Part shown: positions 1-64,000 of the stretch, in pieces
Numbering within the stretch: position 1 is the first letter of the stretch
Layout: every line of letters begins with the position of its first letter
Source: an uncultured Desulfobacter sp.
Lineage (GTDB): Bacteria > Desulfobacterota > Desulfobacteria > Desulfobacterales > Desulfobacteraceae
Direction of reading: 5' to 3'
Assembly (NCBI GenBank): GCA_963665095.1
Contig: OY762069.1
Coordinates: forward strand, 384,001 to 448,000
DNA: 64,000 bases
Made by a program: the position numbers and the translations under genes
The notes under the pieces: model-generated
What the model was told of the DNA's origin: nothing
Database searches by the model: none
Seen by the model: the letters and a program-made list of their open reading frames with translations, nothing else

Positions 1-360
1 CTTTGTTTGGCTTGATCACAAACCAACCGTTCTGCAGTTTTCCAATAATTCTTTTGAGCAAGTCATGTACCATGATGTAAATGTTCTTTTTTTTAGCGGA
101 TTGCCTGCTGTAGAGATGGCAATTTTTGGGGAACGGGTTACCAAACATTCATGCCCGGGTTACCAATTGTGCCTGTCCATATTCCTCCGGAAAGATTGTA
201 CGATGCCATGGCCGCCTGATGCAGTTTTTGTAACCTGGATGTAACTGGGGATGAATTTTTTGTAACCCGGGGACTTGCTGCGTTAGTATTTCGCAGCAGT
301 TGACGCCTTAAAGAGTTTAAAAAAAAGACATTATCACTTTCCTTTTGTCCATTTTTTTTA

Positions 361-375
361 TGGCACACATGTTGC
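361..375 (+). promoter_or_regulatory. sigma-54 (RpoN) -24/-12 promoter
   Basis: TGGCAC-ACATG-TTGC matches the TGGCAC-N5-TTGC consensus exactly; about 90 bp upstream of the ORF at 463. Confidence 0.7.
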
Positions 376-462
376 CATCATTGAAAACAGTATGACAACA
401 AAATGAATTGTCTGAACACAAACACGATTTAGACCCTGTAAGGAGGCTGTGATTAAAAGACC

Positions 463-765
463 ATGAAACAAAATGGAACCACCTATTTCAGTGCGGAATT
501 TCAATTGGAGAATCCGGGAATTTATTATCATTTTAAGTTGAGGAAAAATGAGGCAGAACCTCTTTTTGTCCTGATAACAAAGAACTCAAAGGCTGTGTCC
601 AGCCTGAAGCAGGGAGCCCTGGTGCCCATGATTTTTCATTACCAGGATAAAACCATTCCATCGGATCGCAGACACACCCGTATAAAGTATGTACTTGACG
701 GCAACCCCATTGGATTTGCGAATCATTTTATGATTGGGCTGGACATAGACAGAATAGGCGAATAG
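463..765 (+). CDS. small hypothetical protein, possibly a PilZ-like beta-barrel
   Basis: 100-aa ORF; AGGAGG lies upstream but with long spacing; beta-rich pattern ending in HFMIGLDI; family call tentative. Confidence 0.6.
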   Translation: MKQNGTTYFSAEFQLENPGIYYHFKLRKNEAEPLFVLITKNSKAVSSLKQGALVPMIFHYQDKTIPSDRRHTRIKYVLDGNPIGFANHFMIGLDIDRIGE

Positions 766-769
766 CCGG

Positions 770-893
770 TGTTTGGACAAAAAGTTGCCCACCTGCGGCG
801 TTGCTGCGCAAATCTAAAATCCTCACGTACTGAAGTACGCTCCGGCTTTAGCTTTGCTTGTGCCTTGCATCTGGGCAACTTTTTGTCCAAACA
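770..893. repeat. ~124-bp palindromic repeat (MITE/REP/ERIC-like), copy 1
   Basis: Perfect 22-bp terminal inverted repeat TGTTTGGACAAAAAGTTGCCCA; core CGGCGTTG...TGCCTTG; homologous to 11213-11338. Confidence 0.9.
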
Positions 894-902
894 GAAAACC
901 TT

Positions 903-1811
903 TTATTTAAAGATTTGAGACGGATTCAGATCTGATTCCCGTGTGTACCGGATCAGGGCGTCAATGCCCACCAGAGGATAGGATGCATAGGGGAAATTGA
1001 GCAGGAGCGGGCTTGACAGGTCCTGTCCTTTTTGTTCTCTTGTTTCCGTTTCAGGGGCCCGGTGGTTACGGAACCTGCCGGCAAGTTTTATTCCCAGGGC
1101 GTCGAGCTGGTTTTCAATGCGCCGGGTTTCTGCCAGGGAGAGGGTGTCGGTGTTATGAACCGCGTAGCACAGGGCTTTTTGTTCAAAAAAGGCTTTAAGG
1201 ATCTGGTGATCGGATTTGATCTCCATGATCCTTGCCAGTACTTTGTCCTGGGCAATCTCTTTGCCGGCAAATTTGATCTTTTCAATGATCTCTTTTTTTT
1301 TATTAATGTCCCGCCGCAGTTTTTCCAGCTGGTCCACCCAGAGCAAAGACAGCCCGGGCAGGTTGAAGAAACTTAAGGAAAGCGCTGTGGGCGGCATGTC
1401 TGCAATAAGATAATCCCAGCCCCGGTATTTTTTTAAAAGATCTGAAAAGGCGGCTGTCAGCGCATGGGCCTCCATACCCGGTGCAAATTTCAACACATCA
1501 AAATAGTTGGTCAGATTAAACGCGGTCAGGTAGGTGTAGTTGCGTTTGACTTTTTTAGTTACCTCTTTAAGGTAGGAGGCGATCTCCCTGTCCCTGTCCA
1601 CCTGCATCACCTCAAGGCCGGGGAGTACCTGCCTGGGAACATGGGAAAAATCTGACAGAAAAATGTCTGACAGATTGTGGGCATCATCAAAGGAGGCCAG
1701 GGCCACACGCCGGCCTTTGGCGGCCAGGTCCAGGGCGCAAAGCGTGGCGCAGGTGGATTTGCCTGTGCCGCCTTTCCCTAAAAAAAACAGAACATCCGGA
1801 TCAGTGGTCAT
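903..1811 (-). CDS. ArsA/GET3-family ATPase (single domain)
   Basis: Deviant Walker A GKGGTGKST; switch-like DDAHNL and DMPPTA; APGMEA motif. Confidence 0.85.
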   Translation of the reverse strand: MTTDPDVLFFLGKGGTGKSTCATLCALDLAAKGRRVALASFDDAHNLSDIFLSDFSHVPRQVLPGLEVMQVDRDREIASYLKEVTKKVKRNYTYLTAFNLTNYFDVLKFAPGMEAHALTAAFSDLLKKYRGWDYLIADMPPTALSLSFFNLPGLSLLWVDQLEKLRRDINKKKEIIEKIKFAGKEIAQDKVLARIMEIKSDHQILKAFFEQKALCYAVHNTDTLSLAETRRIENQLDALGIKLAGRFRNHRAPETETREQKGQDLSSPLLLNFPYASYPLVGIDALIRYTRESDLNPSQIFK

Positions 1812-2101
1812 GAGATTTCAAATACGCTGAAAAGTCTGGATAACGGTTCATTGGCGGTTTCCACCCGGTCCATCATAAGTATGAGCTCCTTTTCCATATC
1901 CGGCAGAAGGTCCATGCTGATTCTCACCGGCGGGGCAGGCATGCCAATGAACGCCCCCTGGCACAGAATGCCGAAAATGTACTCCATCTCCTCCACCTCG
2001 TCTTCGAGTCTGTCACAGGCCTTGTAACGGGCCACCTCGTCTGCTGTTTTCCAGGCATTGACCAGTCTGTTTTTTATTTTCATCAGCCAGCTCTGATTCA
2101 T
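1808..2101 (-). CDS. small protein of cstA/ArsA-associated loci (cory-CC-star-like)
   Basis: 97 aa with E..EME.IF.IL..G.FIG.P.PP pattern; 4-bp overlaps with both neighbours. Confidence 0.6.
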   Translation of the reverse strand: MNQSWLMKIKNRLVNAWKTADEVARYKACDRLEDEVEEMEYIFGILCQGAFIGMPAPPVRISMDLLPDMEKELILMMDRVETANEPLSRLFSVFEIS

Positions 2102-2559
2102 GAGAGCACCACTTTGAACATGCGGATGTCATGGCAGATCCGTTTCTGGGAAGGGAAATAATAATAAACCCCGTAAAGGGCCATGAGAATAATTCCTCCG
2201 GCGTGGAATTCTGACAGATTGCCGCATACGGCAACAAGGGCCAGATAGGGCGTGATGCAGGGCAGAATAATCAGCCGGCGCTGAAATGCCAGAAATGCGG
2301 TTCCCGGTACCCGGGTGTCTCCCATAACTTTGTGGGCAAACTGGGTCCGGATCATGATTGGCCCTGCAATGGCTGTGACAGCGGCACAGAAAAAAAGAAC
2401 GGCATGCCATACTTTGGGAAGATGCACAAAAAGCGTATCCGGATACAGTCCGGGAAAGTTGCGTAGTGCAAGCAGGCATGCCAGAATTACCGCTGCAGGT
2501 CCTAAAAGCTGCCAGTAAAGTCGTTTTAACGATGATATCAGTTTATGTTTAGAATTCAT
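2098..2559 (-). CDS. hypothetical membrane protein (~4 TM)
   Basis: 153 aa with four hydrophobic segments; overlaps the next gene. Confidence 0.7.
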   Translation of the reverse strand: MNSKHKLISSLKRLYWQLLGPAAVILACLLALRNFPGLYPDTLFVHLPKVWHAVLFFCAAVTAIAGPIMIRTQFAHKVMGDTRVPGTAFLAFQRRLIILPCITPYLALVAVCGNLSEFHAGGIILMALYGVYYYFPSQKRICHDIRMFKVVLS

Positions 2560-2565
2560 TTTGAC

Positions 2566-2595
2566 AAAAACCGGGCAGGAACGGGTCCTGCCCGG
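2566..2595 (-). terminator. intrinsic terminator after cstA
   Basis: 10-bp perfect stem CCGGGCAGGA/TCCTGCCCGG followed by T5 on the minus strand. Confidence 0.7.
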
Positions 2596-2618
2596 AGAGT
2601 ATGGTTATCTGTGTAGTT

Positions 2619-4334
2619 TTAACTGTCGGATTTAACCGTTGCGATTTTAATCAGGCCTTCAATGAAGATCCAGGCAGCCAGAAGAAGGCTGATACCGTTC
2701 ACCACCTGAAGCAGTACATTGTGTTTGGCGCCATACTGGGTCTGGTTCAGGACCAGTGCCCAGATGGTTAAAACCATCATTGCAATGGCGGGAATGCCGG
2801 CCACAAGCCATTTGAGACCGCCTTTGGTTTTAAGGTATGCCGCAATGATAATCAATGCCAGCCCGGCCAGGGTCTGATTGACGGCACCGAACATGGGCCA
2901 CAGTTTGAGGGCGCCTGCGCCGCCGGCACCTGTGGCAAAGGCCAGGGCCAAAGCCGTTGCGACCGCCAGGAAGGTGGCCGTATATTTACCGGTGAGAAAA
3001 TCCATTTTCAGGCCGGAGAACAGCTCTGAAATAATGTAGCGCTGGATACGGGTGGCAGTATCCAGAGTGGTACCGGCAAATGAGGCCACGAAAACACCCA
3101 TGACGGCAATGCACAGGCTGGTGGGAATCCCCATGGTGGCGATCATATTGGCAGACCCGTTGACAAAGGCGCCGATTTTGGAACCAAGGCCGGCTGCTGC
3201 GGCCCAGGATGAATAATGGGTGGTCCAGGCCGCCACGCCGGTCAGTACCTGGCCGTCTTTTGTGGTGTACCCCATACCGATACCGGCGGCCACGGCAACA
3301 ATAACCAGGACGGCAAGCGCGCCTTCCAGAAGCATGGAACCATAGCCAACAAAAAGGGCATCGGTTTCATATCTCACCTGTTTGGCGGAGGTGCCGGATG
3401 ATACCAGGGAGTGGAAACCAGAGATGGCGCCGCAGGCAATGGTGATGAATAGGAACGGCCACATGGGGGGGGCTTTTTCCGGTGTCAGCTGAACCGCAGG
3501 GGCTACGATGTGAAGATCGCCACTGAAGGCGGAAACGAAAACACCGGCAATCAGTAGGGCCATGGCAATGAGCAGCTGGTGGGAGTTGATAAAATCCCGG
3601 GGCTGCAGCAGGGTGGTCACCGGCAGGACAGATGCAATGAAGGCATAGATCAGCAGGATGATACTCCATGTGCCTGTGGCGGGAATTCCTGCAATCACCG
3701 GCATTTTAAAGGGCAGATATATGCCGATGGCCACAGTGACGTACATGAGAACCACCGCGATAATGGACCAGGTCATAATACTTTTGCCCTGTTTATAAAC
3801 CGCATGGCCCAGCCAGACCGCAATGGCAACTTCGCACCATACCGGGAACACGGACTGGGGATACATGCTGAAGACAATGGCAATAACCAGACCGAATACC
3901 GCAATCACAATCCATAGTTCAAGAAATACAATTAAAAAGAAAAAGAACCGGGTCCGGCTGTTGACATATTTGGACGTATAGTCTGCGATGGATTTCCCCT
4001 GGTTTCTCATGGAGATGATCAGCGCGCCGAAATCGTGAACCGCGCCCATGAAAATACTGCCCACAAATACCCAGATAAGCGCGGGGACCCAGCCCCAGAT
4101 AATGGCCACAGCCGGTCCCACAATGGGGCCGGTGCCGGCAATGGAAGTAAAGTGATGACCAAAGATCACCTCTTTTTTGGTGGGCACATAGTCCACCCCG
4201 TCTTCCATCTCTACGGAAGGGACGCCTGCCTCCTGGGTCAGGTTGAATATTTTTTTGCCAATGAACCGGCCGTAAAGGTTGTACATGATAAGATAGCCTG
4301 CAAAGGCCAGTACCATGATTAACAGTGCACCCAT
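2619..4334 (-). CDS. cstA: carbon starvation protein A (peptide/pyruvate transporter)
   Basis: DGVDYVP, GHHFTSIAGTGPIVGP, ITIACGAISGFHSLVSSGT and WPMFGAVNQ motifs. Confidence 0.95.
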   Translation of the reverse strand: MGALLIMVLAFAGYLIMYNLYGRFIGKKIFNLTQEAGVPSVEMEDGVDYVPTKKEVIFGHHFTSIAGTGPIVGPAVAIIWGWVPALIWVFVGSIFMGAVHDFGALIISMRNQGKSIADYTSKYVNSRTRFFFFLIVFLELWIVIAVFGLVIAIVFSMYPQSVFPVWCEVAIAVWLGHAVYKQGKSIMTWSIIAVVLMYVTVAIGIYLPFKMPVIAGIPATGTWSIILLIYAFIASVLPVTTLLQPRDFINSHQLLIAMALLIAGVFVSAFSGDLHIVAPAVQLTPEKAPPMWPFLFITIACGAISGFHSLVSSGTSAKQVRYETDALFVGYGSMLLEGALAVLVIVAVAAGIGMGYTTKDGQVLTGVAAWTTHYSSWAAAAGLGSKIGAFVNGSANMIATMGIPTSLCIAVMGVFVASFAGTTLDTATRIQRYIISELFSGLKMDFLTGKYTATFLAVATALALAFATGAGGAGALKLWPMFGAVNQTLAGLALIIIAAYLKTKGGLKWLVAGIPAIAMMVLTIWALVLNQTQYGAKHNVLLQVVNGISLLLAAWIFIEGLIKIATVKSDS

Positions 4335-4808
4335 TTTTCTTGCCCTCCTTTTTGTTTGCCTGCTTCCGGTGGTTTTTACACGGCACGGGCAGGCAGCTTT
4401 GTTGGAAGACTTCTTTATTTTTGTTTTTTAATAGCCTTGCAGGGGTGCGGGCCTATTTTAATCCCCGGAAAATGGATACCTTCTGAAGATTAAAATGGGC
4501 CCGGGCCTCTGAGGGCCCTTAAAAAAGCAAATCATTTAAGAAATCTTCAAATTATTAAAACATCCTTATCTAAAAAACCGGACAATGACGGAAATATGAG
4601 GGAACTGTGCCCCAAATGCCCTAAATCTTTCCAGTCAAGTTTGACACAGCTTATGGTTGATATGCCTGTACTCATTTTTCGTCCCGGAGCACTGTTTCAA
4701 AGCAGAACCAAAGCCTTTCTTCCGTCATCACCGTTGACGTTGACTATACTCCAATGATATGGGAGGGACAACAAATTTGTTCAAGTTTAGCTATTGTTTG
4801 AGTACATA

Positions 4809-5528
4809 ATGCAACACAACGAAGAATCATATAAATCTTTTGGTATCCTTGAGCGGATTTACGGCCTGTTTGACTCCGCAATGGGGCATTTTGTCTTTGC
4901 CTGCAAAAAGCAGTGTGCCCAGTGCTGCACCTGTAATGTCACAGCCACAGGTCTTGAAGCCGCCTATATTTTCCATCGGCTGGATAAGGCCGCCTGCCAG
5001 GAGATGAAACTCAGGCTTGCCGCCGCCAACGCAAAGAAAAGATATCGGCCAAACTCCAGCACCAATGGCTTTGCCCGGGCCTGCATGGCGGGCAGGGATG
5101 TCGAACAGGAAGAAAATAATCCTGCCTGGGGAGCCTGTCCCATGCTGGAGAACGGGATCTGTACCATCTACCCCGTCAGGCCGTTGGGTTGCCGGGTGAT
5201 GATGTCTGAAACGATTTGCGAACAGACCGGGGCCGCAGATATGCCCGAACTGGCTTTAACCATTACCACGGTGTTCATGCAGTTTGTGGAACATCTGGAT
5301 GCCGGCGGTGTGTACGGCAGTTTTCTTGACCTTCTTGAGGCCTGGCAGAATTACGAAGAGAGCCGGGACCAGGGTATAGATGTTTACACCCGGATGGATT
5401 TGCCTTGCCTGGTAAAAAATGAAAAAATTCCTGCGTTAATGGTTCCCCCGGAACACCGCGGCTCTCTCTCCCCCATTGTTCGGGACCTTGGGGCGATGAT
5501 GGGTGAAAATGACACGGCCGGTGCTTGA
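4809..5528 (+). CDS. YkgJ/FliB-like cysteine-cluster (CxxxCxxCC) protein
   Basis: FACKKQCAQCC and CPML..GICTIYPVRPLGCR; ATG at 4809 preferred over TTG at 4794. Confidence 0.85.
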   Translation: MQHNEESYKSFGILERIYGLFDSAMGHFVFACKKQCAQCCTCNVTATGLEAAYIFHRLDKAACQEMKLRLAAANAKKRYRPNSSTNGFARACMAGRDVEQEENNPAWGACPMLENGICTIYPVRPLGCRVMMSETICEQTGAADMPELALTITTVFMQFVEHLDAGGVYGSFLDLLEAWQNYEESRDQGIDVYTRMDLPCLVKNEKIPALMVPPEHRGSLSPIVRDLGAMMGENDTAGA

Positions 5529-5617
5529 CTTCATTCGGAATAATAGGGTACATCGCAATTTGCATATAACAAACCAATAATTACAGGCTCAACTAAAAGC
5601 AGTGTAAAGGAATACCC

Positions 5618-6301
5618 ATGGCGAAAAATGTGGTAGAAAAAATTGACGATTTGGTAAAGATTAAAACCGTACTGGTCAGTGTTTCCGATAAAAGTGAACT
5701 TGAATCTTTTATGCCGGGACTGCTTGAGGTCAATCCCGATTTGACCATTTTATCCACCGGCGGGACTTATTCAAAGATCAAAGAGATTCTTGGTGCCAAA
5801 GCCGATGCCTGCCTTAGACAGGTGTCTGATTACACTGGCCAGCCCGAAACCCAGGGAGGTCTTGTAAAAACCCTGGACTTTAAGATTTACCTGGGGCTTT
5901 TAACTGAAACCTATAATCCCTCCCACCAGGAAGACCTCAAACGCACAGGCGCCCTTGCCATTGATATGGTGGTGGTCAACCTTTATCCTTTTTCCCAGAC
6001 CATTGCCAAAGCAGATGCCACCCTGGAAAATGCCCGGGGTAACATTGACATTGGCGGGCCCACCATGATCCGGGCATCTGCCAAAAATTTTATCCGGGTG
6101 GCCTCTGTGGTGGACCCCAAATCCTATGCAGGGCTTCTGGACACGCTGAAAAAACAGGACGGGGCTTTGGGGCTTTATGACCGGTATCAACTGGCTTCAA
6201 AGGCCTTTGAACACACTGCAACTTATGACCGGGCCATTGCCGACTATCTGGCGGGAAAAACAGTGGATGCGGTTCAATCCTGCTATAACACGGGAGAATA
6301 G
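5618..6301 (+). CDS. purH: IMP cyclohydrolase (stand-alone PurH N-terminal domain)
   Basis: LVSVSDK, LSTGGT, VKTL, VVVNLYPF, NIDIGGPTMIRASAKNF. Confidence 0.9.
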   Translation: MAKNVVEKIDDLVKIKTVLVSVSDKSELESFMPGLLEVNPDLTILSTGGTYSKIKEILGAKADACLRQVSDYTGQPETQGGLVKTLDFKIYLGLLTETYNPSHQEDLKRTGALAIDMVVVNLYPFSQTIAKADATLENARGNIDIGGPTMIRASAKNFIRVASVVDPKSYAGLLDTLKKQDGALGLYDRYQLASKAFEHTATYDRAIADYLAGKTVDAVQSCYNTGE

Positions 6302-6303
6302 AT

Positions 6304-7554
6304 ATGAGCACTGATCTTAAACAGATGTACAAAACCATCATGGACGACCATTTTACACCGGCTCTGGAGATTTCATTTGTGGACGGAGACAATCGCCAGA
6401 CCCTTTTTTATGAAAAGGTCTCCTGGGTCATTGACGGAGTACAAAAAGGGCTTCGCTATGGGGAGAACCCGGGCCAGGAAGCAGCGCTATACCGTTTGGT
6501 CAACGGCAATTTGGCCCTGGGAGATGCCAAAACCATTGTACCGGGTAAATATCTGGTCTCTGATATAGAGTTGTTACAGTCCGGTAAACATCCGGGAAAA
6601 ACCAATCTTACGGATGCTGATAACGCTTTGAACATTTTAAGATATTTCACAGGTACCCCCTGTGCAGTCATTGTCAAGCACAATAACCCCTGTGGTGCGG
6701 CACGGGCCGACAGTCTGGAGCAGGCCTATGCCAAGGCTTATATGGCTGACCGTGTGGCTGCCTTTGGCGGATGCATCGCCCTGAATCAAGCTGTGGACAA
6801 GGCTACGGCTGAGGGTATTGCCGATCAGTATGCCGAGGTGGTGGTGGCCCCGGAGTTTGAACAGGGTGTTATTGATATTTTAGGCCGTCGCAAAAATCTG
6901 CGGGTGATCCGCATCAACGCCATGGACAAGCTGAACGCCTTTATCGGCGAGCGGGTGGTGGACTTTAAAAGCCTTATGGACGGCGGCCTTGTGGCCCAGT
7001 GGTCCTTTGTGCCCCAGACCCTTAAAAAGCAAGATCTCACCGTCGCCTCCACAGAATATAAAGGCAATACGTATAAAGTGGACCGGGAGCCTACGGAGCA
7101 GGAATACGAGGACATGCTCTTCGGGTGGCTGGTGGAATCCGGCATCACTTCCAACTCCGTGATCTATGTTAAAGACAACTGCACCGTCGGTATCGGTACT
7201 GGTGAGCAGGACCGTGTGGGCGTTGCGGAAATTGCCGTGGACAAAGCCTATAGAAAATTGTGCGACCGTTACAGTTTTGAGCGGTACAACACGGGTTTTG
7301 CCGACCTGACCGACGCGGACAAACGCGCTGAAATTGAAGCGGATGTGGCAAACGAGAAGGGCGGGCTCATTGGTTCCGCCATGATCTCTGATGCCTTTTT
7401 TCCGTTCAGGGACGGCATTGATGTGGGACTGAAACAGGGTGTAAAAGCCGTGATACAGCCCGGCGGCTCCCTGAACGATTACCAGTCCATTGAAGCCTGC
7501 AACGAAAATAACGCCACCATGGTCTATACAGGCCAGAGAAGTTTTAAACATTAA
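6304..7554 (+). CDS. purH: AICAR transformylase (stand-alone PurH C-terminal domain)
   Basis: [36 protein letters not shown]-terminal R.FKH. Confidence 0.9.
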
Positions 7555-7571
7555 TTGGAAAGTATACCCAA

Positions 7572-9869
7572 ATGCCTGATATAATCTATACCATAACTGA
7601 TGAAGCCCCCGCACTTGCCACCCGTTCACTTCTGCCCGTTGTACAGGCATTTGCCAAGGCCGCCGGTGTCAGTGTGGAAACCCGGGATATTTCCCTTGCC
7701 GGAAGAATTTTGGCGGCGTTCCCGGATCGTCTGACTGATGAACAAAAGGCAGGTGATGATTTAGCTGAACTTGGAGAACTGGTTAAAGATCCAAAAGCCA
7801 ATATCATTAAACTGCCCAATATTTCCGCATCCATTCCCCAGCTTAAAGCCGCCATAGCCGAACTTCAGGCCCAGGGATTTGATTTGCCCGGGTATCCTGA
7901 GAAACCCCAAGATGATGCCGATAAAAAGATTCAGTCAACTTATGCCGGTGTTCTTGGCTCTGCGGTAAATCCGGTTTTACGCCAGGGCAATTCAGACCGG
8001 CGGGTGGCCGATGCCGTTAAAGCCTATGCCAGGCAGAATCCCCATACTATGGGCCCGTGGTCAAAGGATTCTAAATCCCATGTGGCCCATATGACAGAAG
8101 GGGATTTTTTCGGCAGTGAAAAATCAGCAGTTATGGAAAAAGCTGTCAGTGTGAATATCGATTTTACGGATGGTTCGGGCAATACACGGCGGTTGAAGGA
8201 ACATTTAAACCTTGTTGCCGGCGAAGTGATTGATGTCTCTGTAATGAGTATTAACGCGTTAAGGGCGTTTCTTGAGACGGCCATGACAGCAGCTGCAGAA
8301 CAGGGCCTGCTTTTGTCTTTGCATCTGAAAGCCACGATGATGAAGGTGTCTGACCCCTATATGTTCGGCCAGGCTGTATCTGTTTATTTTAAAGATGTGT
8401 TTGAAAAGCATGAGACACTGTTTGCTCAGATGGGCGTAAATCCGGCCGGTGGTCTTGGAGAGCTGTATGCAAAGCTTGAACCCCTTTCAAAAGAGCTGCG
8501 CGATGAGATACGGGCCGATATTGATGCGGTATACAAAAAACGCCCCGCCCTAGCCATGGTGGATTCAGATAAAGGCATTACCAATCTGCATGTGCCAAGT
8601 GATGTGATTGTGGATGCCTCCATGCCGGCGTGTCTGAGGGCTTCCGGCAAAATGTGGGGACCAAATGGAGAACTTCACGATACCTGTGCCGTGATTCCGG
8701 ATCGCTGCTATGCAGGCATCTATCAGCAGGTGTTTGAGGACTGCAGGACCAACGGCGCCTTTGATGTCCCTACCATGGGTACGGTGTCAAATGTGGGGCT
8801 CATGGCCAAAAAAGCTGAAGAATACGGCTCCCATGATAAAACGTTTATCATGGATGCCAGCGGAAAGGTCGTCGTCAGCGATGACACCGGAAAAATTATT
8901 TTTGAAAACAGCGTTGAAAAAGGCGATATCTGGCGCATGTGCCAGACAAAAGATGAGGCCATCCGGGACTGGGTGGGCTTAGGCGTAAAGCGGGCCCGGA
9001 CCACAGGGCAGCCGGCCGTGTTCTGGCTGGATGAAAATCGCGGCCACGATGGGGAACTTGTTAAAAAGGTCAATCTGTACCTGAAAGACCATGACACAAA
9101 TGGGCTTTCCATCTCTATTCTGTCTCCCAAAGATGCCATTGACTTCACACTGGAACGTATCCGCAAGGGGCTTGACACCATATCTGTCACCGGCAATGTC
9201 CTGCGTGACTACCTGACCGATCTTTTTCCCATCATGGAGCTTGGCACCTCTGCCAAAATGCTTTCCATTGTCCCTTTGCTTGCAGGGGGAGGTCTGTTTG
9301 AAACAGGCGCCGGGGGATCGGCACCCAAGCATGTCCAGCAGTTTATAAAGGAGAACCACCTGCGCTGGGATTCGTTAGGGGAGTTTCTGGCCCTGGCGGC
9401 CTCCCTGGAAGATCTGGCAGCCAAGAAAAATGATGCCAGGATCAGGGTACTGTCCAAAACCATGGATCAGGCCAATACCCGTTTTTTAATGGAAAACCGG
9501 TCCCCGTCAAGGAAAGTGGGCGAACTCGACAACCGGGGCAGCCATTTTTATCTGACCCTGTATTGGGCAGAAGCACTGGCAGACCAGGATGAGGATCGCG
9601 CCCTAAAAGATATTTTCCAGCCTGTGGCCCAATCCCTGGGCCAGGAAAAAGAGACGATTCTTGAACAATTGCTGGCGATTCAGGGAAAATCCATGGATGT
9701 GGGCGGTTACTACCATCCTGATGAAGCGCGCCTGGAACAGGCCATGCGTCCGTCACCTGTGTTTAATAAAATCCTTACAATGCTTGAAAAAAGTATTATC
9801 AGCCAGTCTGACTGGTCACCAGGGGGCAACAACAAGGGGAAAAAGGACAAATCTCTCCCCCCTTTTTAG
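7572..9869 (+). CDS. icd: monomeric NADP-dependent isocitrate dehydrogenase
   Basis: [62 protein letters not shown]. Confidence 0.97.
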
Positions 9870-9921
9870 GAAAGTCAGAAAAAGAAGGGGGCAAGTACGA
9901 CCTTGCCCCCTTTTGTTGTTA
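9826..9921. repeat. imperfect ~95-bp palindrome between convergent genes, possible bidirectional terminator
   Basis: AACAACAAGGGG..AAGG pairs with CCTTGCCCC..TTGTTGTT; inner CCCCCTTTTT pairs imperfectly with AAAAAGAAGGGGG. Confidence 0.5.
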
Positions 9922-9947
9922 TTGATCCGTCTTTGTGCGTGGTCTGT

Positions 9948-11105
9948 TTAGACAACCGGTTCAGTGGCCTGCAGGGGCGTTTTAATCAACTGAACCAGTG
10001 TCAGAGATATAAGACTCATGGCAGCCCCGGCCAGAAAGGGGATTCTGTAGTCCACCAGCCACAGTACGCCGCCGATCACAGGCAGGACTACGGCCGCAAT
10101 ATGGTTGATGGTGAACCCGACGGCTGCAGACGGGGCAATGTCAGCCGGATCGCAGATCTTCTGGAAATAGGTTTTAATGCCCATGGAAAATCCAAAGAAG
10201 ATATGATCCATGACATAGAGCAGGGCCACCACCATTTTGCTGTCTGTGACCGCATAGGCCATGAACACAAAAACCAGCGCAGAATACTCCATGGACAATA
10301 CCTTCCTTTCTCCAAACCGGATAATCGCCTTGCCGATGACAGGGTTTATGAAGAAATTGATGGCATTGTTCAAAAGAAACAAAAGCGTAATCTGTTTGAT
10401 GGAAAAATCAAATTTCTGGACCAGCAAAAATACGGCAAAGGCCACGAAAATCTGACGTCTGGCTCCTGCCATAAAGGTCAGTGCGTAATAGAGCCAGTAT
10501 TTTTTCCGTACCACCATGGATTTTCTTTGAACCGGCATGCCTGCATGGGCGGGGTTACGGGTGAACGCCCAGATACCACAGGCAAGAATCGCAGTGCCGA
10601 ACAAAAGATAGAGTGCCGTGTAATTGAAAAACCCTGACAGGGCAAATATGATAATACCCACAGCAATATTGGCCATGGCCGACCACTTCTGCTGGCTGGC
10701 AAACACCATGGGCGCTTCAGTTTTGCTGAAATACTGCAGGGTCAAGGACTGGCTGCAGGTCTGAAAATAATGAAACCCAAAGCTCATGACAAGGGTGGTG
10801 AACATCAGCCCGGCAAAACTGGGCAGCACCCCGGTGAGAAACACCCCCATTCCCAAGACCATGATGGAAAGAGCTGCCAGGCGGTGTTCACTGACAATTA
10901 AAAGCACATAGGTCACCAGTAAAGACAAAAATCCAGGCAGCTCCCGCACCGACTGGATCACACCTACATGTTCGCCGTCCAGACCAACACTGTGGAAGGC
11001 AAAATTATCAAACAACGTGCGCCAGCACTGCAGTCCACCGGTACAGCAAATCGCTAAAACCAGCAGATAAACAAACATGGGCCGGGAAGACAAACGGATA
11101 TTCAT
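9948..11105 (-). CDS. MFS transporter
   Basis: About 12 TM segments; QSVRELPG and TFMAGARRQIF motifs; start placed at MNIRL. Confidence 0.9.
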   Translation of the reverse strand: MNIRLSSRPMFVYLLVLAICCTGGLQCWRTLFDNFAFHSVGLDGEHVGVIQSVRELPGFLSLLVTYVLLIVSEHRLAALSIMVLGMGVFLTGVLPSFAGLMFTTLVMSFGFHYFQTCSQSLTLQYFSKTEAPMVFASQQKWSAMANIAVGIIIFALSGFFNYTALYLLFGTAILACGIWAFTRNPAHAGMPVQRKSMVVRKKYWLYYALTFMAGARRQIFVAFAVFLLVQKFDFSIKQITLLFLLNNAINFFINPVIGKAIIRFGERKVLSMEYSALVFVFMAYAVTDSKMVVALLYVMDHIFFGFSMGIKTYFQKICDPADIAPSAAVGFTINHIAAVVLPVIGGVLWLVDYRIPFLAGAAMSLISLTLVQLIKTPLQATEPVV

Positions 11106-11212
11106 AAAGGTTTCTTTCAGGTTGGTTGGCAGGGGGCGACACAAGCCAGGAGATGGAAACTATCTTCGGTAAACTTCCAGGAAGAATGTAAGCAAAAACG
11201 TTCCTGCTGCCG

Positions 11213-11338
11213 GTGTTTGGAGGAGAAGTTGCCCATATGCAAGGCGCAAGGGAACTTGCAACCGGAGCGTACTTCAGTACGCGAGGATTGTAAGTTCCCG
11301 CAGCAACACCGCAGATGGGTGACTTTTCCTCCAAACAC
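11213..11338. repeat. ~126-bp palindromic repeat, copy 2 (inverted relative to copy 1)
   Basis: TIR GTGTTTGGAGGAGAAGTTGCCCAT/ATGGGTGACTTTTCCTCCAAACAC; shares CCGGAGCGTACTTCAGTACG with the reverse complement of copy 1. Confidence 0.9.
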
Positions 11339-14300
11339 TAGTTTAGTTTTTTTATTATGGCGTCCACTGCTTTTTCTGCCGTGGCCCCGAACAGGGTGTC
11401 AATATCCACAAGATTAAGATACTTATCATCCCAGGTGACATTCGTGCTTTCAAGAATCCAGTCCTTAAGGCGGGTATATTTACCGCCCAGTGCTTTGATC
11501 TTCTTCAGCAGCGAGACATCTTCGGAGGATTTAAACCCGATGTTCAAAGAAAGCAGAAATTCAATGCTGTTGGGTGTCGCCGGATTGGTGGAGAGTACCG
11601 GGATCACAAGGATATTCCGGTTGTCTTTCCGACCTTTGCCGATATAGACGTTTCCCTCTCTGACAATGATATTCTTGGTGCCTTTGAGCCGGTGGTCTGT
11701 CTCCACACGGGAACTTTCATTGGCAAGATTTCCGGTTTTTGATAGTACCTCAATCCGGGTGTCGGAAGTAACGCCGCCTAACAGGCTCAACCCGGAAATC
11801 CGGTAGAATACCGCTCCTTTTATTTCACAGACTATTTCCTGCAGGTTCTTAACAACTATAACATTGTTGTGAGTAAGCTGGGCAAGCTGGATGTCGTGTT
11901 CGGCCATGGAATCAAATAGAATGCCCTCAAAGCTTTCACTGATCCGGCTGGTGCCCACGGTAACTGTCTTGGCCTGATGTTTAATGGCATCCACGGGCCG
12001 GGCCATGTTGTTGATGGCCTGGTTCATGGAAGTAAAGAAGGCTGACAGCATATTGGCAGGTGTCCCTTTGACCCCGAAATCAATCTCAAAATCTGATACA
12101 GGCAGCCGGCCGGACAGATATTTGAGCAGCAGGGTGATGTTGGCAATGGCGTTGAGGCCTAACGCACCAGGGAATCCGTCCTCACGACGCTTTTCTGAGA
12201 ACTGGTTGTAGAAGCCTGCCACGCTTTCCCTGAATTTGTCTTCCAGGAGCACCTCGTAATCGTCATGGCCAATGCCTTTGAAGTCATCAATAATTCCCTG
12301 AAACTTCATTTTTGCGTCATACAGAAATTTGGAGCTGCTGTTTATGGCCAAAGCGGCATAATACCCCCAGATATGGCCCACCAGGGTGTTGAGGATAGGA
12401 GCAAAATGTTCCGGAATCTGAGGGATTTTAAACACGGCTCTGGCGTAGATGTCGAACCGGTCTTCCCCTTCTGTGGTGATGACAATGGGGCATGCTTTAT
12501 GGGCATGAAAGATCGCTGTATCTTTGATAATATCCCCTAATACACTTTCCCGGGTGCCGGCGGCACACACAATAATCAGCGGTTCACTTGACAGGTCAAT
12601 ATGTTTTTTGTCTTCCACAAAATCTGAAGAGATGGTCTTATAGCACAGTTCAGATAACTTGATCCGGATCTCATCGGCGGATGTTTTATTAAAACCCGAG
12701 CCCACTGTGGCCCAGTAGTTTTTGGTGACTGCCAGCTGGCTTGCACATGCTTTGATCTGTTCGCGTATGTCAAGAACGGCTGTCATTTTTGCCGGCAGGT
12801 CCATGAGGCAGCGGATCTGATCGGAGATGTACTCTTGGGTTCTGGCATTGAGCAGGGCAGCAAGATGCAGCCCTAATACAGCGCCTGCCGTGATCTGGGA
12901 GTAAAACGCCTTGGTGGAGGCAACGGACATCTCAATGTCTCTGCCGGAACTGGTGTACAATACCCCGTCCACCTTGAATGTGAGATCAGAGTCCCTGCGG
13001 TTGACAATGGCTATGGTTTTAGCGCCGCATGCCTTAATCATATCCACGGTGCGGTTGGTATCTGTGGTGGTTCCGGACTGGCTGATGGCAACCACTAATG
13101 TATCTTCCATGGCCGAGCAGTTGTCGCCCTCGGCACGAATACTGAACCCGGAGAGTTCCGATGCTTTCTGAGCACGGATATCCATGGCTTTTTCCCCGAG
13201 ATAATGGCGCAGGATATCTGCACATCCCTGGGCTGCGATTCCGGCTGTTCCCTGGCCGATGAAATAGATTTTTTTGATCTTCCCTGATCTTAAATTCTGT
13301 TCCAGCGTAAGGGGAATAATTGTCTGGTTCAGGCTTACGTTGAACAGGCCAGAACCAGGATTTTGTTTAAATTTATTTTCCAGGGTTTTTTCAACCGAAA
13401 GCGGAGATTCTGAGATCTCCTTAAGGAAATAGTGGTTGAACCCCTGGCGGTCGATATCCCGGGAGGTAATCTGGCTGGTCAGGACATCATCCTGAGTGAT
13501 CGTAATCGGCTGGCTGTCGTAATAAAAGGAGCGTATGCCTTCAACGCCTCCGGAACCGTTCTGGTCCAGGATGACAATCTGGCCCTGGTCTTCCCCGTTG
13601 AGTTTGATATAGCTCCGGGTCTCCTCCACCACACCGTAAAGTTCTGAAGCCGCAATATAGTGGTCCTTGGCAATACCCACAAAAATAGCCTGCCCACTGC
13701 CTTTCTGGGCCAGGAACAATTTGCCCGGGGCAAGATCCGTATGCATGGAAATGGCATGGGAACCCTGGAATTCATTAACTGCCAGGCGGAAAGCCTCTTC
13801 AATGGGAGCCCCTGATTTCAGATGATGCTCCACCTGGAGTGGAATCAGCTTGGTGTCTGTGGTGATCTGGGGGTGAATTTTATCATACCGGGCTTCATAC
13901 TCGGTTTTAAGCTCCAGGTAATTGTCGATATCCCCGTTCAGGCAAACATGGATAATCCCGTTAGGGGTGGCTTTTGTATCTGTGGGCGCATTATCCACCG
14001 GGTGGCAGTTGGCTTCCGTGATATCACCCACCGATGCCCAGCGGGTGTGGGCGGAGACGGAAGATGCTGTTAAAGTAAATTTTGCCAGGGTCTGGAGCAG
14101 GGAATCGTTTTTGATCTGTTCTCTGATAAAGGAGACATTATCACCCAGTGCCCCGACTTCAGCCGCAAATTTGTATACAAAACTGATGGTAACGCAGTCC
14201 GGTGCGGAACCGGAACTGCTGGTCTTATTAACGGAGATGGTGTTATTGGTCAGAATCTGACGATTGGTTCTTTCTTCCAGATCCTGGGCCAGTCCTTGTT

Positions 14301-15054
14301 TTTCAAGCTGTGCCCGATAATCAGAAAATTCGCTGGCCTCCAGGGTACACAACACCGAGATCCCGGCAGAATCCCTGCCCCTGACTTCAAGGCGGTCAAT
14401 ACTGTTGAGTACAGCATTGATCCGCTTAAACAGAATGAGGCCCCAGGGTGTTTTTTCCTTGTCCAGCCAAGGCGCCAGATTCTCTATAATTCCGATATTT
14501 TCAAGCACCTCTTTTTTCAGACACCAGAGGATATCTTTTACCAGTTCAATATGATCGGAGGCAATTTCCACCTCAGGCGTGGCCAGGCTGGAAGTAGCTG
14601 TTTTAAAGTCCCGGGTTTCCTGAGAGATGATGTTTTCAATATCTTCTGTTATCCGGGCAAGCTTGCGTGTTTTTTCTCTGTTGTAATAGAGGGAAGAAAA
14701 CACAGACTCCTGCTTTAGGTTCTGGGCATGATCAAACAGATCAGACAATAATTGTTTTCCACCCAGGTAATCGTCAGTCACCACCTGCCATCTCTGGTTG
14801 GTAAAGGGACCAAGACGGTTCTGGGCCAGTTTTTCAATGCCTAAGGAAAGGGCCTGAAGGTCGTCTTCGCAGGCCGGCCCCTTGAATGCCACCAGAGCAC
14901 AGATCCCGCAGCCCAGAGTACAGCCTGTATCCGGGAATAAAACAAGGGTATCAGGTTTTGCTGCTGAAAGTGGGATACCAAAATTCACATGGATCTGTCC
15001 CATGCGTTTCATGTGGGTTAGAATGCGTGCGGCGATATTTTTTTGGCCTCTCAT
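11338..15054 (-). CDS. glmS: large GlmS-like glutamine:fructose-6-phosphate amidotransferase (1238 aa)
   Basis: CGI, RLEVRGRDSAG, HTRWA, NCHP, LNGDIDN, SQSGTTTDT, VASTKAF, AKTVTV. Confidence 0.85.
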   Translation of the reverse strand: MRGQKNIAARILTHMKRMGQIHVNFGIPLSAAKPDTLVLFPDTGCTLGCGICALVAFKGPACEDDLQALSLGIEKLAQNRLGPFTNQRWQVVTDDYLGGKQLLSDLFDHAQNLKQESVFSSLYYNREKTRKLARITEDIENIISQETRDFKTATSSLATPEVEIASDHIELVKDILWCLKKEVLENIGIIENLAPWLDKEKTPWGLILFKRINAVLNSIDRLEVRGRDSAGISVLCTLEASEFSDYRAQLEKQGLAQDLEERTNRQILTNNTISVNKTSSSGSAPDCVTISFVYKFAAEVGALGDNVSFIREQIKNDSLLQTLAKFTLTASSVSAHTRWASVGDITEANCHPVDNAPTDTKATPNGIIHVCLNGDIDNYLELKTEYEARYDKIHPQITTDTKLIPLQVEHHLKSGAPIEEAFRLAVNEFQGSHAISMHTDLAPGKLFLAQKGSGQAIFVGIAKDHYIAASELYGVVEETRSYIKLNGEDQGQIVILDQNGSGGVEGIRSFYYDSQPITITQDDVLTSQITSRDIDRQGFNHYFLKEISESPLSVEKTLENKFKQNPGSGLFNVSLNQTIIPLTLEQNLRSGKIKKIYFIGQGTAGIAAQGCADILRHYLGEKAMDIRAQKASELSGFSIRAEGDNCSAMEDTLVVAISQSGTTTDTNRTVDMIKACGAKTIAIVNRRDSDLTFKVDGVLYTSSGRDIEMSVASTKAFYSQITAGAVLGLHLAALLNARTQEYISDQIRCLMDLPAKMTAVLDIREQIKACASQLAVTKNYWATVGSGFNKTSADEIRIKLSELCYKTISSDFVEDKKHIDLSSEPLIIVCAAGTRESVLGDIIKDTAIFHAHKACPIVITTEGEDRFDIYARAVFKIPQIPEHFAPILNTLVGHIWGYYAALAINSSSKFLYDAKMKFQGIIDDFKGIGHDDYEVLLEDKFRESVAGFYNQFSEKRREDGFPGALGLNAIANITLLLKYLSGRLPVSDFEIDFGVKGTPANMLSAFFTSMNQAINNMARPVDAIKHQAKTVTVGTSRISESFEGILFDSMAEHDIQLAQLTHNNVIVVKNLQEIVCEIKGAVFYRISGLSLLGGVTSDTRIEVLSKTGNLANESSRVETDHRLKGTKNIIVREGNVYIGKGRKDNRNILVIPVLSTNPATPNSIEFLLSLNIGFKSSEDVSLLKKIKALGGKYTRLKDWILESTNVTWDDKYLNLVDIDTLFGATAEKAVDAIIKKLN

Positions 15055-15087
15055 TGTTATCCTCCATTTATATTCCTGGTCTAAAGA

Positions 15088-16479
15088 TTATTCCGGAATG
15101 TCTGAGGTTGCTGCCAGTGTCTCATTCTTTTGTGCCGGGGGCGTGAAATATGTTTTAAGCATGTTCCGTGCATGGAAACAGGCCTTGGTACCGATATATT
15201 TGCGATGGCCGACCACAACGGCAACGATTAATGTGTTTTCTGTATTTTTTTTGCGTCCAAAACCGGTAAACCAGTCATATTTTACCGTATGCTCACGGTT
15301 GAAAAGGGATCCGGTTTTACCGCCAATCACAAGATTGGATAAAATTTTATCTCTGGAATATCCTCTGAATGCTTTTTTGGCCGTGCCCGACGTAACAGTC
15401 TTTTTCATTATCTTTATCATCTCGGCTGAAGTTTCCGGGCTGATAGGGGATTTATATATCTCTTTACGGCTTTTGTAAATCAGGTCTTCGCCCGCAGTGG
15501 TTATGTTGTCTACCAGGCGGGGAACCAGACTATGTCCTTTATTGACCACTGCTGAGACCATGGTCATGGCAAACACCGGTGAAATCATCGTGTCATTATT
15601 GAATCCGCATCCAAGCTCTGCCAGATGATAATCGCTTTCAGTCACGGAAAAACAGGGCTGGGGAAAGTCAAAATCTGTATCCGGATTCTGGTTGAATCCA
15701 AATTTATGGGCAAATTCATTGAGAGTTTCCCTTCCCAGCTCAAGTTTTCCCAGCTTGCCGAAAACAGGATTGATGGATTCGGCAAAGGCCTTTTCCATGG
15801 TTACATGATTGGTGTATTTGGTTTTCTGATCAGTCAGCTGCCTTTTATAAAGGGTGTATTTTCTACCGTTGTAATAAAGAGAAGTGCCTGCACTGTAGTC
15901 CAGAGTTTCCACTGCTGCAGCTGCCGTAACAATTTTAAAAAGACTGGCTGCCGGATAAATGGTTTTCGTGCAGGGATTGGTATCCGGGTCTTCCAGATCA
16001 AACCCGGCCATGGCTTTTATAAAACCTGTTTTTCCATCCATGGCCACCATGGCAATACGTTCGGGTCTGCCCCGGTCCAGGGTTTTAAGGTGGTTCAGGG
16101 TATTTATCAGCTCTGTCTGCAGCCGGGTGTCCAGGTGGGTATGGACGGTACAGGCCCGGGAGATGCTGTGGGTTTGAAAGTGATTTGTTTTTGCATTAAG
16201 AATATCAAGGTGCCGGATTAACTCTTTAACCGCTTGTTTCTCAAGATGTTCCGGCTTTTCTATTGTGTTGGTCTCTTTGGATATATTTTGTGGGGAGAGC
16301 AGATCTGCCAGCTTTGGCGCTACCTTGATACCCGCAATGATCAACAGACAGACTATAACGGTAATGATTGTTATGCCGGCCATCCGGCACAACAGCCTGA
16401 CAACAGACTTTTTTTTCTTTTGAAGAACGTAGTCTGCCTGGAGTTCGCGCCAGGAATTTTCTGTTTTAATAGAATGCAA
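15088..16479 (-). CDS. penicillin-binding transpeptidase-domain protein
   Basis: N-terminal TM anchor; SLFK (SxxK), SIN (SxN) and KTG motifs; start uncertain. Confidence 0.88.
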   Translation of the reverse strand: MHSIKTENSWRELQADYVLQKKKKSVVRLLCRMAGITIITVIVCLLIIAGIKVAPKLADLLSPQNISKETNTIEKPEHLEKQAVKELIRHLDILNAKTNHFQTHSISRACTVHTHLDTRLQTELINTLNHLKTLDRGRPERIAMVAMDGKTGFIKAMAGFDLEDPDTNPCTKTIYPAASLFKIVTAAAAVETLDYSAGTSLYYNGRKYTLYKRQLTDQKTKYTNHVTMEKAFAESINPVFGKLGKLELGRETLNEFAHKFGFNQNPDTDFDFPQPCFSVTESDYHLAELGCGFNNDTMISPVFAMTMVSAVVNKGHSLVPRLVDNITTAGEDLIYKSRKEIYKSPISPETSAEMIKIMKKTVTSGTAKKAFRGYSRDKILSNLVIGGKTGSLFNREHTVKYDWFTGFGRKKNTENTLIVAVVVGHRKYIGTKACFHARNMLKTYFTPPAQKNETLAATSDIPE

Positions 16480-16513
16480 AAGATTGTCTCAAAGTAAATA
16501 TACCTGTAAACAT

Positions 16514-18424
16514 TTATTTAATCTGGCAACCGGGCTTTACTTGTCCGTTGAACCCTGACAGTATGAGATCCTTTTTCACACTGCCGGCAAGAACCATCCC
16601 CTGGGATAATACGCCCATGAGTTTAACCGGCTTTAAATTGGCCACCACAATCACCTCTTTTCCCACCACCTCTTCCGGCGTATATGATTTGCCTATGCCG
16701 GCTACAATTTGCCGGGTTTCAGCACTGAGGTCCACCTGCAGTTTGAGCAGCTTATCTGATTTTTCGATCCGTTCGGCGGACAAAATAATACCTGCCCTCA
16801 GATCAACCTTTGAAAAATCCTCAATGGTTATTTCATCTTTCAATGCCGGTTTAAACGGTCTGCGGGCCGGTGCTGCCGCAGGCTCTTTTTTAATCTCCAC
16901 CCGTGGAAAAAGAATGGGGGGCTTATTTAATGTAATCCCGGCAGGGATCTGGCCCCAGGGCCGGATATCTTCCATAGAAGAATACCCGCAAGAGGGCATT
17001 TCAAGTCCCAACGCGGCAATCATTTTTGCACTGGTTTCCGGCATCACGGGCCAGATCAGACCTGCCACCGTACGAAGCCCTTCCAAAAGTTCATAGAGCA
17101 CGGTGCCAAGGTCGCCGGTGCGGGCCTCATCCTTGGCCAGAGCCCATGGTTCATTGGTGTCAACATATTTGTTCATGATTGATACCAGTTCCCAGACACA
17201 GGACAGGGCATTGTGAAATTTGCATTCAGCCATGGCTGCCTTATATCCTTCAATCACCCCAGCTGTCTGGGATTCCAGGCTTAAACCGCTGTCGGAATCG
17301 GGATCAATGCCCTGGACTGTACCCTTGAAGTACCTGTGGTTCATGGACAGCACCCTGGAAAAAAGGTTGCCCAGGTCATTGGCAAGATCTGAGTTGATCC
17401 GTGCCACCATGGCATCTTCGGTGAAATTGGCATCCAGCCCGAACACCATCTCCCGCATGAGAAAATAGCGGAAGGCATCCACGCCGAACTGGCCTGTCAC
17501 TTCAACCGGGTCTGTCACATTCCCAATGCTTTTGGACATCTTTGAGCCCTGAACATTCCAGAAGCCATGGACATTGAGCCCGTTGTAGATATCAATACCG
17601 GCGGCTTTGAGCATGATGGGCCAGTAAATACCGTGGGGTTTGATAATATCCTTGGCCACAAAGTGCCGGGTGGTGGGCCAGAATTTTTTGAATTTTTCCC
17701 CGTCCGGATAGCCTAAGGCGGTAATATAGTTTACCAGGGCGTCAAACCAGACATAGGTGACGTAATCCTCATCAAAGGGCAGGGTGATGCCCCAGGTGAG
17801 CCGGGTTTTGGGCCGGGAGATGCAAAGATCTTCCAGGGGCTCTTTTAAAAAGGAGAGCAGCTCTTTTCTGTACTGCTCGGGCCGGATAAAATCGGGATGG
17901 GTGTTGATGTGGTCAATGAGCCACTCCTGGTACTTGCTCATTTTGAAAAAATAGTTCGACTCTTTGATAGTCTCAGGAACAGTGCCGTGGTCCGGACATT
18001 TGCCATCCACAAGCTCACGCTCCTGGTAAAACCGTTCACACCCGAAGCAGTAAATTCCCTCATAGCTTGAAAAATAGATGTCACCTTTGTCATAAATGGT
18101 GGACAGCACCAGTTTCACCACCTCAATGTGCTTGGGGTCTGTTGTCCGGATAAATTGGCTATTCTCAATATTGAGAAGGGGCAGAAGATCCTGAAACAGC
18201 TGGCTGATTTTATCGGCATATGCCTTGGGGGAGGTGTTTTCTTTTTCTGCGGCCTGGACAATTTTATCTCCGTGTTCATCCGTGCCTGTCAGAAAAAAGG
18301 TGTCCATCCCTTCCATTTTTTTGAACCGGGTGGAGACATCTGCTGCAATGGAGGTATAGGCATGCCCTAGGTGGGGTTTGGCATTCACATAGTAAATCGG
18401 GGTGGTATAATACTGGCAGCTCAT
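16514..18424 (-). CDS. metG: methionyl-tRNA synthetase with C-terminal tRNA-binding domain
   Basis: YYTTPIYYVNAKPHLGH, YVWFDAL, KMSKS; Trbp111-like tail. Confidence 0.98.
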   Translation of the reverse strand: MSCQYYTTPIYYVNAKPHLGHAYTSIAADVSTRFKKMEGMDTFFLTGTDEHGDKIVQAAEKENTSPKAYADKISQLFQDLLPLLNIENSQFIRTTDPKHIEVVKLVLSTIYDKGDIYFSSYEGIYCFGCERFYQERELVDGKCPDHGTVPETIKESNYFFKMSKYQEWLIDHINTHPDFIRPEQYRKELLSFLKEPLEDLCISRPKTRLTWGITLPFDEDYVTYVWFDALVNYITALGYPDGEKFKKFWPTTRHFVAKDIIKPHGIYWPIMLKAAGIDIYNGLNVHGFWNVQGSKMSKSIGNVTDPVEVTGQFGVDAFRYFLMREMVFGLDANFTEDAMVARINSDLANDLGNLFSRVLSMNHRYFKGTVQGIDPDSDSGLSLESQTAGVIEGYKAAMAECKFHNALSCVWELVSIMNKYVDTNEPWALAKDEARTGDLGTVLYELLEGLRTVAGLIWPVMPETSAKMIAALGLEMPSCGYSSMEDIRPWGQIPAGITLNKPPILFPRVEIKKEPAAAPARRPFKPALKDEITIEDFSKVDLRAGIILSAERIEKSDKLLKLQVDLSAETRQIVAGIGKSYTPEEVVGKEVIVVANLKPVKLMGVLSQGMVLAGSVKKDLILSGFNGQVKPGCQIK

Positions 18425-18444
18425 GGTTCTTTTACGTTCCTAAG

Positions 18445-19236
18445 TTATTCAGTTTTCAGTTCTGACAGAAGAATTTCTTTTTCCGTGTGGTCTTCAAGCC
18501 TGAGGGTGATGCTCTGTTTTAATACATTCTGTCGGACCACTTTGCCCTTCACATCCTGGATTGAAACGGTCTTTCCCATTTTGGGCATTTGTTTGCGGTA
18601 ATGACGGTATGTCTGGTTCTCAAAGGTCAGACAGCACATAAGCCGGCCGCACACCCCTGAAATTTTGGTGGGATTCAGGGAGAGCCCCTGCTCCTTTGCC
18701 ATTTTAATGGAAACCGGCTCAAAGGAGTGCATAAATGAAGAACAGCATAGTTCCCTGCCGCATTTGCCTAACCCGCCCACATGTTTGGACAGGTTGCGGA
18801 TGCCGACCTGGCGCATTTCAATGCGGATGCTGTACTCTTTGACCAGTAGCTTGATCAGCTCCCGAAAGTCAATCCTGCCGTCAGCTGTGTAGAAAAATGT
18901 CAGCTTGTTCCGGTCAAAGGTGCTTTCCACGCTGAACAGATTCATCAAAAGGCCAAGGTCGTTGATGCACTGGATGCAGAAATCATGGGCTCTCTTCTCC
19001 AGGGCTATCAGCTCTTCACGACGTAAAAAATCTTTATCCGTTGCCAGTCTGACAATATTTTTTAAGGTACTTTCATCTTTATCTTTTTCAGCAACCTGCG
19101 TGGCAACGACGCCAAACCCCAAGCCCTGTTCAGTTTCAACAATAACCCGGTCACCCGGGGTCAGGACAAGGGCATTGCTATTAAAATCATATATTTTCCC
19201 TGCGGTCTTAAATTTTACACCGGCAATATTCACCAT
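18445..19236 (-). CDS. ricT: PSP1/RicT (YaaT) family protein
   Basis: GRIDFRELIK, RIEMRQVG, CGRELCC, KISGVCGRLMCCL; typical holB-ricT-metG order. Confidence 0.92.
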   Translation of the reverse strand: MVNIAGVKFKTAGKIYDFNSNALVLTPGDRVIVETEQGLGFGVVATQVAEKDKDESTLKNIVRLATDKDFLRREELIALEKRAHDFCIQCINDLGLLMNLFSVESTFDRNKLTFFYTADGRIDFRELIKLLVKEYSIRIEMRQVGIRNLSKHVGGLGKCGRELCCSSFMHSFEPVSIKMAKEQGLSLNPTKISGVCGRLMCCLTFENQTYRHYRKQMPKMGKTVSIQDVKGKVVRQNVLKQSITLRLEDHTEKEILLSELKTE

Positions 19237-19253
19237 AAAAATCGACCCTTTAT

Positions 19254-20324
19254 TTAACTCAAAGACATGGCCAGGAAAAAGCGGTCAAGTGTCAATCTTG
19301 TTCCGCTGTTGGATGCCAGTCTTTTCTCTGTGTCATAGAATTGTGCCATCCATGCCAGTTTTTCCGGATAGGCATGCGCCACACTAATATCTGTAAATGA
19401 ATCGAAAAAATCAAGGTTTACTATTTGATCCGGGGCGTACTCAAGCACGCAAAGATCTCTGAAAACGGTGCGGATCACGGCCATAGAATCGGATACCAGT
19501 TCCGGACGGGCAGATAAAAGTCTGGATAAATCAAGGCCTTGGAATGCACAATGGTGTAAAGGACCCTGCAGGAGACTACACACGTTTCTGATCAGCCAGG
19601 GGCGAAGTTCTTTCCAGTCAGGGACAATATTTTTTGTTTTTTCCCTGGCTGTCTCGGTATCAATTTTTCCGGCCAGGCCGGCAAGCCTAAGCGCAAGGTT
19701 CAGGTCGCTGCCGGCTGTACCGCTGAAAATGTGAGCGCTGTGGGCGTCAAGATGGTACCGGGCACACAACATCTGTTTGATATCCCGGCTGGCAGGCGCA
19801 GGAAAGTCAATACGCCGACATCTGGACAGAATCGTGGGCAGAAGCGGGGATGTCTGCTCTGCCGTGAGGATGAAAAAGGTACTGCCCGGCGGCTCCTCAA
19901 GCATTTTGAGAAGGGCATTCTGGGCCTGGGGATTCATCAGTTCCGCATGGTGGATGCAGACCATTCTGTGTGCGGCCTCATTGGCGCGGGACGCAATCAC
20001 TTTCCCCATTTCCCGGATCTGGGAAATGGTAATCACCTTTTTGTTCTCTTCCGGGCCGACAATAATCATATCCGGATGCATGCCTGCATTTATTTTTTTA
20101 CAGGACAGGCAGATATTGCAGGGCTTTTTCCCCTCGGCACGGCAGTTACAGGCCTTGGCAAAGAAATAGGCCGCCTGTTTCCTGCCGGTTCCCTCAGGCC
20201 CGTGAAAAAGCAGCGCATTGGGAATCCGGCCGGTCTGAACAATATGATTTAATTCAGATAAAGACGAAAAGGCCGGGATCTCATCCCGGATAGTATCGGA
20301 AGGTGCAGGATCAAAATTTTGCAT
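19254..20324 (-). CDS. holB: DNA polymerase III delta-prime subunit
   Basis: LLFHGPEGTGR, Zn motif, HPD, AQNALLKMLEEPP, TILSRC. Confidence 0.93.
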   Translation of the reverse strand: MQNFDPAPSDTIRDEIPAFSSLSELNHIVQTGRIPNALLFHGPEGTGRKQAAYFFAKACNCRAEGKKPCNICLSCKKINAGMHPDMIIVGPEENKKVITISQIREMGKVIASRANEAAHRMVCIHHAELMNPQAQNALLKMLEEPPGSTFFILTAEQTSPLLPTILSRCRRIDFPAPASRDIKQMLCARYHLDAHSAHIFSGTAGSDLNLALRLAGLAGKIDTETAREKTKNIVPDWKELRPWLIRNVCSLLQGPLHHCAFQGLDLSRLLSARPELVSDSMAVIRTVFRDLCVLEYAPDQIVNLDFFDSFTDISVAHAYPEKLAWMAQFYDTEKRLASNSGTRLTLDRFFLAMSLS

Positions 20325-20339
20325 GTTTTGATCATTGGA

Positions 20340-20615
20340 CTAATAATCGACCCGCTCCTTGAGTTCTTTACCGCATTTGAAAAACGGCAGTCGCTTGGGA
20401 GGGATATCGACTTTCTGTCCGGTTTTGGGGTTTCTGCCCACATAGCTTTTATATTCTTTGATATGAAAGCTGCACAGCCCTCTTATTTCAACCCGTTCCC
20501 CTTTGACAAAGGAATCGGACAGAGAGTCAAAAAAGATTTTAATAACTTCAGCGGCCTCTGATTTGGTCAGATTGGCCCGTTCTTTCAATGTGGAAATCAA
20601 TTCAAGTTTATTCAT
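20340..20615 (-). CDS. integration host factor/HU family DNA-binding protein
   Basis: GERVEIRGLCSF, GRNPKTG, FKCGKELKERV (IHF-beta-like). Confidence 0.93.
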   Translation of the reverse strand: MNKLELISTLKERANLTKSEAAEVIKIFFDSLSDSFVKGERVEIRGLCSFHIKEYKSYVGRNPKTGQKVDIPPKRLPFFKCGKELKERVDY

Positions 20616-20687
20616 GGAACCTCAAATATATTAACAGCTTAATGGTTTTTAGGGGTTTTAATGAATATGCAATAAAAAGTCAAGGGC

Positions 20688-21212
20688 TTATGAAAGCAGG
20701 TCGGGGATTTTTTCAACATTGTCCAAATCCACCTCTACGCCTGCATAGCGGCCGAGCAGATCTACTTTAATAATAACCCGTCCCTGACCCTTATGTTCAA
20801 AAAATTCTCCTTTCAGTCCGGCCATGGGACCTTCAAGAATCATGACCGGGTCCCCCTTTTTCAACTGGATAATGGCGCCTGTGATCAGATCCTGGTCAAC
20901 AGATGTCAAAAGTTTTAAGGATTCAATCTGCTGTTCGGGTACAGCCACCGGCCCCTGAGAATTCCCGATCAGTCTTACCGCCCCCACTGTTTTTAAAATG
21001 GGCAGCTGGTCTGCCGGCGTTTTTGTGGATTTGACAAATACATACCCTGGAAACAGCGGGGTTTCAATCATTAGTTTGCGGTCTTTGCGGCGGCTGGGTT
21101 TCCTGGTTTTAGGAAGAAATGCATCAATTTTTTTCATGCAGATGCGTGAATACACGGTCTGCTCAAAATTGCTCCGGGTTAACAGGGCAAACCACTGGGT
21201 AGTATTTTTCAT
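20688..21212 (-). CDS. specialised NusG paralog (RfaH/UpxY/LoaP-like antiterminator)
   Basis: NGN domain (WFALLTRS, PLFPGYVF) plus KOW domain (GDPVMILEGPMAGLKG). Confidence 0.9.
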   Translation of the reverse strand: MKNTTQWFALLTRSNFEQTVYSRICMKKIDAFLPKTRKPSRRKDRKLMIETPLFPGYVFVKSTKTPADQLPILKTVGAVRLIGNSQGPVAVPEQQIESLKLLTSVDQDLITGAIIQLKKGDPVMILEGPMAGLKGEFFEHKGQGRVIIKVDLLGRYAGVEVDLDNVEKIPDLLS

Positions 21213-23431
21213 TGGGTACCAAACTCTCCTATACCCTTTAAGGTTACCATAAACGTAAAGGACTTGTCGTCTGATTCTTTTTTATACCCTAAACGCAATG
21301 CCCAGCAGGGCCGGTTAAAGATAAAGCCTGCGCAGGTTTCAATGGTTGACTTGTCCTCTAAATCCTTTTCAAAAGAGTAATAGGCCTGCAGGGTATTTGA
21401 AAGCAGGTTGATATTAAATTTTGTGTACCAGGTGTGCAACGTATCCTCGGTGTACCGGTAGGCAGTGTAAATACTGTCCTGCCTTTTATCCCTGAGTGTG
21501 CCACCTAGCCAGAACCTGGTGAAATCCCGGGTGTTGGGGTCGAAGGCAACAGTGCCCTTAGCAGTCAGGTATCCGGAAGGGTTCAGTTCATATTTCAGCG
21601 TCAGATCCTGCCAGGGATCATCTTGGGCATTCTTTTTGTCCCTTTCATAGCGGATGTCATACTCCTGAAAAAGTTTGAGCCAGAGCAGCTCTTTATACAC
21701 GCTGGACGCTTCTTTTTTATCATTGAAAACTGTTCGTCTCGATGTGAACGTATGGGTTAATGACCAGGTGATGACATTTTTTTCTGAAATATCATCCAGG
21801 GAATCAAAGTAGGGCAGGTCTTCCTGGTCCACATCCGGGATGTAGTCATATTCCAGTTTGGGAACAATCTCGTGTTTTATTTTTTCAGCAAAATCCGTAT
21901 TCAGGGTAAAGACACGGTTTAAGGATATTGACAAATCCATGCCCAGCTCATACAGCCCCCGGGATCTGGTATCAGAATCATCCCCGTCATCATCACAGAA
22001 GTCGTCAGTATGCCAGAAGGTCCCCCTGATACCGGCATAGGGCTCAAAAAACAGTGATTTCCCCAGCTTGACCGGATAATAAAAGGTTGGGTGGATGTCC
22101 ATTCTCTGGCCATTCACCTTTGTGGCGGTGGTGTCCTGGCGGTAAAAAGATTTTAACTGCGTATTCATTTTGTAGTACAGCCCGGTCGGACCGATCTTTT
22201 GCCTTACACCGTCCAGCGTCAGGGATGGCAGGGTCTGCAGGGTGGTGTCATCGGCGTCGGTCTGCCGGGCCTTGACATTGTCATACCAGAGCGCCTGCAT
22301 ATTCAGGCTGTATGCACTCCAGTTCCTTGTGACAAGCAGGCTGTTTTTACGTGTATAATCGTTGTATTCATCTATATCCCGGCCGAACATTTTTGCAAAT
22401 GCCGCATCTGTTTCATCGTATCCGGTAAAACCGTCCTGGAAATCCAGCAGAAAATCCGCATCAGAGACATAATCAATATCGAGCTTGGCATTGAATCCAT
22501 AGCCTAAATTCTGGTCATGTTTCATCCGGATCCAGTACCTGTCCTGGTTGGTGCGGTCAGGCGTGGTGGCAAAACTGTAATCCTCATTTTCATTTGTGCC
22601 GTCTCCAATGGTGTCATCCTTAAGGTAATCAGCCATGATCATGCCGCGGGATTCCTCAGGGAGCATATACCTGTATTCACCGGAGAGCATAACGCCTCTG
22701 TCAGACATATAATAGCTGTAAAGGGTGGCATCCATACTGTCAGACAGGGCCAGAAACAGCGGCTGCTGATATTCAATACCTTTACTGTCGGAATTCCCGG
22801 CCATGGGCAGCAGCAGGCCTGTCTGGCGGGTGGTTTTGGCAGGAAAAATAAAGTAGGGCGAATAAAGCAGGGGCATTTTTTTTGCCCATAACGTGGCATG
22901 GCTGGTGCGGCCATATCCGTCAATGGTCACCTCAATGTCTTTTCCCGTGATCTTCCAGTCCGGCTGGTCTCCGCTGCAGGTGGTAATGGTACCTTCCACG
23001 GCATCATAGGTGAACTCACCGGTTTTGCGCAGTGTCTGGCCTGAAATATAGTAGTTGCCGTCCTGCAGGAAAATGGTGCCGTTGTGAATAATGCCGGTCT
23101 CCTTGGCCAGGTTGACCTGCATGGATTCACAGGTGATGGTGTCTTTCCCTGAAATAAACAGAACATGGCCTTTGGCAAAGGCTTCTTTCGTATCATCGGA
23201 AAATTCAACATAATCCGTTTCAATACGGGTCTGGCCCCCGGTGATCACTACCTCATCTTCGGCAATATAGCGCTTGCTTTTATTGTCGTAGCTGACCTGT
23301 CTGGCCTGGATATTCCAGGATACCTTTTGACTGGGTAGTGAGCCGGTGAAACACAGCGCCTGGCTGTGAAAATATAATAAAACAGCCAGGGCTGAAAACA
23401 CCTGGCACAGCGTTCTTTTCCATGAAACCAT
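21209..23431 (-). CDS. lptD: LPS-assembly outer-membrane protein LptD
   Basis: Signal peptide; OstA-like N-terminus; TTC...PDW, P.KT.RQTGLL.P; beta-barrel C-terminus ending V.L.GIG. Confidence 0.88.
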   Translation of the reverse strand: MVSWKRTLCQVFSALAVLLYFHSQALCFTGSLPSQKVSWNIQARQVSYDNKSKRYIAEDEVVITGGQTRIETDYVEFSDDTKEAFAKGHVLFISGKDTITCESMQVNLAKETGIIHNGTIFLQDGNYYISGQTLRKTGEFTYDAVEGTITTCSGDQPDWKITGKDIEVTIDGYGRTSHATLWAKKMPLLYSPYFIFPAKTTRQTGLLLPMAGNSDSKGIEYQQPLFLALSDSMDATLYSYYMSDRGVMLSGEYRYMLPEESRGMIMADYLKDDTIGDGTNENEDYSFATTPDRTNQDRYWIRMKHDQNLGYGFNAKLDIDYVSDADFLLDFQDGFTGYDETDAAFAKMFGRDIDEYNDYTRKNSLLVTRNWSAYSLNMQALWYDNVKARQTDADDTTLQTLPSLTLDGVRQKIGPTGLYYKMNTQLKSFYRQDTTATKVNGQRMDIHPTFYYPVKLGKSLFFEPYAGIRGTFWHTDDFCDDDGDDSDTRSRGLYELGMDLSISLNRVFTLNTDFAEKIKHEIVPKLEYDYIPDVDQEDLPYFDSLDDISEKNVITWSLTHTFTSRRTVFNDKKEASSVYKELLWLKLFQEYDIRYERDKKNAQDDPWQDLTLKYELNPSGYLTAKGTVAFDPNTRDFTRFWLGGTLRDKRQDSIYTAYRYTEDTLHTWYTKFNINLLSNTLQAYYSFEKDLEDKSTIETCAGFIFNRPCWALRLGYKKESDDKSFTFMVTLKGIGEFGTQ

Positions 23432-23612
23432 AAAGGGGATGAACGGTCCTGTTTAATAAATTGCACATCAATAAAAATTACTGTATAAAGCCATTTTATA
23501 CTTGAAAAGTCAAGGCGGCCGCTGAAATTAGCCCCTTAGCCGGATCCGGGTTGCCTGAACAAAAGATTCTGATGAGATATGGGCCCGGACAGCCGGTATA
23601 GAAAGGATAAAC

Positions 23613-25889
23613 ATGTTTGCCTCTGTCATTGATTCCATCGGCAATACCCCCCTTGTAAAAATCCAGACGATCAATCCGGAACCCGGTGTCACCATCCTGG
23701 CCAAACTTGAGTATATGAATCCGGGCGGTTCGATTAAAGACCGTGCGGCATTGTATATGATCAAGCAGGCGGAAGCCGATGGTGAGCTGACGCCGGAAAA
23801 AACCGTTATTGAAGCCACCTCCGGCAATACCGGTATCGGTCTTGCCCTGATCTGTGCGGTCAAGGGATATAAGCTGGCCCTGGCCATGGCGGAAAACGCC
23901 AGTGAAGAGCGTAAGAAAATTCTTAAGGCCCGGGGGGCAAAGATCATCCTCACCCCCAGACACCTGGGTTCGGACGGGGCCATTGAAGAGGCCTACCGGC
24001 TTGCCAGGGAATACCCGGATAAATATTTCCTACCGGATCAGTACAATAACCCGGCCAACTGGAAAGCCCACTACCATACCACCGGCCCTGAGATCATGGC
24101 CCAGACCGAAGGGAATGTGGATGCCGTGGTGGCCACTGTGGGTACTTCAGGCACGCTGATGGGGCTTTGCCGATATTTTAAGGACCAGGGACATCATGCC
24201 CGGGTGATCTGTGCCGAGCCATATCTCGGGCACGGTATTCAGGGCCTTAAAAATATGAAGGAATCCTATACCCCGGAAATTTTTGATAAAAGCCTTCTGG
24301 GTGACAGTGTTCACATAGATGATGCCACAGCCTTTGAAACCGCACGGCTTTTGGCCAAAAAAGAGGGCCTGTTTGTGGGCATGAGTTCCGGCGCTGCCAT
24401 GGCAGTGGCCCTTGACCAGGCCAAGCGTCTTCAAAAAGGCATCATTGTGGTTATTTTTCCCGATTCTGGTGAGCGGTATCTTTCCACAGACCTTTTCAGC
24501 GTAAAAAAGACCGTGAACCTGAATGTCTACAATTCGTTGTCCCAGAAAAAAGAGGCGTTTACGCCCAAGGGGGACAAGGATGTGGGTATCTATACCTGCG
24601 GGCCCACAGTTCACCGGCGGCTTGATATCGGCCATTTCCGGCGCCATGCGTTTACGGATCTGTTGATTCGAAGTCTTGAGTACCAGGATGTAAAGGTCAA
24701 ACATATTGTCAATATCACGGACTATGACGATAAGACCATTGACGGGGCAAGGGAGGCAGGTATCAGTCCCGGGGCCTTTACCCAGCCCTTCATCGACGCG
24801 TTCCTGGCAGATCTGGCACGGCTTGGCATGCGTCCCGCCCAGGCCTATGCCAAAGTATCTGATCATTTTACTGAAATGACCGATCTTACAAGAACGCTTC
24901 TGGCCAGGGGTCATGCCTATGAAAAGCTGCATTCGGTTTATTTTGACCTGGCAAGTTTAAGTGATTACGGCCGGCTCTCCCGGGTGGATGTCAATAAGAT
25001 CCGCATCGGAGCCACAGTGGATCTGGATGAATATGAAAAACAGAACCCAAGGGATTTTACCCTGCTCAAACGGGTAAAGCTGTCCGAGCTGAAACAGGGG
25101 GTGGGCATTAAGACGGAGTGGGGAAATGTGCGGCCCTCCCTTCACCTGCAGTGCGCTGCCATTGCTACGGCGTTTCTGGGTGCGCAGTTTGATATCCACA
25201 CCGGTTCCAGGGAGCTGATGTTTCCCCACCATGAGAACGAGATTGCCATTGCCAGAGCTGCAGGCGGCTCCTTTGCCAGGGTGTGGATGCACTGTGCGCC
25301 GGTGTATTATGACGGGTCTCTGGATGCAGAAACCCTTGAGGATTTAACCCTTGACCGTATGGCTCAGATGGGTTGGGATGAGAAAACCATCCGCTTCTGG
25401 CTCTTGTCCGCCCATTACAGAAAAACACTGATCCTGTCAAAAAAGAGCCTGGATGATGCCGGAACTGTACTTGCCCGGATCAACCGGTGTATAGAGTCCC
25501 TTGATGCGGCATCCGGACACTCCAGTGAAGAGGATATTCAGCAGATTACCTATGATATCCGCCAGGGTATGGTGTCGGCCATGGCAGATGATTTGAAAGT
25601 GCCGGTTCTGGTATCAGGCCTTTTATCCTGTGTAAAGCGGATCAACCGCCTGATCAGTGCAGGGGACCTTGGGCCGGCAGGTGCCGGGCGTCTGCGTGAC
25701 TGCTTCAGGGATGTGGATACAGTGCTCAATGTGTTTGATTTCAGTCAAAAGAAAGCGTATTCCGATCAGGCTGCTGCACTCATTGCCCAGCGGGAAGCGG
25801 CCCGGCAGAAAAAAGATTTTGAGACAGCGGACAGAATCCGGAAACAGCTGGATGAGATGGGCATTCCGGTTCATGATAAAAAGGTGTGA
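23613..25889 (+). CDS. fusion of cysteine synthase (CysK/CysM) and a cysteinyl-tRNA-synthetase-like domain
   Basis: aa 1-~297: IGNTPL, NPGGSIKDR, EATSGNTGIGLA, FPDSGERYLST; aa ~300-758: YTCGPTV, VNITD.DDK, FPHHENE, anticodon-type C-terminus. Confidence 0.92.
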   Translation: MFASVIDSIGNTPLVKIQTINPEPGVTILAKLEYMNPGGSIKDRAALYMIKQAEADGELTPEKTVIEATSGNTGIGLALICAVKGYKLALAMAENASEERKKILKARGAKIILTPRHLGSDGAIEEAYRLAREYPDKYFLPDQYNNPANWKAHYHTTGPEIMAQTEGNVDAVVATVGTSGTLMGLCRYFKDQGHHARVICAEPYLGHGIQGLKNMKESYTPEIFDKSLLGDSVHIDDATAFETARLLAKKEGLFVGMSSGAAMAVALDQAKRLQKGIIVVIFPDSGERYLSTDLFSVKKTVNLNVYNSLSQKKEAFTPKGDKDVGIYTCGPTVHRRLDIGHFRRHAFTDLLIRSLEYQDVKVKHIVNITDYDDKTIDGAREAGISPGAFTQPFIDAFLADLARLGMRPAQAYAKVSDHFTEMTDLTRTLLARGHAYEKLHSVYFDLASLSDYGRLSRVDVNKIRIGATVDLDEYEKQNPRDFTLLKRVKLSELKQGVGIKTEWGNVRPSLHLQCAAIATAFLGAQFDIHTGSRELMFPHHENEIAIARAAGGSFARVWMHCAPVYYDGSLDAETLEDLTLDRMAQMGWDEKTIRFWLLSAHYRKTLILSKKSLDDAGTVLARINRCIESLDAASGHSSEEDIQQITYDIRQGMVSAMADDLKVPVLVSGLLSCVKRINRLISAGDLGPAGAGRLRDCFRDVDTVLNVFDFSQKKAYSDQAAALIAQREAARQKKDFETADRIRKQLDEMGIPVHDKKV

Positions 25890-25895
25890 GTTGAT

Positions 25896-26849
25896 ATGAA
25901 TAATTTATATTTTTTCCCGTTTACATTTATAAATGACCGTCAGGCACAGGCAATGACCCTGTTTTTTGACCGCTTCAGTATTCTGGATATTCATCCGGGA
26001 GCGCCTTTGCCCGGCCCCATGGCCAGCCTTGAGAATCAGGGCATTTTGTCGCGGGTGCCTGTGGACCAGGATAAGCTTTCTGTTGCAGAATTAAAGGCGC
26101 GTGACTGGCTGGACTGGGCCGCTGTAAACCGGGGCAATGAAAAAAATTTACGGGCCATGATTCGTGAGACGGCTTTTTTGACGGATGACAGTGGTGTAGC
26201 GGCCATCAAGTCCGGCATCCGTAAAGGGATTGGGGGAAGCGGCCAGAATTTTGCATCCGGGCCCACAGTGGAGCCGCCACTTGTCTTTTTAAAACTTGCG
26301 GACATCTACGATCGTGAGCATCAGGAGATTCAAAACGCCCTGGATGCCCTGGACGCTGAAAATGCTGCCCTTTTTGCCGAATTAAAAGGTGAAGCCGTTC
26401 TTGCGGCTCCCGACAGGGTTCCGGGAGATGATGATCCCGGTCGTGCCATGACGCTGAAAAGAATTCAGGCCTGGTGGTCGGTTGCCTTTGATGCAGGGCT
26501 TTTGAACCCTGATGCAACCCCGGTCTTGGTCACTGCCAGCCGTGCGGTTATGGATGAATTTTGTGCCAGTGCCGGCAAGGCGATAAATACGCTTGACATT
26601 GAATCCATAAAAGTGCATCACAATGATTGCGAGCTGACAGAACAGCGGCATCTGGAGATAAACAGAATCCTTGAGCAGATGGCAAAAGGAGTGGCCGTTG
26701 ATCCGGAAAAGGCACGTCTGGACAGTGTTGGTAACACCCCGGTCACCGGTCGGATTCAGCTTCGTTTTTTTTCCGGAGATAATGTAGCCCTAAAAGAAAA
26801 AAATCCAGGCGGACAGGTTGGTGTATGCCTGGTAGAATTAAACTCATAA
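25896..26849 (+). CDS. hypothetical protein
   Basis: 317-aa ORF 6 bp downstream of the cysK-cysS fusion; no recognisable motif. Confidence 0.75.
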   Translation: MNNLYFFPFTFINDRQAQAMTLFFDRFSILDIHPGAPLPGPMASLENQGILSRVPVDQDKLSVAELKARDWLDWAAVNRGNEKNLRAMIRETAFLTDDSGVAAIKSGIRKGIGGSGQNFASGPTVEPPLVFLKLADIYDREHQEIQNALDALDAENAALFAELKGEAVLAAPDRVPGDDDPGRAMTLKRIQAWWSVAFDAGLLNPDATPVLVTASRAVMDEFCASAGKAINTLDIESIKVHHNDCELTEQRHLEINRILEQMAKGVAVDPEKARLDSVGNTPVTGRIQLRFFSGDNVALKEKNPGGQVGVCLVELNS

Positions 26850-26963
26850 AAAGCTTGTTTTAGCCAAAACGATGTTGTAAAAGCGTTTTTTGAAATCAAG
26901 TTGGCATTATTAAAAAAATGAGTTTATAAGAACTGTACTATTAATTTTTAAGGAGGTTTTAAA

Positions 26964-27152
26964 ATGGCATTTACCCCAGTAGTTGATCAGTCCAAATGTG
27001 TAGGTTGCGAAGAGTGCGTTGATGTTTGCCCCGCAGAAGTATTTGAAATGGAAGACGGCAAATCCAACCCCGTTAATGCTGAAGAATGCATGGGCTGCGA
27101 AAGCTGTGTAGAAGTTTGTGAAGAAGACGCCATCACAATAGAAGAAGACTAA
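26964..27152 (+). CDS. 2[4Fe-4S] ferredoxin
   Basis: CVGCEECVDVCP and CMGCESCVEVC; strong AAGGAGG RBS. Confidence 0.96.
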   Translation: MAFTPVVDQSKCVGCEECVDVCPAEVFEMEDGKSNPVNAEECMGCESCVEVCEEDAITIEED

Positions 27153-27180
27153 AAAAGGCGCTTTTCGCATTTCAGGATAG

Positions 27181-27218
27181 TGCCGGGTTGCCCTGAATAG
27201 GGCCCCGGCATTTTTTTT
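27181..27218 (+). terminator. intrinsic terminator after ferredoxin
   Basis: TGCCGGG...CCCGGCA stem followed by T8. Confidence 0.8.
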
Positions 27219-27306
27219 GTCCATATCTTCATTCCCTGGTCATTATTTCTTGTCTTAAGCCAGGTCACTCCATTCCTATTATTCCACATTTAAAACACAT
27301 CAGATT

Positions 27307-28200
27307 TTATCTGCCTTTTTTACGCGTCAAGGCCCCAGACATATTGGTCAGATAAACGCCGGAAACAACCAGTGCAGCACCTGCCAGCAGCGCGTGAGTG
27401 ACCGGTTCTTTAAGGATCAGATAGGATAAGATCAGGGCCGATACAGGGACAAAATTGATAAATACTCCGGATTTTGTGGGGCCGATCTCTTTAATACCCT
27501 GATAATACCAGTAAAACCCCAGCACTGTACCAAAAAATCCCAGATAAAAAAGGCTGCCCCATTCAAAGACTCCGTAGCCGGGCAGGCTTTGAAAAAGATC
27601 CTTTGACAGGGCAGGGTAAAGCAGCATTAACGTGCCGGCAATGGATGAATAACAGACAGACACCAGTGGTGAAAATCTGCCCGTTAATAGTTTGCCAAGA
27701 AGCGAATAACAGACCCAGGAAAGGACACAACCGAAAATCGCCATCTCACCCGGTCCGATACCGGTGCTGAAAATCGTGCGGATATCCCCGCCTGTAATGA
27801 TGATCAAAGCGCCTGAGACAGACATGACCAGGCCAAAAATTTTTACTGGGGTTAACCGCTCCTTGAAAAAGAACGCTGAAAAAAGACTTATGACAATGGG
27901 GTTGATAGCAATGATCAGGGCAGCCCGGTTGGCATTGATCATGGTCAGTCCGGAAAAGAAAAACAGGTTGTAGGAAAAAATACCGGTTAATCCGGAAAAG
28001 AAAATGAGTACCCCATCCCTGCGGCTGAATCGGGGCAGGCGGCCCTCCTGTTTTAAAACCAGGAACACCAGAAAAAGGCTGGCAATGGTAAAGCGCAGAA
28101 ATGCTGCGCAAAAAGGGTGTACATTTCCGGCAAGGCCTTTTCCGGCAATAAAAGTGCCGCCCCAGAAGAAAGCGGTTAGTACAAGTTTTAAATATGTCAT
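27307..28200 (-). CDS. DMT/EamA family transporter
   Basis: 10 TM segments; FWGGTF.AGK, A.LRF, IGPTKSGVFINFVPV. Confidence 0.93.
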   Translation of the reverse strand: MTYLKLVLTAFFWGGTFIAGKGLAGNVHPFCAAFLRFTIASLFLVFLVLKQEGRLPRFSRRDGVLIFFSGLTGIFSYNLFFFSGLTMINANRAALIIAINPIVISLFSAFFFKERLTPVKIFGLVMSVSGALIIITGGDIRTIFSTGIGPGEMAIFGCVLSWVCYSLLGKLLTGRFSPLVSVCYSSIAGTLMLLYPALSKDLFQSLPGYGVFEWGSLFYLGFFGTVLGFYWYYQGIKEIGPTKSGVFINFVPVSALILSYLILKEPVTHALLAGAALVVSGVYLTNMSGALTRKKGR

Positions 28201-28431
28201 GTCAGCCGGTGTCCTTTATATTTTGTGGTTATTTTTTCAGTTATGCGGCATTGTGAGAGGGTAGTCTGGACTCACAGGGAGGGAAAAGTCAAGGTAAAAC
28301 AGCCCCTGTAAACAGGTAGCTCAGTGGATCAACAGGAAAATGACCTGGAAAATTGAAACCATATTTACATTTTAAAAGACCTTTAATAAGGTAGAGGTGA
28401 CTCTGAACAAATTGGCCTAAAAGATGATTTC

Positions 28432-30246
28432 ATGAATTTTGACATTGACAGGCATTTTAATTCACAGGCTGTTTGCCGGGCTTTGGTAGCCGCAGGCCTG
28501 CTCACTACTGAAAAAGCACGGGATGTGCTGGTCTGTGAGTCGGAGATCCGGCAGCGCGTGGCTGCGGGTACAGGCACCAGGAAAAACAGGTCAGGCAACA
28601 ATAATGCCGCCTCTCAGATATCATTTATTGATGTACTGCTTTATCTGAATCTGCACCGCTTTGACTCCCCGGATGAAGTGATTGATGAAGACCTGATTTT
28701 TAAAGCCCTGGCTGCATCCTGGAATCTACCCTACAAAAAAATCGATCCCCTTCAGCTGGAACTGAACCTTGTCACCGGCACCATTTCACGCTCATTTGCC
28801 CTGCGTCATCTTCTTTTACCGCTGCAGATGGCCGCGGGCAAGCTTGTGGTGGCCACACCCAATCCGTTTAATCACGAAGCCATTGCCGATGTGGAACGGG
28901 TGGCCAGTCTGAGGGTGACACCCATTGTCAGCTCAAGAACCGATGTGGCAAGACTGATCAGGGAGTTTTTTGGATTTCATCACTCCATCAGCGCGGCAGA
29001 AGACCTGTTTGCCAAAAAAGGGGTGGACATCGGGAATCTGGAGCGGTTTGTCAGTCTGTCGGAGGACCTGCCATCCACGGACCAGCACATTGTCAATGCC
29101 GTCAACCACCTGTTCTCCTATGCCTTTGACCAGAAAGCCAGCGATATCCACATTGAGCCCAAACGGGAGGTCTGTCTGGTGCGCATGCGCATAGACGGGG
29201 CACTTCACACAGTGTACAAGCTGCCCAAAAAGCTTCACAATGCCGTGGTCAGCCGGATTAAAAATTTATCTGCCCTGGATATGGCTGAAAAAAGGCGGCC
29301 CCAGGACGGACGTATTAAAATGGCCAAAGCGGATCAGGAGGTGGAGATCCGGGTCTCCACCATTCCTGTGGCATTTGGTGAAAAAGTGGTGATGCGGGTC
29401 ATGGATCCTGAGATTCTTTTTCAGGATCTTGAAATGCTGGGGTTTTCGCAAAGTGATTTTAAAAAATACAAAAAGCTGATTACCAGGCCCTTTGGCATTG
29501 TGCTGGTGACTGGCCCCACAGGGTCTGGAAAGTCCACCACGCTTTATTCCTCCCTGCGCATGCTGTCATCTCCCGAGGTGAACATTACCACCATTGAAGA
29601 TCCCATTGAGATGATTCATGAGGAGTTTAACCAGATCGGGGTCCAGCCGGCCATTGACGTGACCTTTGGTTCGGTGCTGAAAAACATCATGCGCCAGGAT
29701 CCGGATATCATCATGGTGGGTGAAATCCGTGATATAGAAACCGCCCAGGCCGCTGTTCAGGCCGCTCTCACCGGCCACCTGGTTCTCTCTTCCCTGCATA
29801 CCAACGATGCCGTGGCAACGGTATTCCGGCTTCTGGATTTAGGGATTCCACCCTACCTCATCCATGCATCCCTTGCCGGAGTAGCTGCCCAGCGCCTGGT
29901 GCGAAAGATCTGTCCCTATTGCGCCCAGCCCTTTGAGATGGACCGTCGGGAGCTGGAAGAACTGGAACTGTCTGTGCCGGGCAAAGGACCCTTGAAACTG
30001 CGCTACGGCAAAGGATGTGCCAAATGCAGGAATACCGGCTACAGCGGTCGAATCGGGATTTATGAAATTCTTACATACACCAATGGGCTGAAACAACTGA
30101 CCACCCGTGACACAGACATTGGCGAGATGCGCAAAAAAGCCGCATCCCAGGGCCTTGTCTCCCTGCGCGAGAACGGCATTGCAAAAATGCTCAAGGGCCA
30201 GACCACCTACCAGGAAATTTTAAGAGTCACCTGTGAGCAGGAGTAG
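28432..30246 (+). CDS. GspE/PilB family secretion/pilus assembly ATPase (stand-alone)
   Basis: ASDIHIEP, RPQDGR, GPTGSGKSTT, TIEDPIE, RQDPDIIMVGEIRD, tetracysteine motif. Confidence 0.93.
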   Translation: MNFDIDRHFNSQAVCRALVAAGLLTTEKARDVLVCESEIRQRVAAGTGTRKNRSGNNNAASQISFIDVLLYLNLHRFDSPDEVIDEDLIFKALAASWNLPYKKIDPLQLELNLVTGTISRSFALRHLLLPLQMAAGKLVVATPNPFNHEAIADVERVASLRVTPIVSSRTDVARLIREFFGFHHSISAAEDLFAKKGVDIGNLERFVSLSEDLPSTDQHIVNAVNHLFSYAFDQKASDIHIEPKREVCLVRMRIDGALHTVYKLPKKLHNAVVSRIKNLSALDMAEKRRPQDGRIKMAKADQEVEIRVSTIPVAFGEKVVMRVMDPEILFQDLEMLGFSQSDFKKYKKLITRPFGIVLVTGPTGSGKSTTLYSSLRMLSSPEVNITTIEDPIEMIHEEFNQIGVQPAIDVTFGSVLKNIMRQDPDIIMVGEIRDIETAQAAVQAALTGHLVLSSLHTNDAVATVFRLLDLGIPPYLIHASLAGVAAQRLVRKICPYCAQPFEMDRRELEELELSVPGKGPLKLRYGKGCAKCRNTGYSGRIGIYEILTYTNGLKQLTTRDTDIGEMRKKAASQGLVSLRENGIAKMLKGQTTYQEILRVTCEQE

Positions 30247-30296
30247 ATTATCCAGTACTCACTTGACTGTTGGAATTTCCGGCAACGGATGGTCAT

Positions 30297-31280
30297 TTAT
30301 TTATTCATTGTCTCCAGAACAGCAGCAACAACATTTTCCGGGCCTGGTTTAAAAATTTTTTCATGGCTGGATGCCACCGGCACCGGAATGTTGGGAGCGC
30401 CAACTCGTTTGACAGGACCTTTCAAATCGTAGAAAGCCTCCTCTGCCGCCATGGCAGCCAATTCCGCCCCAAAACCGCAAAAACGGCTGGCCTCATGTAC
30501 CACCACCAGGCGACCGGTTTTGCGAACCGATTCCAGAATACAGGTTTTGTCCAGAGGCACCAGAGACCGCAGGTCGATCACCTCACAGGATATCCCTTTC
30601 TCAGTTAAGGATTCCATCGCTTTCATGGCCGTATAAAGGGCCATGCCATAGGCCACCACGGTGCAGTCAGTACCCGCCGCAGCCACTCGGGCCTTACCCA
30701 GGGGCACACGGACGTCTCCATCCGGCACCTCTCCTTTCATCCTGTAAAGCATCATATCTTCCACCACAATGACCGGGTCCGGGTCAAAGATCGCACTGAG
30801 AAGGAGTCCTTTGGCATCTTCTGCTGTTGCCGGCCAGACAATTTTCAGGCCCGGACTGTGGGCAATCCACGCTTCTAAATTGTGAGAGTGCTGACTGCCG
30901 GCACCGAACCCGACACCGGCCTTGACCCTTACGGTCATTGGAAAGCTGGATTTGCCACCGCTCATATAGCGCAATTTTCCGGCGTGGTTGATCAGCATGT
31001 CACTGGCCAGAGTTATGAATGGGAAAAACATGATCTCCACAACCGGCCGCAGCCCCATACAGGAAGATCCCACAGCGAGCCCGGCGATGGCCGCCTCACT
31101 GACAGGGGTGTCTTTTACCCGGCGTGGTCCAAATTTATCCAGAAGACCGTAGGTTGGCATATTGGGGTCGAGGTGGATGGATACGCCGACCCCTTCACCG
31201 GCGATAAATACGGCGTCATCCATATCCATGGCAGTACAGAGCGCTTGGTTGATTGCATTTCCAAAAGTTTTCCGGCTCAT
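30297..31280 (-). CDS. TPP-dependent 2-oxoacid/acetoin dehydrogenase E1 beta subunit
   Basis: RVKDTPVSEAAIAG, QHS, EVIDLRSLVPLD, KTGRLVVVHE; start at MSRKT with GGAG RBS. Confidence 0.93.
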   Translation of the reverse strand: MSRKTFGNAINQALCTAMDMDDAVFIAGEGVGVSIHLDPNMPTYGLLDKFGPRRVKDTPVSEAAIAGLAVGSSCMGLRPVVEIMFFPFITLASDMLINHAGKLRYMSGGKSSFPMTVRVKAGVGFGAGSQHSHNLEAWIAHSPGLKIVWPATAEDAKGLLLSAIFDPDPVIVVEDMMLYRMKGEVPDGDVRVPLGKARVAAAGTDCTVVAYGMALYTAMKAMESLTEKGISCEVIDLRSLVPLDKTCILESVRKTGRLVVVHEASRFCGFGAELAAMAAEEAFYDLKGPVKRVGAPNIPVPVASSHEKIFKPGPENVVAAVLETMNK

Positions 31281-31293
31281 GGTGTGACTCCTT

Positions 31294-32280
31294 TCAAACG
31301 TTGAACGGTTTGACAAATACATCTGTCAAGATGGTGTCCGGTTCAGGAAACGGGCTGGCATCTCCAAAGGCCACAGCCGCCTCCACGCATGCTTCGGCAT
31401 TCTGTTCAATGGTTTTAATTTGGGCTTCATCCAGAATACCTGCGCTGAGGAGCGCCTGGCGATATCTTATTATGGGGCACTTGAGAGCCCAGACCTTCAG
31501 TTCTTCCGGATCCACATAATGCTGGTGGTCCTGCTCTCCATGTCCGCGCATCCGGTAGGTCCGGGTTTCCATAAAAGCGGGTCCCTTTCCCGAGCGGCAG
31601 TGTTCGAGCAGTTTAAGACTGTGCTGGTAGACCGCTTCTACATCATTGCCGTCCACACTTAGGCCGGGCATGCCATAGCCTTCGGCCCGTTTGTGGAGAT
31701 GACGCGCAGCGGAATGCTCCTCAGGTCGCTGGGCACCGGCCCATCCGTTGTTTTCGCAGATGAACAGAACCGGCAGCTTCCAAACGCCGGACAAATTCAT
31801 TGCTTCATGCACACTGCCTTCAGCGGCGGCACCGTCGCCAAAAAAAACCACCGTTACGCCCTTCAGTGCTTGATATTGCTGTGCAAAGGCAGACCCAACG
31901 GCCAGAGGCGGTCCTGCACCAACCACCGTAGAGGTCATCAGGGCATTGATTTCAGGCACAGCCAGATGCAGGGTACCGGCCTTGCCATGGTTGACGCCGT
32001 CGGCTTTGGCCATAATCTCGGCCATCAGCGAATTTAAGTCGGCACCTCTGGCTAACAGATGGCCGTGGCTGCGGTGATTGCTGATGATGATGTCCTCCGG
32101 TTCAAGGGCGGACACGACACCCGTGGCCACCGCTTCCTGTCCGTTGGCCAAAATCTGCATGCCCGGCAGCCGGTATGGTTCCCGGCTGAGGGCCACGATT
32201 TTATCCTCGAACTTCCGGATCAAAACCATGCTCGTGAAAAGGCCGACTTGAAAGTCTGCAGTTATTTGTTTTTCTTTCAT
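31294..32280 (-). CDS. TPP-dependent 2-oxoacid/acetoin dehydrogenase E1 alpha subunit
   Basis: GQEA, HRSHGH, GDGA...ENN TPP motif, TYRMRGH. Confidence 0.93.
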   Translation of the reverse strand: MKEKQITADFQVGLFTSMVLIRKFEDKIVALSREPYRLPGMQILANGQEAVATGVVSALEPEDIIISNHRSHGHLLARGADLNSLMAEIMAKADGVNHGKAGTLHLAVPEINALMTSTVVGAGPPLAVGSAFAQQYQALKGVTVVFFGDGAAAEGSVHEAMNLSGVWKLPVLFICENNGWAGAQRPEEHSAARHLHKRAEGYGMPGLSVDGNDVEAVYQHSLKLLEHCRSGKGPAFMETRTYRMRGHGEQDHQHYVDPEELKVWALKCPIIRYRQALLSAGILDEAQIKTIEQNAEACVEAAVAFGDASPFPEPDTILTDVFVKPFNV

Positions 32281-32564
32281 GGGGCTTTCTCCTTAAACAC
32301 TATTGGGTTGTTACCTGGGCAAGCGATTTGATGCTTTTTACGGGAGACGTGCCAAAGAGGCGGCGGTATTCCCGGCTGAACTGGGACGGGCTTTCATACC
32401 CCACTTCAAAGGACGCTGTCGCTGCATCCAGATTTTTTGTAAGCATGAGTATTCTGGCCTCTGTTGATCCGTAAGGCCATTCAGCCTGCCCCTTTCCCGT
32501 GCAGAGCTTGCATCTTTAAAACGTGATGGAGAACTTCACCGGGCGACAAAGAGAGCTTCCCGTG

Positions 32565-33035
32565 TCAACCCTTGGGGTCTTGTTTTTTCCCGTGTACCAG
32601 AAAGGCCTTTTTCAGGGCATCCTGGTAAAAGGCCATCAGGGTGGCAGAGGATACACCGATCATGAGGACACCGTTCATGGCTTCCAGGGGACCAAGCAGC
32701 CGGTGGCGCGCAGACATGACAATATCTCCGTAGCCCAGTGTGGTGAAATTGACTGCAGAATGATAGACAGCATCCTTGAACACGGTGAACTCTTTGAGAA
32801 CGTAAAACAGCAGCGCCCAGATAACCACCTGGGCGATATTGCCGATAACCAGAATCAGCATCACCCCGTTGATCACGCCCATGGTCGGCCAGAATGAGGC
32901 CTGCCGGATCCGGGGTTGATGGTGGCGATAAAACCGGAACGCCGCTATGACCAGAAGGGATTGCAGCAGCAGGCATACGCCCATAACCGGCAGTCCGCAC
33001 AGCAGATTTTTCAGCATAAAATTCTCATATATCAT
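32565..33035 (-). CDS. small potassium-channel (Ion_trans_2) domain protein
   Basis: FTTLGYGD selectivity filter flanked by TM helices; start uncertain. Confidence 0.88.
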   Translation of the reverse strand: MIYENFMLKNLLCGLPVMGVCLLLQSLLVIAAFRFYRHHQPRIRQASFWPTMGVINGVMLILVIGNIAQVVIWALLFYVLKEFTVFKDAVYHSAVNFTTLGYGDIVMSARHRLLGPLEAMNGVLMIGVSSATLMAFYQDALKKAFLVHGKKQDPKG

Positions 33036-33214
33036 TCTTTTCCTTTTCAGGGCGGTGTTTTTTAAGACTGCCGCCATAAACGAAAAAGAGTTAAAAAATA
33101 TCCGGGAGAATCAGGCAATAAAACAGCAGAAAAAGGCATTCAAAAATATTTTCCACGTTACTATTATGCTGTTGCATGAACAAAAAAACAACCTCTTAAA
33201 AAAGGGCGTGTCAA

Positions 33215-33904
33215 ATGAAAAGAAGTGTACTGGTGACAGGCGCCAATCTCGGCATCGGCCTGGCTGCGGCGCGCAGGCTTGCAGAACTTGGAAATGCCGT
33301 TATGATCGGCTCTCGTAATGGTGAAGATGGCGAACAGACAGCGCGTTCACTTTGCCGCCTTGATCTGGATGTATCCTTTGTCCAGATGGATCTCAATGAT
33401 CCCGGCTCCATTGACAGGGCGGTGAATACCCTGGCCGCCGGCGGTTTCAGGGTGGATGTTCTGGTGAACAATGCCGGGGTATTGTACCAGGCCCCTTTGC
33501 TGGCACTCACGGACAAACAGATTGAGGATTCAATTGCCACACACCTTGCCGGGCCGATCCGGCTCATTCGGGCACTGGTTCCGGAGATGATCAAACAGGG
33601 GTATGGAAGGATTGTAAATGTGTCATCCAACTGGGGATCCTTTGCACAGGGCATGGGCGGTCCCGGTGCTTATGGCGTGACCAAGGCGGCACTCAATGCG
33701 CTGACCCTCAGGCTTTCCAGAGAGCTGCCTGCCGTGGTGAAGGTAAATGCCGTGGACCCCGGGTGGGTCCGGTCACGCATGGGCGGCACAAGCGCCGAAA
33801 GGTCCGTGGAGAAAGGAGCTCAAACAGCTGTATGGCTTGCAACGCTGCCGGAAGACGGGCCCAGCGGCGGCTTTTTTAAGGATAAAAAACGGGTTGAATG
33901 GTAA
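33215..33904 (+). CDS. short-chain dehydrogenase/reductase
   Basis: [17 protein letters not shown] (YxxxK), PGWVRS.MGG. Confidence 0.93.
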
Positions 33905-34089
33905 TCACCCGGACATGGTGCCAAACGGTATCAAAACTGCTGTGTTCAAGTCTGGACCGGAACCACTGGTCTGCTGCCGGTATTCCTGTAATTCTTCATT
34001 GATAATGGCCTCTCAATGAAAAAATATTGTCCGGATCTTTTTTCAAAGCTGGAGACGCAGATGGCACCCAGTTTCCCTGCCTTGTAAGC

Positions 34090-34248
34090 CTCTTCCAGCG
34101 CCTGATGCTCACACAGCGCCTGGATGCCCTGAGCGCCGCATACGAAGTGGGCTATGAAAGCCCCTCACAGTTCAGCAGTGAATACAGACGGCTGTCCGGG
34201 GCGCCGTCCCTGCGGGATATCAATCGCTTAGGACTACAGATGAAATAA
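34090..34248 (+). pseudogene. C-terminal remnant of an AraC-family regulator
   Basis: [29 protein letters not shown] is the second AraC HTH; no N-terminal domain or credible start. Confidence 0.75.
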
Positions 34249-34374
34249 GTTGATCAAAATTGCGCCGAGCTTTGGCTCATATACAAGGCGCATGAAAGGT
34301 CTAATAGCAGGCCTATTCGGCCTTTTATGCAACGCCGTAGATGAGCCAAAGGGCAAGTAATTTTGGTCAAGTTA
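34246..34374. repeat. ~129-bp palindromic repeat, copy 3 (divergent stems)
   Basis: Outer TTGATCAAAATT/AATTTTGGTCAA, inner CTTTGGCTCAT/ATGAGCCAAAG; core CAAGGCG...CAACGCCG. Confidence 0.8.
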
Positions 34375-34408
34375 TAAAATTTGCAGTCCTTACGTGAGGT
34401 AACTTCAG

Positions 34409-35422
34409 TTAGTTGACGATATCGCCGGGATAGATATCCTCGGTGGAAGAGATTACCATGACAGTGGATATGTCTTCTTCGGTATGAAGAACAATGAGCC
34501 TGCCCAATGTTATAGGGGCGATGGGAAGATCTGTTTTGGGATCATAAACCGATCCGGTTTTATAAGGCCTTTTAATGGTGTAAATATTTCCAGGTTTAAT
34601 ACTGTCCTGGGAGCCCTTATTGATGAAGGCAATGCGATGGTCATTCAGAAAAATATTGTTATCCTCTGATCCTATAAGTGTGGCATCCACCGGGGCAGGG
34701 TACTCATCCACCAGCAGTGTGGTCGGCCGGGTGTAGTAATCCATGACCAGATTGCCGGCTTCAACGGCATTAAATGCGTTATCTATCCGGCCCACTGCAT
34801 AGTCTGAGTGGATCTGAATAATTTCTACGTCTGCCTTGATCAGATGAAGGTACCCTTTGACTTTGGACTTTACTTTGGATGTGGTGAAAATCTGGTATTT
34901 CCGGCCGGGAACCAGCGGTGTTCTGCCTGTAGGCTCGATATAAATAATGTCATTGGCAGACATCATAATATTTCCCTGCCTTTCGCCTACCACGGTTCCT
35001 AAGGCCGGCACCGGCTCTTTTTTGATGAAACCGATTTTATGAATATTGGGGCAGTTGAATTTTGTTTCCACCACAATTTTTTCCGGCTTTCGGGGTTGTT
35101 CCGGTTGCTCTGGAGGCGGTGGCTGCGTTTGATATTCAGGTTTGAGATACACCCGGATGGTATTTCCCGGATAGATCCAGTGAGGGTTTTTAATATCCTG
35201 GTTCATTTCCCACAGGCCTGGCCAGTCCCATTGAGAATTATAGAATTTCTTAGAAAGCCCCCAGAGGGTATCCCCTTTTTTAATAGTGTAGTAAAAGCCT
35301 GTATCCTGGTCTGTGTTAAATGTCTCCGGTGCTTCCTGACCCATAAGCGGGGCTGTGTTGAAAAAAATGAGGAAAAAAAGCACGGGTATTAGCGATAAAA
35401 CGAACCTTCGGTGAATTGGCAT
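34409..35422 (-). CDS. exported LysM peptidoglycan-binding protein
   Basis: Signal peptide; [27 protein letters not shown]. Confidence 0.92.
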
Positions 35423-35527
35423 GGGGCCTCCAATGGTATTGATCTGTGTATATCTTGACTTTATTTAAGCTACTGTTCTATAAAAAGTCAAGATTTGTTG
35501 CGTAAATCAAGAGAATTTGGATACGAA

Positions 35528-36079
35528 ATGACACGGATTGCCGACCTTTTATTTGAAGCCCGGATGCTTAAAGACCTGAACCGGACCGGTTACGCATTTT
35601 TAGGGGCAGGGCAGGAGAGTATTGCCGAACATAGTTTTACTACCGCTTTTTTATGTTTTGTCATGGCCCGGCTTGAACCGGATGTGAATGCTGAGAAACT
35701 GATATCCATGGCGTTGGTGCATGATACCGCCGAAGCCCGCACCGGGGATTTAAATTATGTGCATAAACATTACAATACCGTTGATGAGCCCCATGCTGTG
35801 TCAGATTTGATTCAGGGACTTGACTGGGCCGGTGATATCCCTGAACTCATTGAGGAGTTCAACAGGGGGGAGACAAAAGAGGCCTGCCTGGCCAACGACG
35901 CTGACCAGTTGTCCTTTATCCTTGAGCTTAAGAAGTTAAAGGATCTTGGGGCCACATCGCCGGAATCCTGGCTGCCCTTTGTACTGGACCGTCTGAAAAC
36001 CGACACCGGCAGACAGCTTGCCAAAGATATACTTGCCACCCGGTGGGATGAATGGTGGACCCGTGGGTACTCGGAGTAA
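35528..36079 (+). CDS. HD-domain phosphohydrolase (YfbR-like)
   Basis: R.G, ESIAEHS, LVHD.AEARTGD, DAD.L. Confidence 0.9.
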   Translation: MTRIADLLFEARMLKDLNRTGYAFLGAGQESIAEHSFTTAFLCFVMARLEPDVNAEKLISMALVHDTAEARTGDLNYVHKHYNTVDEPHAVSDLIQGLDWAGDIPELIEEFNRGETKEACLANDADQLSFILELKKLKDLGATSPESWLPFVLDRLKTDTGRQLAKDILATRWDEWWTRGYSE

Positions 36080-36104
36080 ACAACATAAATAAACTGGCTG
36101 ACCT

Positions 36105-37472
36105 ATGGCATCTCGTCTTTCCATTTTATATGTCGGATCCCGTTCACAGGAAGCGTTTCTTCCGGATGGCACCGGGGAGATTCTTTCCTGTGCAGAAACA
36201 CCACAACGTGCTGCTGCTTTGAAACAGCGACCGGATATTGTGCTCATGGATCCCTTTGAGGACGGCGAAGTCGTCTCCACTGACAAAGCCCGCTCATGGT
36301 TTGATGCGTTTGCTTCCCATACCTTTAAATATGCGCCGGCCATTTTTGTTATGGTGCCCCGGGAAACTGAAAAAAAAATCCGGATGGATCTTATGGCTTC
36401 CGGAGCGGATCAGGTGGTTGACCAGCTTTTATGTCTGGATGAGATTTACCTTAACGCCAGAGTTTTTCAGGAAAAGATTTATCTTGAGCAGGCCCTTTCC
36501 TCGAAAAATACGTCTCTTGAAAAATCGTTTGGGTATCTGGACCGGTTCAAAGGCGAATTAAAAGTAGTAAAAGAGGAACTTTTTGAAGATAAGCGTAGTC
36601 TGAATACAGCCTTAAAGCAGATTCAGCAGATGGCCGAAGAACGGAAGCGCCTGAAAGAAGGCTTGGGCAAGGCAAAAAAACAGCTGACTTCAGACATGGA
36701 AGGATTTGCCAGTATTCTTTATACGTTGATCCGCCAGCGGGTGGAAAAAAATCGCGGCCATGGGGAACGGGTGGCAGCCATTGCCCGTTTCATCGCCAAA
36801 CAGATGGGCTTGTCTCAAAATAAGTTGGAGGATCTTTCAAAAGCTGGTATGCTTCATGAAACCGGGCTTCTTTTCCTTTCAGAAGAACAATTGTCAGAAA
36901 GCGTTGGCAGTGGAATAGGCGAGGGTATTTCGTCCTCCAGTATTCCTGCTGCATATGATCAGACGCTTATGGTCCAATTTCCCGTTAAAGGCGCTGAACT
37001 GTTAGAAAAATGCCAGGGCTTTGAGGGACCGGCTGCCATTATTCGGAGCCTGAACGAAAATTGTGACGGCACAGGATATCCGGACGGACTCAAGCGCCAT
37101 CATATTCCCTTGGAATCACGGATTCTGGCCGGAGCTGATGAACTCGAATCCTTGAGAGAGAAAAACAGGTCCAATGATATTCGGGATCTGCTTTCAGGGC
37201 TTGAGCCCTTAAGCGGGAGCCGTATTGATCCGATAATTTCAGGATGGCTTGAGAAGTATGTTGTACTTCATTTAAGTGGTGAAACGTTGAAAGTGCGGGG
37301 CGTAGGGATAGAATCGCTCACCCCTGGAATGGAACTGGGTGCGACATTATTTACAAAAACCGGCACCAAGCTGTTTTCCGCCAATACGGTTCTGACCCGC
37401 CAGGCCATTGATAAAATCATCCAATACCACAGGGCATATCCTGTGGATGAAACTGTTTATGTAAAGGTGTAG
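36105..37472 (+). CDS. degenerate HD-GYP domain protein with receiver-like N-terminus and coiled coil
   Basis: HGERVA, MLHETG, ENCDGTGYPDGL, IPLESRILA.AD. Confidence 0.8.
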   Translation: MASRLSILYVGSRSQEAFLPDGTGEILSCAETPQRAAALKQRPDIVLMDPFEDGEVVSTDKARSWFDAFASHTFKYAPAIFVMVPRETEKKIRMDLMASGADQVVDQLLCLDEIYLNARVFQEKIYLEQALSSKNTSLEKSFGYLDRFKGELKVVKEELFEDKRSLNTALKQIQQMAEERKRLKEGLGKAKKQLTSDMEGFASILYTLIRQRVEKNRGHGERVAAIARFIAKQMGLSQNKLEDLSKAGMLHETGLLFLSEEQLSESVGSGIGEGISSSSIPAAYDQTLMVQFPVKGAELLEKCQGFEGPAAIIRSLNENCDGTGYPDGLKRHHIPLESRILAGADELESLREKNRSNDIRDLLSGLEPLSGSRIDPIISGWLEKYVVLHLSGETLKVRGVGIESLTPGMELGATLFTKTGTKLFSANTVLTRQAIDKIIQYHRAYPVDETVYVKV

Positions 37473-37477
37473 CGTAT

Positions 37478-38236
37478 ATGGACATTTCTTCGGTCATCGG
37501 GGTTGTTTCCGGGATAGGGTTTGTGCTGGGTACCATTCTCATGGGGGGCAGCATCATGATGTTTGTCAATATGCCCTCCCTTCTCATTGTTGTGGGAGGT
37601 ACGGTTGCAGCTGTCATGATTGGCTATCCCTTGGGCGATGTATTAGGTATTTTTAAAATATCCATCAAGGTGTTCATGTTTAAGATTGAAAAAGCGGAAG
37701 ATATCATTGCCAATTTAACGGAGATTTCCAATAAAGCCAGAAAAGGCGGTCTTCTGTCTATTGAGGGGGATATACAGAGTACCCCAGATCCCTATCTTGC
37801 CTCAGCCCTGCAGATGACCGTGGACGGTGTCAAGACCGAAGATATTGCCCAGATCATGCAGAAAAAGATGGATCTGACCAAGAAAAATCTGGATGTCGGC
37901 GCCAATGTGCTGGCCAGTATGGCGGCATATGCACCGGCCTTTGGTATGATCGGCACCCTGATCGGTCTTGTGCAGATGCTGGCCAACCTGGATGATCCTT
38001 CCACCATCGGTCCTAAAATGGCGGTGGCCATGATTACCACCTTTTACGGGGCCGTGATGGCCAACCTGTTTTTTATTCCCATGAGCGATAAGCTCAATGG
38101 CCGCACCGAAGCAGAGATTACAAACATGAATATTATATATGAAGGAATATTATCCATCCGGGAGGGAGAACATCCCAAACTCATGGAGGATAAACTTAAA
38201 GTCTATCTGGCTGATTCAGGCAAGGAAGAAAAATAG
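37478..38236 (+). CDS. motA: flagellar stator A subunit (MotA/PomA)
   Basis: PSLLIVVGGT, ARKGGLLSIE, APAFGMIGTLIGLVQML, MAVAMITTFYG. Confidence 0.95.
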   Translation: MDISSVIGVVSGIGFVLGTILMGGSIMMFVNMPSLLIVVGGTVAAVMIGYPLGDVLGIFKISIKVFMFKIEKAEDIIANLTEISNKARKGGLLSIEGDIQSTPDPYLASALQMTVDGVKTEDIAQIMQKKMDLTKKNLDVGANVLASMAAYAPAFGMIGTLIGLVQMLANLDDPSTIGPKMAVAMITTFYGAVMANLFFIPMSDKLNGRTEAEITNMNIIYEGILSIREGEHPKLMEDKLKVYLADSGKEEK

Positions 38237-38267
38237 GTAATACCTACTTAACAAGAGGACCCAAGGC

Positions 38268-39077
38268 ATGGCTGAAAACGGCGAAGACTCAGGCGGCGGA
38301 AAACAGCAGGTCGTCAAAGAAGAGGTTATCAATGTCACGGAAGGGGCACCGGCATGGATGGCAACCTTTGCAGATCTTGTGACGCTTTTGATGTGCTTTT
38401 TCGTCCTCCTGTTCGCCATGAGTACTACCCAGCAGGAAACATATAAGGAGATGGTCCAGTCCCTCAGGAGTGCTTTAGGCGCCCAGTCCGTACCTGAGTC
38501 CGGCACCCGGGAAGGGTTGACCATGCATCCGGTACCATCGGAAAAACCATCGGAAAGCCAGGCCATTGACGAGCTGGGCGGAATGATTGAAAAGGAGATG
38601 GACGATATTGTCTCTGAGGTGCGGGAACTGGTTCTTTTCAATAAACTGGGCGGGGAGGTCAGTGTCACCAAAACAGAAGCTGGCGTTGTCATCACCATGT
38701 CCGACCTTCTGCTGTTTGCCGAAGGGGGCACCAGACTGTCTCCCAAGGGTATGGAGATACTTGAAAAGGTGGCGGCCGTCCTGTCGAAACTTGCCTACCA
38801 TGTCAAGGTTAAAGGGCATACGGATTCTGACCCCATTTCCTCTTCGTTATATCCCTCCAACTGGGAACTGTCATCTGCCAGGGCCTCTACCGTGGTGCGC
38901 CTGCTGGTGAAAAACGGGGTGCCGCCATTCTATATCTCTGCCGAGGGCTATGCCCAGTATCACCCGGTGGCAACCAATGACACGGCCCAGGGACGGGCCA
39001 GGAACCGGCGGGTAGAGATTGTTTATGAGCGGGACAGTATAGCCAGACAGTTTGCCGACATGGCAAACAAAAAATAG
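38268..39077 (+). CDS. motB: flagellar stator B subunit (MotB/PomB)
   Basis: WMATFADLVTLLMCFFVLL; OmpA-like GHTD, NWELSSARA, NRRVEI. Confidence 0.95.
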   Translation: MAENGEDSGGGKQQVVKEEVINVTEGAPAWMATFADLVTLLMCFFVLLFAMSTTQQETYKEMVQSLRSALGAQSVPESGTREGLTMHPVPSEKPSESQAIDELGGMIEKEMDDIVSEVRELVLFNKLGGEVSVTKTEAGVVITMSDLLLFAEGGTRLSPKGMEILEKVAAVLSKLAYHVKVKGHTDSDPISSSLYPSNWELSSARASTVVRLLVKNGVPPFYISAEGYAQYHPVATNDTAQGRARNRRVEIVYERDSIARQFADMANKK

Positions 39078-39205
39078 GAAAAACGCGTTTTTTTGTTCGT
39101 GTTCGGCGTTGGATGACAATTTTAATTCTCGGAATACTTAATGTATGCCTGTTGTTAAAATTATCATCCGCCTTGAACACGAACAAAATACCGCGTTTTT
39201 CTCCT
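39075..39205. repeat. ~130-bp palindromic repeat, copy 4 (divergent stems)
   Basis: AAAAACGCG..TTTTGTTCGTGTTC pairs with GAACACGAACAAAA..CGCGTTTTT; core CGGCGTTG...CGCCTTG. Confidence 0.8.
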
Positions 39206-39230
39206 AAAGCCCTGGAAAATTTTTAAATAG

Positions 39231-39267
39231 ATTATTGCAGTAAAATTATTGCAGTAAAATTATTGCA
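39231..39267. repeat. short tandem repeat (ATTATTGCAGTAAA) x2.6
   Basis: Two exact 14-bp units plus a 9-bp partial unit, no spacers. Confidence 0.85.
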
Positions 39268-39278
39268 ATTGATCGTTA

Positions 39279-39704
39279 TTAACGGTTAAACGCCTGGTCC
39301 AGCTTCTCTTTTTCCATGGCAGCAATGCGGGAAATGTCTTTATGGGGGATGCCCTTTTTTATGCCAGGGCAGGAGTTGGCCATGATGTCCCAGTTCTCAG
39401 GATGATGGATCAACGCCTTGATAAACGGCCAGGCCCGGCACATATAGGGTTTGACCGGATGGATGGTGCATTGCTTTTCAGTGTCAAAGAAGATGCAGCA
39501 CCCGTCAGTCCCCAGGGTGAGTACCGGCCGTGAGCCGGACATGTCGCAGTATTCCTTAATAAATGTATCTGGATCTGCTTTAATATAATCACAGATTTTC
39601 CTGATATCTTCGGCATCCACATAGGTGCCCCCAAACCCTTTACAGCACTGGCCGCAAAGCGTGCAGTCAAACATGTCGGCTGCCGTGAGTGTGTCAGACC
39701 CCAT
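39279..39704 (-). CDS. YkgJ family cysteine-cluster protein
   Basis: FDCTLCGQCC, CIFF...CTIHPVKPYMCRAWPF. Confidence 0.9.
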   Translation of the reverse strand: MGSDTLTAADMFDCTLCGQCCKGFGGTYVDAEDIRKICDYIKADPDTFIKEYCDMSGSRPVLTLGTDGCCIFFDTEKQCTIHPVKPYMCRAWPFIKALIHHPENWDIMANSCPGIKKGIPHKDISRIAAMEKEKLDQAFNR

Positions 39705-40293
39705 ATCGTTTTTCCATGGCCTTTTGCATGGTCAAAGGATCCACGTACTGCAGATCCCCGCCCATGGGTATACCCGATGCAATCCGGGTGATGGTTATCC
39801 GGGTATGTTCCAGTTTTTTACGGATATAAGCGGCTGTGGCCTCACCTTCCACATTGGTGCGGGTGGCCAGAATGATCTCTTTTACATCCGGTTTTTTTGC
39901 CCGTATGAACAGTTCGGAAAGCCGGATATCATCCGGTCCGATGCCGTCAATGGGAGACAAAGCCCCGCCAAGAATGTGATACACCCCTGAAAACCCTGCG
40001 GATTTTTCTATGGCTGCCATATCTGTGGGGCTCTCCACCACGCAGATCACGCTTTTGTCCCGGGCAGGGTTTGCACAGATCCAGCAGGTATCCCTGTCTG
40101 TAAGCGCAAAACAGGCGGTGCATAACCGGACGCTTTTTTTGACTTCCAGGATATCTGCAGCAAGTGCGGCTGCTTCATGGGCCGGCGCGTGCAGAATGTG
40201 AAGCGCCAGCCGTTCTGCGGTTTTTTTGCCGATTCCCGGCAGGGTGGACAGGGAATGGATCAGCTTGATAATGGCTTCAGGATAGTGATTCAC
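39694..40293 (-). CDS. recR: recombination mediator RecR
   Basis: LPGIGKKTAERLA, Cys4 Zn finger, ICVVE, TNVEGEATA, GIPMGGDL.YVD. Confidence 0.97.
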   Translation of the reverse strand: MNHYPEAIIKLIHSLSTLPGIGKKTAERLALHILHAPAHEAAALAADILEVKKSVRLCTACFALTDRDTCWICANPARDKSVICVVESPTDMAAIEKSAGFSGVYHILGGALSPIDGIGPDDIRLSELFIRAKKPDVKEIILATRTNVEGEATAAYIRKKLEHTRITITRIASGIPMGGDLQYVDPLTMQKAMEKRYGV

Positions 40294-40312
40294 GTCAGAC
40301 AGCTAAATGAAA

Positions 40313-40621
40313 TTACAGGCCAGGAATGTTCAATCCGCCGGTCAGTTTCCCCATTTCATCGGAAACCATTTTCTGGGCACGGCTCAGGGCATCGTTTACC
40401 GCAGCAAGAATCAGATCCTGGAGCATTTCAAGATCGTCAGGATCCACCACTTCTTTTTCAAGAATAATGGATTCAATTTTTTGTCCGCCATTGGCAACCA
40501 CCTTGACCATGCCGCCGCCTGCGGTGGCCTCAACGGTTTTGACGGCCAGTTCCTCCTGGGCTTTGAGCATTTTTTTTTGCAGTTTCTGGGCCTGTTTCAT
40601 CATGTTGTTCATATTTCTCAT
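40313..40621 (-). CDS. ybaB: YbaB/EbfC nucleoid-associated protein
   Basis: [29 protein letters not shown]; dnaX-ybaB-recR order. Confidence 0.96.
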
Positions 40622-40642
40622 GGGGATTTCTCCTTATGGGTG

Positions 40643-42547
40643 TTACAAAATATCGGCATCAAACATACGGATTGCCTGCTGGACCATGGGATGTCCTTCA
40701 GCTGATTTTTCCGCCTGCTGCCGGGTGTATTCCTGCTGGGCCGCGGTATCCGTATCTTCCTTGGTTTCTATTATATTAATATCTATGGGCTTTTTAAAAT
40801 AGGTGTTGCACAGGGCATCAAGTTCTTGGCTTTTGCTTTCAAGCCTGTGCCGTTCAAATCCTGAGCAGGATGTGGAGGAAAGCGTTACGGTCACATGGTC
40901 CGGACGGGTTGTGTCGGCCTGGCCCTTGGATAATAAACCGAAAATGACGGGCAGTTTCTGCTGGAGAGTTTCCATAAACCCGGGCCAGGACGGTTGCACT
41001 GACCGTTCTTCCACCCCGGCAGGCAGGACACCCGCTTCAGATTCTTCCGGATATACAGGGTCTTTACGGGATGAGGTATCATCGATATCAAGGTCCTGCA
41101 TCCGGCCTGGTTCCTGCTCATAAGAGGGGGTGGGCGGCATCTGACCAGTCTGATTCGTCTGACCAAGGCCTGCTTTGGTTGCTTCATGGGGCAGGGGCTG
41201 CGGTACCTGCGGTGCAGGGGGCACAGCCGGTGTACTGGTATGGGCCATGGCAGGTTCTGAATCAAAGGTGGGTGCCAGCGGTGGGGCCTGCATCTGCTGG
41301 CGGTTCTCAATGGACCGGGGGGCCGATGGCTCTCTTTGGTTTTGATTTCCTGACGCAGAAAGGGGTGTTGAACAGGCTTTGGCCTGGGCAAGGCCCTCCT
41401 CCATCTGCCGGGCCAGAAGATCCACCTTCGTGATAATCTCATCCAACCGGGTCTCAGGTTCAATCTGGATCATTTTAAGCAGCACCATTTCAACGGCTGT
41501 CTGGGTGTGTGAGGCAAAACGGACAATGTTTTCCTCTTTTAGCAGAAGATCCAGTAATACGCCCAGATAAGCCGGGGATAGTGATGTGCAAACATGTGCC
41601 AGTTCCTGTTTTTCACTTGCCGTCATATTCAGAACAGGCGTATCAGGACCGCACAGCGCAATGATATTCAGATTTCTGAAGTGGGCAATAATACCGGCGT
41701 AAAATTTTTTAAGATCCATGCCTGAATCATTGACCTGGCTGATCAGCTCAATGATGGCTGCGCCGTTTCTTGACAGAACAGCTGTGGCAATGGCGGAAAG
41801 CTGGCCCCGGTCTGTTACTCTGAGCCGCTGGGATACCATCTCCGTGCTGATCTCTTTTTCAGGGCCGGCAGAAAGAATTCGATCCAGAAGACTTAAAGCG
41901 TCCCTGATGGAGCCGTCTGCCTCCAGAGCAATCAGCTCCAGGCCCTCTTTTTCAACAATATACCCTTCAGCATCACATAATTTTTCCAGGTGGGCACAGA
42001 TTTTTTCCAGAAGGATCCGCGACAGGTCATGGCGCTGGCACCGGGAGAGAATCGTGGCAGGTATTTTATGGACTTCTGTGGTGGCAAAAATGAAAAGAAC
42101 ATGGTCCGGGGGTTCTTCCAGTGTTTTTAGCAGGGCATTGAAAGCAGCCACAGACAGCATGTGGACTTCGTCGATAATATATACCTTGTACCTGGCTGCC
42201 GCCGGCATGTAAGCCACGTTGTCCCTGAGTTCCCGGATCTGTTCCACGCTGTTGTTGGAGGCGCCGTCAATTTCAAAGACATCGGCGCAATGGCCGTTAA
42301 TAATGTCCGTGCAGATCCTGCAGGTGTTGCACGGGGTCGGGGTCGGGCCGTTTTCACATGTCATGGCCTTGGCCATGATTCGGGCAATGGTTGTCTTACC
42401 TGTGCCCCGCGGGCCTGCTAACAGCATGGCATGGGGAACCCGGTTCCCTGAAATGGCGTTGGTTAAGGTCGTGGTGACATGTTCCTGGCCCACAACCTGT
42501 GAAAATGCCTGGGGCCGGTATTTTAAAGCTAAAACCTGATAAGACAT
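40643..42547 (-). CDS. dnaX: DNA polymerase III gamma/tau subunit
   Basis: LALKYRP..F..VVGQ, GPRGTGKTT, EIDGASN, IIDEVHML, TILSRC; Pro-rich linker. Confidence 0.97.
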   Translation of the reverse strand: MSYQVLALKYRPQAFSQVVGQEHVTTTLTNAISGNRVPHAMLLAGPRGTGKTTIARIMAKAMTCENGPTPTPCNTCRICTDIINGHCADVFEIDGASNNSVEQIRELRDNVAYMPAAARYKVYIIDEVHMLSVAAFNALLKTLEEPPDHVLFIFATTEVHKIPATILSRCQRHDLSRILLEKICAHLEKLCDAEGYIVEKEGLELIALEADGSIRDALSLLDRILSAGPEKEISTEMVSQRLRVTDRGQLSAIATAVLSRNGAAIIELISQVNDSGMDLKKFYAGIIAHFRNLNIIALCGPDTPVLNMTASEKQELAHVCTSLSPAYLGVLLDLLLKEENIVRFASHTQTAVEMVLLKMIQIEPETRLDEIITKVDLLARQMEEGLAQAKACSTPLSASGNQNQREPSAPRSIENRQQMQAPPLAPTFDSEPAMAHTSTPAVPPAPQVPQPLPHEATKAGLGQTNQTGQMPPTPSYEQEPGRMQDLDIDDTSSRKDPVYPEESEAGVLPAGVEERSVQPSWPGFMETLQQKLPVIFGLLSKGQADTTRPDHVTVTLSSTSCSGFERHRLESKSQELDALCNTYFKKPIDINIIETKEDTDTAAQQEYTRQQAEKSAEGHPMVQQAIRMFDADIL

Positions 42548-42858
42548 GAATCATCCGAGATCGCTTAAGTTTTCTTTCTAAAAGTACAAGGCTTTATATC
42601 AGAGGGGGAATGCGGGGTCAATGTCGGTGGCCGGAATTTATTTTGCAAAAATGAGACACGGTGAAAAAAGCAGTGCCTATGTTTCCCCTTGTTATTTTTT
42701 CTGATTTTTTTAATAATCCAGGGTTTGAAATATCCGGTGTTTAACACTTAACAGGCCGCAAGTCTTGTGTTAATAAAACTCAAACAGGAGATGCATTGGC
42801 ATTCAGAATCTTTCAGCAGATAATAAAGCGGTTATTAATAATTATGAAGAGGCGTTCA

Positions 42859-43347
42859 ATGAAAATGGAGAAGCAGATATATACAAAGATAAGGTGGCGG
42901 GAGAACAGCCGGATTCAGGGTCAGGCCGGTTTTTCATTTATTGAGTTGATGGTGGTGGTCATTATCTTAGGTATACTTGCCGGTGCCATTGTGCCAAGGT
43001 ATATGGACAAGGCGGATAAAGCCAAAACTGTCAAGGCCCAGGTGGATATTGCGGCCATTGAGACAAGTCTTAAACTGTACAAACTGGACAATGGGTTTTA
43101 TCCCACCACAGAGCAGGGACTTGAAGCCCTGATCGAACAGCCCTCCACCGATCCTGTGCCTAAAAACTGGAATGAAAACGGGTATTTTGAGAAAAGAAAA
43201 ATGCCCAGAGATCCCTGGGGTAACGAGTACATGTACCTGTGCCCCGGTGTTCACGGCACCTATGACATCATCTCCTATGGCGCTGACGGCGAGTCCGGCG
43301 GGGAAGGTATCAATGCGGATGTTACCAACTGGGAAGATGAAGAATAG
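42859..43347 (+). CDS. gspG: type II secretion major pseudopilin
   Basis: [10 protein letters not shown] prepilin site; [30 protein letters not shown]; start uncertain (42844/42859/42865). Confidence 0.95.
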
Positions 43348-43843
43348 ACGGGCCGGATTCACATTTGTTGAACTGGTTGTTGTGGTGGGCATTTTTGCCG
43401 TTATTCTTTTGTTCTCCGTGCCCATGTTCCGGCAAATCTATCTGTCCCAGGGCTCATCCCGGAAGATGTCTCAGCTTGTTTCTCTGATAGAAACCTTAAA
43501 ACAGAAAGCGGTGATCCAGAATACAACCTACACGCTTCACATGGACACACATACGGGTAAGGCCTATATTACGGATGAGACCATGGATGAACAGGCGCTG
43601 CAGGCGGCTGAACAAAACAGTGTCTATTTTAACGATGGTCTTGAACTCAGAAATCTTGAGTTCCCTGAAAATGATAACCGGGACAGTGATGACCACACCA
43701 TCCGGTTTTTCAGCAAAGGTTTTTCAGACAGAGCCCTGATTCATGTCCGGGAGGATGATCAGGAGATTACCATTAAAATTTCCATGTTTCAAAAAAAGGT
43801 CCGGTTATTCGACAAATATGTCTCCTATGATGACTGCATCTGA
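43337..43843 (+). CDS. gspH: minor pseudopilin H
   Basis: [13 protein letters not shown] prepilin motif; follows gspG. Confidence 0.8.
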
Positions 43844-44261
43844 TTATGGCAAAGGGGGGGAGCCGTATTGCTTCAGCAGGGCAGGGTTCACCCTGATTGA
43901 GGTGATGGTGGCCATGGCCATTATCGCTACGGTCATGGTCTCTTTGTTTAGAATGCAGTCCGGAACCATCAGCCTTGCCGGTGCGGATGAGTTTCAGACC
44001 GCCGCCAGATTTCTGGCAGCCAGGGCACTGACATCCATTGAATTATCCATTGATGATCCCCCTGATAAAGGTGAGTTTGAAGGAGCTTTCAAGGGATATG
44101 AGTGGTCCTGTGAGATCGTTGATGTAAGCTTTCAGCCGTCGGACATTATGCCCGACAGTGACAAGGCAGGTGAGTTTAAAAAGATTGAACTGACCATAAC
44201 AAGAACACTGGGAAACCGTTCCTACCATGTTGAAACATACCGGTATGCCCCGGGCGAGTAA
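43827..44261 (+). CDS. gspI: minor pseudopilin I
   Basis: AGFTLIEVMVAMAI prepilin motif; gene order. Confidence 0.8.
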   Translation: MMTASDYGKGGEPYCFSRAGFTLIEVMVAMAIIATVMVSLFRMQSGTISLAGADEFQTAARFLAARALTSIELSIDDPPDKGEFEGAFKGYEWSCEIVDVSFQPSDIMPDSDKAGEFKKIELTITRTLGNRSYHVETYRYAPGE

Positions 44262-44937
44262 ATGGCAGAACCAAAGCGGGTTCACACTGGTGGAACTGAT
44301 GGTGACCATTGTTATTTTTTCATTTGTCATGGTGATGCTGTTTTCATCATTCAACGCATTTCTCTCCACAGGACAGTCAATTGCCGGCGGCATTGACTAT
44401 AACCAGCGGGCAAGGGATGCTTTAAACAGAATGTGTGAGGATCTTGACACCATATATACAGCTTCTTTCCGGGAGCTCAGTGTCCAGGACGACCTTTCAG
44501 ATGATTTAAATCCTTTCCAGATGTCCGGGACCGAGGATTCTGTGGGAGGGAAACAGTTTGCAAGCGTGGTGTTTACCACACTGGCCGGACTGGAGACCGG
44601 CCGCAGCAAACCTGCCGGAGTGGTCCGGGTAACCTACTATGTCAGACAAAACAGCCGCAACGGGTTTGATTTGTGCCGGGCTGAACGCTTCATTGGCAGT
44701 GACCGGGAAAAAGATCCCTGTACAGACCCGGTCCTTGCAGAGGATATCACGGGATTCTCCCTTGGTTTTGTTGGTGCCGATCTGACGGAAACTGAGCAGT
44801 GGGGTGCCGATGACACTGATAAAAATCTGTCCGCACCTGCGGCTGTCAACATCAGACTGACATTGAACAGCGGTGGAAAGGAAAAAACATTTGAAACATC
44901 TGTCTGTTTACCGGTAAAAGGAGAAGCTGGTGAATAG
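44227..44937 (+). CDS. gspJ: minor pseudopilin J
   Basis: SGFTLVELMV motif; V.YY and P.AV.I.L features; start uncertain. Confidence 0.8.
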   Translation: MLKHTGMPRASKWQNQSGFTLVELMVTIVIFSFVMVMLFSSFNAFLSTGQSIAGGIDYNQRARDALNRMCEDLDTIYTASFRELSVQDDLSDDLNPFQMSGTEDSVGGKQFASVVFTTLAGLETGRSKPAGVVRVTYYVRQNSRNGFDLCRAERFIGSDREKDPCTDPVLAEDITGFSLGFVGADLTETEQWGADDTDKNLSAPAAVNIRLTLNSGGKEKTFETSVCLPVKGEAGE

Positions 44938-46051
44938 AATTTTACAAGATCAAAGGGGGGTGGCGCTTATTGCCACTTTGGCTGTGGTGGCCATCCTCTG
45001 CGTTGTGGCGCTGGAAGCCGGCCGCCTGGTGGGCTCAGCCGCCCTGCAGACATCCGTGGAAAACGATTGTTTTTCAGCTGAGCAGATGGCCTTGTCCGGC
45101 ATCCACCTGGCCCGGATGATCCTGGCAAAGGACGGGGCTGGCAATGAAATTGATTCCATTCAGGAACCCTGGGCCGATCCCGTACAGGTGGCCCAGGCTG
45201 TGGCTGAAGCCGGCATGGACCCGGCTCATGTCTCTTTGATAATTACCGATGAAATGGGCAAGCTAAAGTTAAATGCATTGCTCACACAGTTTCCCGGTAA
45301 TGAAGCAAATGCAGACCAGCAGGTGGTGCTGGAGCGGTTTCTGACCCTGGCTGCCCCTGAGGATAAACCCGAAGACGCGGGCAGTGCGGTTGAAATTGTC
45401 AATGCGCTGAAAGACTGGATGGACTCAAAGGATGATGATGCCGTTACCGGACTGACCGGTGCGGAGTCAAGCTACTATGAAGCCCTTGACCCCGGCTATC
45501 CGTGTACCAATGGTCCTTTACGGCATATCAACGAAATTTTTTACGTTAAGGGTGTGGTTGACGGTTTTATGTCCCAGGATTTTCTCAGCCAGGGACTGGA
45601 AAGCCTGACTGCGTCACGCACACTTGGCGCCGGGGATTTTTTTACGGTGTATGGCCTTGCCGACAAGGATGACAGTGAAGAAAAACGGTATGCATTTTCC
45701 GGAAAGGTCAATATCAACACTGCACCTGTGGCTGTGCTGGCAGCGCTTCTGCCAGAAGGCCGGGACGGGAATGCCCAGGATCTTGCCGATTACCGGTCAG
45801 ACAAAGCCAGTCTCGGCCAGGAATATTCCCATGTGCTTGACGCAGGATGGTTTGAACAGGTCGTTTCCCTGGATGATGATGAAAAAAAGGCATTTGAAGA
45901 GGTGATTACATATTCAAGTTCAACTTTCCGGGTGGCGTGTACCGCTGATAAAAACGGCAGGCAGGTGACCCTGTCCGCTGTTGTCAAAAGAGAAAAAAAG
46001 GACCTGACAGGCAGCTGGTCCTGCCGGATTGTTCAAATGGAAAGGGGCTGA
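44930..46051 (+). CDS. gspK: minor pseudopilin K
   Basis: RGVALI motif (no Glu at +5), I.DE.GK..LN, DWMD.DDD, GAES.YY, VNINTAP. Confidence 0.9.
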   Translation: MNRILQDQRGVALIATLAVVAILCVVALEAGRLVGSAALQTSVENDCFSAEQMALSGIHLARMILAKDGAGNEIDSIQEPWADPVQVAQAVAEAGMDPAHVSLIITDEMGKLKLNALLTQFPGNEANADQQVVLERFLTLAAPEDKPEDAGSAVEIVNALKDWMDSKDDDAVTGLTGAESSYYEALDPGYPCTNGPLRHINEIFYVKGVVDGFMSQDFLSQGLESLTASRTLGAGDFFTVYGLADKDDSEEKRYAFSGKVNINTAPVAVLAALLPEGRDGNAQDLADYRSDKASLGQEYSHVLDAGWFEQVVSLDDDEKKAFEEVITYSSSTFRVACTADKNGRQVTLSAVVKREKKDLTGSWSCRIVQMERG

Positions 46052-46054
46052 AAC

Positions 46055-47512
46055 ATGGCAGAGACCTTTTTGATTATCCGGGAAGACCGCTTTGGCATTG
46101 ACGCTGTCCTCAGTGGAAAAAATGGCAAACGCCGGGAAGTTCAGGCGCTGTTGCGCATGAATTATTTTGATTTTACAGACATTGCCGAAGATCGAACCCC
46201 TTTTGATGCAGCGCTTGAACAACTGGTTCAACAACTGGATGTCCACAGCTGTGCAGGTGTCATACTCATGCTGCCGGCATCCCTGTTTTATTTCCGAAAC
46301 ACGGCTCTGCCGTTTACTGCAAGTGCCAAAATCCGGCAGGTGCTTCCCCTGGAGCTCAATACCCGGTTCCCGGTGGAACTGGAATCCGTGGTAACGGATT
46401 TCCTGAAGTATGAGCAGGGAAACCATCCTCAACAGCGCTGGGTATTTTCAGGGTCCATCAAGGAAGAGACCCTTGATGCCTACTATCAAAGCCTTGTTCG
46501 GATAGGTCTCAGGCCCGCCGTTATCACGCCGGTTTCTGCAGGCATGGCCGCCTGCCTTCTGAAACAGGATAAAACTAGGAAACATTTTATTTTTTTTGAT
46601 GCAACATTAAGTGATATGTCACTGGTTCTGGTGGTCAATGCCGATCTTGTGGCTGTTCGAACGTTTTCAACCGGTATCTCTTTTACCATGGTTGGCCAGG
46701 CATTGAAGCAGGAGCTGCTGGGCTTCTGGCAGCGTACGGGAGTCCAGACACCGTTTGATATGTATGTGGCAGAAAAATTAGGGGAAGAGGATCAAAAGGA
46801 GCTGGCGGAAGTTTTTAAGGAGGTACTCTCGTTTCAAAAAAGCTTTCTGGCCCGGGAACTTTCCCCTGAGAATCACGCAGCGGCAGAACCGGCTCTCTCA
46901 TTTGTGGGGCCTGACGGGCTTCTGGAAATAATGACCCCTGGCCTTGGCAAGCTGCTGAATATGTGCCAGGGCAAATATGCCTCGGATTCCCTTGTCCGCA
47001 CCTATGCCTCATATATTGCGGCAAGCTGTGCTCTGGGGCTCCTTGCTTTTATCCTGTTCATGGTCAATATTCATCTGGATATTTCACGCCTGGAAAAACA
47101 GGTCTCTCAGAAGGAGGCGGCCATTGCCGCTGTATTCTCCCAGACCTTTCCGGAAAAGAAGACCGGAAGGATGGATCCCCTGCTGCTCATGGAAGCCAGC
47201 GTCAGGGAGGCGACCCGTAACCAGGGCGGTGGGAGCGACGACCTGTCAAATGCCCAGGGCAGTGTCCAGGCCGGTGCGGTTCTTCTTGAATTGTCAAACC
47301 GGATTCCCAAAGCCCTAAATATTGAGGTGGACCGGCTGATGCTGGATAAAACACGCATGATCCTGTCCGGCTCCGCAGGTAATTTTAATGCCATTGATCA
47401 GGTAAAAGGCCTGCTTGAGAAATCACCGCTTTTCAGAAAGGTGGAGATTGGAAGTGCTGTTGCCGGTAAAAAAGGTAACCGGGTGGATTTTAAATTTGTT
47501 ATTGAGATCTGA
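46055..47512 (+). CDS. gspL: type II secretion protein L (PilM/PilN-like)
   Basis: Actin-like cytoplasmic part (LPF....KIRQVLP.EL), one TM, PilN-like periplasmic end. Confidence 0.8.
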   Translation: MAETFLIIREDRFGIDAVLSGKNGKRREVQALLRMNYFDFTDIAEDRTPFDAALEQLVQQLDVHSCAGVILMLPASLFYFRNTALPFTASAKIRQVLPLELNTRFPVELESVVTDFLKYEQGNHPQQRWVFSGSIKEETLDAYYQSLVRIGLRPAVITPVSAGMAACLLKQDKTRKHFIFFDATLSDMSLVLVVNADLVAVRTFSTGISFTMVGQALKQELLGFWQRTGVQTPFDMYVAEKLGEEDQKELAEVFKEVLSFQKSFLARELSPENHAAAEPALSFVGPDGLLEIMTPGLGKLLNMCQGKYASDSLVRTYASYIAASCALGLLAFILFMVNIHLDISRLEKQVSQKEAAIAAVFSQTFPEKKTGRMDPLLLMEASVREATRNQGGGSDDLSNAQGSVQAGAVLLELSNRIPKALNIEVDRLMLDKTRMILSGSAGNFNAIDQVKGLLEKSPLFRKVEIGSAVAGKKGNRVDFKFVIEI

Positions 47513-47514
47513 TT

Positions 47515-48063
47515 ATGTTTGAACTGTCGAAACGGGATAAAAAATTTGTGGCAGCCGGCACCGTTTTTCTTGTATTGTTCAGTCTTGTGTGGTTTGTCTA
47601 CCTGCCGGCTGCGGACAGGCGGGCAGCCCTGGGTAAAAAAATTGTGTCAAAATCCAGGGATTTGGAACGGATGCAGGACCTTGCGCAGACCTATCAGCAG
47701 TATGCAATAGATTTTAATCTGGAAAAGGTTGCCCTTCAACGCAGAGGCCCCAAGTTCAGCCTGTTCTCCTTTCTGGATTCCCTGTCAGCCAGAAGCCGGG
47801 TGAAAAAAAATGTGGCGTACATGAAGCCCTTTACCCAGGAACTTGACAATAGTGCATATATGCTTTCCCGGGTAACGGTCAAGCTTCAGCAGGTGCATTT
47901 AAGAGGACTGGTTGATTTTCTTTTCCAGATTGAGCATTCTCCCAATGGTGTGGCTGTCACCTCTTTGTCTGTGACAAAATCAGGTGACAAGGGGCAGTTT
48001 CTTGATGCTGTGATCGAAACCCAGACCCTGGCATTAAAGGCAGGGGCGGAAAGTGGGCGCTGA
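47515..48063 (+). CDS. gspM: type II secretion protein M
   Basis: LSKRDK then TM, coiled coil, LV.FL..IE; gene order. Confidence 0.8.
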   Translation: MFELSKRDKKFVAAGTVFLVLFSLVWFVYLPAADRRAALGKKIVSKSRDLERMQDLAQTYQQYAIDFNLEKVALQRRGPKFSLFSFLDSLSARSRVKKNVAYMKPFTQELDNSAYMLSRVTVKLQQVHLRGLVDFLFQIEHSPNGVAVTSLSVTKSGDKGQFLDAVIETQTLALKAGAESGR

Positions 48064-48188
48064 TGCCGGCAGCACCGCCGGAAAGATGTCATTAGGTATG
48101 TTGTATGATCGGGAAAACCGGCTATAGAGTTAGGAAGAATCCTGCAAATAAGCAGATTCTTTTTCAGATAAATGTAAGGAGATAATAC

Positions 48189-50156
48189 ATGTTGCTGGAA
48201 TGTGGTAAATCTTCAGCGCTGATACGTGTTTGCATGAGCCTTGGGATGGTGCTTATGATTTTGATTCTGTCCGGGCTTTTACCCCAGGTTAATGCGCAGG
48301 ACAGTAAATCGTCTGAATACGTGTCCATGGACTTCAATGATGTGGACATCGGGGTGTTTATCAAGTTTATCAGCAAGCTGACCCAGAGAAATTTCGTGGT
48401 GGACACCAAGGTCAAAGGAAAGGTTACCATTATCTCTCCTGAAAAAATATCTGTGGATGAAGCCTATAAAGTATTTGAATCGGTTCTGGATATCTACGGG
48501 TTTGCCACGGTGGAAATGGGCAGCGTCACCAAGGTCGTACCGGTGGTGAATGCCCGGGGTGATAATGTGGATACCCGCATGGTAAAACAATATGAAAGTG
48601 CGTCAGATAAGCTGGTCACCCGGATTATTCCATTGAAATATGCCAGTTCTGATGAGCTGAAATCCCTCTTAACGCCCATGCTGTCAAAGGGAAATATATT
48701 GCTCTCCCATTCGGACAGCAATATGCTTATTGTCACATCAACGCTGGCCAGTATTGAGCGTCTGATGAAAATTATCAATACCATTGACGTGGAAGGGGTG
48801 GGCCGCAAAATCACCATACTGCCCATCAAGTATGCTGATGCCGAGAAAATGGTGACCAACATGACCAAAATCTATTCGGCAAAGACAAAAAGAACCACGA
48901 GGAAGAAAAAAAGCAGCAATGAACAGTCTGCAGAGATGGTGGCAGATGAGCGGACCAACTCCATTATCCTTTTAGCCACTGAACAGGAGAGTGCCCAGAT
49001 CACAGAGCTTGTGGAGGCCTTGGACAAAGAGGTACCCAAAGGTGAAGAAAAGATCCGGGTCTATTATCTGGAACATGCCACAGCTGAGGATCTGGCCTCT
49101 GTTCTTCAGGAGATTCCGCAAAAAGGAAGTGACGCCAAAAAAGAGGGCCAGAAAAAAGCGCCTCTACTCTCCGACGACATAAAAATTACCGCTGACAAGG
49201 CTACGAATTCTTTGATTATTATTGCGGACAAGGATGATTATCCTGTTCTGGAAGAGGTAATTAAAAAACTGGATGTGCCTAGGGCCATGGTGTTTATCGA
49301 ATGCCTGCTCATGGAGGTAAATGCGGACCGGTCTCTGGATCTTGGCATGGAGTGGCAGGCGGCCGGTGGCGTGGATGGCGATTCAAAGGCAATTTTCAGC
49401 GGGTTCGGTTCCACAGCCTCTAATTCTGGGGGCCTGGCATCCGTAAACTCCGGGGTCATGCCCAGTGGGTTTTCCCTGGGGATTCTAGGAAAAACCCTGG
49501 AAATAGGCGGCGTCACCTTTCCGTCTTTTCAGGCCATTATTCAGGCATATAAAGAAGATTCCGATGTGAAAATCTTATCCACGCCCCAGCTGTTAACCAC
49601 TGAAAACGAGGAAGCCACAATTACCATTGGTAAAAATGTCCCCTACCAGACCAAGTCCACAACATCATCCTCATCGGAAACATACAGCTCCTATGAGTAT
49701 AAGGATGTTGGCATTACCCTGAAAATCACCCCGTCCATCAGCCAGGACCGGCTGGTGAGACTGGCGTTTTACGAGGAGATCACCAAGCTGGATTCCGCCA
49801 ATACATCCTCAGCTGACCGGCCCACCACGCTGAAGCGGGAGCTGGAAACAACCATTATTGTTGAGGATGCCAATACGGTTGTCATTGGCGGGCTCATTGA
49901 CGAAAGTTTAAGCAAAGAGGTGAGCAAAGTGCCGTGTCTTGGTGACTTACCTGTCATTGGACATGCCTTCAGAAGTGATTCTTCCGGTAAAGAGAGAACC
50001 AATCTGTTTATTTTTCTGACCCCCCGGGTGGTAAAAAACCCACTGGAAGCACAAAAGATTTACCAGGAAAAGAAGGATGTCATTGACGAACTTGGCAAAA
50101 AAGAGATCAAGCTGTATGACGAACAGTCCGCTGTAAAGAGCATTATGCTTGACTGA
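48189..50156 (+). CDS. gspD: type II secretion secretin
   Basis: N domains (ADERTNS, ADKATNSL), ILSTPQLLT.ENEEA, KVP.LGDLPVIG..F, LFIFLTPRVV. Confidence 0.95.
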   Translation: MLLECGKSSALIRVCMSLGMVLMILILSGLLPQVNAQDSKSSEYVSMDFNDVDIGVFIKFISKLTQRNFVVDTKVKGKVTIISPEKISVDEAYKVFESVLDIYGFATVEMGSVTKVVPVVNARGDNVDTRMVKQYESASDKLVTRIIPLKYASSDELKSLLTPMLSKGNILLSHSDSNMLIVTSTLASIERLMKIINTIDVEGVGRKITILPIKYADAEKMVTNMTKIYSAKTKRTTRKKKSSNEQSAEMVADERTNSIILLATEQESAQITELVEALDKEVPKGEEKIRVYYLEHATAEDLASVLQEIPQKGSDAKKEGQKKAPLLSDDIKITADKATNSLIIIADKDDYPVLEEVIKKLDVPRAMVFIECLLMEVNADRSLDLGMEWQAAGGVDGDSKAIFSGFGSTASNSGGLASVNSGVMPSGFSLGILGKTLEIGGVTFPSFQAIIQAYKEDSDVKILSTPQLLTTENEEATITIGKNVPYQTKSTTSSSSETYSSYEYKDVGITLKITPSISQDRLVRLAFYEEITKLDSANTSSADRPTTLKRELETTIIVEDANTVVIGGLIDESLSKEVSKVPCLGDLPVIGHAFRSDSSGKERTNLFIFLTPRVVKNPLEAQKIYQEKKDVIDELGKKEIKLYDEQSAVKSIMLD

Positions 50157-50174
50157 TATGGGTGCTATGCTTTT

Positions 50175-51875
50175 ATGGATGCCATGATTGAACGTTTTAT
50201 TGAGAGCTTAAGTCAAAATTCCCGTTTAAGCGGGGAACATAGAGAGAAGATCCGTGCCACCTGTGAAAAGGATCCGGCCCGGCTCAAGGATCTTGCCTGC
50301 GAGACAAAACTTGTGACGGAATCCCAGGTTTTAACGGCACTGGGTACCATATATGAAATTCCTTTTATGGCGGATATTGCCTTTTTAAATCCGGATGTTG
50401 CGGTTGCTAAAGACCTTTCCAGAAAGTTTTTGAAAAAAAATCTCATCGTGCCCCTGCTGCCGAAAAATAAAAACGCGGTCATCGCTCTCAACGATCCATC
50501 AGACTTAAGCTGTGTGGATGAGGTGGCAATGCATGCCGGTTTCAAGGCGTTTTCCCTGGCGCTGGCAACCCGGGATCAGATTCTGACCGTCATTAATATG
50601 GTCTTTGATCAGGACACGGATAATGTGCAAAAGCTGGTGGATGACATGGAGGATGATGAGTCCCTGATCATTGAAGATATCGAACAGACTGCCGATCTTC
50701 TGGATGACACCAGTGACGCTCCGGTCATCCGCCTGGTGAACCAGATGATTTCTCAGTCCGTCAAGGCAGGAGCCAGTGACATTCACATTGAACCGTTTCA
50801 GGATGAACTGGTGGTGCGGTACCGCATCGACGGTATTCTCTATCCCCTGATGACGCCGCCCAAAGCCTTCCAGTCCAGCCTGATTTCCAGGGTCAAGGTG
50901 ATGGCCAAGATGAACATTGCGGAAAAGCGCCTGCCCCAGGATGGCAGGGCTCAGGTCCGGATTGGCAATCAGGAGATAGACCTGCGTATCTCAACTGTGC
51001 CCACCAATTTTGGCGAACGGCTGGTGATTCGTCTGTTAAATAAATCCGGATATTTCATGAAAATTTCCGAGTTTGGTCTCTCTTTGGAGAATGCGCAGCA
51101 TCTCAATGACATTTTCCATCAGAACCACGGTATTGTACTGGTAACCGGCCCCACGGGAAGCGGAAAAACCACAACGCTTTATGCCGGATTGTCGGAAATC
51201 AACACCCCGGACCGTTCCATCATTACCGTGGAAGATCCTGTGGAGTATAACCTGAAGGGGGTGGGCCAGATTCAGGTTAACCAGAAAACCGGCCTTACAT
51301 TTGCCCGGGGGCTGCGCTCCATTGTCCGCCAGGACCCGGATGTCATTCTCATTGGTGAGATCCGTGATATCGAAACCGCTGAGATCGCTATCCAGTCCGC
51401 CCTTACCGGACATCTGGTCTTTTCCACCCTTCATACCAATGATGCCCCCGGGGCTGTCACGCGGCTGGTGGATTTAGGGGTGGAACCTTATCTGATTACC
51501 TCCTCGGTAAATCATGTGATTGCCCAGCGCCTTGTCCGGATACTCTGCCGTCATTGCCGGGAGGAATTTACCTTGTCCGAAGGCGATCTGAGTGCCTTTG
51601 ACAGCACCAACGGTCTTAGACCGGGTCAGAAAGTATTTAAACCCAGGGGCTGCTCCCGGTGTTTTAATACCGGCTACTCAGGCCGACAGGCTATTATGGA
51701 GATTCTGCCGCTGGATGAGGCGTTGAAGACCCTTATCCTGGAAACTTCCGATGCCAACCGGATCAAGGACCTTGCTGTACACAAAGGCATGAAAACCCTG
51801 CGTGCAGATGGCTTAAACAAGGTGGCGAAAGGGATCACATCTCTTCGGGAAGTGTTGCGCGTCACCCAGGATTAG
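50175..51875 (+). CDS. gspE: type II secretion ATPase
   Basis: ASDIHIEP, RLPQDGR, GPTGSGKTTT, TVEDPVEY, RQDPDVILIGEIRD. Confidence 0.95.
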   Translation: MDAMIERFIESLSQNSRLSGEHREKIRATCEKDPARLKDLACETKLVTESQVLTALGTIYEIPFMADIAFLNPDVAVAKDLSRKFLKKNLIVPLLPKNKNAVIALNDPSDLSCVDEVAMHAGFKAFSLALATRDQILTVINMVFDQDTDNVQKLVDDMEDDESLIIEDIEQTADLLDDTSDAPVIRLVNQMISQSVKAGASDIHIEPFQDELVVRYRIDGILYPLMTPPKAFQSSLISRVKVMAKMNIAEKRLPQDGRAQVRIGNQEIDLRISTVPTNFGERLVIRLLNKSGYFMKISEFGLSLENAQHLNDIFHQNHGIVLVTGPTGSGKTTTLYAGLSEINTPDRSIITVEDPVEYNLKGVGQIQVNQKTGLTFARGLRSIVRQDPDVILIGEIRDIETAEIAIQSALTGHLVFSTLHTNDAPGAVTRLVDLGVEPYLITSSVNHVIAQRLVRILCRHCREEFTLSEGDLSAFDSTNGLRPGQKVFKPRGCSRCFNTGYSGRQAIMEILPLDEALKTLILETSDANRIKDLAVHKGMKTLRADGLNKVAKGITSLREVLRVTQD

Positions 51876-52021
51876 GATATATTTTTTCTAATCAGTATTT
51901 TTCGGTCAGCAGCTTTGCGATATCAGGCTCTGCCGGGGGTAACCTCCCGGCTTCATTGACTTGTCCCGGACCCATGCTTACCTTGAAAAGATAATCCAAA
52001 AGTTCAGTAAAAGAGGCATCT

Positions 52022-54373
52022 ATGGAAAGCAATATTTGGGGCAGTGATATCAATGCCAAGGTCAGTTTTGAACCGTTGTTTGAATTCTGGGAGGCCCACC
52101 TGGTTCGGGACTGTACTCATATGGCGTCCATGTATCAGCATATCAGGGCAAAGTTTGAGGCAAGGCCTCAGATTCAAGGCGTTATTGAAGATATCAGTAT
52201 TATCAATGAGCACTACGATATCATCCGTCCCCTGATGACAGCAGTATTCCCCCCTGCAGCTTTTGACAGGGAGATTATTGGCGCGCTGGTTCCCTTTTCA
52301 TTCCAGCCCTTTTATGTCAGTCCCGGTTTCCAGCGCGTATTTGTGGATAACGAATATTTTTACAATAATGTTATTGACAAGCTGCCTGCCCAGGAAATTG
52401 AGAAAAAGCGGCTTAAGATATATCTTCTCGTCCTGGAGCGGATATATGGCATTAAAACCCCCAGGCTCAACAGTGTAGACATTAAAGATGTTCCGGACCA
52501 GGAAACCGGGCTTCCAAGATTCTATGGGGTGACCACTGATTATCAGTTTTTGAGGATTACGCCGCCGGAAAAATTACCTGACCTGTCACAGGAAGATCGC
52601 GCATATATCAGCCAGAATATCACCAGTACTGTTGTGCTCTCCCGATACATCGACCTGAGCCGGTTCAAGTTCACCGGATTTACCCTGGTCCGGGCCATGG
52701 ATGTCACGGAATCAGAGGTTATTTCCGCTTTGGAACGGGACCTGATTGATCAGCACTCCATTTTTTCTTCAGAAGGTATTCAGCTTCTTGAAAAACGCCT
52801 GCAGACTTTTTTTCAACGCCCCGACATTCACTTAAGTATCTCCGCAGTTCATGGAGACCGGGTTATGGTCATTAAAAATGATTGCACGTCTGCCATCAGT
52901 TGTTTTTTTACCAACGCCCAGCACATGAATCTGGATGAGTTTGAGGGTTCGGTATGGCTTAAGGCCGCTTACGGAAAAGAGACCGTGAGAATTACGGACC
53001 TGTCCCGGAAAAAAGACCGGGTACCTGCAGAAGATCATGCGGTGGATGCGGGTATCCGCTCTCTTCTTCTCTCTGGGCTCAGATACCAGGGCAACCCCAT
53101 TGGCCTTTTAGAAATATTCACCCTGAAACCCGATGATTTAAGCCCCATGGAAGCCCTGCTCATGGATCAGGTCTCTCCAATTTTTTCCGTGGCGCTTAAA
53201 CGGGGTCTGGATGAGATGGATAAACAGGTTCAGTCCATTATCCGTGAAAAATGTACTGCAGTTCATCCCAGTGTTGAATGGCGGTTTGAGCAGGCTGCCT
53301 TGACGCATATGGACCGCATGCGCAAGGGAATGACCTCTTCTGAAATGGAGCCTATTATTTTTAAGGGCGTCATTCCTTTTTACGGACAGTCTGATATCAG
53401 AGGCTCGTCCCTGGCAAGGAACAAAGGGATTCAAAAGGATTTGAAACGGCAGCTGCAACTGGCGTTAGATGTCATAAATGCAGCCGGGCAGTATCGTTCC
53501 TGGCCCATTCTCAGGGAGTTCAGGTTCCGTATGGAAGCGCATCTTGACAGGATCAGCAGCGACGTGACGTCAAGTGATGAAAATGCTGTCTTTACCCTGC
53601 TTAATCATGATGTGGGGACGGCCTTTGACGATCTTGAACGCCTTGGTGGGCAGGTGGCTCAAAAAGTTCAGATCTACAGAGCTGCCCTGGATAAAAATTC
53701 CGGCCTGGTCTACGACAAGCGCAGGGATTATGAGGAGAGTGTCTACTATCTCAATCAGGTCCTTTCCGCCTACCTTGAAAAAGAGGACAGCCTTGTACAG
53801 GAAACTTTCCCCCACTATTTTGAAAAACGTCAGACAGATGGCATTGATTATATGATGTACATCGGGGCGTCCATGAACAAGGATCAGCGGCTGGCCCCCT
53901 TTCATATTCACAACATGACACTGTGGCAGTTCATGATAGCCTGTGGCCTGGCGTGTCAAACCGAACAGGTCAAACCCAGACTCAAGGTCTCACTGGACAC
54001 CTGCCATTTGATTCTGGTTAACCATACACCCCTTTCCATCAGGTTCCGTTTTGATGAAAAGCGATTTGATGTGGACGGGGCCTATGATGTAAGACAGGAG
54101 ATCATCAAGTCAAGACTGGACAAGGCCCTGGTTAAAGGATCCGGTGACCGCCTCACCCAGCCCGGGAAGATTGCTGTGGTCTATGACGATCCGGATGAAG
54201 GAAAGAAAATTCTTGAGCATATCCGCTTTTTAGGGTCCGAGGGAAGGCTGCTTGATGATCTTGAGTTTCTTGACCTGGACGACATGCCTGATGTCCGGGG
54301 CCTTAAAGCCGTCAGGGTCGGCGTTGATGTGGCTGTCCGGAAGGGAAATGTCGTTGAGATGCGCGCCGGATAA
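52022..54373 (+). CDS. GAF domain-containing conserved hypothetical protein
   Basis: GAF-like segment (GIRSLLLSGL...PIGLLEI); TAVHPSVEWRF, YGQSDIRGSS..RN, FRFDEKRFDVDGAY. Confidence 0.75.
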   Translation: MESNIWGSDINAKVSFEPLFEFWEAHLVRDCTHMASMYQHIRAKFEARPQIQGVIEDISIINEHYDIIRPLMTAVFPPAAFDREIIGALVPFSFQPFYVSPGFQRVFVDNEYFYNNVIDKLPAQEIEKKRLKIYLLVLERIYGIKTPRLNSVDIKDVPDQETGLPRFYGVTTDYQFLRITPPEKLPDLSQEDRAYISQNITSTVVLSRYIDLSRFKFTGFTLVRAMDVTESEVISALERDLIDQHSIFSSEGIQLLEKRLQTFFQRPDIHLSISAVHGDRVMVIKNDCTSAISCFFTNAQHMNLDEFEGSVWLKAAYGKETVRITDLSRKKDRVPAEDHAVDAGIRSLLLSGLRYQGNPIGLLEIFTLKPDDLSPMEALLMDQVSPIFSVALKRGLDEMDKQVQSIIREKCTAVHPSVEWRFEQAALTHMDRMRKGMTSSEMEPIIFKGVIPFYGQSDIRGSSLARNKGIQKDLKRQLQLALDVINAAGQYRSWPILREFRFRMEAHLDRISSDVTSSDENAVFTLLNHDVGTAFDDLERLGGQVAQKVQIYRAALDKNSGLVYDKRRDYEESVYYLNQVLSAYLEKEDSLVQETFPHYFEKRQTDGIDYMMYIGASMNKDQRLAPFHIHNMTLWQFMIACGLACQTEQVKPRLKVSLDTCHLILVNHTPLSIRFRFDEKRFDVDGAYDVRQEIIKSRLDKALVKGSGDRLTQPGKIAVVYDDPDEGKKILEHIRFLGSEGRLLDDLEFLDLDDMPDVRGLKAVRVGVDVAVRKGNVVEMRAG

Positions 54374-54521
54374 GGGATGTGTTGCGAAACTACAACAGCC
54401 ATCCCCGGCATCGGGACAGCGCAGGGATCAGAATTGTAACACGGAGCGTATCTGACTATTGAGCAGATGAAAGGAGTATGGTATTTTCTACCTATCATCT
54501 CACCAATAAAAAGGAGAGCCT

Positions 54522-54872
54522 ATGAACATTTCAGTCACTTTTAAAAACATCCCTTCGTCAGACGCTGTAAAGTCATATATCCAAAAAAAATTTGACAGGG
54601 TGGATAAGATGCTTGATTCACCCGCCGAGGCACAGGTTGTCCTGGCAGAGGAGAAACTAAGAAGTATTGCTGAAGTCAGGCTGACTTGCAGCAAGCTGAA
54701 GATTCACGCCAAGGATGAGGCTTCCGAGAATAACATGTATTCCGCCATTGACGGTCTGGCGGAAAAAATTAAAACTCAGATCAGCAAACTCAAAGACAAG
54801 CAAAGGCGTCATCTGGCCGGTGATAAACAGAGTATTAAAGATGAACTGCTGGATTCTGCCGTCAGTGATTAG
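54522..54872 (+). CDS. hpf: ribosome hibernation factor (HPF/RaiA)
   Basis: MNISVTFKN..SSDAVK.Y...K, MYSAID...K...Q..K.K.K; AAGGAG RBS. Confidence 0.92.
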   Translation: MNISVTFKNIPSSDAVKSYIQKKFDRVDKMLDSPAEAQVVLAEEKLRSIAEVRLTCSKLKIHAKDEASENNMYSAIDGLAEKIKTQISKLKDKQRRHLAGDKQSIKDELLDSAVSD

Positions 54873-54896
54873 GCCTGCCTGAATCAAATTGTACCC

Positions 54897-54932
54897 AGAG
54901 ATCCCAGTCTTTTCTTAGGCTGGGATCTTTTT
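54897..54932 (+). terminator. intrinsic terminator after hpf
   Basis: AGATCCCAG/CTGGGATCT stem followed by a T run. Confidence 0.8.
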
Positions 54933-55113
54933 ATATTTACAATTACAAATAAGCCGTCCGGGAGGTTGCCTCCTGACACACCCGCCTTCTTTTTCATCAG
55001 CCAATTGATTTTTTCAAAAAAAAAACGGAAACTATATTACATATCCTTTAAGATATGAGTACAAGGGTAATTTCAATTAAAACGAATTAATACTGACGGA
55101 GACCCTTGAATAC

Positions 55114-55884
55114 ATGGGTACCTTAAAACCGATCATCCCCCCACCTGCCGGAAACGGGATTAAAGAGATTTTATTTCTCATGGGAGAGACCGTGATCGGT
55201 TGTTTTTATATCAGACGGGGCGGATTTCAATATCTTGCCTTTCATTTTTTTCAGCAGATCTACTTTACGGCTGTGGAATGCCTGGTTACCAGCGCGCTGA
55301 TGGGGATTATGGTCGGACTTCTGGTGATTATTCCCATGGTATCGCTGAACATCATTCAGCTGGATATCCTCAGAATGATTTACGATGCTGCGGTGTACCA
55401 TACCCTTTTACCCATTATGCTGATATTTCTGGTTATTGGCCGGTCCGGAAATGCCATTACCAGTGAACTGGGGTCCCTGAGGATCAACCGGACCCTGGAG
55501 TCCCTGGCAGGCATGGGTATTGAACCTTATCACTTTTTGGTACTGCCCAGGGTACTGGCCATGATGGTCTCCCTTTCATTGTTATATATCTGGACCACGC
55601 TGTGGTCTGTGGCCTGTGTCACTGTCCTGAGTGTTGTGGAACTGCACACCTCAATAAAGGGGGTGATTCATGCATTGGTTCATCATATTGAATTTATGGA
55701 TTTTTTGCTGACCTTTGTCCTGCTTGCCTACGTAGGCGCAGTTTTAGTGGTGGTCCACGCCTATTTCGGTTTAGCTGCCACCTCTAAAATGGTGGTTGCC
55801 CGAAATTTACCCAGGGCCTTTATCTGGTCTCTTTTTTTAAGTTTGACCATGGTGATACTATTTTCTGCGATCCGACATGTCTGA
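55114..55884 (+). CDS. MlaE-family ABC permease
   Basis: IGRSGNAITSELG.LRI...LESL..MGI.P..FLVLPRVLA. Confidence 0.88.
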   Translation: MGTLKPIIPPPAGNGIKEILFLMGETVIGCFYIRRGGFQYLAFHFFQQIYFTAVECLVTSALMGIMVGLLVIIPMVSLNIIQLDILRMIYDAAVYHTLLPIMLIFLVIGRSGNAITSELGSLRINRTLESLAGMGIEPYHFLVLPRVLAMMVSLSLLYIWTTLWSVACVTVLSVVELHTSIKGVIHALVHHIEFMDFLLTFVLLAYVGAVLVVVHAYFGLAATSKMVVARNLPRAFIWSLFLSLTMVILFSAIRHV

Positions 55885-56530
55885 ATCTAAAATTATTGAA
55901 ATAATAGGGGTGACATCAGGACGCGCCAGTGATATCAATCTTTGCGTTGAGCAGAAGGCGTGTGTGCTGTTGTCCGGTGAGCCCGGGGCCGGAAAGACCA
56001 CCCTGCTGAAAATGATGAACGGACTGGTTGAACCGGATCAAGGACGGGTGCTGCTGTTTAACCAAGATATCAAGTCCCTGTCCCAGTACAGACTTTTGGC
56101 ACTGAGACAATTTGTCAGTTACCTTGGTTTTCCACGCGGGTTGGTGGAAAACTGGACTGGATATCAAAACCTGTGCCTGCCGTTGAAATATCATTGGAAT
56201 ATGGACGATCATGCGTGTGATAAAAGAATCCGGGAAACAGAAGTGTACCTTGGCCCTGTCCGGGAACTGCTCGGATATCCTGTCTCCTGGCTGGATAATG
56301 AAGCCCAGCGGTTTTTAACGGTTTTCAGAAGCCTTGTCATCCGTCCCCGCCTGCTGTTGCTCGATCCGGATGAGATGAAATTATCCAAACCCGGACTGCT
56401 TGAGTCCATACTTGGCTATCTGTTTGACACACAGACCACCGCAGTAATCGCCGACTCCATCTACCTGAAAAATTGCCCCATGGACAGGTTCAGGCGATTT
56501 GATTTATATTCAGCAGGAGGGACACCATGA
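55877..56530 (+). CDS. MlaF-like ABC ATP-binding protein, degenerate
   Basis: Walker A GEPGAGKTT intact; signature, Walker B Glu and H-loop altered. Confidence 0.8.
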   Translation: MSESKIIEIIGVTSGRASDINLCVEQKACVLLSGEPGAGKTTLLKMMNGLVEPDQGRVLLFNQDIKSLSQYRLLALRQFVSYLGFPRGLVENWTGYQNLCLPLKYHWNMDDHACDKRIRETEVYLGPVRELLGYPVSWLDNEAQRFLTVFRSLVIRPRLLLLDPDEMKLSKPGLLESILGYLFDTQTTAVIADSIYLKNCPMDRFRRFDLYSAGGTP

Positions 56531-57591
56531 CCCGGGATTATGCACTCATAAGCCAGCGCCGCAACCGCACCATGAAAATGGTCATTGGGTTGTTTACGAT
56601 GTTCACCGTAATTGTCCTGCTGTTTTTTATCTGGGTCGGTCATAATCAGTTTACTCCTTTCAGCAAAACCGTCTCCTTCCGCTCTGAAATAACCAATGCG
56701 GAATTTATCCAGGAGGGAATGCCGGTGATGATTTCCGGTATGGTGGTGGGGGATGTGTCAGATCTTATACTGCAATCTGACAGCAGTATCGCCATGACCA
56801 TCCGGATTAATGAAAAGTATCATTCCATGGTCAATACAGGTTCCACGCTCAAATTAAGCGCCTCTTTGATCGGTTCCTCGAAATTAAAGATTGAAACCCC
56901 GGAACAAAATTTGCCCCCGCTGGCGCAGAATAGTTTTCTGCCTTTTCCCACTCAGGATATGGCACAGGAACTGCTGGCGAAATTGCCTGATCAGATTGCA
57001 CGAATTGAGTCCATTTTGGAAAATGCCGAAAAAATTACCCGGCTGTTATCTGACGAAAACGGGCCAATGTTCACCACCATGGAAAACCTGGAATCCGCAA
57101 CGCTGGTTTTAAAAAATTTTATGGACAACCAGATCGGTGCCACCGGGAAAATTACGCAAAGTATGGAGTTATACCAGTCTACGCTGGATAAGCTCGGCCT
57201 GCTTATCAAGGAGGTAAGTCAGACCGTGAACGATGTGCGAACCCCGTTGAAACGGCTTTCACCGATCATGGCCAATATTGAACAGAGCACGGGGTTAAGT
57301 ATTGACTCCAGTGCCCAGCTGAAAGAAATTCTGGTACGCGTGAACCGTAATATGGATATCGTGGAAAAGATTCTTGTGGACCTGAAAGCCACCACGGGGC
57401 AGTTTAACAATTTCACTCCTGAATTAAACCGGATGATCATTGATGCCCGAAGTGTGACAGATCAGGCCTCCCAGATTCTGGATGCTGCACAGGCCTCGCC
57501 TTTTTTAAAAAATGCTTTCCCCAAAACCACAACCGTGCCTGTTCAGCCTGAGCCAAGGATTGGGTGGCCCCTTCAAAGGGAGAATAACTAG
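56527..57591 (+). CDS. MCE/MlaD family protein with long helical domain
   Basis: N-terminal TM; G.PV.ISG..VG.V MCE motif, SLIG; helical C-terminus. Confidence 0.88.
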   Translation: MTRDYALISQRRNRTMKMVIGLFTMFTVIVLLFFIWVGHNQFTPFSKTVSFRSEITNAEFIQEGMPVMISGMVVGDVSDLILQSDSSIAMTIRINEKYHSMVNTGSTLKLSASLIGSSKLKIETPEQNLPPLAQNSFLPFPTQDMAQELLAKLPDQIARIESILENAEKITRLLSDENGPMFTTMENLESATLVLKNFMDNQIGATGKITQSMELYQSTLDKLGLLIKEVSQTVNDVRTPLKRLSPIMANIEQSTGLSIDSSAQLKEILVRVNRNMDIVEKILVDLKATTGQFNNFTPELNRMIIDARSVTDQASQILDAAQASPFLKNAFPKTTTVPVQPEPRIGWPLQRENN

Positions 57592-57592
57592 C

Positions 57593-58429
57593 ATGCAAAA
57601 AATGGCGGTATTCATTGTACTTTGGGGAATAGCAGTTGCCGGATGCGCCACGACCCCTTACCAAAGGGTTGAAGAAAAACGTATGAACATGGGGTTGTCC
57701 AAGGCGGAAGAATTTTACAACCTGGGTATGTATGCCAGTGCCGCCCTCTCCTTTGAAAAGGTGATTCAACTGGCAGTGGTTGAACAGGATCCTGTTGTTA
57801 TGACCCGGGCACAGTTCAGATATGCCTTAAGTCTGGAACGTTGTTTTGCTGATTCAGAACTGGTCAATAACGCATGGGACAGTGCCAAGGATTATGCACA
57901 AACCTATGGCATCCAGATGTTTGACATACTTCTGGGATGGCTGAACTGGCAGATATCATATAAAGAATCGCCGGATATTCATGATGTCGACCAGACCCTG
58001 GCCCGGTTTAACCGGGAGTATCCCCCTGAAAATTTAATTCAAAAGATACAATGGCTAAACCTTTCTGCCAAGTGGCACATGACTGCGGGCTTTGCCGGCA
58101 AGGCTGAAAATGATCTGAATGACGCCATGGCAGTCATTGAATCTGAAATGAGCAGGAAGTATGAAAGTAAAGAGCTGGCCATGGCCCTTTCGCTGACCCT
58201 GTTTAACCGCGCCATGGTTCTGGTGAGCCAGCATCAGTTTAATAATGCCCTGACACTTTTCAGCCGGTCTCTGGCACTGGACAGTAAAAACAACAATATC
58301 AGCGGTGTGTATGCCAATCTTTGCGCCCAGGCAGAATTGCTTGACGTGATGGGAGAAACAGGCCGGGCCCAAAGCATCCGGGCGCAACTTATCCGGATGC
58401 GCCGATATATGACAAGTCTTTCCCCTTAA
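57593..58429 (+). CDS. TPR-like lipoprotein
   Basis: Lipobox VAGC after a hydrophobic signal; TPR-like helices (A..LF.RSL.LD). Confidence 0.75.
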   Translation: MQKMAVFIVLWGIAVAGCATTPYQRVEEKRMNMGLSKAEEFYNLGMYASAALSFEKVIQLAVVEQDPVVMTRAQFRYALSLERCFADSELVNNAWDSAKDYAQTYGIQMFDILLGWLNWQISYKESPDIHDVDQTLARFNREYPPENLIQKIQWLNLSAKWHMTAGFAGKAENDLNDAMAVIESEMSRKYESKELAMALSLTLFNRAMVLVSQHQFNNALTLFSRSLALDSKNNNISGVYANLCAQAELLDVMGETGRAQSIRAQLIRMRRYMTSLSP

Positions 58430-58672
58430 ACATCTATGCATGACCGAGCCTTTGAAGGGCATAGGTATTTACACTTTTAATAAAAAGCAGACACGCTTCC
58501 CGGATATGCTGACAGCATCAGTCAGAGTAAAAAGTCGGTACCCAAAATTAATTTTCAGTGCTATTCTTATATCTGGTAGCACGCCAGCACGATCTTAAAT
58601 CATATTCTCATTCATACAGGATAGTATCTCCCCACTGGTTTAACCGGCGGGAGAGCTTTGACATTTACGACT

Positions 58673-60217
58673 ATGTTAGAATTACATTTAAACAACCTGC
58701 CTTCTCTTTCGGTTTTTCTGCTTATTATTGCAGGTATTGATCTTTTTTTTGCTGTTATTGCATTTGTCCGCCGCAGGGCTGTCGGTGCGGGTTCCTTTCT
58801 GCTGCTGATGCTGGCAATGGGGGTTTATGCCGGCGGCTATGCTTTTGAGCTGGCTTCTTCAGATCTTACTACAGCCCTGTTTTTTTCAAATGTCCAATAT
58901 CTGGGGATTCCCTTTGTCGCTTTTCTGCTTTACTCTCTTATCTGGAAATATCTGCGTCATACCAATGCAATGCCTTTAAAACTGGTTATCCCTTTGCTAA
59001 TTGTTCCCGTTGTCACTTTTTTCTGTCACCTGACATGTGACGGGCATAATCTTTTTTATATCAATCCTCAGCTTGGTTTTTATAATGGGCTGTCCATCTT
59101 GTCTTTTGAAAAAGGAATATGGAAACACATAGACCATGCATATACTTTTTCCCTTGTTATAATGGCATTGATCCACTGTATTGTCCGTTTTATAAAGGAT
59201 GAAAAATACCGTAGTCACATTGCCCTGCTGATTGCTGCAACCGTTTTCCCCTTTGGGGGGTTCCTTTTATACGTTGCCGGCCTGGCACCGGAACATCTCG
59301 ATATTACCCCGCTAACCTTTGGACTTTCGTGCCCGTTTTTAGCGATTGCCATTTTTCATCTGTCTTTGTTCGATATCGTACCTGTTGCCAGGGATCATAT
59401 TTTTGAAAATCTGGATAATGGGCTTCTGGTAACAGACTCGCTGGACAGGCTGATTGATTATAATAAATCCATCATAAAAATTTTTCCTGAACTTGAGAAA
59501 TTTCGTGTGGGTGTTTCGGTCAAGTCTTTAGCTGTCATTAATGGGGGCCGGACAATTGATCTTTATCAGCTCTTAAATACGGACAAAACATTTGTGGCAG
59601 AGCAGGGGGAGGCGAAGAATTATTATAGTATACGAAAAAACATCATATCTCAGACAAGACAGTTTTACGGTGGAATAATTTATATAGTCGCAGATATAAC
59701 TGAAGAGAAGACCCTTGAGGCAAAACTTCACACCATGGCAACAACAGACCCCCTGACAGGAATTCAAAACAGACGAAACCTCCTTGAAATTGGAGATAAA
59801 GAGCTAAAGCATTCTGCAAGATATAAGCGGGATCTCAGCGTTCTGTTTTTTGATATTGATCATTTCAAAAAAGTAAATGATTCCTGGGGGCATCTGGCTG
59901 GAGACAGGGTATTAATCGAAATAGCACAGACCTGTACAAAACAGATTCGGGAAAGCGACTCGCTTGGCCGGTACGGCGGAGAAGAGTTTGTTCTTATTTT
60001 ACCAGAGACATCGTATGACGCTGCTATCCGGGTTGCTGAAAAGTTACGCGGCTCTATTGCCAAAATGACAGTTATATTTGAACAGCATAAAATCAAGGTA
60101 ACAGCCAGTTTTGGTGTGGCTGCTTTTAAAAACGGTGAAACCCTTGATGACCTGTTTAATCGCGCAGATCAGTTTTTATATCAAGCAAAAAATACGGGAA
60201 GGAACCGTGTTTGTTAG
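58673..60217 (+). CDS. membrane diguanylate cyclase (HisKA_7TM-PAS-GGDEF)
   Basis: 7TM sensor, PAS-like segment, TDPLTG..NRR, DIDHFK.VND..GH..GD, RESD I-site, GGEEF. Confidence 0.94.
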   Translation: MLELHLNNLPSLSVFLLIIAGIDLFFAVIAFVRRRAVGAGSFLLLMLAMGVYAGGYAFELASSDLTTALFFSNVQYLGIPFVAFLLYSLIWKYLRHTNAMPLKLVIPLLIVPVVTFFCHLTCDGHNLFYINPQLGFYNGLSILSFEKGIWKHIDHAYTFSLVIMALIHCIVRFIKDEKYRSHIALLIAATVFPFGGFLLYVAGLAPEHLDITPLTFGLSCPFLAIAIFHLSLFDIVPVARDHIFENLDNGLLVTDSLDRLIDYNKSIIKIFPELEKFRVGVSVKSLAVINGGRTIDLYQLLNTDKTFVAEQGEAKNYYSIRKNIISQTRQFYGGIIYIVADITEEKTLEAKLHTMATTDPLTGIQNRRNLLEIGDKELKHSARYKRDLSVLFFDIDHFKKVNDSWGHLAGDRVLIEIAQTCTKQIRESDSLGRYGGEEFVLILPETSYDAAIRVAEKLRGSIAKMTVIFEQHKIKVTASFGVAAFKNGETLDDLFNRADQFLYQAKNTGRNRVC

Positions 60218-60259
60218 CAGGTGCTTTAAAAGGGCATGGCAGATGCCCCCGGACAGCGT

Positions 60260-60803
60260 TCAATCTGAACGTATCCGTAAAAATGAGGGGAATTTGGGAA
60301 TTTTGTTTTTCGTAAAACCGTAATATTTAAAAGTAACCTGGGTGCCAACGGGCGGCGGATTCTGCCTGTTTTGTTCAGTGAAGCCTGTGCCCAGTTTGAA
60401 TTGAATGCCATTTTCAAGCCGGATGGTCAGGGAGCCCATTACCCCGGCAAATTTTCCTTTTCCTGGATTGATGGCAATGACTTCTCCTTCCATATCCCGG
60501 GTCTCCTTTATTTTGAGGACATATGGGCTTCGTCCCGTATGGTAGGCTTTTTGGGGATCCTTAACAATAACCCCTTCTCCGCTTCGGGATGCCACCTGCT
60601 TAATAAACTCATCAAGATCAGGCAGGTCGCCAATCAGGGTTTGGTGGATGATGTGTACGAATGGGTCGGGGTGGGCGGCAAACCAACGCGTTGCTTTTTC
60701 CAGGCGCTGGAAGAAATCGCCCTTTTGGTTGGGAACTTCAAAAATATTGTAGGTGATTTTTTCCCAACCTTTTCCCGGGTGCCGGTCAAGAACCACAGAC
60801 TGG
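60260..60803 (-). pseudogene. ATP-dependent DNA ligase (minimal LigE-like), 3' fragment
   Basis: GEGVIVK, Y..GRS..LK.K and OB-fold FKLGTGF...FPSFLRIR; 5' part cut off by the transposon. Confidence 0.9.
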
Positions 60804-60882
60804 TGTTGAGTCGCATTTTATCCTGACTTAAATTTTCTAATTATTTTGAACAGATTAAATCTTTTCCATATTATTTAAGACA

Positions 60883-61065
60883 GCTACAGAAGTCGCTGCG
60901 CTCCTTCTCAGTAGGTTTTTAAGGCATAGGCAGAACAGCTTGAATAAAGCAGAAAGGGGAAGCAGGTAATCCCCACTTCCCCTGGCGCATTATTCAATGC
61001 TGCCTGCTTCCGGCTATCCCTTACCAGGTTGCTCCTCAGCAGAGCCCGGCTCCGTTTCACCGAAA
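60883..61065 (-). ncRNA. candidate structured RNA/DNA region inside the transposon's 3' end
   Basis: Non-coding, GC-richer than its flanks, several adjacent hairpins; strand assumed from transposon transcription; no family assigned. Confidence 0.35.
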
Positions 61066-61096
61066 TCGTAATATTCTGCTCTATGGCTGTTTTTTC

Positions 61097-61906
61097 TTAA
61101 AAAATTTCCGATGAAGCAATGCGGACATGCTCTGCAGATACCGTCATTGATTTTTCTGCCGCAGCAGCAATCAATGAGCCTCTGGCAAGATTATTCGCCT
61201 TTCGTAAAAGGCCGCCGGAGCCTTGATGAATCGCAGTCACCGCCTGGTCAGAAAAAAAGTTGGTGTCAACACCGCATAGTTTTAAATGATGGATCAGGTA
61301 AGTTTTCATTCCAGCCACATCCAGACCATCCAGATGGCTTTTAGCCACAATCCTGGATGCAAACGGGATTGACGTCCGGTACTGAAGCTTATCTATCAAT
61401 GTCGGCTGACCTGCAAGGATCACAGGCAGCCAGGGCATGGCGTCTTTTTCAAATTGAACCAGGGTGTGAAGTTCGGCAAAGACTTCCATGCGAAGCAGAG
61501 ATGCCTCATCTATAATCAAAACGGTTTTGATCTTTTTTCCCAGGACGAATTCACGTATTTCATTTTTAATAATGGAGATCATAACAGCGCGGGACGTCGA
61601 TGTCCGCTCTATGCCCAGTTCTTCAACAATCTGCCGGTAAAGTTCCATGATGGAACCGCTTGAGGCCGTAACATAAAAGACTTTGTATTCCGAAGGGTGT
61701 AGGGATGAGGCGGCATACCTTAAGGCGGTGGACTTTCCGCTGCCCACATCCCCTGTGATAACCGCACTGCAGCCAAGTCTTAAGGAATAATCAATCCGAT
61801 TTTTAACGCCCGAGACCTCCGGGGTGACCAGGATATCATTGATTTCTATCTGCGCCGGGAAGGCCTCCCTATATAAGCCAAAAAAGGTACGATACATTTC
61901 ACTCAT
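61097..61906 (-). CDS. ExeA-like AAA+ ATPase (transposition helper; TnsC/MuB/IstB analogue)
   Basis: Walker A GDVGSGKS, Walker B LIIDEA, ILAGQP; ATGA overlap with the transposase. Confidence 0.92.
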   Translation of the reverse strand: MSEMYRTFFGLYREAFPAQIEINDILVTPEVSGVKNRIDYSLRLGCSAVITGDVGSGKSTALRYAASSLHPSEYKVFYVTASSGSIMELYRQIVEELGIERTSTSRAVMISIIKNEIREFVLGKKIKTVLIIDEASLLRMEVFAELHTLVQFEKDAMPWLPVILAGQPTLIDKLQYRTSIPFASRIVAKSHLDGLDVAGMKTYLIHHLKLCGVDTNFFSDQAVTAIHQGSGGLLRKANNLARGSLIAAAAEKSMTVSAEHVRIASSEIF

Positions 61907-63159
61907 AACAGTTGCCCTCCCTTGTAATTTGAGGGTTCAGGCATAATCCGGATATCATTTTCGTTCCAGCGGTGCCGCTTGACCCGACAGTTCACAGCAA
62001 GGTCCACCGGGGTTAACAAGCCATAAGACTTTGCTTTATAGATAACTTCAGCCTGCAAAGGGGTGTCCTCATGGTACTTTACATCCACATGTCTGCCGAT
62101 CAGCGCAACCGGGGCCTCAAACATGTTGCCGTCAAGGGTGATGGTTCGGTCCTTTGCCACCTTGCGCCGGGCGGTTTTGCGGAAGTGGTCTTTCAGATCC
62201 GGTGGGGCGGTACGGATGCACTCCATGGCCGAGGTAAATCTTTTAAACGGTGATTCGCCTGTGGAGCTGTGTTTACGCTGATGGTACTCATTATGAAGCC
62301 ACTTCTCAAATGCCCCATTCAGATCATCCAGGGTCTTACCTGTAAATCTTTGCAGAAACTGAAGCCGAACCGTTCTGAACCAGCGCTCGATTTTACCTTT
62401 CCCCTGGGGCTTATATGGCCTTGCATGGATTAAAGCGATGGACAGAGACGCTGCTACATATTTTAAATGATGGGATCTGAACGCAGGACCGTTATCTACA
62501 TACAGCTTGCGGGGAAGCCCACGGCTCAAAAAAGCCTGCTCCAGCACCATAAGATAGGTCTTCAGATTCTCAGATAAATAAAAACCTGCAGCCGTAACCA
62601 GCCTGGAATGATCGTCCATAATGGCAATCAGGTACGTTTTTCTTTGCTTATCCTGAACCAGGACTGTAGGGCCGTGCATGACGTCGCTTTGCCACATATC
62701 ATTGGGGTGCGGGGCTTCAAACTTTCTTCTATCCTCTGGCCGGGCCGTGTTCATTAGCCCCCGGCCGCGTAAAAAACGGTATACACTGGATGGACTGTAT
62801 GTCTGGCATGTAGTTTTTTGAAGTGAACAGATCAATGTATCGACTGTCGCATCAGGCTGGTCTAACCGGAGTTTGATTAGTTGAGATGCAGTCTCGTCAT
62901 CGAATACCCTTGATTTTCCCTGGTCTGAACGGTCTTTGGGGTAAAGAGACTCTATTCGACCGTTATACTGCCGGACCCATCCCAGAATCGTACTTCTGGA
63001 AAGCCTGGTCCTTCCAGAATACGGGATGGACCATTTGCGGGCGCACTTCTGCTGTAAAATTCGTTCTTTTTCACCGTAATCAAAATTTGTTCCGGTCACA
63101 AATTCACAAATGACCCCAAACCTGAACACGGCAACCTCTTTTTTCTGATTTTCTGTCAT
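61903..63159 (-). CDS. DDE transposase (rve core, Mu-transposase-like C-terminus)
   Basis: N-terminal HTHs; WQSD, YVDNG and KGKIER (D,D,E); R.V.KD.TI.L.G..FE C-terminal barrel. Confidence 0.95.
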   Translation of the reverse strand: MTENQKKEVAVFRFGVICEFVTGTNFDYGEKERILQQKCARKWSIPYSGRTRLSRSTILGWVRQYNGRIESLYPKDRSDQGKSRVFDDETASQLIKLRLDQPDATVDTLICSLQKTTCQTYSPSSVYRFLRGRGLMNTARPEDRRKFEAPHPNDMWQSDVMHGPTVLVQDKQRKTYLIAIMDDHSRLVTAAGFYLSENLKTYLMVLEQAFLSRGLPRKLYVDNGPAFRSHHLKYVAASLSIALIHARPYKPQGKGKIERWFRTVRLQFLQRFTGKTLDDLNGAFEKWLHNEYHQRKHSSTGESPFKRFTSAMECIRTAPPDLKDHFRKTARRKVAKDRTITLDGNMFEAPVALIGRHVDVKYHEDTPLQAEVIYKAKSYGLLTPVDLAVNCRVKRHRWNENDIRIMPEPSNYKGGQLL

Positions 63160-63262
63160 ACTTCCTCCTTAAAATTTGGTTCTAAGGGCTTGTATGACAG
63201 TATGATCCTTCGGTAAATCACAGCCTTCGGTAGGGTGGTTTAAACCTGATCCAGCCCCATGG

Positions 63263-63709
63263 TTAAATTGAACTGGTAACCGGGATTTTACCCATACCGA
63301 TTAGCTTGATAAAACCAGCAACCACACCTTTGTCCCAACTGTTGGACAGGTAGGCCGCTATATTTCGTTTCAATGCAGTAAACCAAAAATGCTGTCGACT
63401 CCAGGAGAGTTCCGGCAGATACCGGTCTGTGTATAGACGACTCATAATGCTGGTAAGGATTTGCCAGATACTGGCCTGGAACCTCTTGAAAAAACCATAT
63501 GGCTTCAATTTGAATACGGTTTTGCAATAGGGGCAGCGATATCGCTTCAAATACACCCCTTGATCAAATCCATCAAAAAAGGAGAGTACAAAGCCGTGTC
63601 CCCACAGCCTGGAGTCGTTGCAATGTGGACATCGTGACGGTTTTGGCCATGTAAAATTTTTGCCCTGCTTGAAAATTTGCTTGATATCAGCTTTGACCTT
63701 TATTATCAT
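63263..63709 (-). CDS. small Zn-ribbon protein carried by the transposon (DUF6431-like)
   Basis: CPHC...HG...RYRCPYC followed by a helical region; first gene of the element. Confidence 0.8.
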   Translation of the reverse strand: MIIKVKADIKQIFKQGKNFTWPKPSRCPHCNDSRLWGHGFVLSFFDGFDQGVYLKRYRCPYCKTVFKLKPYGFFKRFQASIWQILTSIMSRLYTDRYLPELSWSRQHFWFTALKRNIAAYLSNSWDKGVVAGFIKLIGMGKIPVTSSI

Positions 63710-63901
63710 TTTTATGGTTGTTTTGGGATTTTATAAATCCCGGTCTTAAGGGCGAGGCTCTGCAAAGCTTTTCGCCCTTTTCATTTTTGTCAGAATGCTT
63801 TGATCAGAACCTGTACAGGATAATTTGAGAAAAATGGAACTTTGTCAATTTAATATGAAAAATTTGGCGGGTTTTTGTTCAGATTATTTCGGGAATCTAC
63901 A

Positions 63902-64000
63902 CTGGATATATTCATACTCCCCACGGCCACTCCACAGTTCTCCGTCCAGTTCAAAGGAGGGAAAATTTTTTATAAACCATGCTGGGGGATGCAGTACCAC
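63902..64000 (-). pseudogene. ATP-dependent DNA ligase, 5' fragment (runs off the window)
   Basis: Minus strand reads VVLHPPAWFIKNFPSFELDGELW.GRGEYEYIQ, including ligase motif III LDGEL. Confidence 0.9.

Follow-up and report, generated by a model that had tools for sequence, protein, structure and literature searches.

The window analysed here, 64,000 nucleotides from an uncultured Desulfobacter sp., carries on its plus strand (23613..25889) a single unbroken open reading frame of 758 amino acids, in which a CysM-type PLP sulfhydrylase is joined to a module resembling cysteinyl-tRNA synthetase (CysRS). Pfam recognizes PALP (residues 7-284), tRNA-synt_1e (317-616) and CysS_C (717-757). The protein passes the cysKM profile TIGR01136 (358, cut-off 344) and falls short of the cysS profile TIGR00435 (303.6, cut-off 340), which other members of the family pass. 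An AlphaFold model (pLDDT 86) is confident inside the domains and matches both parent folds, the module reaching a TM-score of 0.81 to 1U0B (over target); the linker has a pLDDT below 50, and the model gives no confident arrangement of the two halves (pTM 0.63). The proposal of the first-pass annotation, an intact PLP cysteine synthase with SIKDR and a full-length CysRS fold in one frame, is thus borne out. Contigs from three public runs of three studies, one of which may be the source of the window itself, run through the gene free of indels and joints, and its closest named homologs are from Desulfobacter (81-83% identity).

The synthase domain (residues 1-296; 23613..24500, plus strand) is intact, with the PLP lysine K42 (23736-23738) in SIKDR (from 23730), a TSGNT loop and GTSGT. 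Among 96 fusions, S[IVT]KDR is found in 94, TSGNT in 91 and the loop motif QGLK[NS] in 94. Three residues, E125, Y128 and R132 (23985..24008), lie on one helix of the model (116-133) and are present in 96, 96 and 94 of the 96 fusions, as opposed to none of nine free enzymes; we presume that this helix belongs to the sub-domain that closes over the active site. The substrate loop GHxIQGLKNM, which includes K213 (24225..24275), is short and aligns with CysM without gaps; the long GIGAG loop of CysK was not found in it, and in the PDB residues 196-240 have mycobacterial CysM (3DWG/3DKI) as their sole match. K213 aligns both with R210 of E. coli CysM and with R220 of mycobacterial CysM, the latter presumably involved in phosphate binding. 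Mycobacterial CysM uses O-phosphoserine (PMC12910592, available part), and Acetobacterium AsOPSS was assayed with the same substrate (PMC12397247, available part). These O-phosphoserine sulfhydrylases share with the fusion the PLP fold, the short loop, a basic residue at the R220 position and, in a by-eye comparison with AsOPSS based on the accessible portion of that source, the IQGLKNM loop. They differ in that the fusion carries a CysRS-like module, its loop continues as KESY rather than EEAI, and it has no adjoining sulfur-carrier gene; none was found near it, and three ThiS-like genes lie elsewhere in the genome. Since R210 is a thiosulfate contact in an O-acetylserine enzyme (PMC9547175, part seen), the loop is no more than suggestive of the substrate.

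The CysRS-like module (residues 303-756; 24519..25880, plus strand) comprises a Rossmann fold, a CP domain, a helical bundle and an anticodon domain. Zinc ligands C28, C209, H234 and E238 of E. coli CysRS (1LI5) correspond to C329, C514, H539 and E543; we take H234 and E238 to be ligands, and a literature search for a paper on the zinc-site residues found none. C329 belongs to CGPT (from 24597), in a segment (24597..24635) that also holds an eroded HIGH motif reading DIGH (from 24624): H37 is replaced by D338, and G39 and H40 are retained. The other ligands fall in PSLHLQC and FPHHENE (25134..25241; PSLH from 25134, LQC from 25146, FPHHENE from 25221), where W205 has become L510 and E208 has become Q513. 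DFTLLK starts at 25053 and WMHC at 25284. KMSKS (266-270) aligns to LDAET (570-574; 25320..25334), so that its second lysine is a glutamate, and of the persulfide-synthase lysines (KIIK, KMSK) the K73 equivalent alone remains. At the C-terminal end (25791..25877, REAAR starting at 25791), R423, R427, D436, R439 and D451 are matched by R727, R731, D740, R743 and D755. We assume that R423 and D451 read the anticodon in E. coli CysRS; R427 (which contacts G34), D436 and R439 are described as anticodon readers in the available part of PMC4536326.

The zinc/cysteine motifs and the anticodon-domain motif had been noted in the first reading of the sequence and are in place, as is KMSKS in the metG of the window. 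Loss of the ATP motifs, also claimed there, holds for DFTLLK, PSLH and the missing KMSKS, whereas DIGH keeps half of HIGH. Compared with canonical CysRS (E. coli CysS, 1LI5/1U0B; TIGR00435), the fusion has the whole fold, zinc ligands, histidines and anticodon residues in common. It differs in lacking KMSKS, in its eroded HIGH, in its changed W184 and W205 equivalents, in the attached synthase and in an insertion in the CP region (24933..25148) with the family-specific motif KRxxLxELKxG.

This pattern is a property of the family. KMSKS or KMAKS occurs in 0 of 98 distinct fusion modules and in 74 of 81 comparison rows (80 canonical CysRS and one cut fusion), and HxG[HN] in 8 of 98 compared with 80 of 81; KMSR or similar is retained in 22 of the 98. 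Even the HIGH histidine that the window copy keeps is found in just 6 of 120 close homologs and 20 of 98 wider ones. Binding residues behave differently: C329, C514, H539, R343 and H511 are conserved in all 98 modules and E543 in 91, the acceptor-end site residues (R343, H511, H529, H560, H601) in 96-98, and the anticodon residues in 96-97, one row being truncated. Within the module, conservation is highest in the CP region, where it reaches at least 95% in 33 of 72 columns, and the five anticodon residues are invariant within an otherwise variable anticodon domain. The family ranges from a near-intact member (P0124) through the ATP-less window copy to a Desulfovibrio ferrophilus member (P0219) in which the zinc ligands are gone and all five anticodon residues are retained, indicating that tRNA reading is the last thing kept.

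Is the fusion a decaying gene? It is present in 137 of the 151 genomes from the order, a few copies being broken or cut by contig ends, and in 122 of 301 genomes of the phylum, including complete 1.8 Mb genomes, the latter count having used a less eroded family member as query; as related genomes are not independent, both tallies overstate. Named carriers include Desulfobacterales, Desulfopila, Desulfocapsa, Desulfobulbus and Desulfovibrio ferrophilus. Across 11 genomes of the genus, the synthase has a dN/dS of 0.066; for the module the value is 0.089 in the core and 0.12 overall, compared with 0.047 (core) and 0.081 (whole) for cysS in the same genomes. Thus the fusion is widespread and under selection, not in decay. 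Likewise, the absence of KMSKS from every fusion module under purifying selection answers the question whether its loss is private to one strain: it is systematic among the homologues. In a FastTree phylogeny, a branch with support 100 separates the fusion modules from the canonical rows and host cysS; the tree covered 88 of 192 rows and was midpoint-rooted, so we propose neither a donor nor a sequence of events from it.

Two genomes carry two fusion copies each (G105 on C18 and C20, G077 on C38 and C44). Separately, the fusion genes L050 and L051 have a frame break within the synthase half, which may be sequencing error or real loss.

Gene content bears on the substrate of the synthase half. 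Searches of the window genome found no cysE, cysE-like gene or metX and no CysK/M other than the fusion; a serC-serA pair is present. Of the 151 genomes in the order, 118 have a cysE-like gene, in most cases together with a second cysteine synthase, so that simple provision of cysteine often does not require the fusion. In the six listed cases compared the cysE-like gene adjoins this second synthase, and the one synthase scanned scores as CysK. Of the 33 genomes without cysE, 30 keep the fusion, 25 of these having no other CysK/M match, and serC is present in every one of the 33. A free enzyme sharing the loop subtype of the fusion occurs in 7 of 14 fusion-less genomes, as opposed to 1 of 137 fusion-bearing ones. 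Among the fusion-bearing genomes, serC was not found in five, one of them an assembly of two contigs. Together, subfamily and gene content suggest that the synthase half is probably an O-phosphoserine sulfhydrylase, independent of cysE, a point that the first-pass annotation had missed. In three genomes (G040, G126, G141), no fusion, cysE-like gene or CysK/M match was found; these may be cysteine auxotrophs or assembly gaps.

Our preferred reading, to which we give a probability of roughly one half, is that of a tRNA-gated O-phosphoserine sulfhydrylase, in which an inactive synthetase would read the charge of tRNA-Cys and gate a CysE-independent route, with both binding and regulation deduced from sequence. 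Of the roles proposed in the first-pass annotation, that of a sensor would thus fit best. The PLP domain would, in all likelihood, make cysteine from O-phosphoserine supplied by SerA/SerC and from sulfide, bypassing CysE. Judged by its motifs, the module very probably cannot adenylate cysteine, leaving the charging of tRNA-Cys to canonical CysS. It probably still binds tRNA-Cys through its anticodon and acceptor-end residues, with a zinc pocket able to hold the thiol of cysteine or Cys-tRNA. Occupancy may then be relayed to the synthase, which would be active with uncharged tRNA-Cys and low in activity when cysteine or Cys-tRNA fills the pocket; we favor this last step only slightly over its negation. 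E125, Y128 and R132 are a candidate interface between the halves. A phosphoserine route free of CysE feedback would, we reason, drain the serine precursor in a sulfide-rich cell and so need a brake of its own. ATP binding is lost, residues binding tRNA-Cys and thiol are kept and the zinc site is the first of these to go, which makes tRNA-Cys the simplest ligand, while the zinc pocket would report cysteine or its charged form. Such a module would act in the manner of HisZ and of the HisRS-like domain of Gcn2, though it belongs to neither kind. The Gcn2 domain is a fused pseudo-synthetase that binds uncharged tRNA and controls the adjacent catalytic domain (PMC4335047, in the part available); Gcn2, however, is a eukaryotic kinase and general starvation sensor, whereas the fusion is a metabolic enzyme of bacteria whose conserved residues single out one tRNA.

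The module might instead sense free cysteine only, the zinc pocket inhibiting the synthase and the anticodon residues being leftovers. HisZ, the regulatory subunit of HisG, is not known to have an anticodon domain. It is a non-adenylating synthetase paralog tied to the synthesis of its own amino acid (PMC9437257, available part) and serves as a precedent, by analogy only: HisZ is a class II protein, a separate subunit and a free-histidine sensor, while the fusion is class I, covalently joined and equipped with its anticodon domain. Three zinc ligands conserved in all 98 modules would fit such a sensor, as would relaxed constraint on the anticodon domain, whose dN/dS is 0.22 in the fusion and 0.07 in true cysS. 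Yet leftovers should not remain invariant at five positions of a variable domain, nor outlast the zinc site as they do in D. ferrophilus, and we consider this explanation rather unlikely.

Alternatively, the module may offer aminoacyl-tRNA-Cys to the PLP site, where an incorrect residue, be it phosphoserine, selenocysteine or a persulfide form, would be converted or removed. In CysK/M the TSGNT loop holds a free carboxylate; it is intact in the fusions and argues against a tRNA-borne substrate, as do the free enzymes that replace the fusion and have no tRNA module. The conserved acceptor-end residues, a tRNA-Sec in the genome and the precedent of SepCysS (PMC5424206, in part) favor such catalysis. 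However, the best SepRS match in the window genome scores 31 bits against a cut-off of 381, so the SepRS/SepCysS pathway was not found there, and selD adjoins the fusion in only 1 of 24 among the loci listed. We regard tRNA-dependent catalysis as unlikely; the tRNA-linked sulfur-transfer route suggested in the first-pass annotation finds no supporting genes, and the persulfide lysine motifs of CysRS are lost. The single selD-like frame lies directly upstream of the fusion in one genome (L073:3868-4827).

A scaffold that tethers tRNA-Cys or CysS and hands on new cysteine before it is oxidized gains some credit from a Nanoarchaeota MAG protein (P0135), in which the same synthase subtype is fused to a CysRS with all catalytic motifs. 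This protein falls among canonical rows and is probably a separate, independent fusion, meaning that the pairing arose twice. But an inactive module would compete with CysS for tRNA, and cysS is unlinked to the fusion in the window genome. Channelling, another early suggestion, is weak for the window copy, whose module has no ATP motifs and so cannot use up the cysteine, and a scaffold role seems improbable to us.

Could the module still charge tRNA-Cys slowly, as a backup tied to cysteine synthesis? E. coli CysRS with K266/K269 mutations still supported cell-free translation (PMC5660078, part available), so loss of KMSK alone is no proof of inactivity, and the members retaining KMSR-like or HxG[HN] motifs point the same way. 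In the window lineage, however, the whole loop is replaced and the W205 and E208 equivalents are altered too. Furthermore, the fusion is not the sole cysS, the point on which its reading as a synthetase had been said to turn: a separate canonical gene with HIGH, PGWHIEC and KMSKS lies at C1:273850-275304 beside an ispF-like gene, and the genome has one tRNA-Cys. Canonical cysS and fusion co-occur in 10 of 10 phylum genomes tested and in 14 of 15 genus relatives, the match in the remaining one being a shorter, lower-scoring CysRS. Canonical cysS was not found in 4 of the 137 fusion-bearing genomes of the order (91-94% complete); such absences would favor a backup, yet they fit within the 6-9% missing from those assemblies, though incompleteness is unproven. 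Residual charging is accordingly very improbable. That a redundant CysRS is decaying neutrally, or that the fusion is a product of misassembly, can practically be dismissed, since the frameshifted copies in a few assemblies (G038, G095) stand against the breadth of the distribution, a module dN/dS of 0.12 and the absence of indels in three runs.

The fusion appears to be undescribed so far. A literature search, with subscription journals outside its coverage, found no description of it, nor is it mentioned in the parts of PMC8762117, PMC5424206, PMC5388404 and PMC9437257 that were available. The same order has another CysRS paralog, CysRS* of some Desulfobacterales (PMC9437257, available part). 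CysRS* and MshC, likewise a CysRS paralog, are active ATP-dependent ligases, unlike the fusion module, and CysRS*, as far as the available text goes, lacks the anticodon domain, a pattern of loss opposite to the one seen here. Databases label the fusion 'cysteine--tRNA ligase' or 'cysteine synthase', and its less eroded members pass the curated cysS cut-off; the gene so labelled is present in about 90% of the order's sampled genomes and 40% of the phylum's. Stated more broadly, a bacterial biosynthetic enzyme would be gated directly by the charge of its cognate tRNA, by way of a class I pseudo-synthetase fused to it, or would act on that tRNA's amino acid. Many sulfate reducers would make cysteine mainly or only in this way, and the family would form a living series that runs from near-intact CysRS through ATP-less to zinc-less forms; we hold this at a little under even odds. 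If true, a class I case would join the short list of synthetase-derived sensors, tRNA charging in bacteria would be tied directly to an enzyme, and cysteine synthesis in sulfate reducers without cysE would be accounted for.

Downstream of the fusion, on the plus strand, lies a gene for a 317-aa protein (25896-26849) without known family, for which we found no Pfam or NCBIfam match and no informative Atlas match. We rejected it as a dedicated partner: it occurs, mostly in single copy, in 143 of the 151 genomes, among them 11 of the 14 that lack the fusion. In fusion-less loci with this gene, tmk abuts it directly in five of the six examined, the sixth ending at a contig edge. It usually sits between tmk (or the fusion) and a ferredoxin and evolves fast, with 15-24% identity to the relatives aligned. 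The ferredoxin (26964-27152, plus strand; 62 aa) is of the 2[4Fe-4S] type by sequence, with two CxxCxxCxxxC motifs, and follows the 317-aa gene in many relatives. Outside the order, the neighbours of the fusion vary. An Rfam scan of the window gave no match, and promoter and terminator matches were at chance level. The window genome carries tRNA-Pyl and tRNA-Sec (G000:C1:900717-900790, noted with L055), and a phosphoglycerate-dehydrogenase-like match (L055; G000:C1:4263411-4264388) contains one in-frame TAG, which may reflect pyrrolysine readthrough or a broken gene. Elsewhere in the window, on the minus strand (11338-15054), a 1238-aa protein that is GlmS-like by its motifs is roughly double the normal GlmS length, owing to long additional stretches at both its N and C termini.

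Follow-up and report, generated by a model that had tools for sequence, protein, structure and literature searches.

A recently active 3.1-kb transposon that groups with Tn6049 and encodes a predicted Mu/Tn7-like catalytic pair and a zinc-ribbon protein

Introduction

A 3.1-kb segment of the window analysed here (a stretch of DNA of 64,000 nucleotides), termed element A, raises the question of what kind of transposon is built from its three genes and of what the third protein, ORF1, contributes. A sequence-only reading had described a complete element pairing a DDE enzyme with an AAA+ ATPase, as in Mu and Tn7, and had proposed that ORF1 could be a target-selection or regulatory subunit. At 3.1 kb, element A is a very small active transposon that combines a transposase of the TnsB/MuA kind with an ATPase of the TnsC/MuB kind, and by profile its third protein corresponds to neither TniQ nor TnsA. 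It would be a simple system for studying what such an ATPase requires when no site selector is present, and would be of use as an outgroup to the Mu-Tn7-CAST lineage.

Results and discussion

Element A is a recently active transposon

The element and its insertion site comprise the following features.

60804..63901, minus strand: whole element A, 3098 bp, TGT...ACA, with identical boundaries in 14 copies and an empty site in samples X5 and X6
60800..60803, plus strand: target-site duplication CTGG, first copy
63902..63905, plus strand: target-site duplication CTGG, second copy
60260..60803, minus strand: 3' part of an interrupted ATP-dependent DNA ligase gene (DNA_ligase_OB_2, E 1e-27), frame restored on excision, site whole in X5 and X6
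63263..63709, minus strand: ORF1, 148 aa, zinc ribbon (C27, C30, C59, C62) followed by an HTH-like helical part, DUF6431-like
61903..63159, minus strand: DDE transposase (D159, D222, E258), 418 aa, with an N-terminal HTH and a Mu-type C-terminal domain (rve, HTH_32, Mu-transpos_C_2)
61097..61906, minus strand: AAA+ ATPase of the ExeA/AAA_22 type, 269 aa, MuB/TnsC-like

The termini were read from the sequence as TGTTGAGTC at 60804 and GAATCTACA at 63901. Because the 14 copies of element A in the same genome (G000) all end at exactly these bases, the boundaries are not due to chance. Thirteen of the 14 copies are 3098 bp long and 99.58-100% identical, and one is interrupted by a 1.3-kb insert. 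Excision of element A together with one CTGG rejoins a 325-codon frame of the ligase gene, the 5' part of which (63902-64000) continues past the window edge. The empty site was identified in contigs of samples X5 and X6, which link 60798 to 63901 and miss 3102 bases (3098+4), and other insertion sites of element A were present in contigs of other samples. The exact boundaries drawn from the sequence alone were thus confirmed by the ends and the CTGG themselves, by the copies with identical ends and by the empty site.

Simple insertions with intact duplications account for 13/14 copies. The CTGG flanks described earlier are present here, but the length of the duplication is not fixed across copies, being 4 bp in 6/14, 5 bp in 7/14 and absent from 1/14; strand joining is staggered by 4-5 bp. 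Neither the loci nor the contigs of four samples, from which rare forms are lost, contained an end-to-end circle junction. The three ORFs are intact and co-oriented, and the transposase and ATPase genes are coupled by an ATGA overlap, both as read before. It is concluded that element A is a real, recently active transposon of insertion-sequence size.

The transposase and the ATPase resemble those of Mu and Tn7

The catalytic triad of the transposase was invariant in 51 sequences, and its best PDB profile matches were ShCAST TnsB (E 3e-24) followed by IS21 IstA (5e-16). For the ATPase, Walker A (G52-K58), Walker B (D133-E134) and the invariant R185 and R235 could be identified. The nearest solved relative of this protein is MuB (profile E 6e-18, fold TM 0.70), and TnsC was among the top matches, well behind MuB. 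PF01695, the IstB-type ATPase profile, did not match the ATPase at E<=0.1, and only 47 columns around Walker A could be aligned with IstB. The ATPase was present in 95/96 transposase-anchored loci, and no matches to it were obtained in 50,697 phage records. The catalytic residues of both proteins thus appear intact, and the profile and fold matches support a Mu/Tn7-like pairing of DDE enzyme and ATPase, in agreement with the initial description.

Like phage Mu with MuA/MuB, element A has a MuB-nearest ATPase, a Mu-type C-terminal domain, several repeats per end and no fixed target, but it is not a phage, is only 3.1 kb long, makes a 4-5-bp duplication and has an extra zinc-ribbon gene. With Tn7-like elements and CASTs it shares the ShCAST TnsB-nearest transposase, TnsC among the top ATPase matches and TGT/ACA ends (according to the available part of PMC11406308). 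Unlike these elements, of which TniQ is the defining component according to the text consulted of PMC10293859, element A has no profile match to TniQ/TnsD or TnsA, no att site or orientation control and a duplication that is not fixed at 5 bp. IS21 is similar in size, in the overlap of a DDE gene with an AAA+ gene, and in ends of several repeats with a terminal CA and no strong target specificity (as far as covered by the excerpt of PMC10122671); element A differs by an ATPase that is not IstB, by a third upstream gene that is always present and by three repeats per end, and its transposase reached only 63.9 bits with the IstA model of NCBIfam, compared to a cut-off of 160. The best NCBIfam model was IS481 (E 1e-61), with which element A also shares TGT/ACA termini; the score of 208.7 bits is narrowly below the cut-off of 224, however, and element A has two conserved partner genes. 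By these comparisons element A would be neither IS21 nor Tn7, and the view that it is a three-component system outside the standard families stands, since it fits neither IS21 nor the one-gene IS481.

Element A groups with Tn6049

Tn6049 of Cupriavidus metallidurans CH34 is reported to be 3.5 kb long, to occur in 12 copies and to carry a GspA-like ATPase gene. A table of PMC2864759, the available part of which does not mention the zinc-ribbon gene or the mechanism of Tn6049, gives one copy on pMOL28, one on pMOL30 and three on the second chromosome. An element of ∼3517 bp was found in CH34 with one copy each on pMOL28 and pMOL30 and three on the second chromosome. Because its size and replicon distribution match that table, it is identified here as Tn6049. 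All three profiles match its proteins (ORF1 E 2e-14, transposase 6e-102, ATPase 2e-58), and its gene order is the same, with a zinc-ribbon gene, an 'IS481 family' transposase and an AAA ATPase, the overlap being GTGA. Its ends are likewise TGT...ACA, with duplications of 5 and 6 bp in the two copies read. The relationship is distant: the transposases are 28% and the ATPases 25% identical, and ORF1 is detectable by profile only. Element B, a related element with TGA...TCA ends and duplications of 3-7 bp, is closer to Tn6049 (transposase 49% identical). Tn6049 also has a small acidic ORF4 ending in DNDF, which element A lacks, and is without the structured element that is carried by element A.

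Gene content and profiles therefore place element A, as a probable distant member, in a Tn6049-like group defined by a DUF6431-like zinc-ribbon/HTH protein, an IS481-labelled DDE transposase and a MuB/TnsC-like ATPase, and this group is widespread and barely studied. The sequence-only reading had placed the arrangement outside the standard one- or two-gene IS families and had named no mechanistic study of it. The literature found contains no mechanistic work on these three genes together or on the structured element, although both may be catalogued in ISfinder, TnCentral or subscription papers, which lay outside its scope; the arrangement as such is already named, however, and the three-gene synteny that recurs in relatives has the order of Tn6049. 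IS1604 of Mycobacterium is presumably a further lead. TnRErm46 was considered and set aside as a different element with a single transposase, according to the part of PMC6794481 consulted.

ORF1 is a conserved component of the element

The four cysteines of ORF1 were invariant across 40 homologues, and its structure was predicted with a pLDDT of 92.9. In the Atlas, ORF1 showed a similarity of 0.96-0.97 to clusters with 41-90% DUF6431. The DUF6431 profile PF20020 does not match ORF1 of element A itself and matches 19/36 aligned family members at E<=0.5 (best 2e-27). ORF1 was kept in 87/87 assessable relatives (transposase-anchored loci) from at least four phyla, a count that overstates independence since most of these related loci share 53-88% identity. 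A dN/dS of 0.06-0.09 in the four measurable pairs indicates purifying selection, and the divergence of ORF1 parallels that of the transposase and the ATPase (Spearman 0.81 and 0.77, 73 elements). ORF1 thus appears to be a fixed part of the element that is not dispensable in evolution, and the earlier concern that it might be missing from most relatives is not borne out. That ORF1 is a passenger in an ordinary two-gene IS21/IS481-like element is therefore very improbable, as its retention under selection in at least four phyla and an ATPase that is not IstB argue against this, even though NCBI labels relatives 'IS481 family transposase' and the ends resemble the multi-repeat ends of IS21.

At E<=0.1, no ORF of the element was matched by the TniQ profile (PF06527). 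For ORF1, a Foldseek search returned nothing at E<=0.001, and a wide fold search gave a best Z of 4.0, which is background level, with no TniQ chain among the 50 matches listed, an absence that does not count against a TniQ-like fold. Weak matches, also at background level (Z 3.3-3.8), were to NrdR zinc ribbons and to Myb/LuxR/sigma-4 HTH domains, and HTH_23 was matched in 4/36 family members. The predicted complex of ORF1, transposase and ATPase scored 0.00, which is uninformative in either direction. InsA of IS1 combines a zinc ribbon with an HTH, binds the IS1 ends and regulates transposition. The model of ORF1 has the same two-part layout, but the profile similarity is marginal (InsA Pfam model in only 2/36 family members, E 0.076), and ORF1 is a separate gene beside an unrelated transposase.

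Repeated ends, an overlapping putative promoter and target choice

63814..63901, minus strand: left end, TGT and three imperfect 18-bp repeats at element positions 7, 41 and 71, the putative transposase sites L1-L3
60804..60880, plus strand: right end, TGT and repeats at element positions 7, 30 and 60, of which only the second scores well in element A
63820..63848, minus strand: promoter-like site TTGACA-17-AATTAT, matching 10/12 consensus positions and overlapping L2 and L3

Against a matrix derived from 33 right-end sites in relatives, L1-L3 scored 7.4, 9.2 and 7.0 bits, and their spacing is recognisable by eye in left ends of relatives. The right-end repeat at position 30 scored 23.7 bits; among 38 relatives, peaks were found at position 7 in 13, at position 30 in 35 and at position 60 in 14. 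Each end therefore appears to contain three repeats. The promoter call is a consensus match, of which nine were found compared to 4.4 ± 2.0 expected.

No att site was found among 14 unrelated insertion sites of element A. The target consensus that was to be sought in collected sites was not recovered: the 14 sites share no fixed-distance motif, a number that gives little power for a loose rule, and only a weak preference for TG/CA could be observed, present in 12/13 duplications compared to 6.1 expected. With the origin estimated from GC skew only, the replication-orientation bias was not significant (10/14 copies of element A lagging, p 0.18; 18/27 for A and B combined). Several copies lie inside other mobile genes (3/14 for element A, and 2/13 for element B in another transposase gene, frames read by eye).

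Because the insertions lack an att site or a fixed-distance motif, a TniQ-like site selector is unsupported, and the absence of a TniQ profile match and the grouping of ORF1 with DUF6431 point in the same direction. Of the two roles first proposed, target selection thus loses its footing and regulation is left as the likelier one, so that a helper at the element ends or promoter is favoured. It is unlikely that ORF1 is a minimal, sequence-independent TniQ analogue, which would nucleate or cap the ATPase filament on target DNA, or steer this filament to structures such as forks or other mobile DNA, without a fixed att site. ORF1 is small and zinc-binding and is an invariant partner of a TnsC/MuB-like ATPase, type V-K TniQ is reduced to a helical domain and a zinc finger (PMC10293859, in the part available), and the insertions in mobile genes would fit. 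In ORF1, however, the zinc ribbon precedes the helices, whereas the TniQ core starts with the helical domain (same excerpt), and the variable duplication length, the non-significant orientation bias and the lack of a common motif argue against such a role.

Proposed mechanism

The best explanation, considered probable by a modest degree, is that element A is an active, IS-sized Tn6049-like (DUF6431 - DDE - AAA+) transposon that moves by the following steps. By analogy to Mu, Tn7 and IS21, the transposase would bind the end repeats, pair the ends and nick at the terminal CA, and the ATPase would load onto target DNA with no site requirement and activate strand transfer. ORF1, with its zinc ribbon and HTH, would be a DNA-binding helper that the element cannot do without. 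It would most likely act at the overlapping ends and promoter of the element itself, and would control expression or paired-end assembly and not the choice of an att site. Because the element is without a TnsA-like nuclease or a resolvase, host machinery would have to complete transposition; replication or repair by the host would finish the reaction and leave simple insertions. More speculatively, the slot behind the ATPase may hold optional aids for this last step, namely a protein with an SSB-like tail in relatives and a structured element including the operon terminator in element A.

A structured non-coding element behind the ATPase gene

60909..61068, minus strand: structured non-coding element, 160 nt (z -3.98; covariation; model match of 130.6 bits, the window being in the training set)
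61010-61062: its 5' domain, two covarying stems around a 9x9 internal loop, with a small hairpin cap
60955..60983, minus strand: intrinsic-terminator-like hairpin of 12 pairs followed by a T-rich tail, nested in a long hairpin
60914-60927: 3' box ATGCCT-NN(N)-AAAA
60893..60903, minus strand: GAGCGCAGCGA box, 3' of the structured element

The long hairpin between the 5' domain and the 3' box is variable. Among 4227 Rfam models, no relevant family was found in the window (one chance-level match, E 0.39), and 15 other loci gave no match at E<=1. Compensatory changes were found in three stems (117 cells compared to 29 in shuffles), in which pairing reaches 98%, 100% and 95% and G-U pairs are frequent, and the 3' box was recovered in 81/113 loci although it was left out of the search pattern. 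The structured element was also identified within or next to members of IS3, ISL3, IS110 and IS21 from several phyla, and inside the boundaries of IS3, ISL3 and IS110. It occurs in only 12/61 relatives, and in none of five plasmid-borne three-gene elements. It thus appears to be a strongly conserved structure, uncatalogued in Rfam, that is common to unrelated IS families. A protein-coding origin was rejected, since upstream frames of >=50 codons numbered 14, 10 and 10 of 71 for the three reading frames and 1-nt insertions occur, as was for now a pseudoknot or long-range pairing of AGGGATAG with the ATGCCT box, which showed no covariation and was predicted in only 9/50.

The chances are about even that the structured element is an RNA, as a stabilised operon 3' end, a processed small RNA or an independent sRNA, with a terminator, insulator or protein-binding role unrelated to replication. 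The compensatory changes and G-U pairs, the purine-rich tetraloops, the nested terminator and an identity of ∼80% where synonymous sites are saturated are consistent with RNA. Across 25 of the 50 sequences, the motif strand folds better than its complement under RNA energies only (z -3.87 compared to -2.79; DNA -3.25 compared to -3.29), the asymmetry being seen in 21/25. However, unless there is read-through, a terminator in the long stem would sever the 3' arm and the 3' box. Some IS3, IS110 and IS21 elements carry the structured element antisense to their transposase, and no dedicated promoter could be identified for it.

A single-strand priming signal (sso/ssi-like DNA or a primer-RNA template), taken up by unrelated IS to replicate single-stranded or circular intermediates, is possible but doubtful. 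It would explain the position inside IS boundaries and the long outer stem, which is present in 44/50 and reaches past the nested terminator, as suits DNA, and an SSB-tail peptide occupies the equivalent slot in relatives. Moreover, the 3' box resembles the RSB TTTATGCCGAGAAAA and is often followed by a TAGCGA-like CS-6 box, so that the long imperfect hairpin, the ATGCC..AAAA box and the nearby [T/C]AGCGA box recall ssoA of rolling-circle plasmids (available parts of PMC6395029 and PMC8860593). In sso, as described there, the base of the stem contains the RSB and the loop contains CS-6, whereas here both boxes are 3' of the hairpin and an extra conserved 5' domain is present. ssoA sits beside plasmid rep genes and the structured element in insertion sequences, with no full match in 72,556 plasmids and none in viral contigs. 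Its variable orientation relative to the host element, the G-U tolerance and the strand asymmetry also argue against priming.

A fourth gene in relatives

Many relatives, but not element A, have a fourth gene of ∼55 aa (ORF4) behind the ATPase gene, with a C-terminus like the host SSB tail (DDIPF; the host SSB ends in DDDIPF). Of 43 small ORFs at this position, 27 end in an acid plus F, 15 end in PF, compared to 14/4206 background frames, and two end in DDIPF. Because the structured element is confined to a minority of relatives and 32/69 elements lack both it and an F-tailed ORF4, neither is required. Together they may hint at a coupling to host replication. A wider proposal, held only tentatively and judged rather improbable, is that Tn6049-like elements are Mu-type transposons that engage the host replisome through either a peptide that mimics the SSB tail or a structured priming element behind the ATPase, the latter being traded among IS3, ISL3, IS110, IS21 and three-gene elements to prime replication of intermediates. 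If the structured element primes DNA synthesis and the DDIPF peptide recruits SSB partners, the hand-over of replicative or copy-out elements to host replication would become directly testable. Downstream of the structured element, GCG[A/C/T]AGCG was found in 16/67 distinct 3' flanks, which are related sequences, compared to 0.18 in shuffles.

Element A and its copies

60804-63901 (-), element A, a 3098-bp transposon with the gene order ORF1, DDE transposase, AAA+ ATPase
60909-61068 (-), non-coding structured element behind the ATPase gene of element A

The ends, the CTGG duplication, the three minus-strand ORFs and the ATGA overlap described in the sequence-only reading could all be confirmed. 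In the genome of the window (G000), 14 copies of element A with identical boundaries were identified, of which 13 are 3098 bp long and 99.58-100% identical. The copy in the window splits an ATP-dependent DNA ligase gene. Target duplications of 4 bp (six copies) and 5 bp (seven copies) are both real, since excising one duplication copy restored long host frames in each class; one copy has none. The empty site was present, with 3102 bases skipped, in contigs of sequencing runs X5 and X6, each from its own sample and study; element A was also found there at other flanks, which indicates recent movement. Element A is an active element that makes simple insertions.

One copy (G000:C1:1967081-1971497, L185) carries a 1.3-kb insert close to the left end. 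The sole copy without a duplication (G000:C1:6279076-6282173) adjoins a reverse-transcriptase-like frame and possibly reflects an adjacent deletion. Loose ends in X5/X6 at window positions 63375 and 61089 reveal variant copies, with a left end and part of ORF1 fused to other DNA, and an ATPase with a different 3' region.

ORF1 is a fixed third component

With the transposase as anchor, 111 related loci were collected, 80 of them from metagenomes, 26 from genomes and 5 from plasmids; for most, transposase identity is 53-88%. Of these loci, 87 cover the start of the transposase gene together with 650 bases or more on its upstream side, and an ORF1 relative was identified in all 87. A profile found 78 of these relatives and the other nine were recognized by eye; among the nine, one was cut by a contig end, one had an internal stop and one had no first cysteine pair in frame. 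The ATPase followed the transposase in 95 of the 96 loci long enough to show it. ORF1 had been proposed as a true third component, to be abandoned if most homologues lacked it, and it proved to be a fixed part. Its dN/dS was 0.06-0.09 (four of eight pairs with measurable dS), and its pairwise divergence tracks that of the other two proteins, with Spearman coefficients of 0.81 and 0.77 that are inflated by kinship (73 elements).

Judged by sequence, the ORF1 family is DUF6431: NCBI uses this name for ORF1 relatives in Geobacillus and Acidithiobacillus plasmids, the Atlas assignment agrees, and 19 of 36 aligned family members matched at E ≤ 0.5. The window's own ORF1 gave no DUF6431 profile match. 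In its predicted structure (pLDDT 92.9) four helices come after a zinc ribbon, and the resemblance to NrdR ribbons and HTH domains is at background level only. InsA of IS1 combines a zinc ribbon with an HTH, a layout like that of the ORF1 model, with marginal profile support.

Element A belongs to the Tn6049 group

The 418-aa transposase contains HTH, rve and Mu-type C-terminal domains, and D159, D222 and E258 are invariant (51 sequences). Its best family model was IS481, at 208.7 bits, which is below the cut-off of 224. Among solved structures, its profile matched ShCAST TnsB best (E 3e-24), followed by IS5376 IstA (5e-16). In the 269-aa ATPase the Walker motifs are intact and two arginines are invariant; its profile was closest to MuB (E 6e-18), then Cdc6 (5e-7) and TnsC (3e-6), and fold comparison also placed MuB first (TM 0.70), with TnsC at rank 9 (TM 0.74). 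With TnsB and MuB as nearest solved relatives, the earlier label Mu/Tn7-like is correct for this pair. Membership of IS21 fails, as the IS21 model scored 63.9 bits (cut-off 160) and IstB aligned in the Walker A region only. Three host ATPases of G000 (G000:C1:3435323-3436117, 4599096-4599749 and 5528829-5529560) are related to the ATPase of A at 22-27% identity; no transposase match was found beside them, and they are probably ordinary ExeA-type genes.

PMC2864759 describes Tn6049 as an element of 3.5 kb that is present in 12 copies and encodes a GspA-like ATPase. G000 has another element of the Tn6049 type, element B (G000:C1:1262587-1266127, L184, and 12 further copies), which is 3541 bp long, has the gene order of A plus a small fourth ORF, and ends in TGAG...CTCA. 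Its duplications are unusually variable (3-7 bp; counted by exact match, 5 of 13 are 6 bp long). One copy (G000:C1:3464861-3468401, L017) is located in a CRISPR-like repeat array, inside one of the spacers. Searching with the element B transposase identified a transposase of Cupriavidus metallidurans CH34 at 49% identity, with one copy on each of the plasmids and three on the second chromosome. This element was matched to Tn6049, as the distribution fits the table in PMC2864759. It has the same genes as A and likewise TGT...ACA ends, with 28% (transposase) and 25% (ATPase) identity to A, and on this comparison A is placed as a distant member of the named Tn6049 group. No mechanistic study of the group was found in the literature searched. 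In contrast to A, Tn6049 has no structured element.

Ends, target choice and the role of ORF1

The termini of relatives of A read TGT(T/A)GA, and each end has three imperfect 18-bp repeats. A matrix built from 33 right-end sites of relatives peaked at positions 7, 30 and 60 in the right ends of 38 relatives; in A, left-end sites were found at 7, 41 and 71, and the right-end site at 30 was the sole good score. By eye, TGT...ACA ends could also be observed in plasmid-borne relatives of Bacillota, Pseudomonadota and Actinomycetota. Repeats two and three at the left end of A overlap a promoter-like site (10/12 match), which suggests that A may be autoregulated. Two further promoter-like sites are consensus matches only:

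63681-63709 (+), would yield antisense RNA over the ORF1 leader
60846-60874 (+), would yield antisense RNA over the structured element

The 14 insertion sites of A are mutually unrelated. Within 200 bases of them, no 5-, 6- or 7-mer recurred at a constant distance more often than at random sites, and there was no significant orientation bias. TG/CA steps occurred in 12 of 13 duplications (6.1 expected, p 0.0008) and ATG/CAT in 7 (1.2 expected), both patterns picked after seeing the data. Targeting of A is a weak local preference and not att-site selection; the proposal of ORF1 as a TniQ-like target selector therefore found no support at these sites. That ORF1 is a TniQ-like cap acting independently of sequence is rather unlikely, and action at the ends or promoter is the moderately favoured reading. 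Mu/Tn7-type chemistry, the fixed third gene and loose targeting are established for A; beyond these, the ATPase would activate strand transfer and ORF1 may act at the ends or promoter. As neither TnsA nor a resolvase is encoded, host replication would complete transposition.

The structured element

A and B share ∼190 non-coding bases at 80% identity, whereas their transposases are only 28% identical. This segment had a folding z of -3.98 and no relevant Rfam match. A pattern scan of GTDB genomes, which fixed ∼20 positions and thereby makes these invariant by construction, identified at least 113 loci, among the matches listed in Planctomycetota, Desulfobacterota, Acidobacteriota, Bacteroidota, Chloroflexota and others. 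Flanks among these matches (114 ORFs, 94 distinct loci, about one third with just 300 bases of flank) encoded A-type ATPases at 12 loci and IS3-type (8), IS110 (7), ISL3 (7) and IS21 (3) proteins, with single IS200, DDE_Tnp_1, TnpB, integrase and maturase cases; some loci had host genes only. Comparison of multiple copies placed the structured element within the boundaries of IS3, ISL3, IS110 and three-gene elements, where it can face either way. It is optional in three-gene elements (12 of 61 relatives), and in G000 it was found in A and B only (27 matches, 150 scored candidates).

The copy in the window was aligned with full-length copies from elsewhere; of 53 distinct ones, 49 were used and four longer than 200 bases were excluded. 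Pairing in the three stems was 98%, 100% and 95%, and the outer stem was predicted in 44 of 50. Two-sided changes numbered 117 compared with 29 in shuffles, a lenient control because the structure was drawn from the same, related sequences. The 3' box (ATGCCT-NN(N)-AAAA), absent from the scan pattern, follows in 81 of the 113 matches listed. G-U tolerance and strand asymmetry favour an RNA. The structured element may instead be a single-strand priming signal, a less likely reading that would agree with the nested terminator and with the resemblance of its 3' boxes to RSB and CS-6, boxes of single-strand origins (PMC6395029, PMC8860593).

Downstream of the ATPase, L299 and L287 have a variant that keeps the small capped hairpin and differs in the internal loop and 3' box. 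At L083, L127, L163, L169 and L175 the structured element lies beside ISL3-like ends (3' of the motif) and no transposase was seen in the available flank, which suggests MITE-like carriers. L120 and L142 share a 497-bp unit without genes. IS110 transposase genes converge on a truncated structured element at L079, L081, L082, L091 and L111, as if these elements insert into its long hairpin. On a Tateyamaria plasmid (L301:2001-2037), AAAATCC and the GGGGTCTGGGGCAGAGCCCC hairpin occur alone in an intergenic position.

The fourth gene of relatives

A small ORF of ∼55 aa (ORF4) follows the ATPase in 39 of 69 distinct elements. ORF4 C-termini have an acidic tract plus F in 27 of 43 (106 of 4206 long genomic frames) and PF in 15 of 43 (14 of 4206). 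Two end in DDIPF, and the host SSB tail is DDDIPF. At least two helical families could be distinguished, neither with a Pfam name. Partners recruited by SSB tails include PriA, RecG and chi. Element A has no fourth gene, and several relatives have the structured element in place of the SSB-like tail; a specialist would have expected neither part. It is a speculative and rather doubtful idea that the 3' slot behind the ATPase supplies replication-coupling aids. At L133, a Walker-A-containing, RepA/helicase-like frame was seen by eye in this slot.

Follow-up and report, generated by a model that had tools for sequence, protein, structure and literature searches.

A covarying module with promoter-like signals at the non-coding end of an insertion sequence, tentatively read as an RNA-primed origin exchanged among mobile elements

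What does an insertion sequence (IS) carry in the long non-coding DNA between its last gene and its tip? The question is raised by a stretch of 64,000 nucleotides from an uncultured Desulfobacter sp. (hereafter the window, meaning this whole stretch), in which a three-gene IS has split an ATP-dependent DNA ligase gene, with CCAG duplicated at the insertion. A preliminary description had noted about 290 bp of non-coding DNA between the ATPase stop and the terminus, and 293 nt (61097 to 60804) are indeed found there. It had also seen more structure than a terminator needs and suggested a resemblance to the ends of other IS elements; the first impression is borne out by a conserved multi-stem core with strong covariation, and the second by matches in other IS. 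Its proposal of a cis-acting or guide-like RNA fared unevenly. An element-borne RNA is likely, because strong covariation is joined by promoter signals that place the start at the 5' stem, and the analogy with bridge and omega RNAs fails, given that the loops are invariant and the neighbouring enzymes unrelated.

The module structure is real and larger than had been flagged. It occupies about 190 nt (60884-61101) inside the right end of the host IS, with the minus strand, which is transposase-sense, as its functional strand. The module is an accessory portable cassette, made of promoter-like boxes, a folded core, a long stem, a conserved box and often a GNA mini-hairpin (Table 1).

Table 1. 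Coordinates of the host IS, its genes and the parts of the module in the window.
Feature	Position	Strand	Details
Host IS, 3,098 bp	60804..63901	minus	Ends TGTAGA...TCAACA
orf1, 148 aa	63263..63709	minus	CxxC motifs; no Pfam or NCBIfam match
DDE transposase, 418 aa (rve)	61903..63159	minus	Top NCBIfam match IS481
AAA_22 (ExeA-type) ATPase, 269 aa	61097..61906	minus	Domain match
Predicted promoter	61073..61101	minus	Weak -35 TTTAAG (61096-61101), 17 bp, -10 CAGAAT (61073-61078)
Conserved core	61008..61064	minus	P1; purine-rich 9x9 internal loop (UGAAACGGA / AAGGGAUAG); P2; CUC/A loop; P3 with GAGG tetraloop
Long stem P4	60928..61007	minus	Arms 60990-61007 and 60928-60947; encloses terminator-like hairpin
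Terminator-like hairpin inside P4	60955-60983	minus	Weak U-run
Conserved box ATGCCTTAAAAACC	60914..60927	minus	3' foot of P4; can pair with loop strand AAGGGAUAG
3' hairpin	60884..60914	minus	AGAAG-GA-GC-GCA-GC-GA-CTTCT core: GNA triloop and tandem G.A pairs
Right end of host IS	60804..60880	minus	Short repeated motifs, present at left end too (by eye)
ATP-dependent DNA ligase gene, 3' part	60260..60803	minus	5' part resumes at 63902 (63902-64000 in window)

The host insertion sequence

The transposase scores 208.7 bits against the IS481 NCBIfam model, which is below the family cut-off of 224. The host IS resembles IS21 in its extra ATPase, its orf1 and its variable duplications, and by analogy we infer that it forms circles, because of this IS21-like layout together with the variable target duplications. 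Fourteen copies are present in the genome, 13 whole and one interrupted; a 1.3-kb insertion (C1:1967155-1968466) lies near the left end of one copy. Target duplications flank 12 of the 13 whole copies and measure 4 bp in six cases and 5 bp in the other six. In several of them TGG or CCA occurs, a hint that the element may weakly prefer certain targets. The repeated motifs of both IS ends are likely to be the transposase binding sites, as predicted from their sequence. The right end also holds a consensus-like promoter on the plus strand (TTGAAC-17-TATTAT, 60846-60874), which points into the IS, antisense to the module. Adjoining the insertion is a diguanylate cyclase gene with HisKA_7TM and GGDEF domains (58658-60217), which is ordinary.

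A second three-gene IS of the same genome (L015, C1:6070729-6074269; 3,541 bp, 13 copies) is 80% identical to the host IS over 197 nt, only in this non-coding stretch. Its transposase is 27.6% identical to that of the host IS, and its ATPase gives no tblastn match to the host-IS ATPase at E<1e-4. This second IS makes 3-7-bp duplications and has a short fourth ORF before the module; short ORFs of this kind also follow the ATPase in L313 and L315. The two families, with 27 matches, are the only ones in the genome that carry the module, the other multicopy IS, including IS21-like and IS3-like elements (named by inspection), being without it. No right-end/left-end junctions of either module-bearing family were found in the genome.

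Fold, promoter signals and conserved box

The sense strand of the module folds with z = -4.1, and none of 200 shuffles was as good, against z = -2.7 and 2 of 200 for the opposite strand. The predicted transcript (60910-61067) folds with z = -5.3, and the core folds poorly when treated as DNA. Covariation among homologues, a check which the preliminary description had proposed, proved strong: across 111 distinct cores, both sides change in 12 of 16 pairs, standard pairs fill 94.0% of cells (74.7% when shuffled) and the covariation score is 0.549, compared with 0.178 for shuffled cores and no more than 0.119 when the registers are slid. Loop letters and three P3 pairs were fixed by the search pattern, which left P1 and P2, where the covariation lies, free. 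The loop letters, fixed in this way, are near-invariant across the 111 cores, and one position pair of the 9x9 loop is A.G in 68, G.A in 55 and G.G in one of 124 matches. A search model, R1, matches the window at 61002-61071 with 75.5 bits.

Most of the stems first proposed stand. The CTAC-AGAAG/CTTCT-CA-GTAG arms are present at 60884-60914 and the perfect AGGGGAAG/CTTCCCCT arms at 60955-60983, and TGCT/AGCA is a genuine covarying stem. Two pairings have to be replaced: GCATT takes part in the long-range pairing of P4 and does not bind the AATGC next to it, while GAGC and GCTC contribute their bases to the covarying stem GCCGGG/CCTGGT and so are not the pairing that is conserved. P4 follows the core directly, varies in length and ends two or three bases before the box, which keeps its place at the P4 foot whatever that length.

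The predicted promoter occupies a position common to 112 homologues. The best -10 score, 6.33, falls 18-19 nt ahead of the loop (14 control windows give 3.4-4.5), and the -35 score is maximal at a 17-bp spacer. These positions put the predicted RNA start on the 5' arm of P1, at about 61066 in the window. Taken on its own, the window's copy (TTTAAG-17-CAGAAT) fails a strict consensus scan. Copies from Bacteroidota carry TAnnTTTG, the promoter consensus of that phylum, in place of the usual promoter box. These signals bear on the simplest explanation, in which the structure would be a mere 3' terminator, or an mRNA-stabilising structure, for the three-gene transcript. The terminator-like hairpin within P4 would fit such a role, as would the plain hairpin that module-free homologues have at that place. 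The promoter signals, the antisense orientation of 29 of 42 IS3 copies, and the invariant core upstream of the hairpin, a separate multi-stem core which is what is conserved, all argue against it, and we consider it very improbable.

The box was no part of the search pattern. Its consensus is ATGCCT-Y-R-R-AAA-A-C, and of 109 copies 95 have it on the module strand and two on the other. Apart from a mismatch in the middle, the loop strand AGGRAU complements AUGCCU. In the main set this pairing does not covary (6.34, against 6.39 for shuffled partners), the letters being invariant there and so uninformative. Rows with AGG in the loop have CC at the box in 115 of 123 cases; in seven divergent copies (all six parsed AGC rows and L427) a loop G>C change is accompanied by C>G in the box, and in a phage copy AGGGGCAA and TTGCCCCT are complementary at eight of eight positions. 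The divergent copy L428 breaks the complementarity, and a flanking extension of the pairing shows no covariation. The loop-box pairing may be a pseudoknot or an alternative fold. Pairing between the promoter region and the box was also tried (-8.41 kcal/mol, against -7.80 +/- 0.22 for mismatched partners), and is not used here, the difference being small and confounded by base composition. An ATG-CCT mini-ORF was rejected too: its third codon is often a stop, its start varies and no ribosome-binding site precedes it.

In the minimum-energy fold of the predicted transcript, the loop strand is paired to the box instead of P1 being formed. Such exclusive folds would suit an attenuator or a riboswitch-like leader that gates an outward or antisense transcript, and IS-borne mobile attenuators are described in the accessible text of PMC2965389. 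The terminator-like hairpin inside the module, and the gene with a ribosome-binding site that follows the phage copy, would agree with this. There is no consistent downstream gene, however: transcription from the module would exit the element, enter the 3' end of the transposase gene or meet a terminator, which makes a leader of this kind unlikely.

Small hairpins flank the box. RNA-type tetraloops (UUCG, GNRA or CUUG) lie between core and box in 12 of 93 copies (3.5 when shuffled), a modest enrichment, and GNA triloop hairpins follow the box in 24 of 93 (2.8 when shuffled), including six of the tandem-GA form (none when shuffled); these enrichments refer to single-base shuffles and to related sequences. 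The triloops are found mostly in sense-oriented copies; they are missing from most antisense copies, where a downstream GNA hairpin is not consistent (31 loci). The hairpin at 60884-60914 of the window is of a form that we take to be a single-stranded-DNA-type mini-hairpin. Judging by sequence, we read the 5' part of the module as RNA and its 3' hairpin as single-stranded DNA.

Spread among insertion sequences, plasmids and phage

The core pattern gave 122 loci in 4 of 64 GTDB parts, from which about 2,000 stretches are estimated, and the record titles include Acidobacteriota, Planctomycetota, Bacteroidota, Desulfobacterota-type, Cloacimonadota and Armatimonadota. Locus L110, probably a chance match, was left out of later counts. 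Hosts were assigned for 62 of 80 long-flank loci, the remaining 18 often being cut by contig ends. These hosts, which are not independent since some are copies of one element, comprise IS3 (42; 13 sense and 29 antisense), IS110 (5), IS21 (3), ExeA-type (3), ISL3 (2), IS481-like (2), IS1202-like (2) and, once each, an IS256 variant, a tyrosine integrase and DUF1670. IS3 and IS110 hosts carry the module in both orientations, a few copies have no transposase nearby, and 51 copies are present in a single genome (G303). None of IS4, IS5, IS630, IS66, IS200/605 and Tn3 was a best match among 131 neighbouring ORFs. Some ten copies behind an ExeA-type ATPase (L410, genome G304) have the canonical internal loop, a replaced P3 hairpin and no clear box.

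Three-gene elements homologous to the host IS were found at 16 loci (ATPases 40-65% identical), and of the 13 that are informative two have the module; the others mostly have a plain hairpin at the site or go straight to the element end. The module is thus accessory to the host IS. It is also widespread but rare, model scans having found it in 2 of 151 genomes of its own phylum and in 4 of 151 of the phylum of G302, where one match (L429, inside a gene) is probably false. After the three-gene elements of L308 and L319, an ORF that resembles by eye a RepB-type primase stands in the module's place, possibly as a protein solution to the priming need that is proposed below.

The distribution weighs heavily against a guide or bridge-type RNA serving the element's transposase. 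Such an RNA would be expected to have a large internal loop flanked by stems and to lie in a non-coding end, as the module does. The preliminary description had asked whether a variable loop matches target sites; the loops are near-invariant, even across phyla, while the targets of the 14 host-IS copies differ. The same fold accompanies DDE as well as DEDD enzymes, which are unrelated, and is present on transposase-free plasmids. Because 11 of the 13 informative close homologues lack the module, and because its hosts are unrelated, it is no dedicated partner of the three IS proteins, and a guide function is extremely unlikely. A selfish passenger that moves between elements by recombination, without benefit to them, would account for the patchy presence, for the few copies away from any transposase and for the finding that two IS of one host, otherwise unrelated, are here 80% identical. 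At the module borders no target duplication or mobility signature was noticed, and the strong purifying covariation, together with a promoter type that adapts to the host phylum, makes a mere passenger quite improbable.

A Bacteroidota variant was found at 123 metagenome loci (about 290 estimated). The 74 records analysed, namely 73 loci that are circular or >1.5 kb and the plasmid L040, include 30 circular molecules of 2-5.4 kb. In all 39 records with a RepL-like gene the module shares its strand with rep, from which its distance varies; the RepL/MobV plasmids that carry it are one related group, and it lies directly behind rep in two further RepL plasmids. The RepL/MobV plasmids also have Rep and iteron-like repeats, and rolling-circle nick-site motifs were not consistently found in them. 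In plasmid copies, a clear terminator ends the predicted RNA before the box, which also occurs inverted or upstream, and the hairpin arms covary across up to 900 bp of cargo. Inverted GGTTTTCAGGCAT...ATGCC(TG/GAAG)AAAACC arms flank swappable cargo in the 2-5.4-kb Bacteroidota-type RepL/MobV plasmids (L185-L262, L040), and in L228 the inner part is inverted, as might be expected of a box that serves in recombination or template switching. A partial variant on pOR1 (L180:14170-14235), between mobilisation genes and a small regulator gene, has kept P2-P3 and the Bacteroidota-type promoter, with a different internal loop. Five further variants, compared with plasmids by BLAST, yielded four Bacteroidota plasmid types and otherwise chance matches.

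One phage has a divergent module among exonuclease, Sak4-like and ERCC4 genes. The surroundings of this copy (L365/L367, around L435:2863-3100) are a DNA-metabolism gene block, with several GNA mini-hairpins. Two loose viral patterns gave 11 and 13 loci, all chance matches, and a specific pattern gave four viral loci, those examined being IS- or integrase-associated. With a P3-only pattern, 40 loci were obtained, many by chance, and no convincing copy in an ssDNA phage.

A possible priming function and its relation to known systems

Being common to unrelated transposases, plasmids and phage, the module must act through the host, and its exchange between unrelated mobile elements implies that it does so through a conserved host factor. 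The explanation that we favour, tentatively and as a possibility rather than a probability, is that it lets host RNA polymerase make a primer RNA for circle replication. IS3, IS21, ISL3, IS256 and IS110 elements form circles. According to the accessible text of PMC7780238, the circles of copy-out elements need host replication; copy-out is described in two preprints as well, and IS110 can use this route too. On the circular form of the element, the module would work like a miniature ColE1 origin. The RNA would begin at the 5' arm of P1, and its loop strand AGGRAU would pair with ATGCCT, in the RNA or in the displaced DNA strand, so that an R-loop would be held open. Host DNA polymerase would then extend the RNA 3' end near AAAAC, and the GNA hairpin on the displaced strand would load the lagging-strand primosome. 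What the element would gain is more, or longer-lived, transposon circles. The free orientation of the module fits an origin that acts on a double-stranded circle. Also in favour are the promoter signals, the same-strand box with its likeness to pT181 and ColE1, the matched loop and box changes of divergent copies, the RNA-type tetraloops ahead of the box and GNA triloops behind it, the circle-forming IS hosts, the rep-strand position on plasmids and the gene setting of the phage copy. A broader proposal, somewhat more doubtful, is that many unrelated IS families captured an RNA-primed origin common to small plasmids and phage, which would turn their circles into transient mini-replicons; that the captured origin would involve an IS-encoded primer RNA of a new fold, clamping its own origin box, is a part to which we give the same limited credence.

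Several observations stand against a primer RNA. The module is dispensable, as its presence at 2 of the 13 informative loci indicates, and 37 of 96 copies have a U-run behind the inner hairpin. A cis-acting primer leaves unexplained the plasmid terminator before the box and the inverted or upstream boxes, and the RepL/MobV plasmids, a single related clade, already have Rep and iteron-like repeats. Most antisense copies are without the GNA hairpin, the loop-box pairing does not covary in the main set and is broken in L428, and the resemblances to the pT181 RSB and the ColE1 origin concern motifs of 10-14 nt. Moreover, silencing would be needed for an R-loop origin present in 27 chromosomal copies.

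For these plasmid features, the terminator before the box and the boxes sometimes inverted or upstream, a trans-acting sRNA comes close behind the primer RNA, without being probable in itself. It would be an RNA of about 110-150 nt that ends at the inner terminator-like hairpin and binds some host factor that is conserved, such as a defence, silencing or addiction target, to the benefit of any carrier element. The module has its own promoter signals, a free orientation and position, clear terminators on plasmids and an accessory status, and its purine-rich loop, invariant but for an A.G/G.A covariation seen in 123 of 124 matches, is of a kind typical of protein-binding surfaces. A precedent is Ssr9 of ISPpu9, dispensable for transposition in the account available. 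A trans-acting sRNA does not explain why the box is fixed on the same strand at the P4 foot, why there is a GNA hairpin, or why no cut-and-paste hosts occur in the sample.

A single-strand origin (sso/ssi) has also been weighed. In this case the module would fold in displaced ssDNA, and RNA polymerase or the primosome would bind the RSB-like box, giving an antisense primer. The plasmid box ATGCCGAAGAAAAC is one base from the pT181 RSB and lies at the base of a long covarying hairpin, the module always keeps to the rep strand while its distance from rep varies, as is described for sso, and GNA/tandem-GA hairpins are present. In the accessible parts of the sources, pSN2/RepL plasmids use ssoA (PMC5703833), the RSB is the RNA-polymerase-binding part of an sso (reviews), and sso are orientation-specific. 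By contrast, IS3 and IS110 hosts carry the module both ways, and a -35 box spaced by 17 bp implies a promoter that works on double-stranded DNA. In pT181 the RSB is on the 5' arm of its hairpin, whereas the box is here on the 3' side; the core folds poorly as DNA, and model R1 has no match in pT181 or ColE1. On account of the double-stranded promoter and the free orientation we prefer transcript-primed synthesis, and rate a single-strand origin as rather unlikely. Counting this variant too, a priming module of one kind or the other has just under an even chance.

The accessible literature on copy-out-paste-in elements attributes circle completion to host replication, and no element-encoded signal was found described in it. 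If a swappable priming module exists, this step can be tested directly, and IS circles and plasmids become less sharply distinct. Even if the priming model is wrong, there is here an uncatalogued, richly covarying predicted RNA with its own promoter signals, in about 2,000 GTDB stretches from many phyla. Its presence would also account for spurious 'GETEAGSAG' tails at the ends of some transposase frames.

An Infernal search against Rfam, as the preliminary description had proposed, gave no match on the module: with Rfam 15 there was none at E<=1 in the window and none in 20 homologous loci, where two weak matches lie outside the module. Known self-cleaving ribozymes were likewise without a match in the window and the 20 loci. 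Likenesses to hammerhead, HDV, twister, T-loop and loop-E motifs were considered and tentatively set aside. No published description of the motif was found in the accessible literature; the supplement of PMC11109978 (250 mobile/repeat candidates) may contain it.

Among described systems, bridge/seek RNAs (IS110/IS1111) and omega RNAs (IS200/IS605) are similar in being structured non-coding RNAs in an IS end, with a large internal loop. The module differs in having no programmable loop or fixed enzyme partner, and it is dispensable, being an extra in some IS110 elements. A bridge RNA goes with a fixed DEDD IS110 recombinase; here 5 of 62 assigned loci are IS110 and the host IS in the window has a DDE enzyme. 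As for omega RNAs, no TnpB, IscB or Y1 family was found among the 131 neighbouring ORFs. Ssr9 of ISPpu9, a promoter-bearing sRNA downstream of a transposase and unneeded for transposition, is comparable to the module; reports of it come from three Pseudomonas putida strains, and it has boxes of its own with which it moves, whereas the module crosses many IS families and phyla. ARRPOF, GEBRO and PAGEV are orphan structured motifs suspected of a part in plasmid replication, as RNA or ssDNA, and the accessible text does not describe them from IS elements (PMC5737381).

The closest likenesses are with priming origins. The box resembles both the ColE1 origin GCCTATGGAAAAAC and pT181 ATGCCGAGAAAAC, the latter lying on the rep strand where the ssoA hairpin has its base. 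With ssoA/palA (pT181, pSN2/RepL) the module shares an RSB-like box at the foot of a long imperfect hairpin, carried by the rep strand of RepL plasmids with no fixed spacing from rep. It differs in its extra folded core, its double-stranded-type promoter, the box on the 3' arm and both orientations in IS, and occurs in Bacteroidota, Acidobacteriota, Planctomycetota and others rather than in staphylococci. ColE1 replication is primed by RNA II, a transcript of about 550 nt. RNA II, origin and primosome site follow the same order on one strand as is predicted for the module, that is, promoter, folded RNA, hairpin, GCC..AAAAAC (L183:1183-1200) and a GA-GC-GNA-GC-GA hairpin (L183:1331-1346) with the same GNA mini-hairpin form. 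The R1 scan gave no sequence or structure match between the two, and no RNA I or Rom was seen; the module, in contrast, is about 150 nt long and lives in IS elements and beside Rep genes. Since it could be assigned to none of these known classes, we rate the module as new in kind, though it may work like known priming origins.
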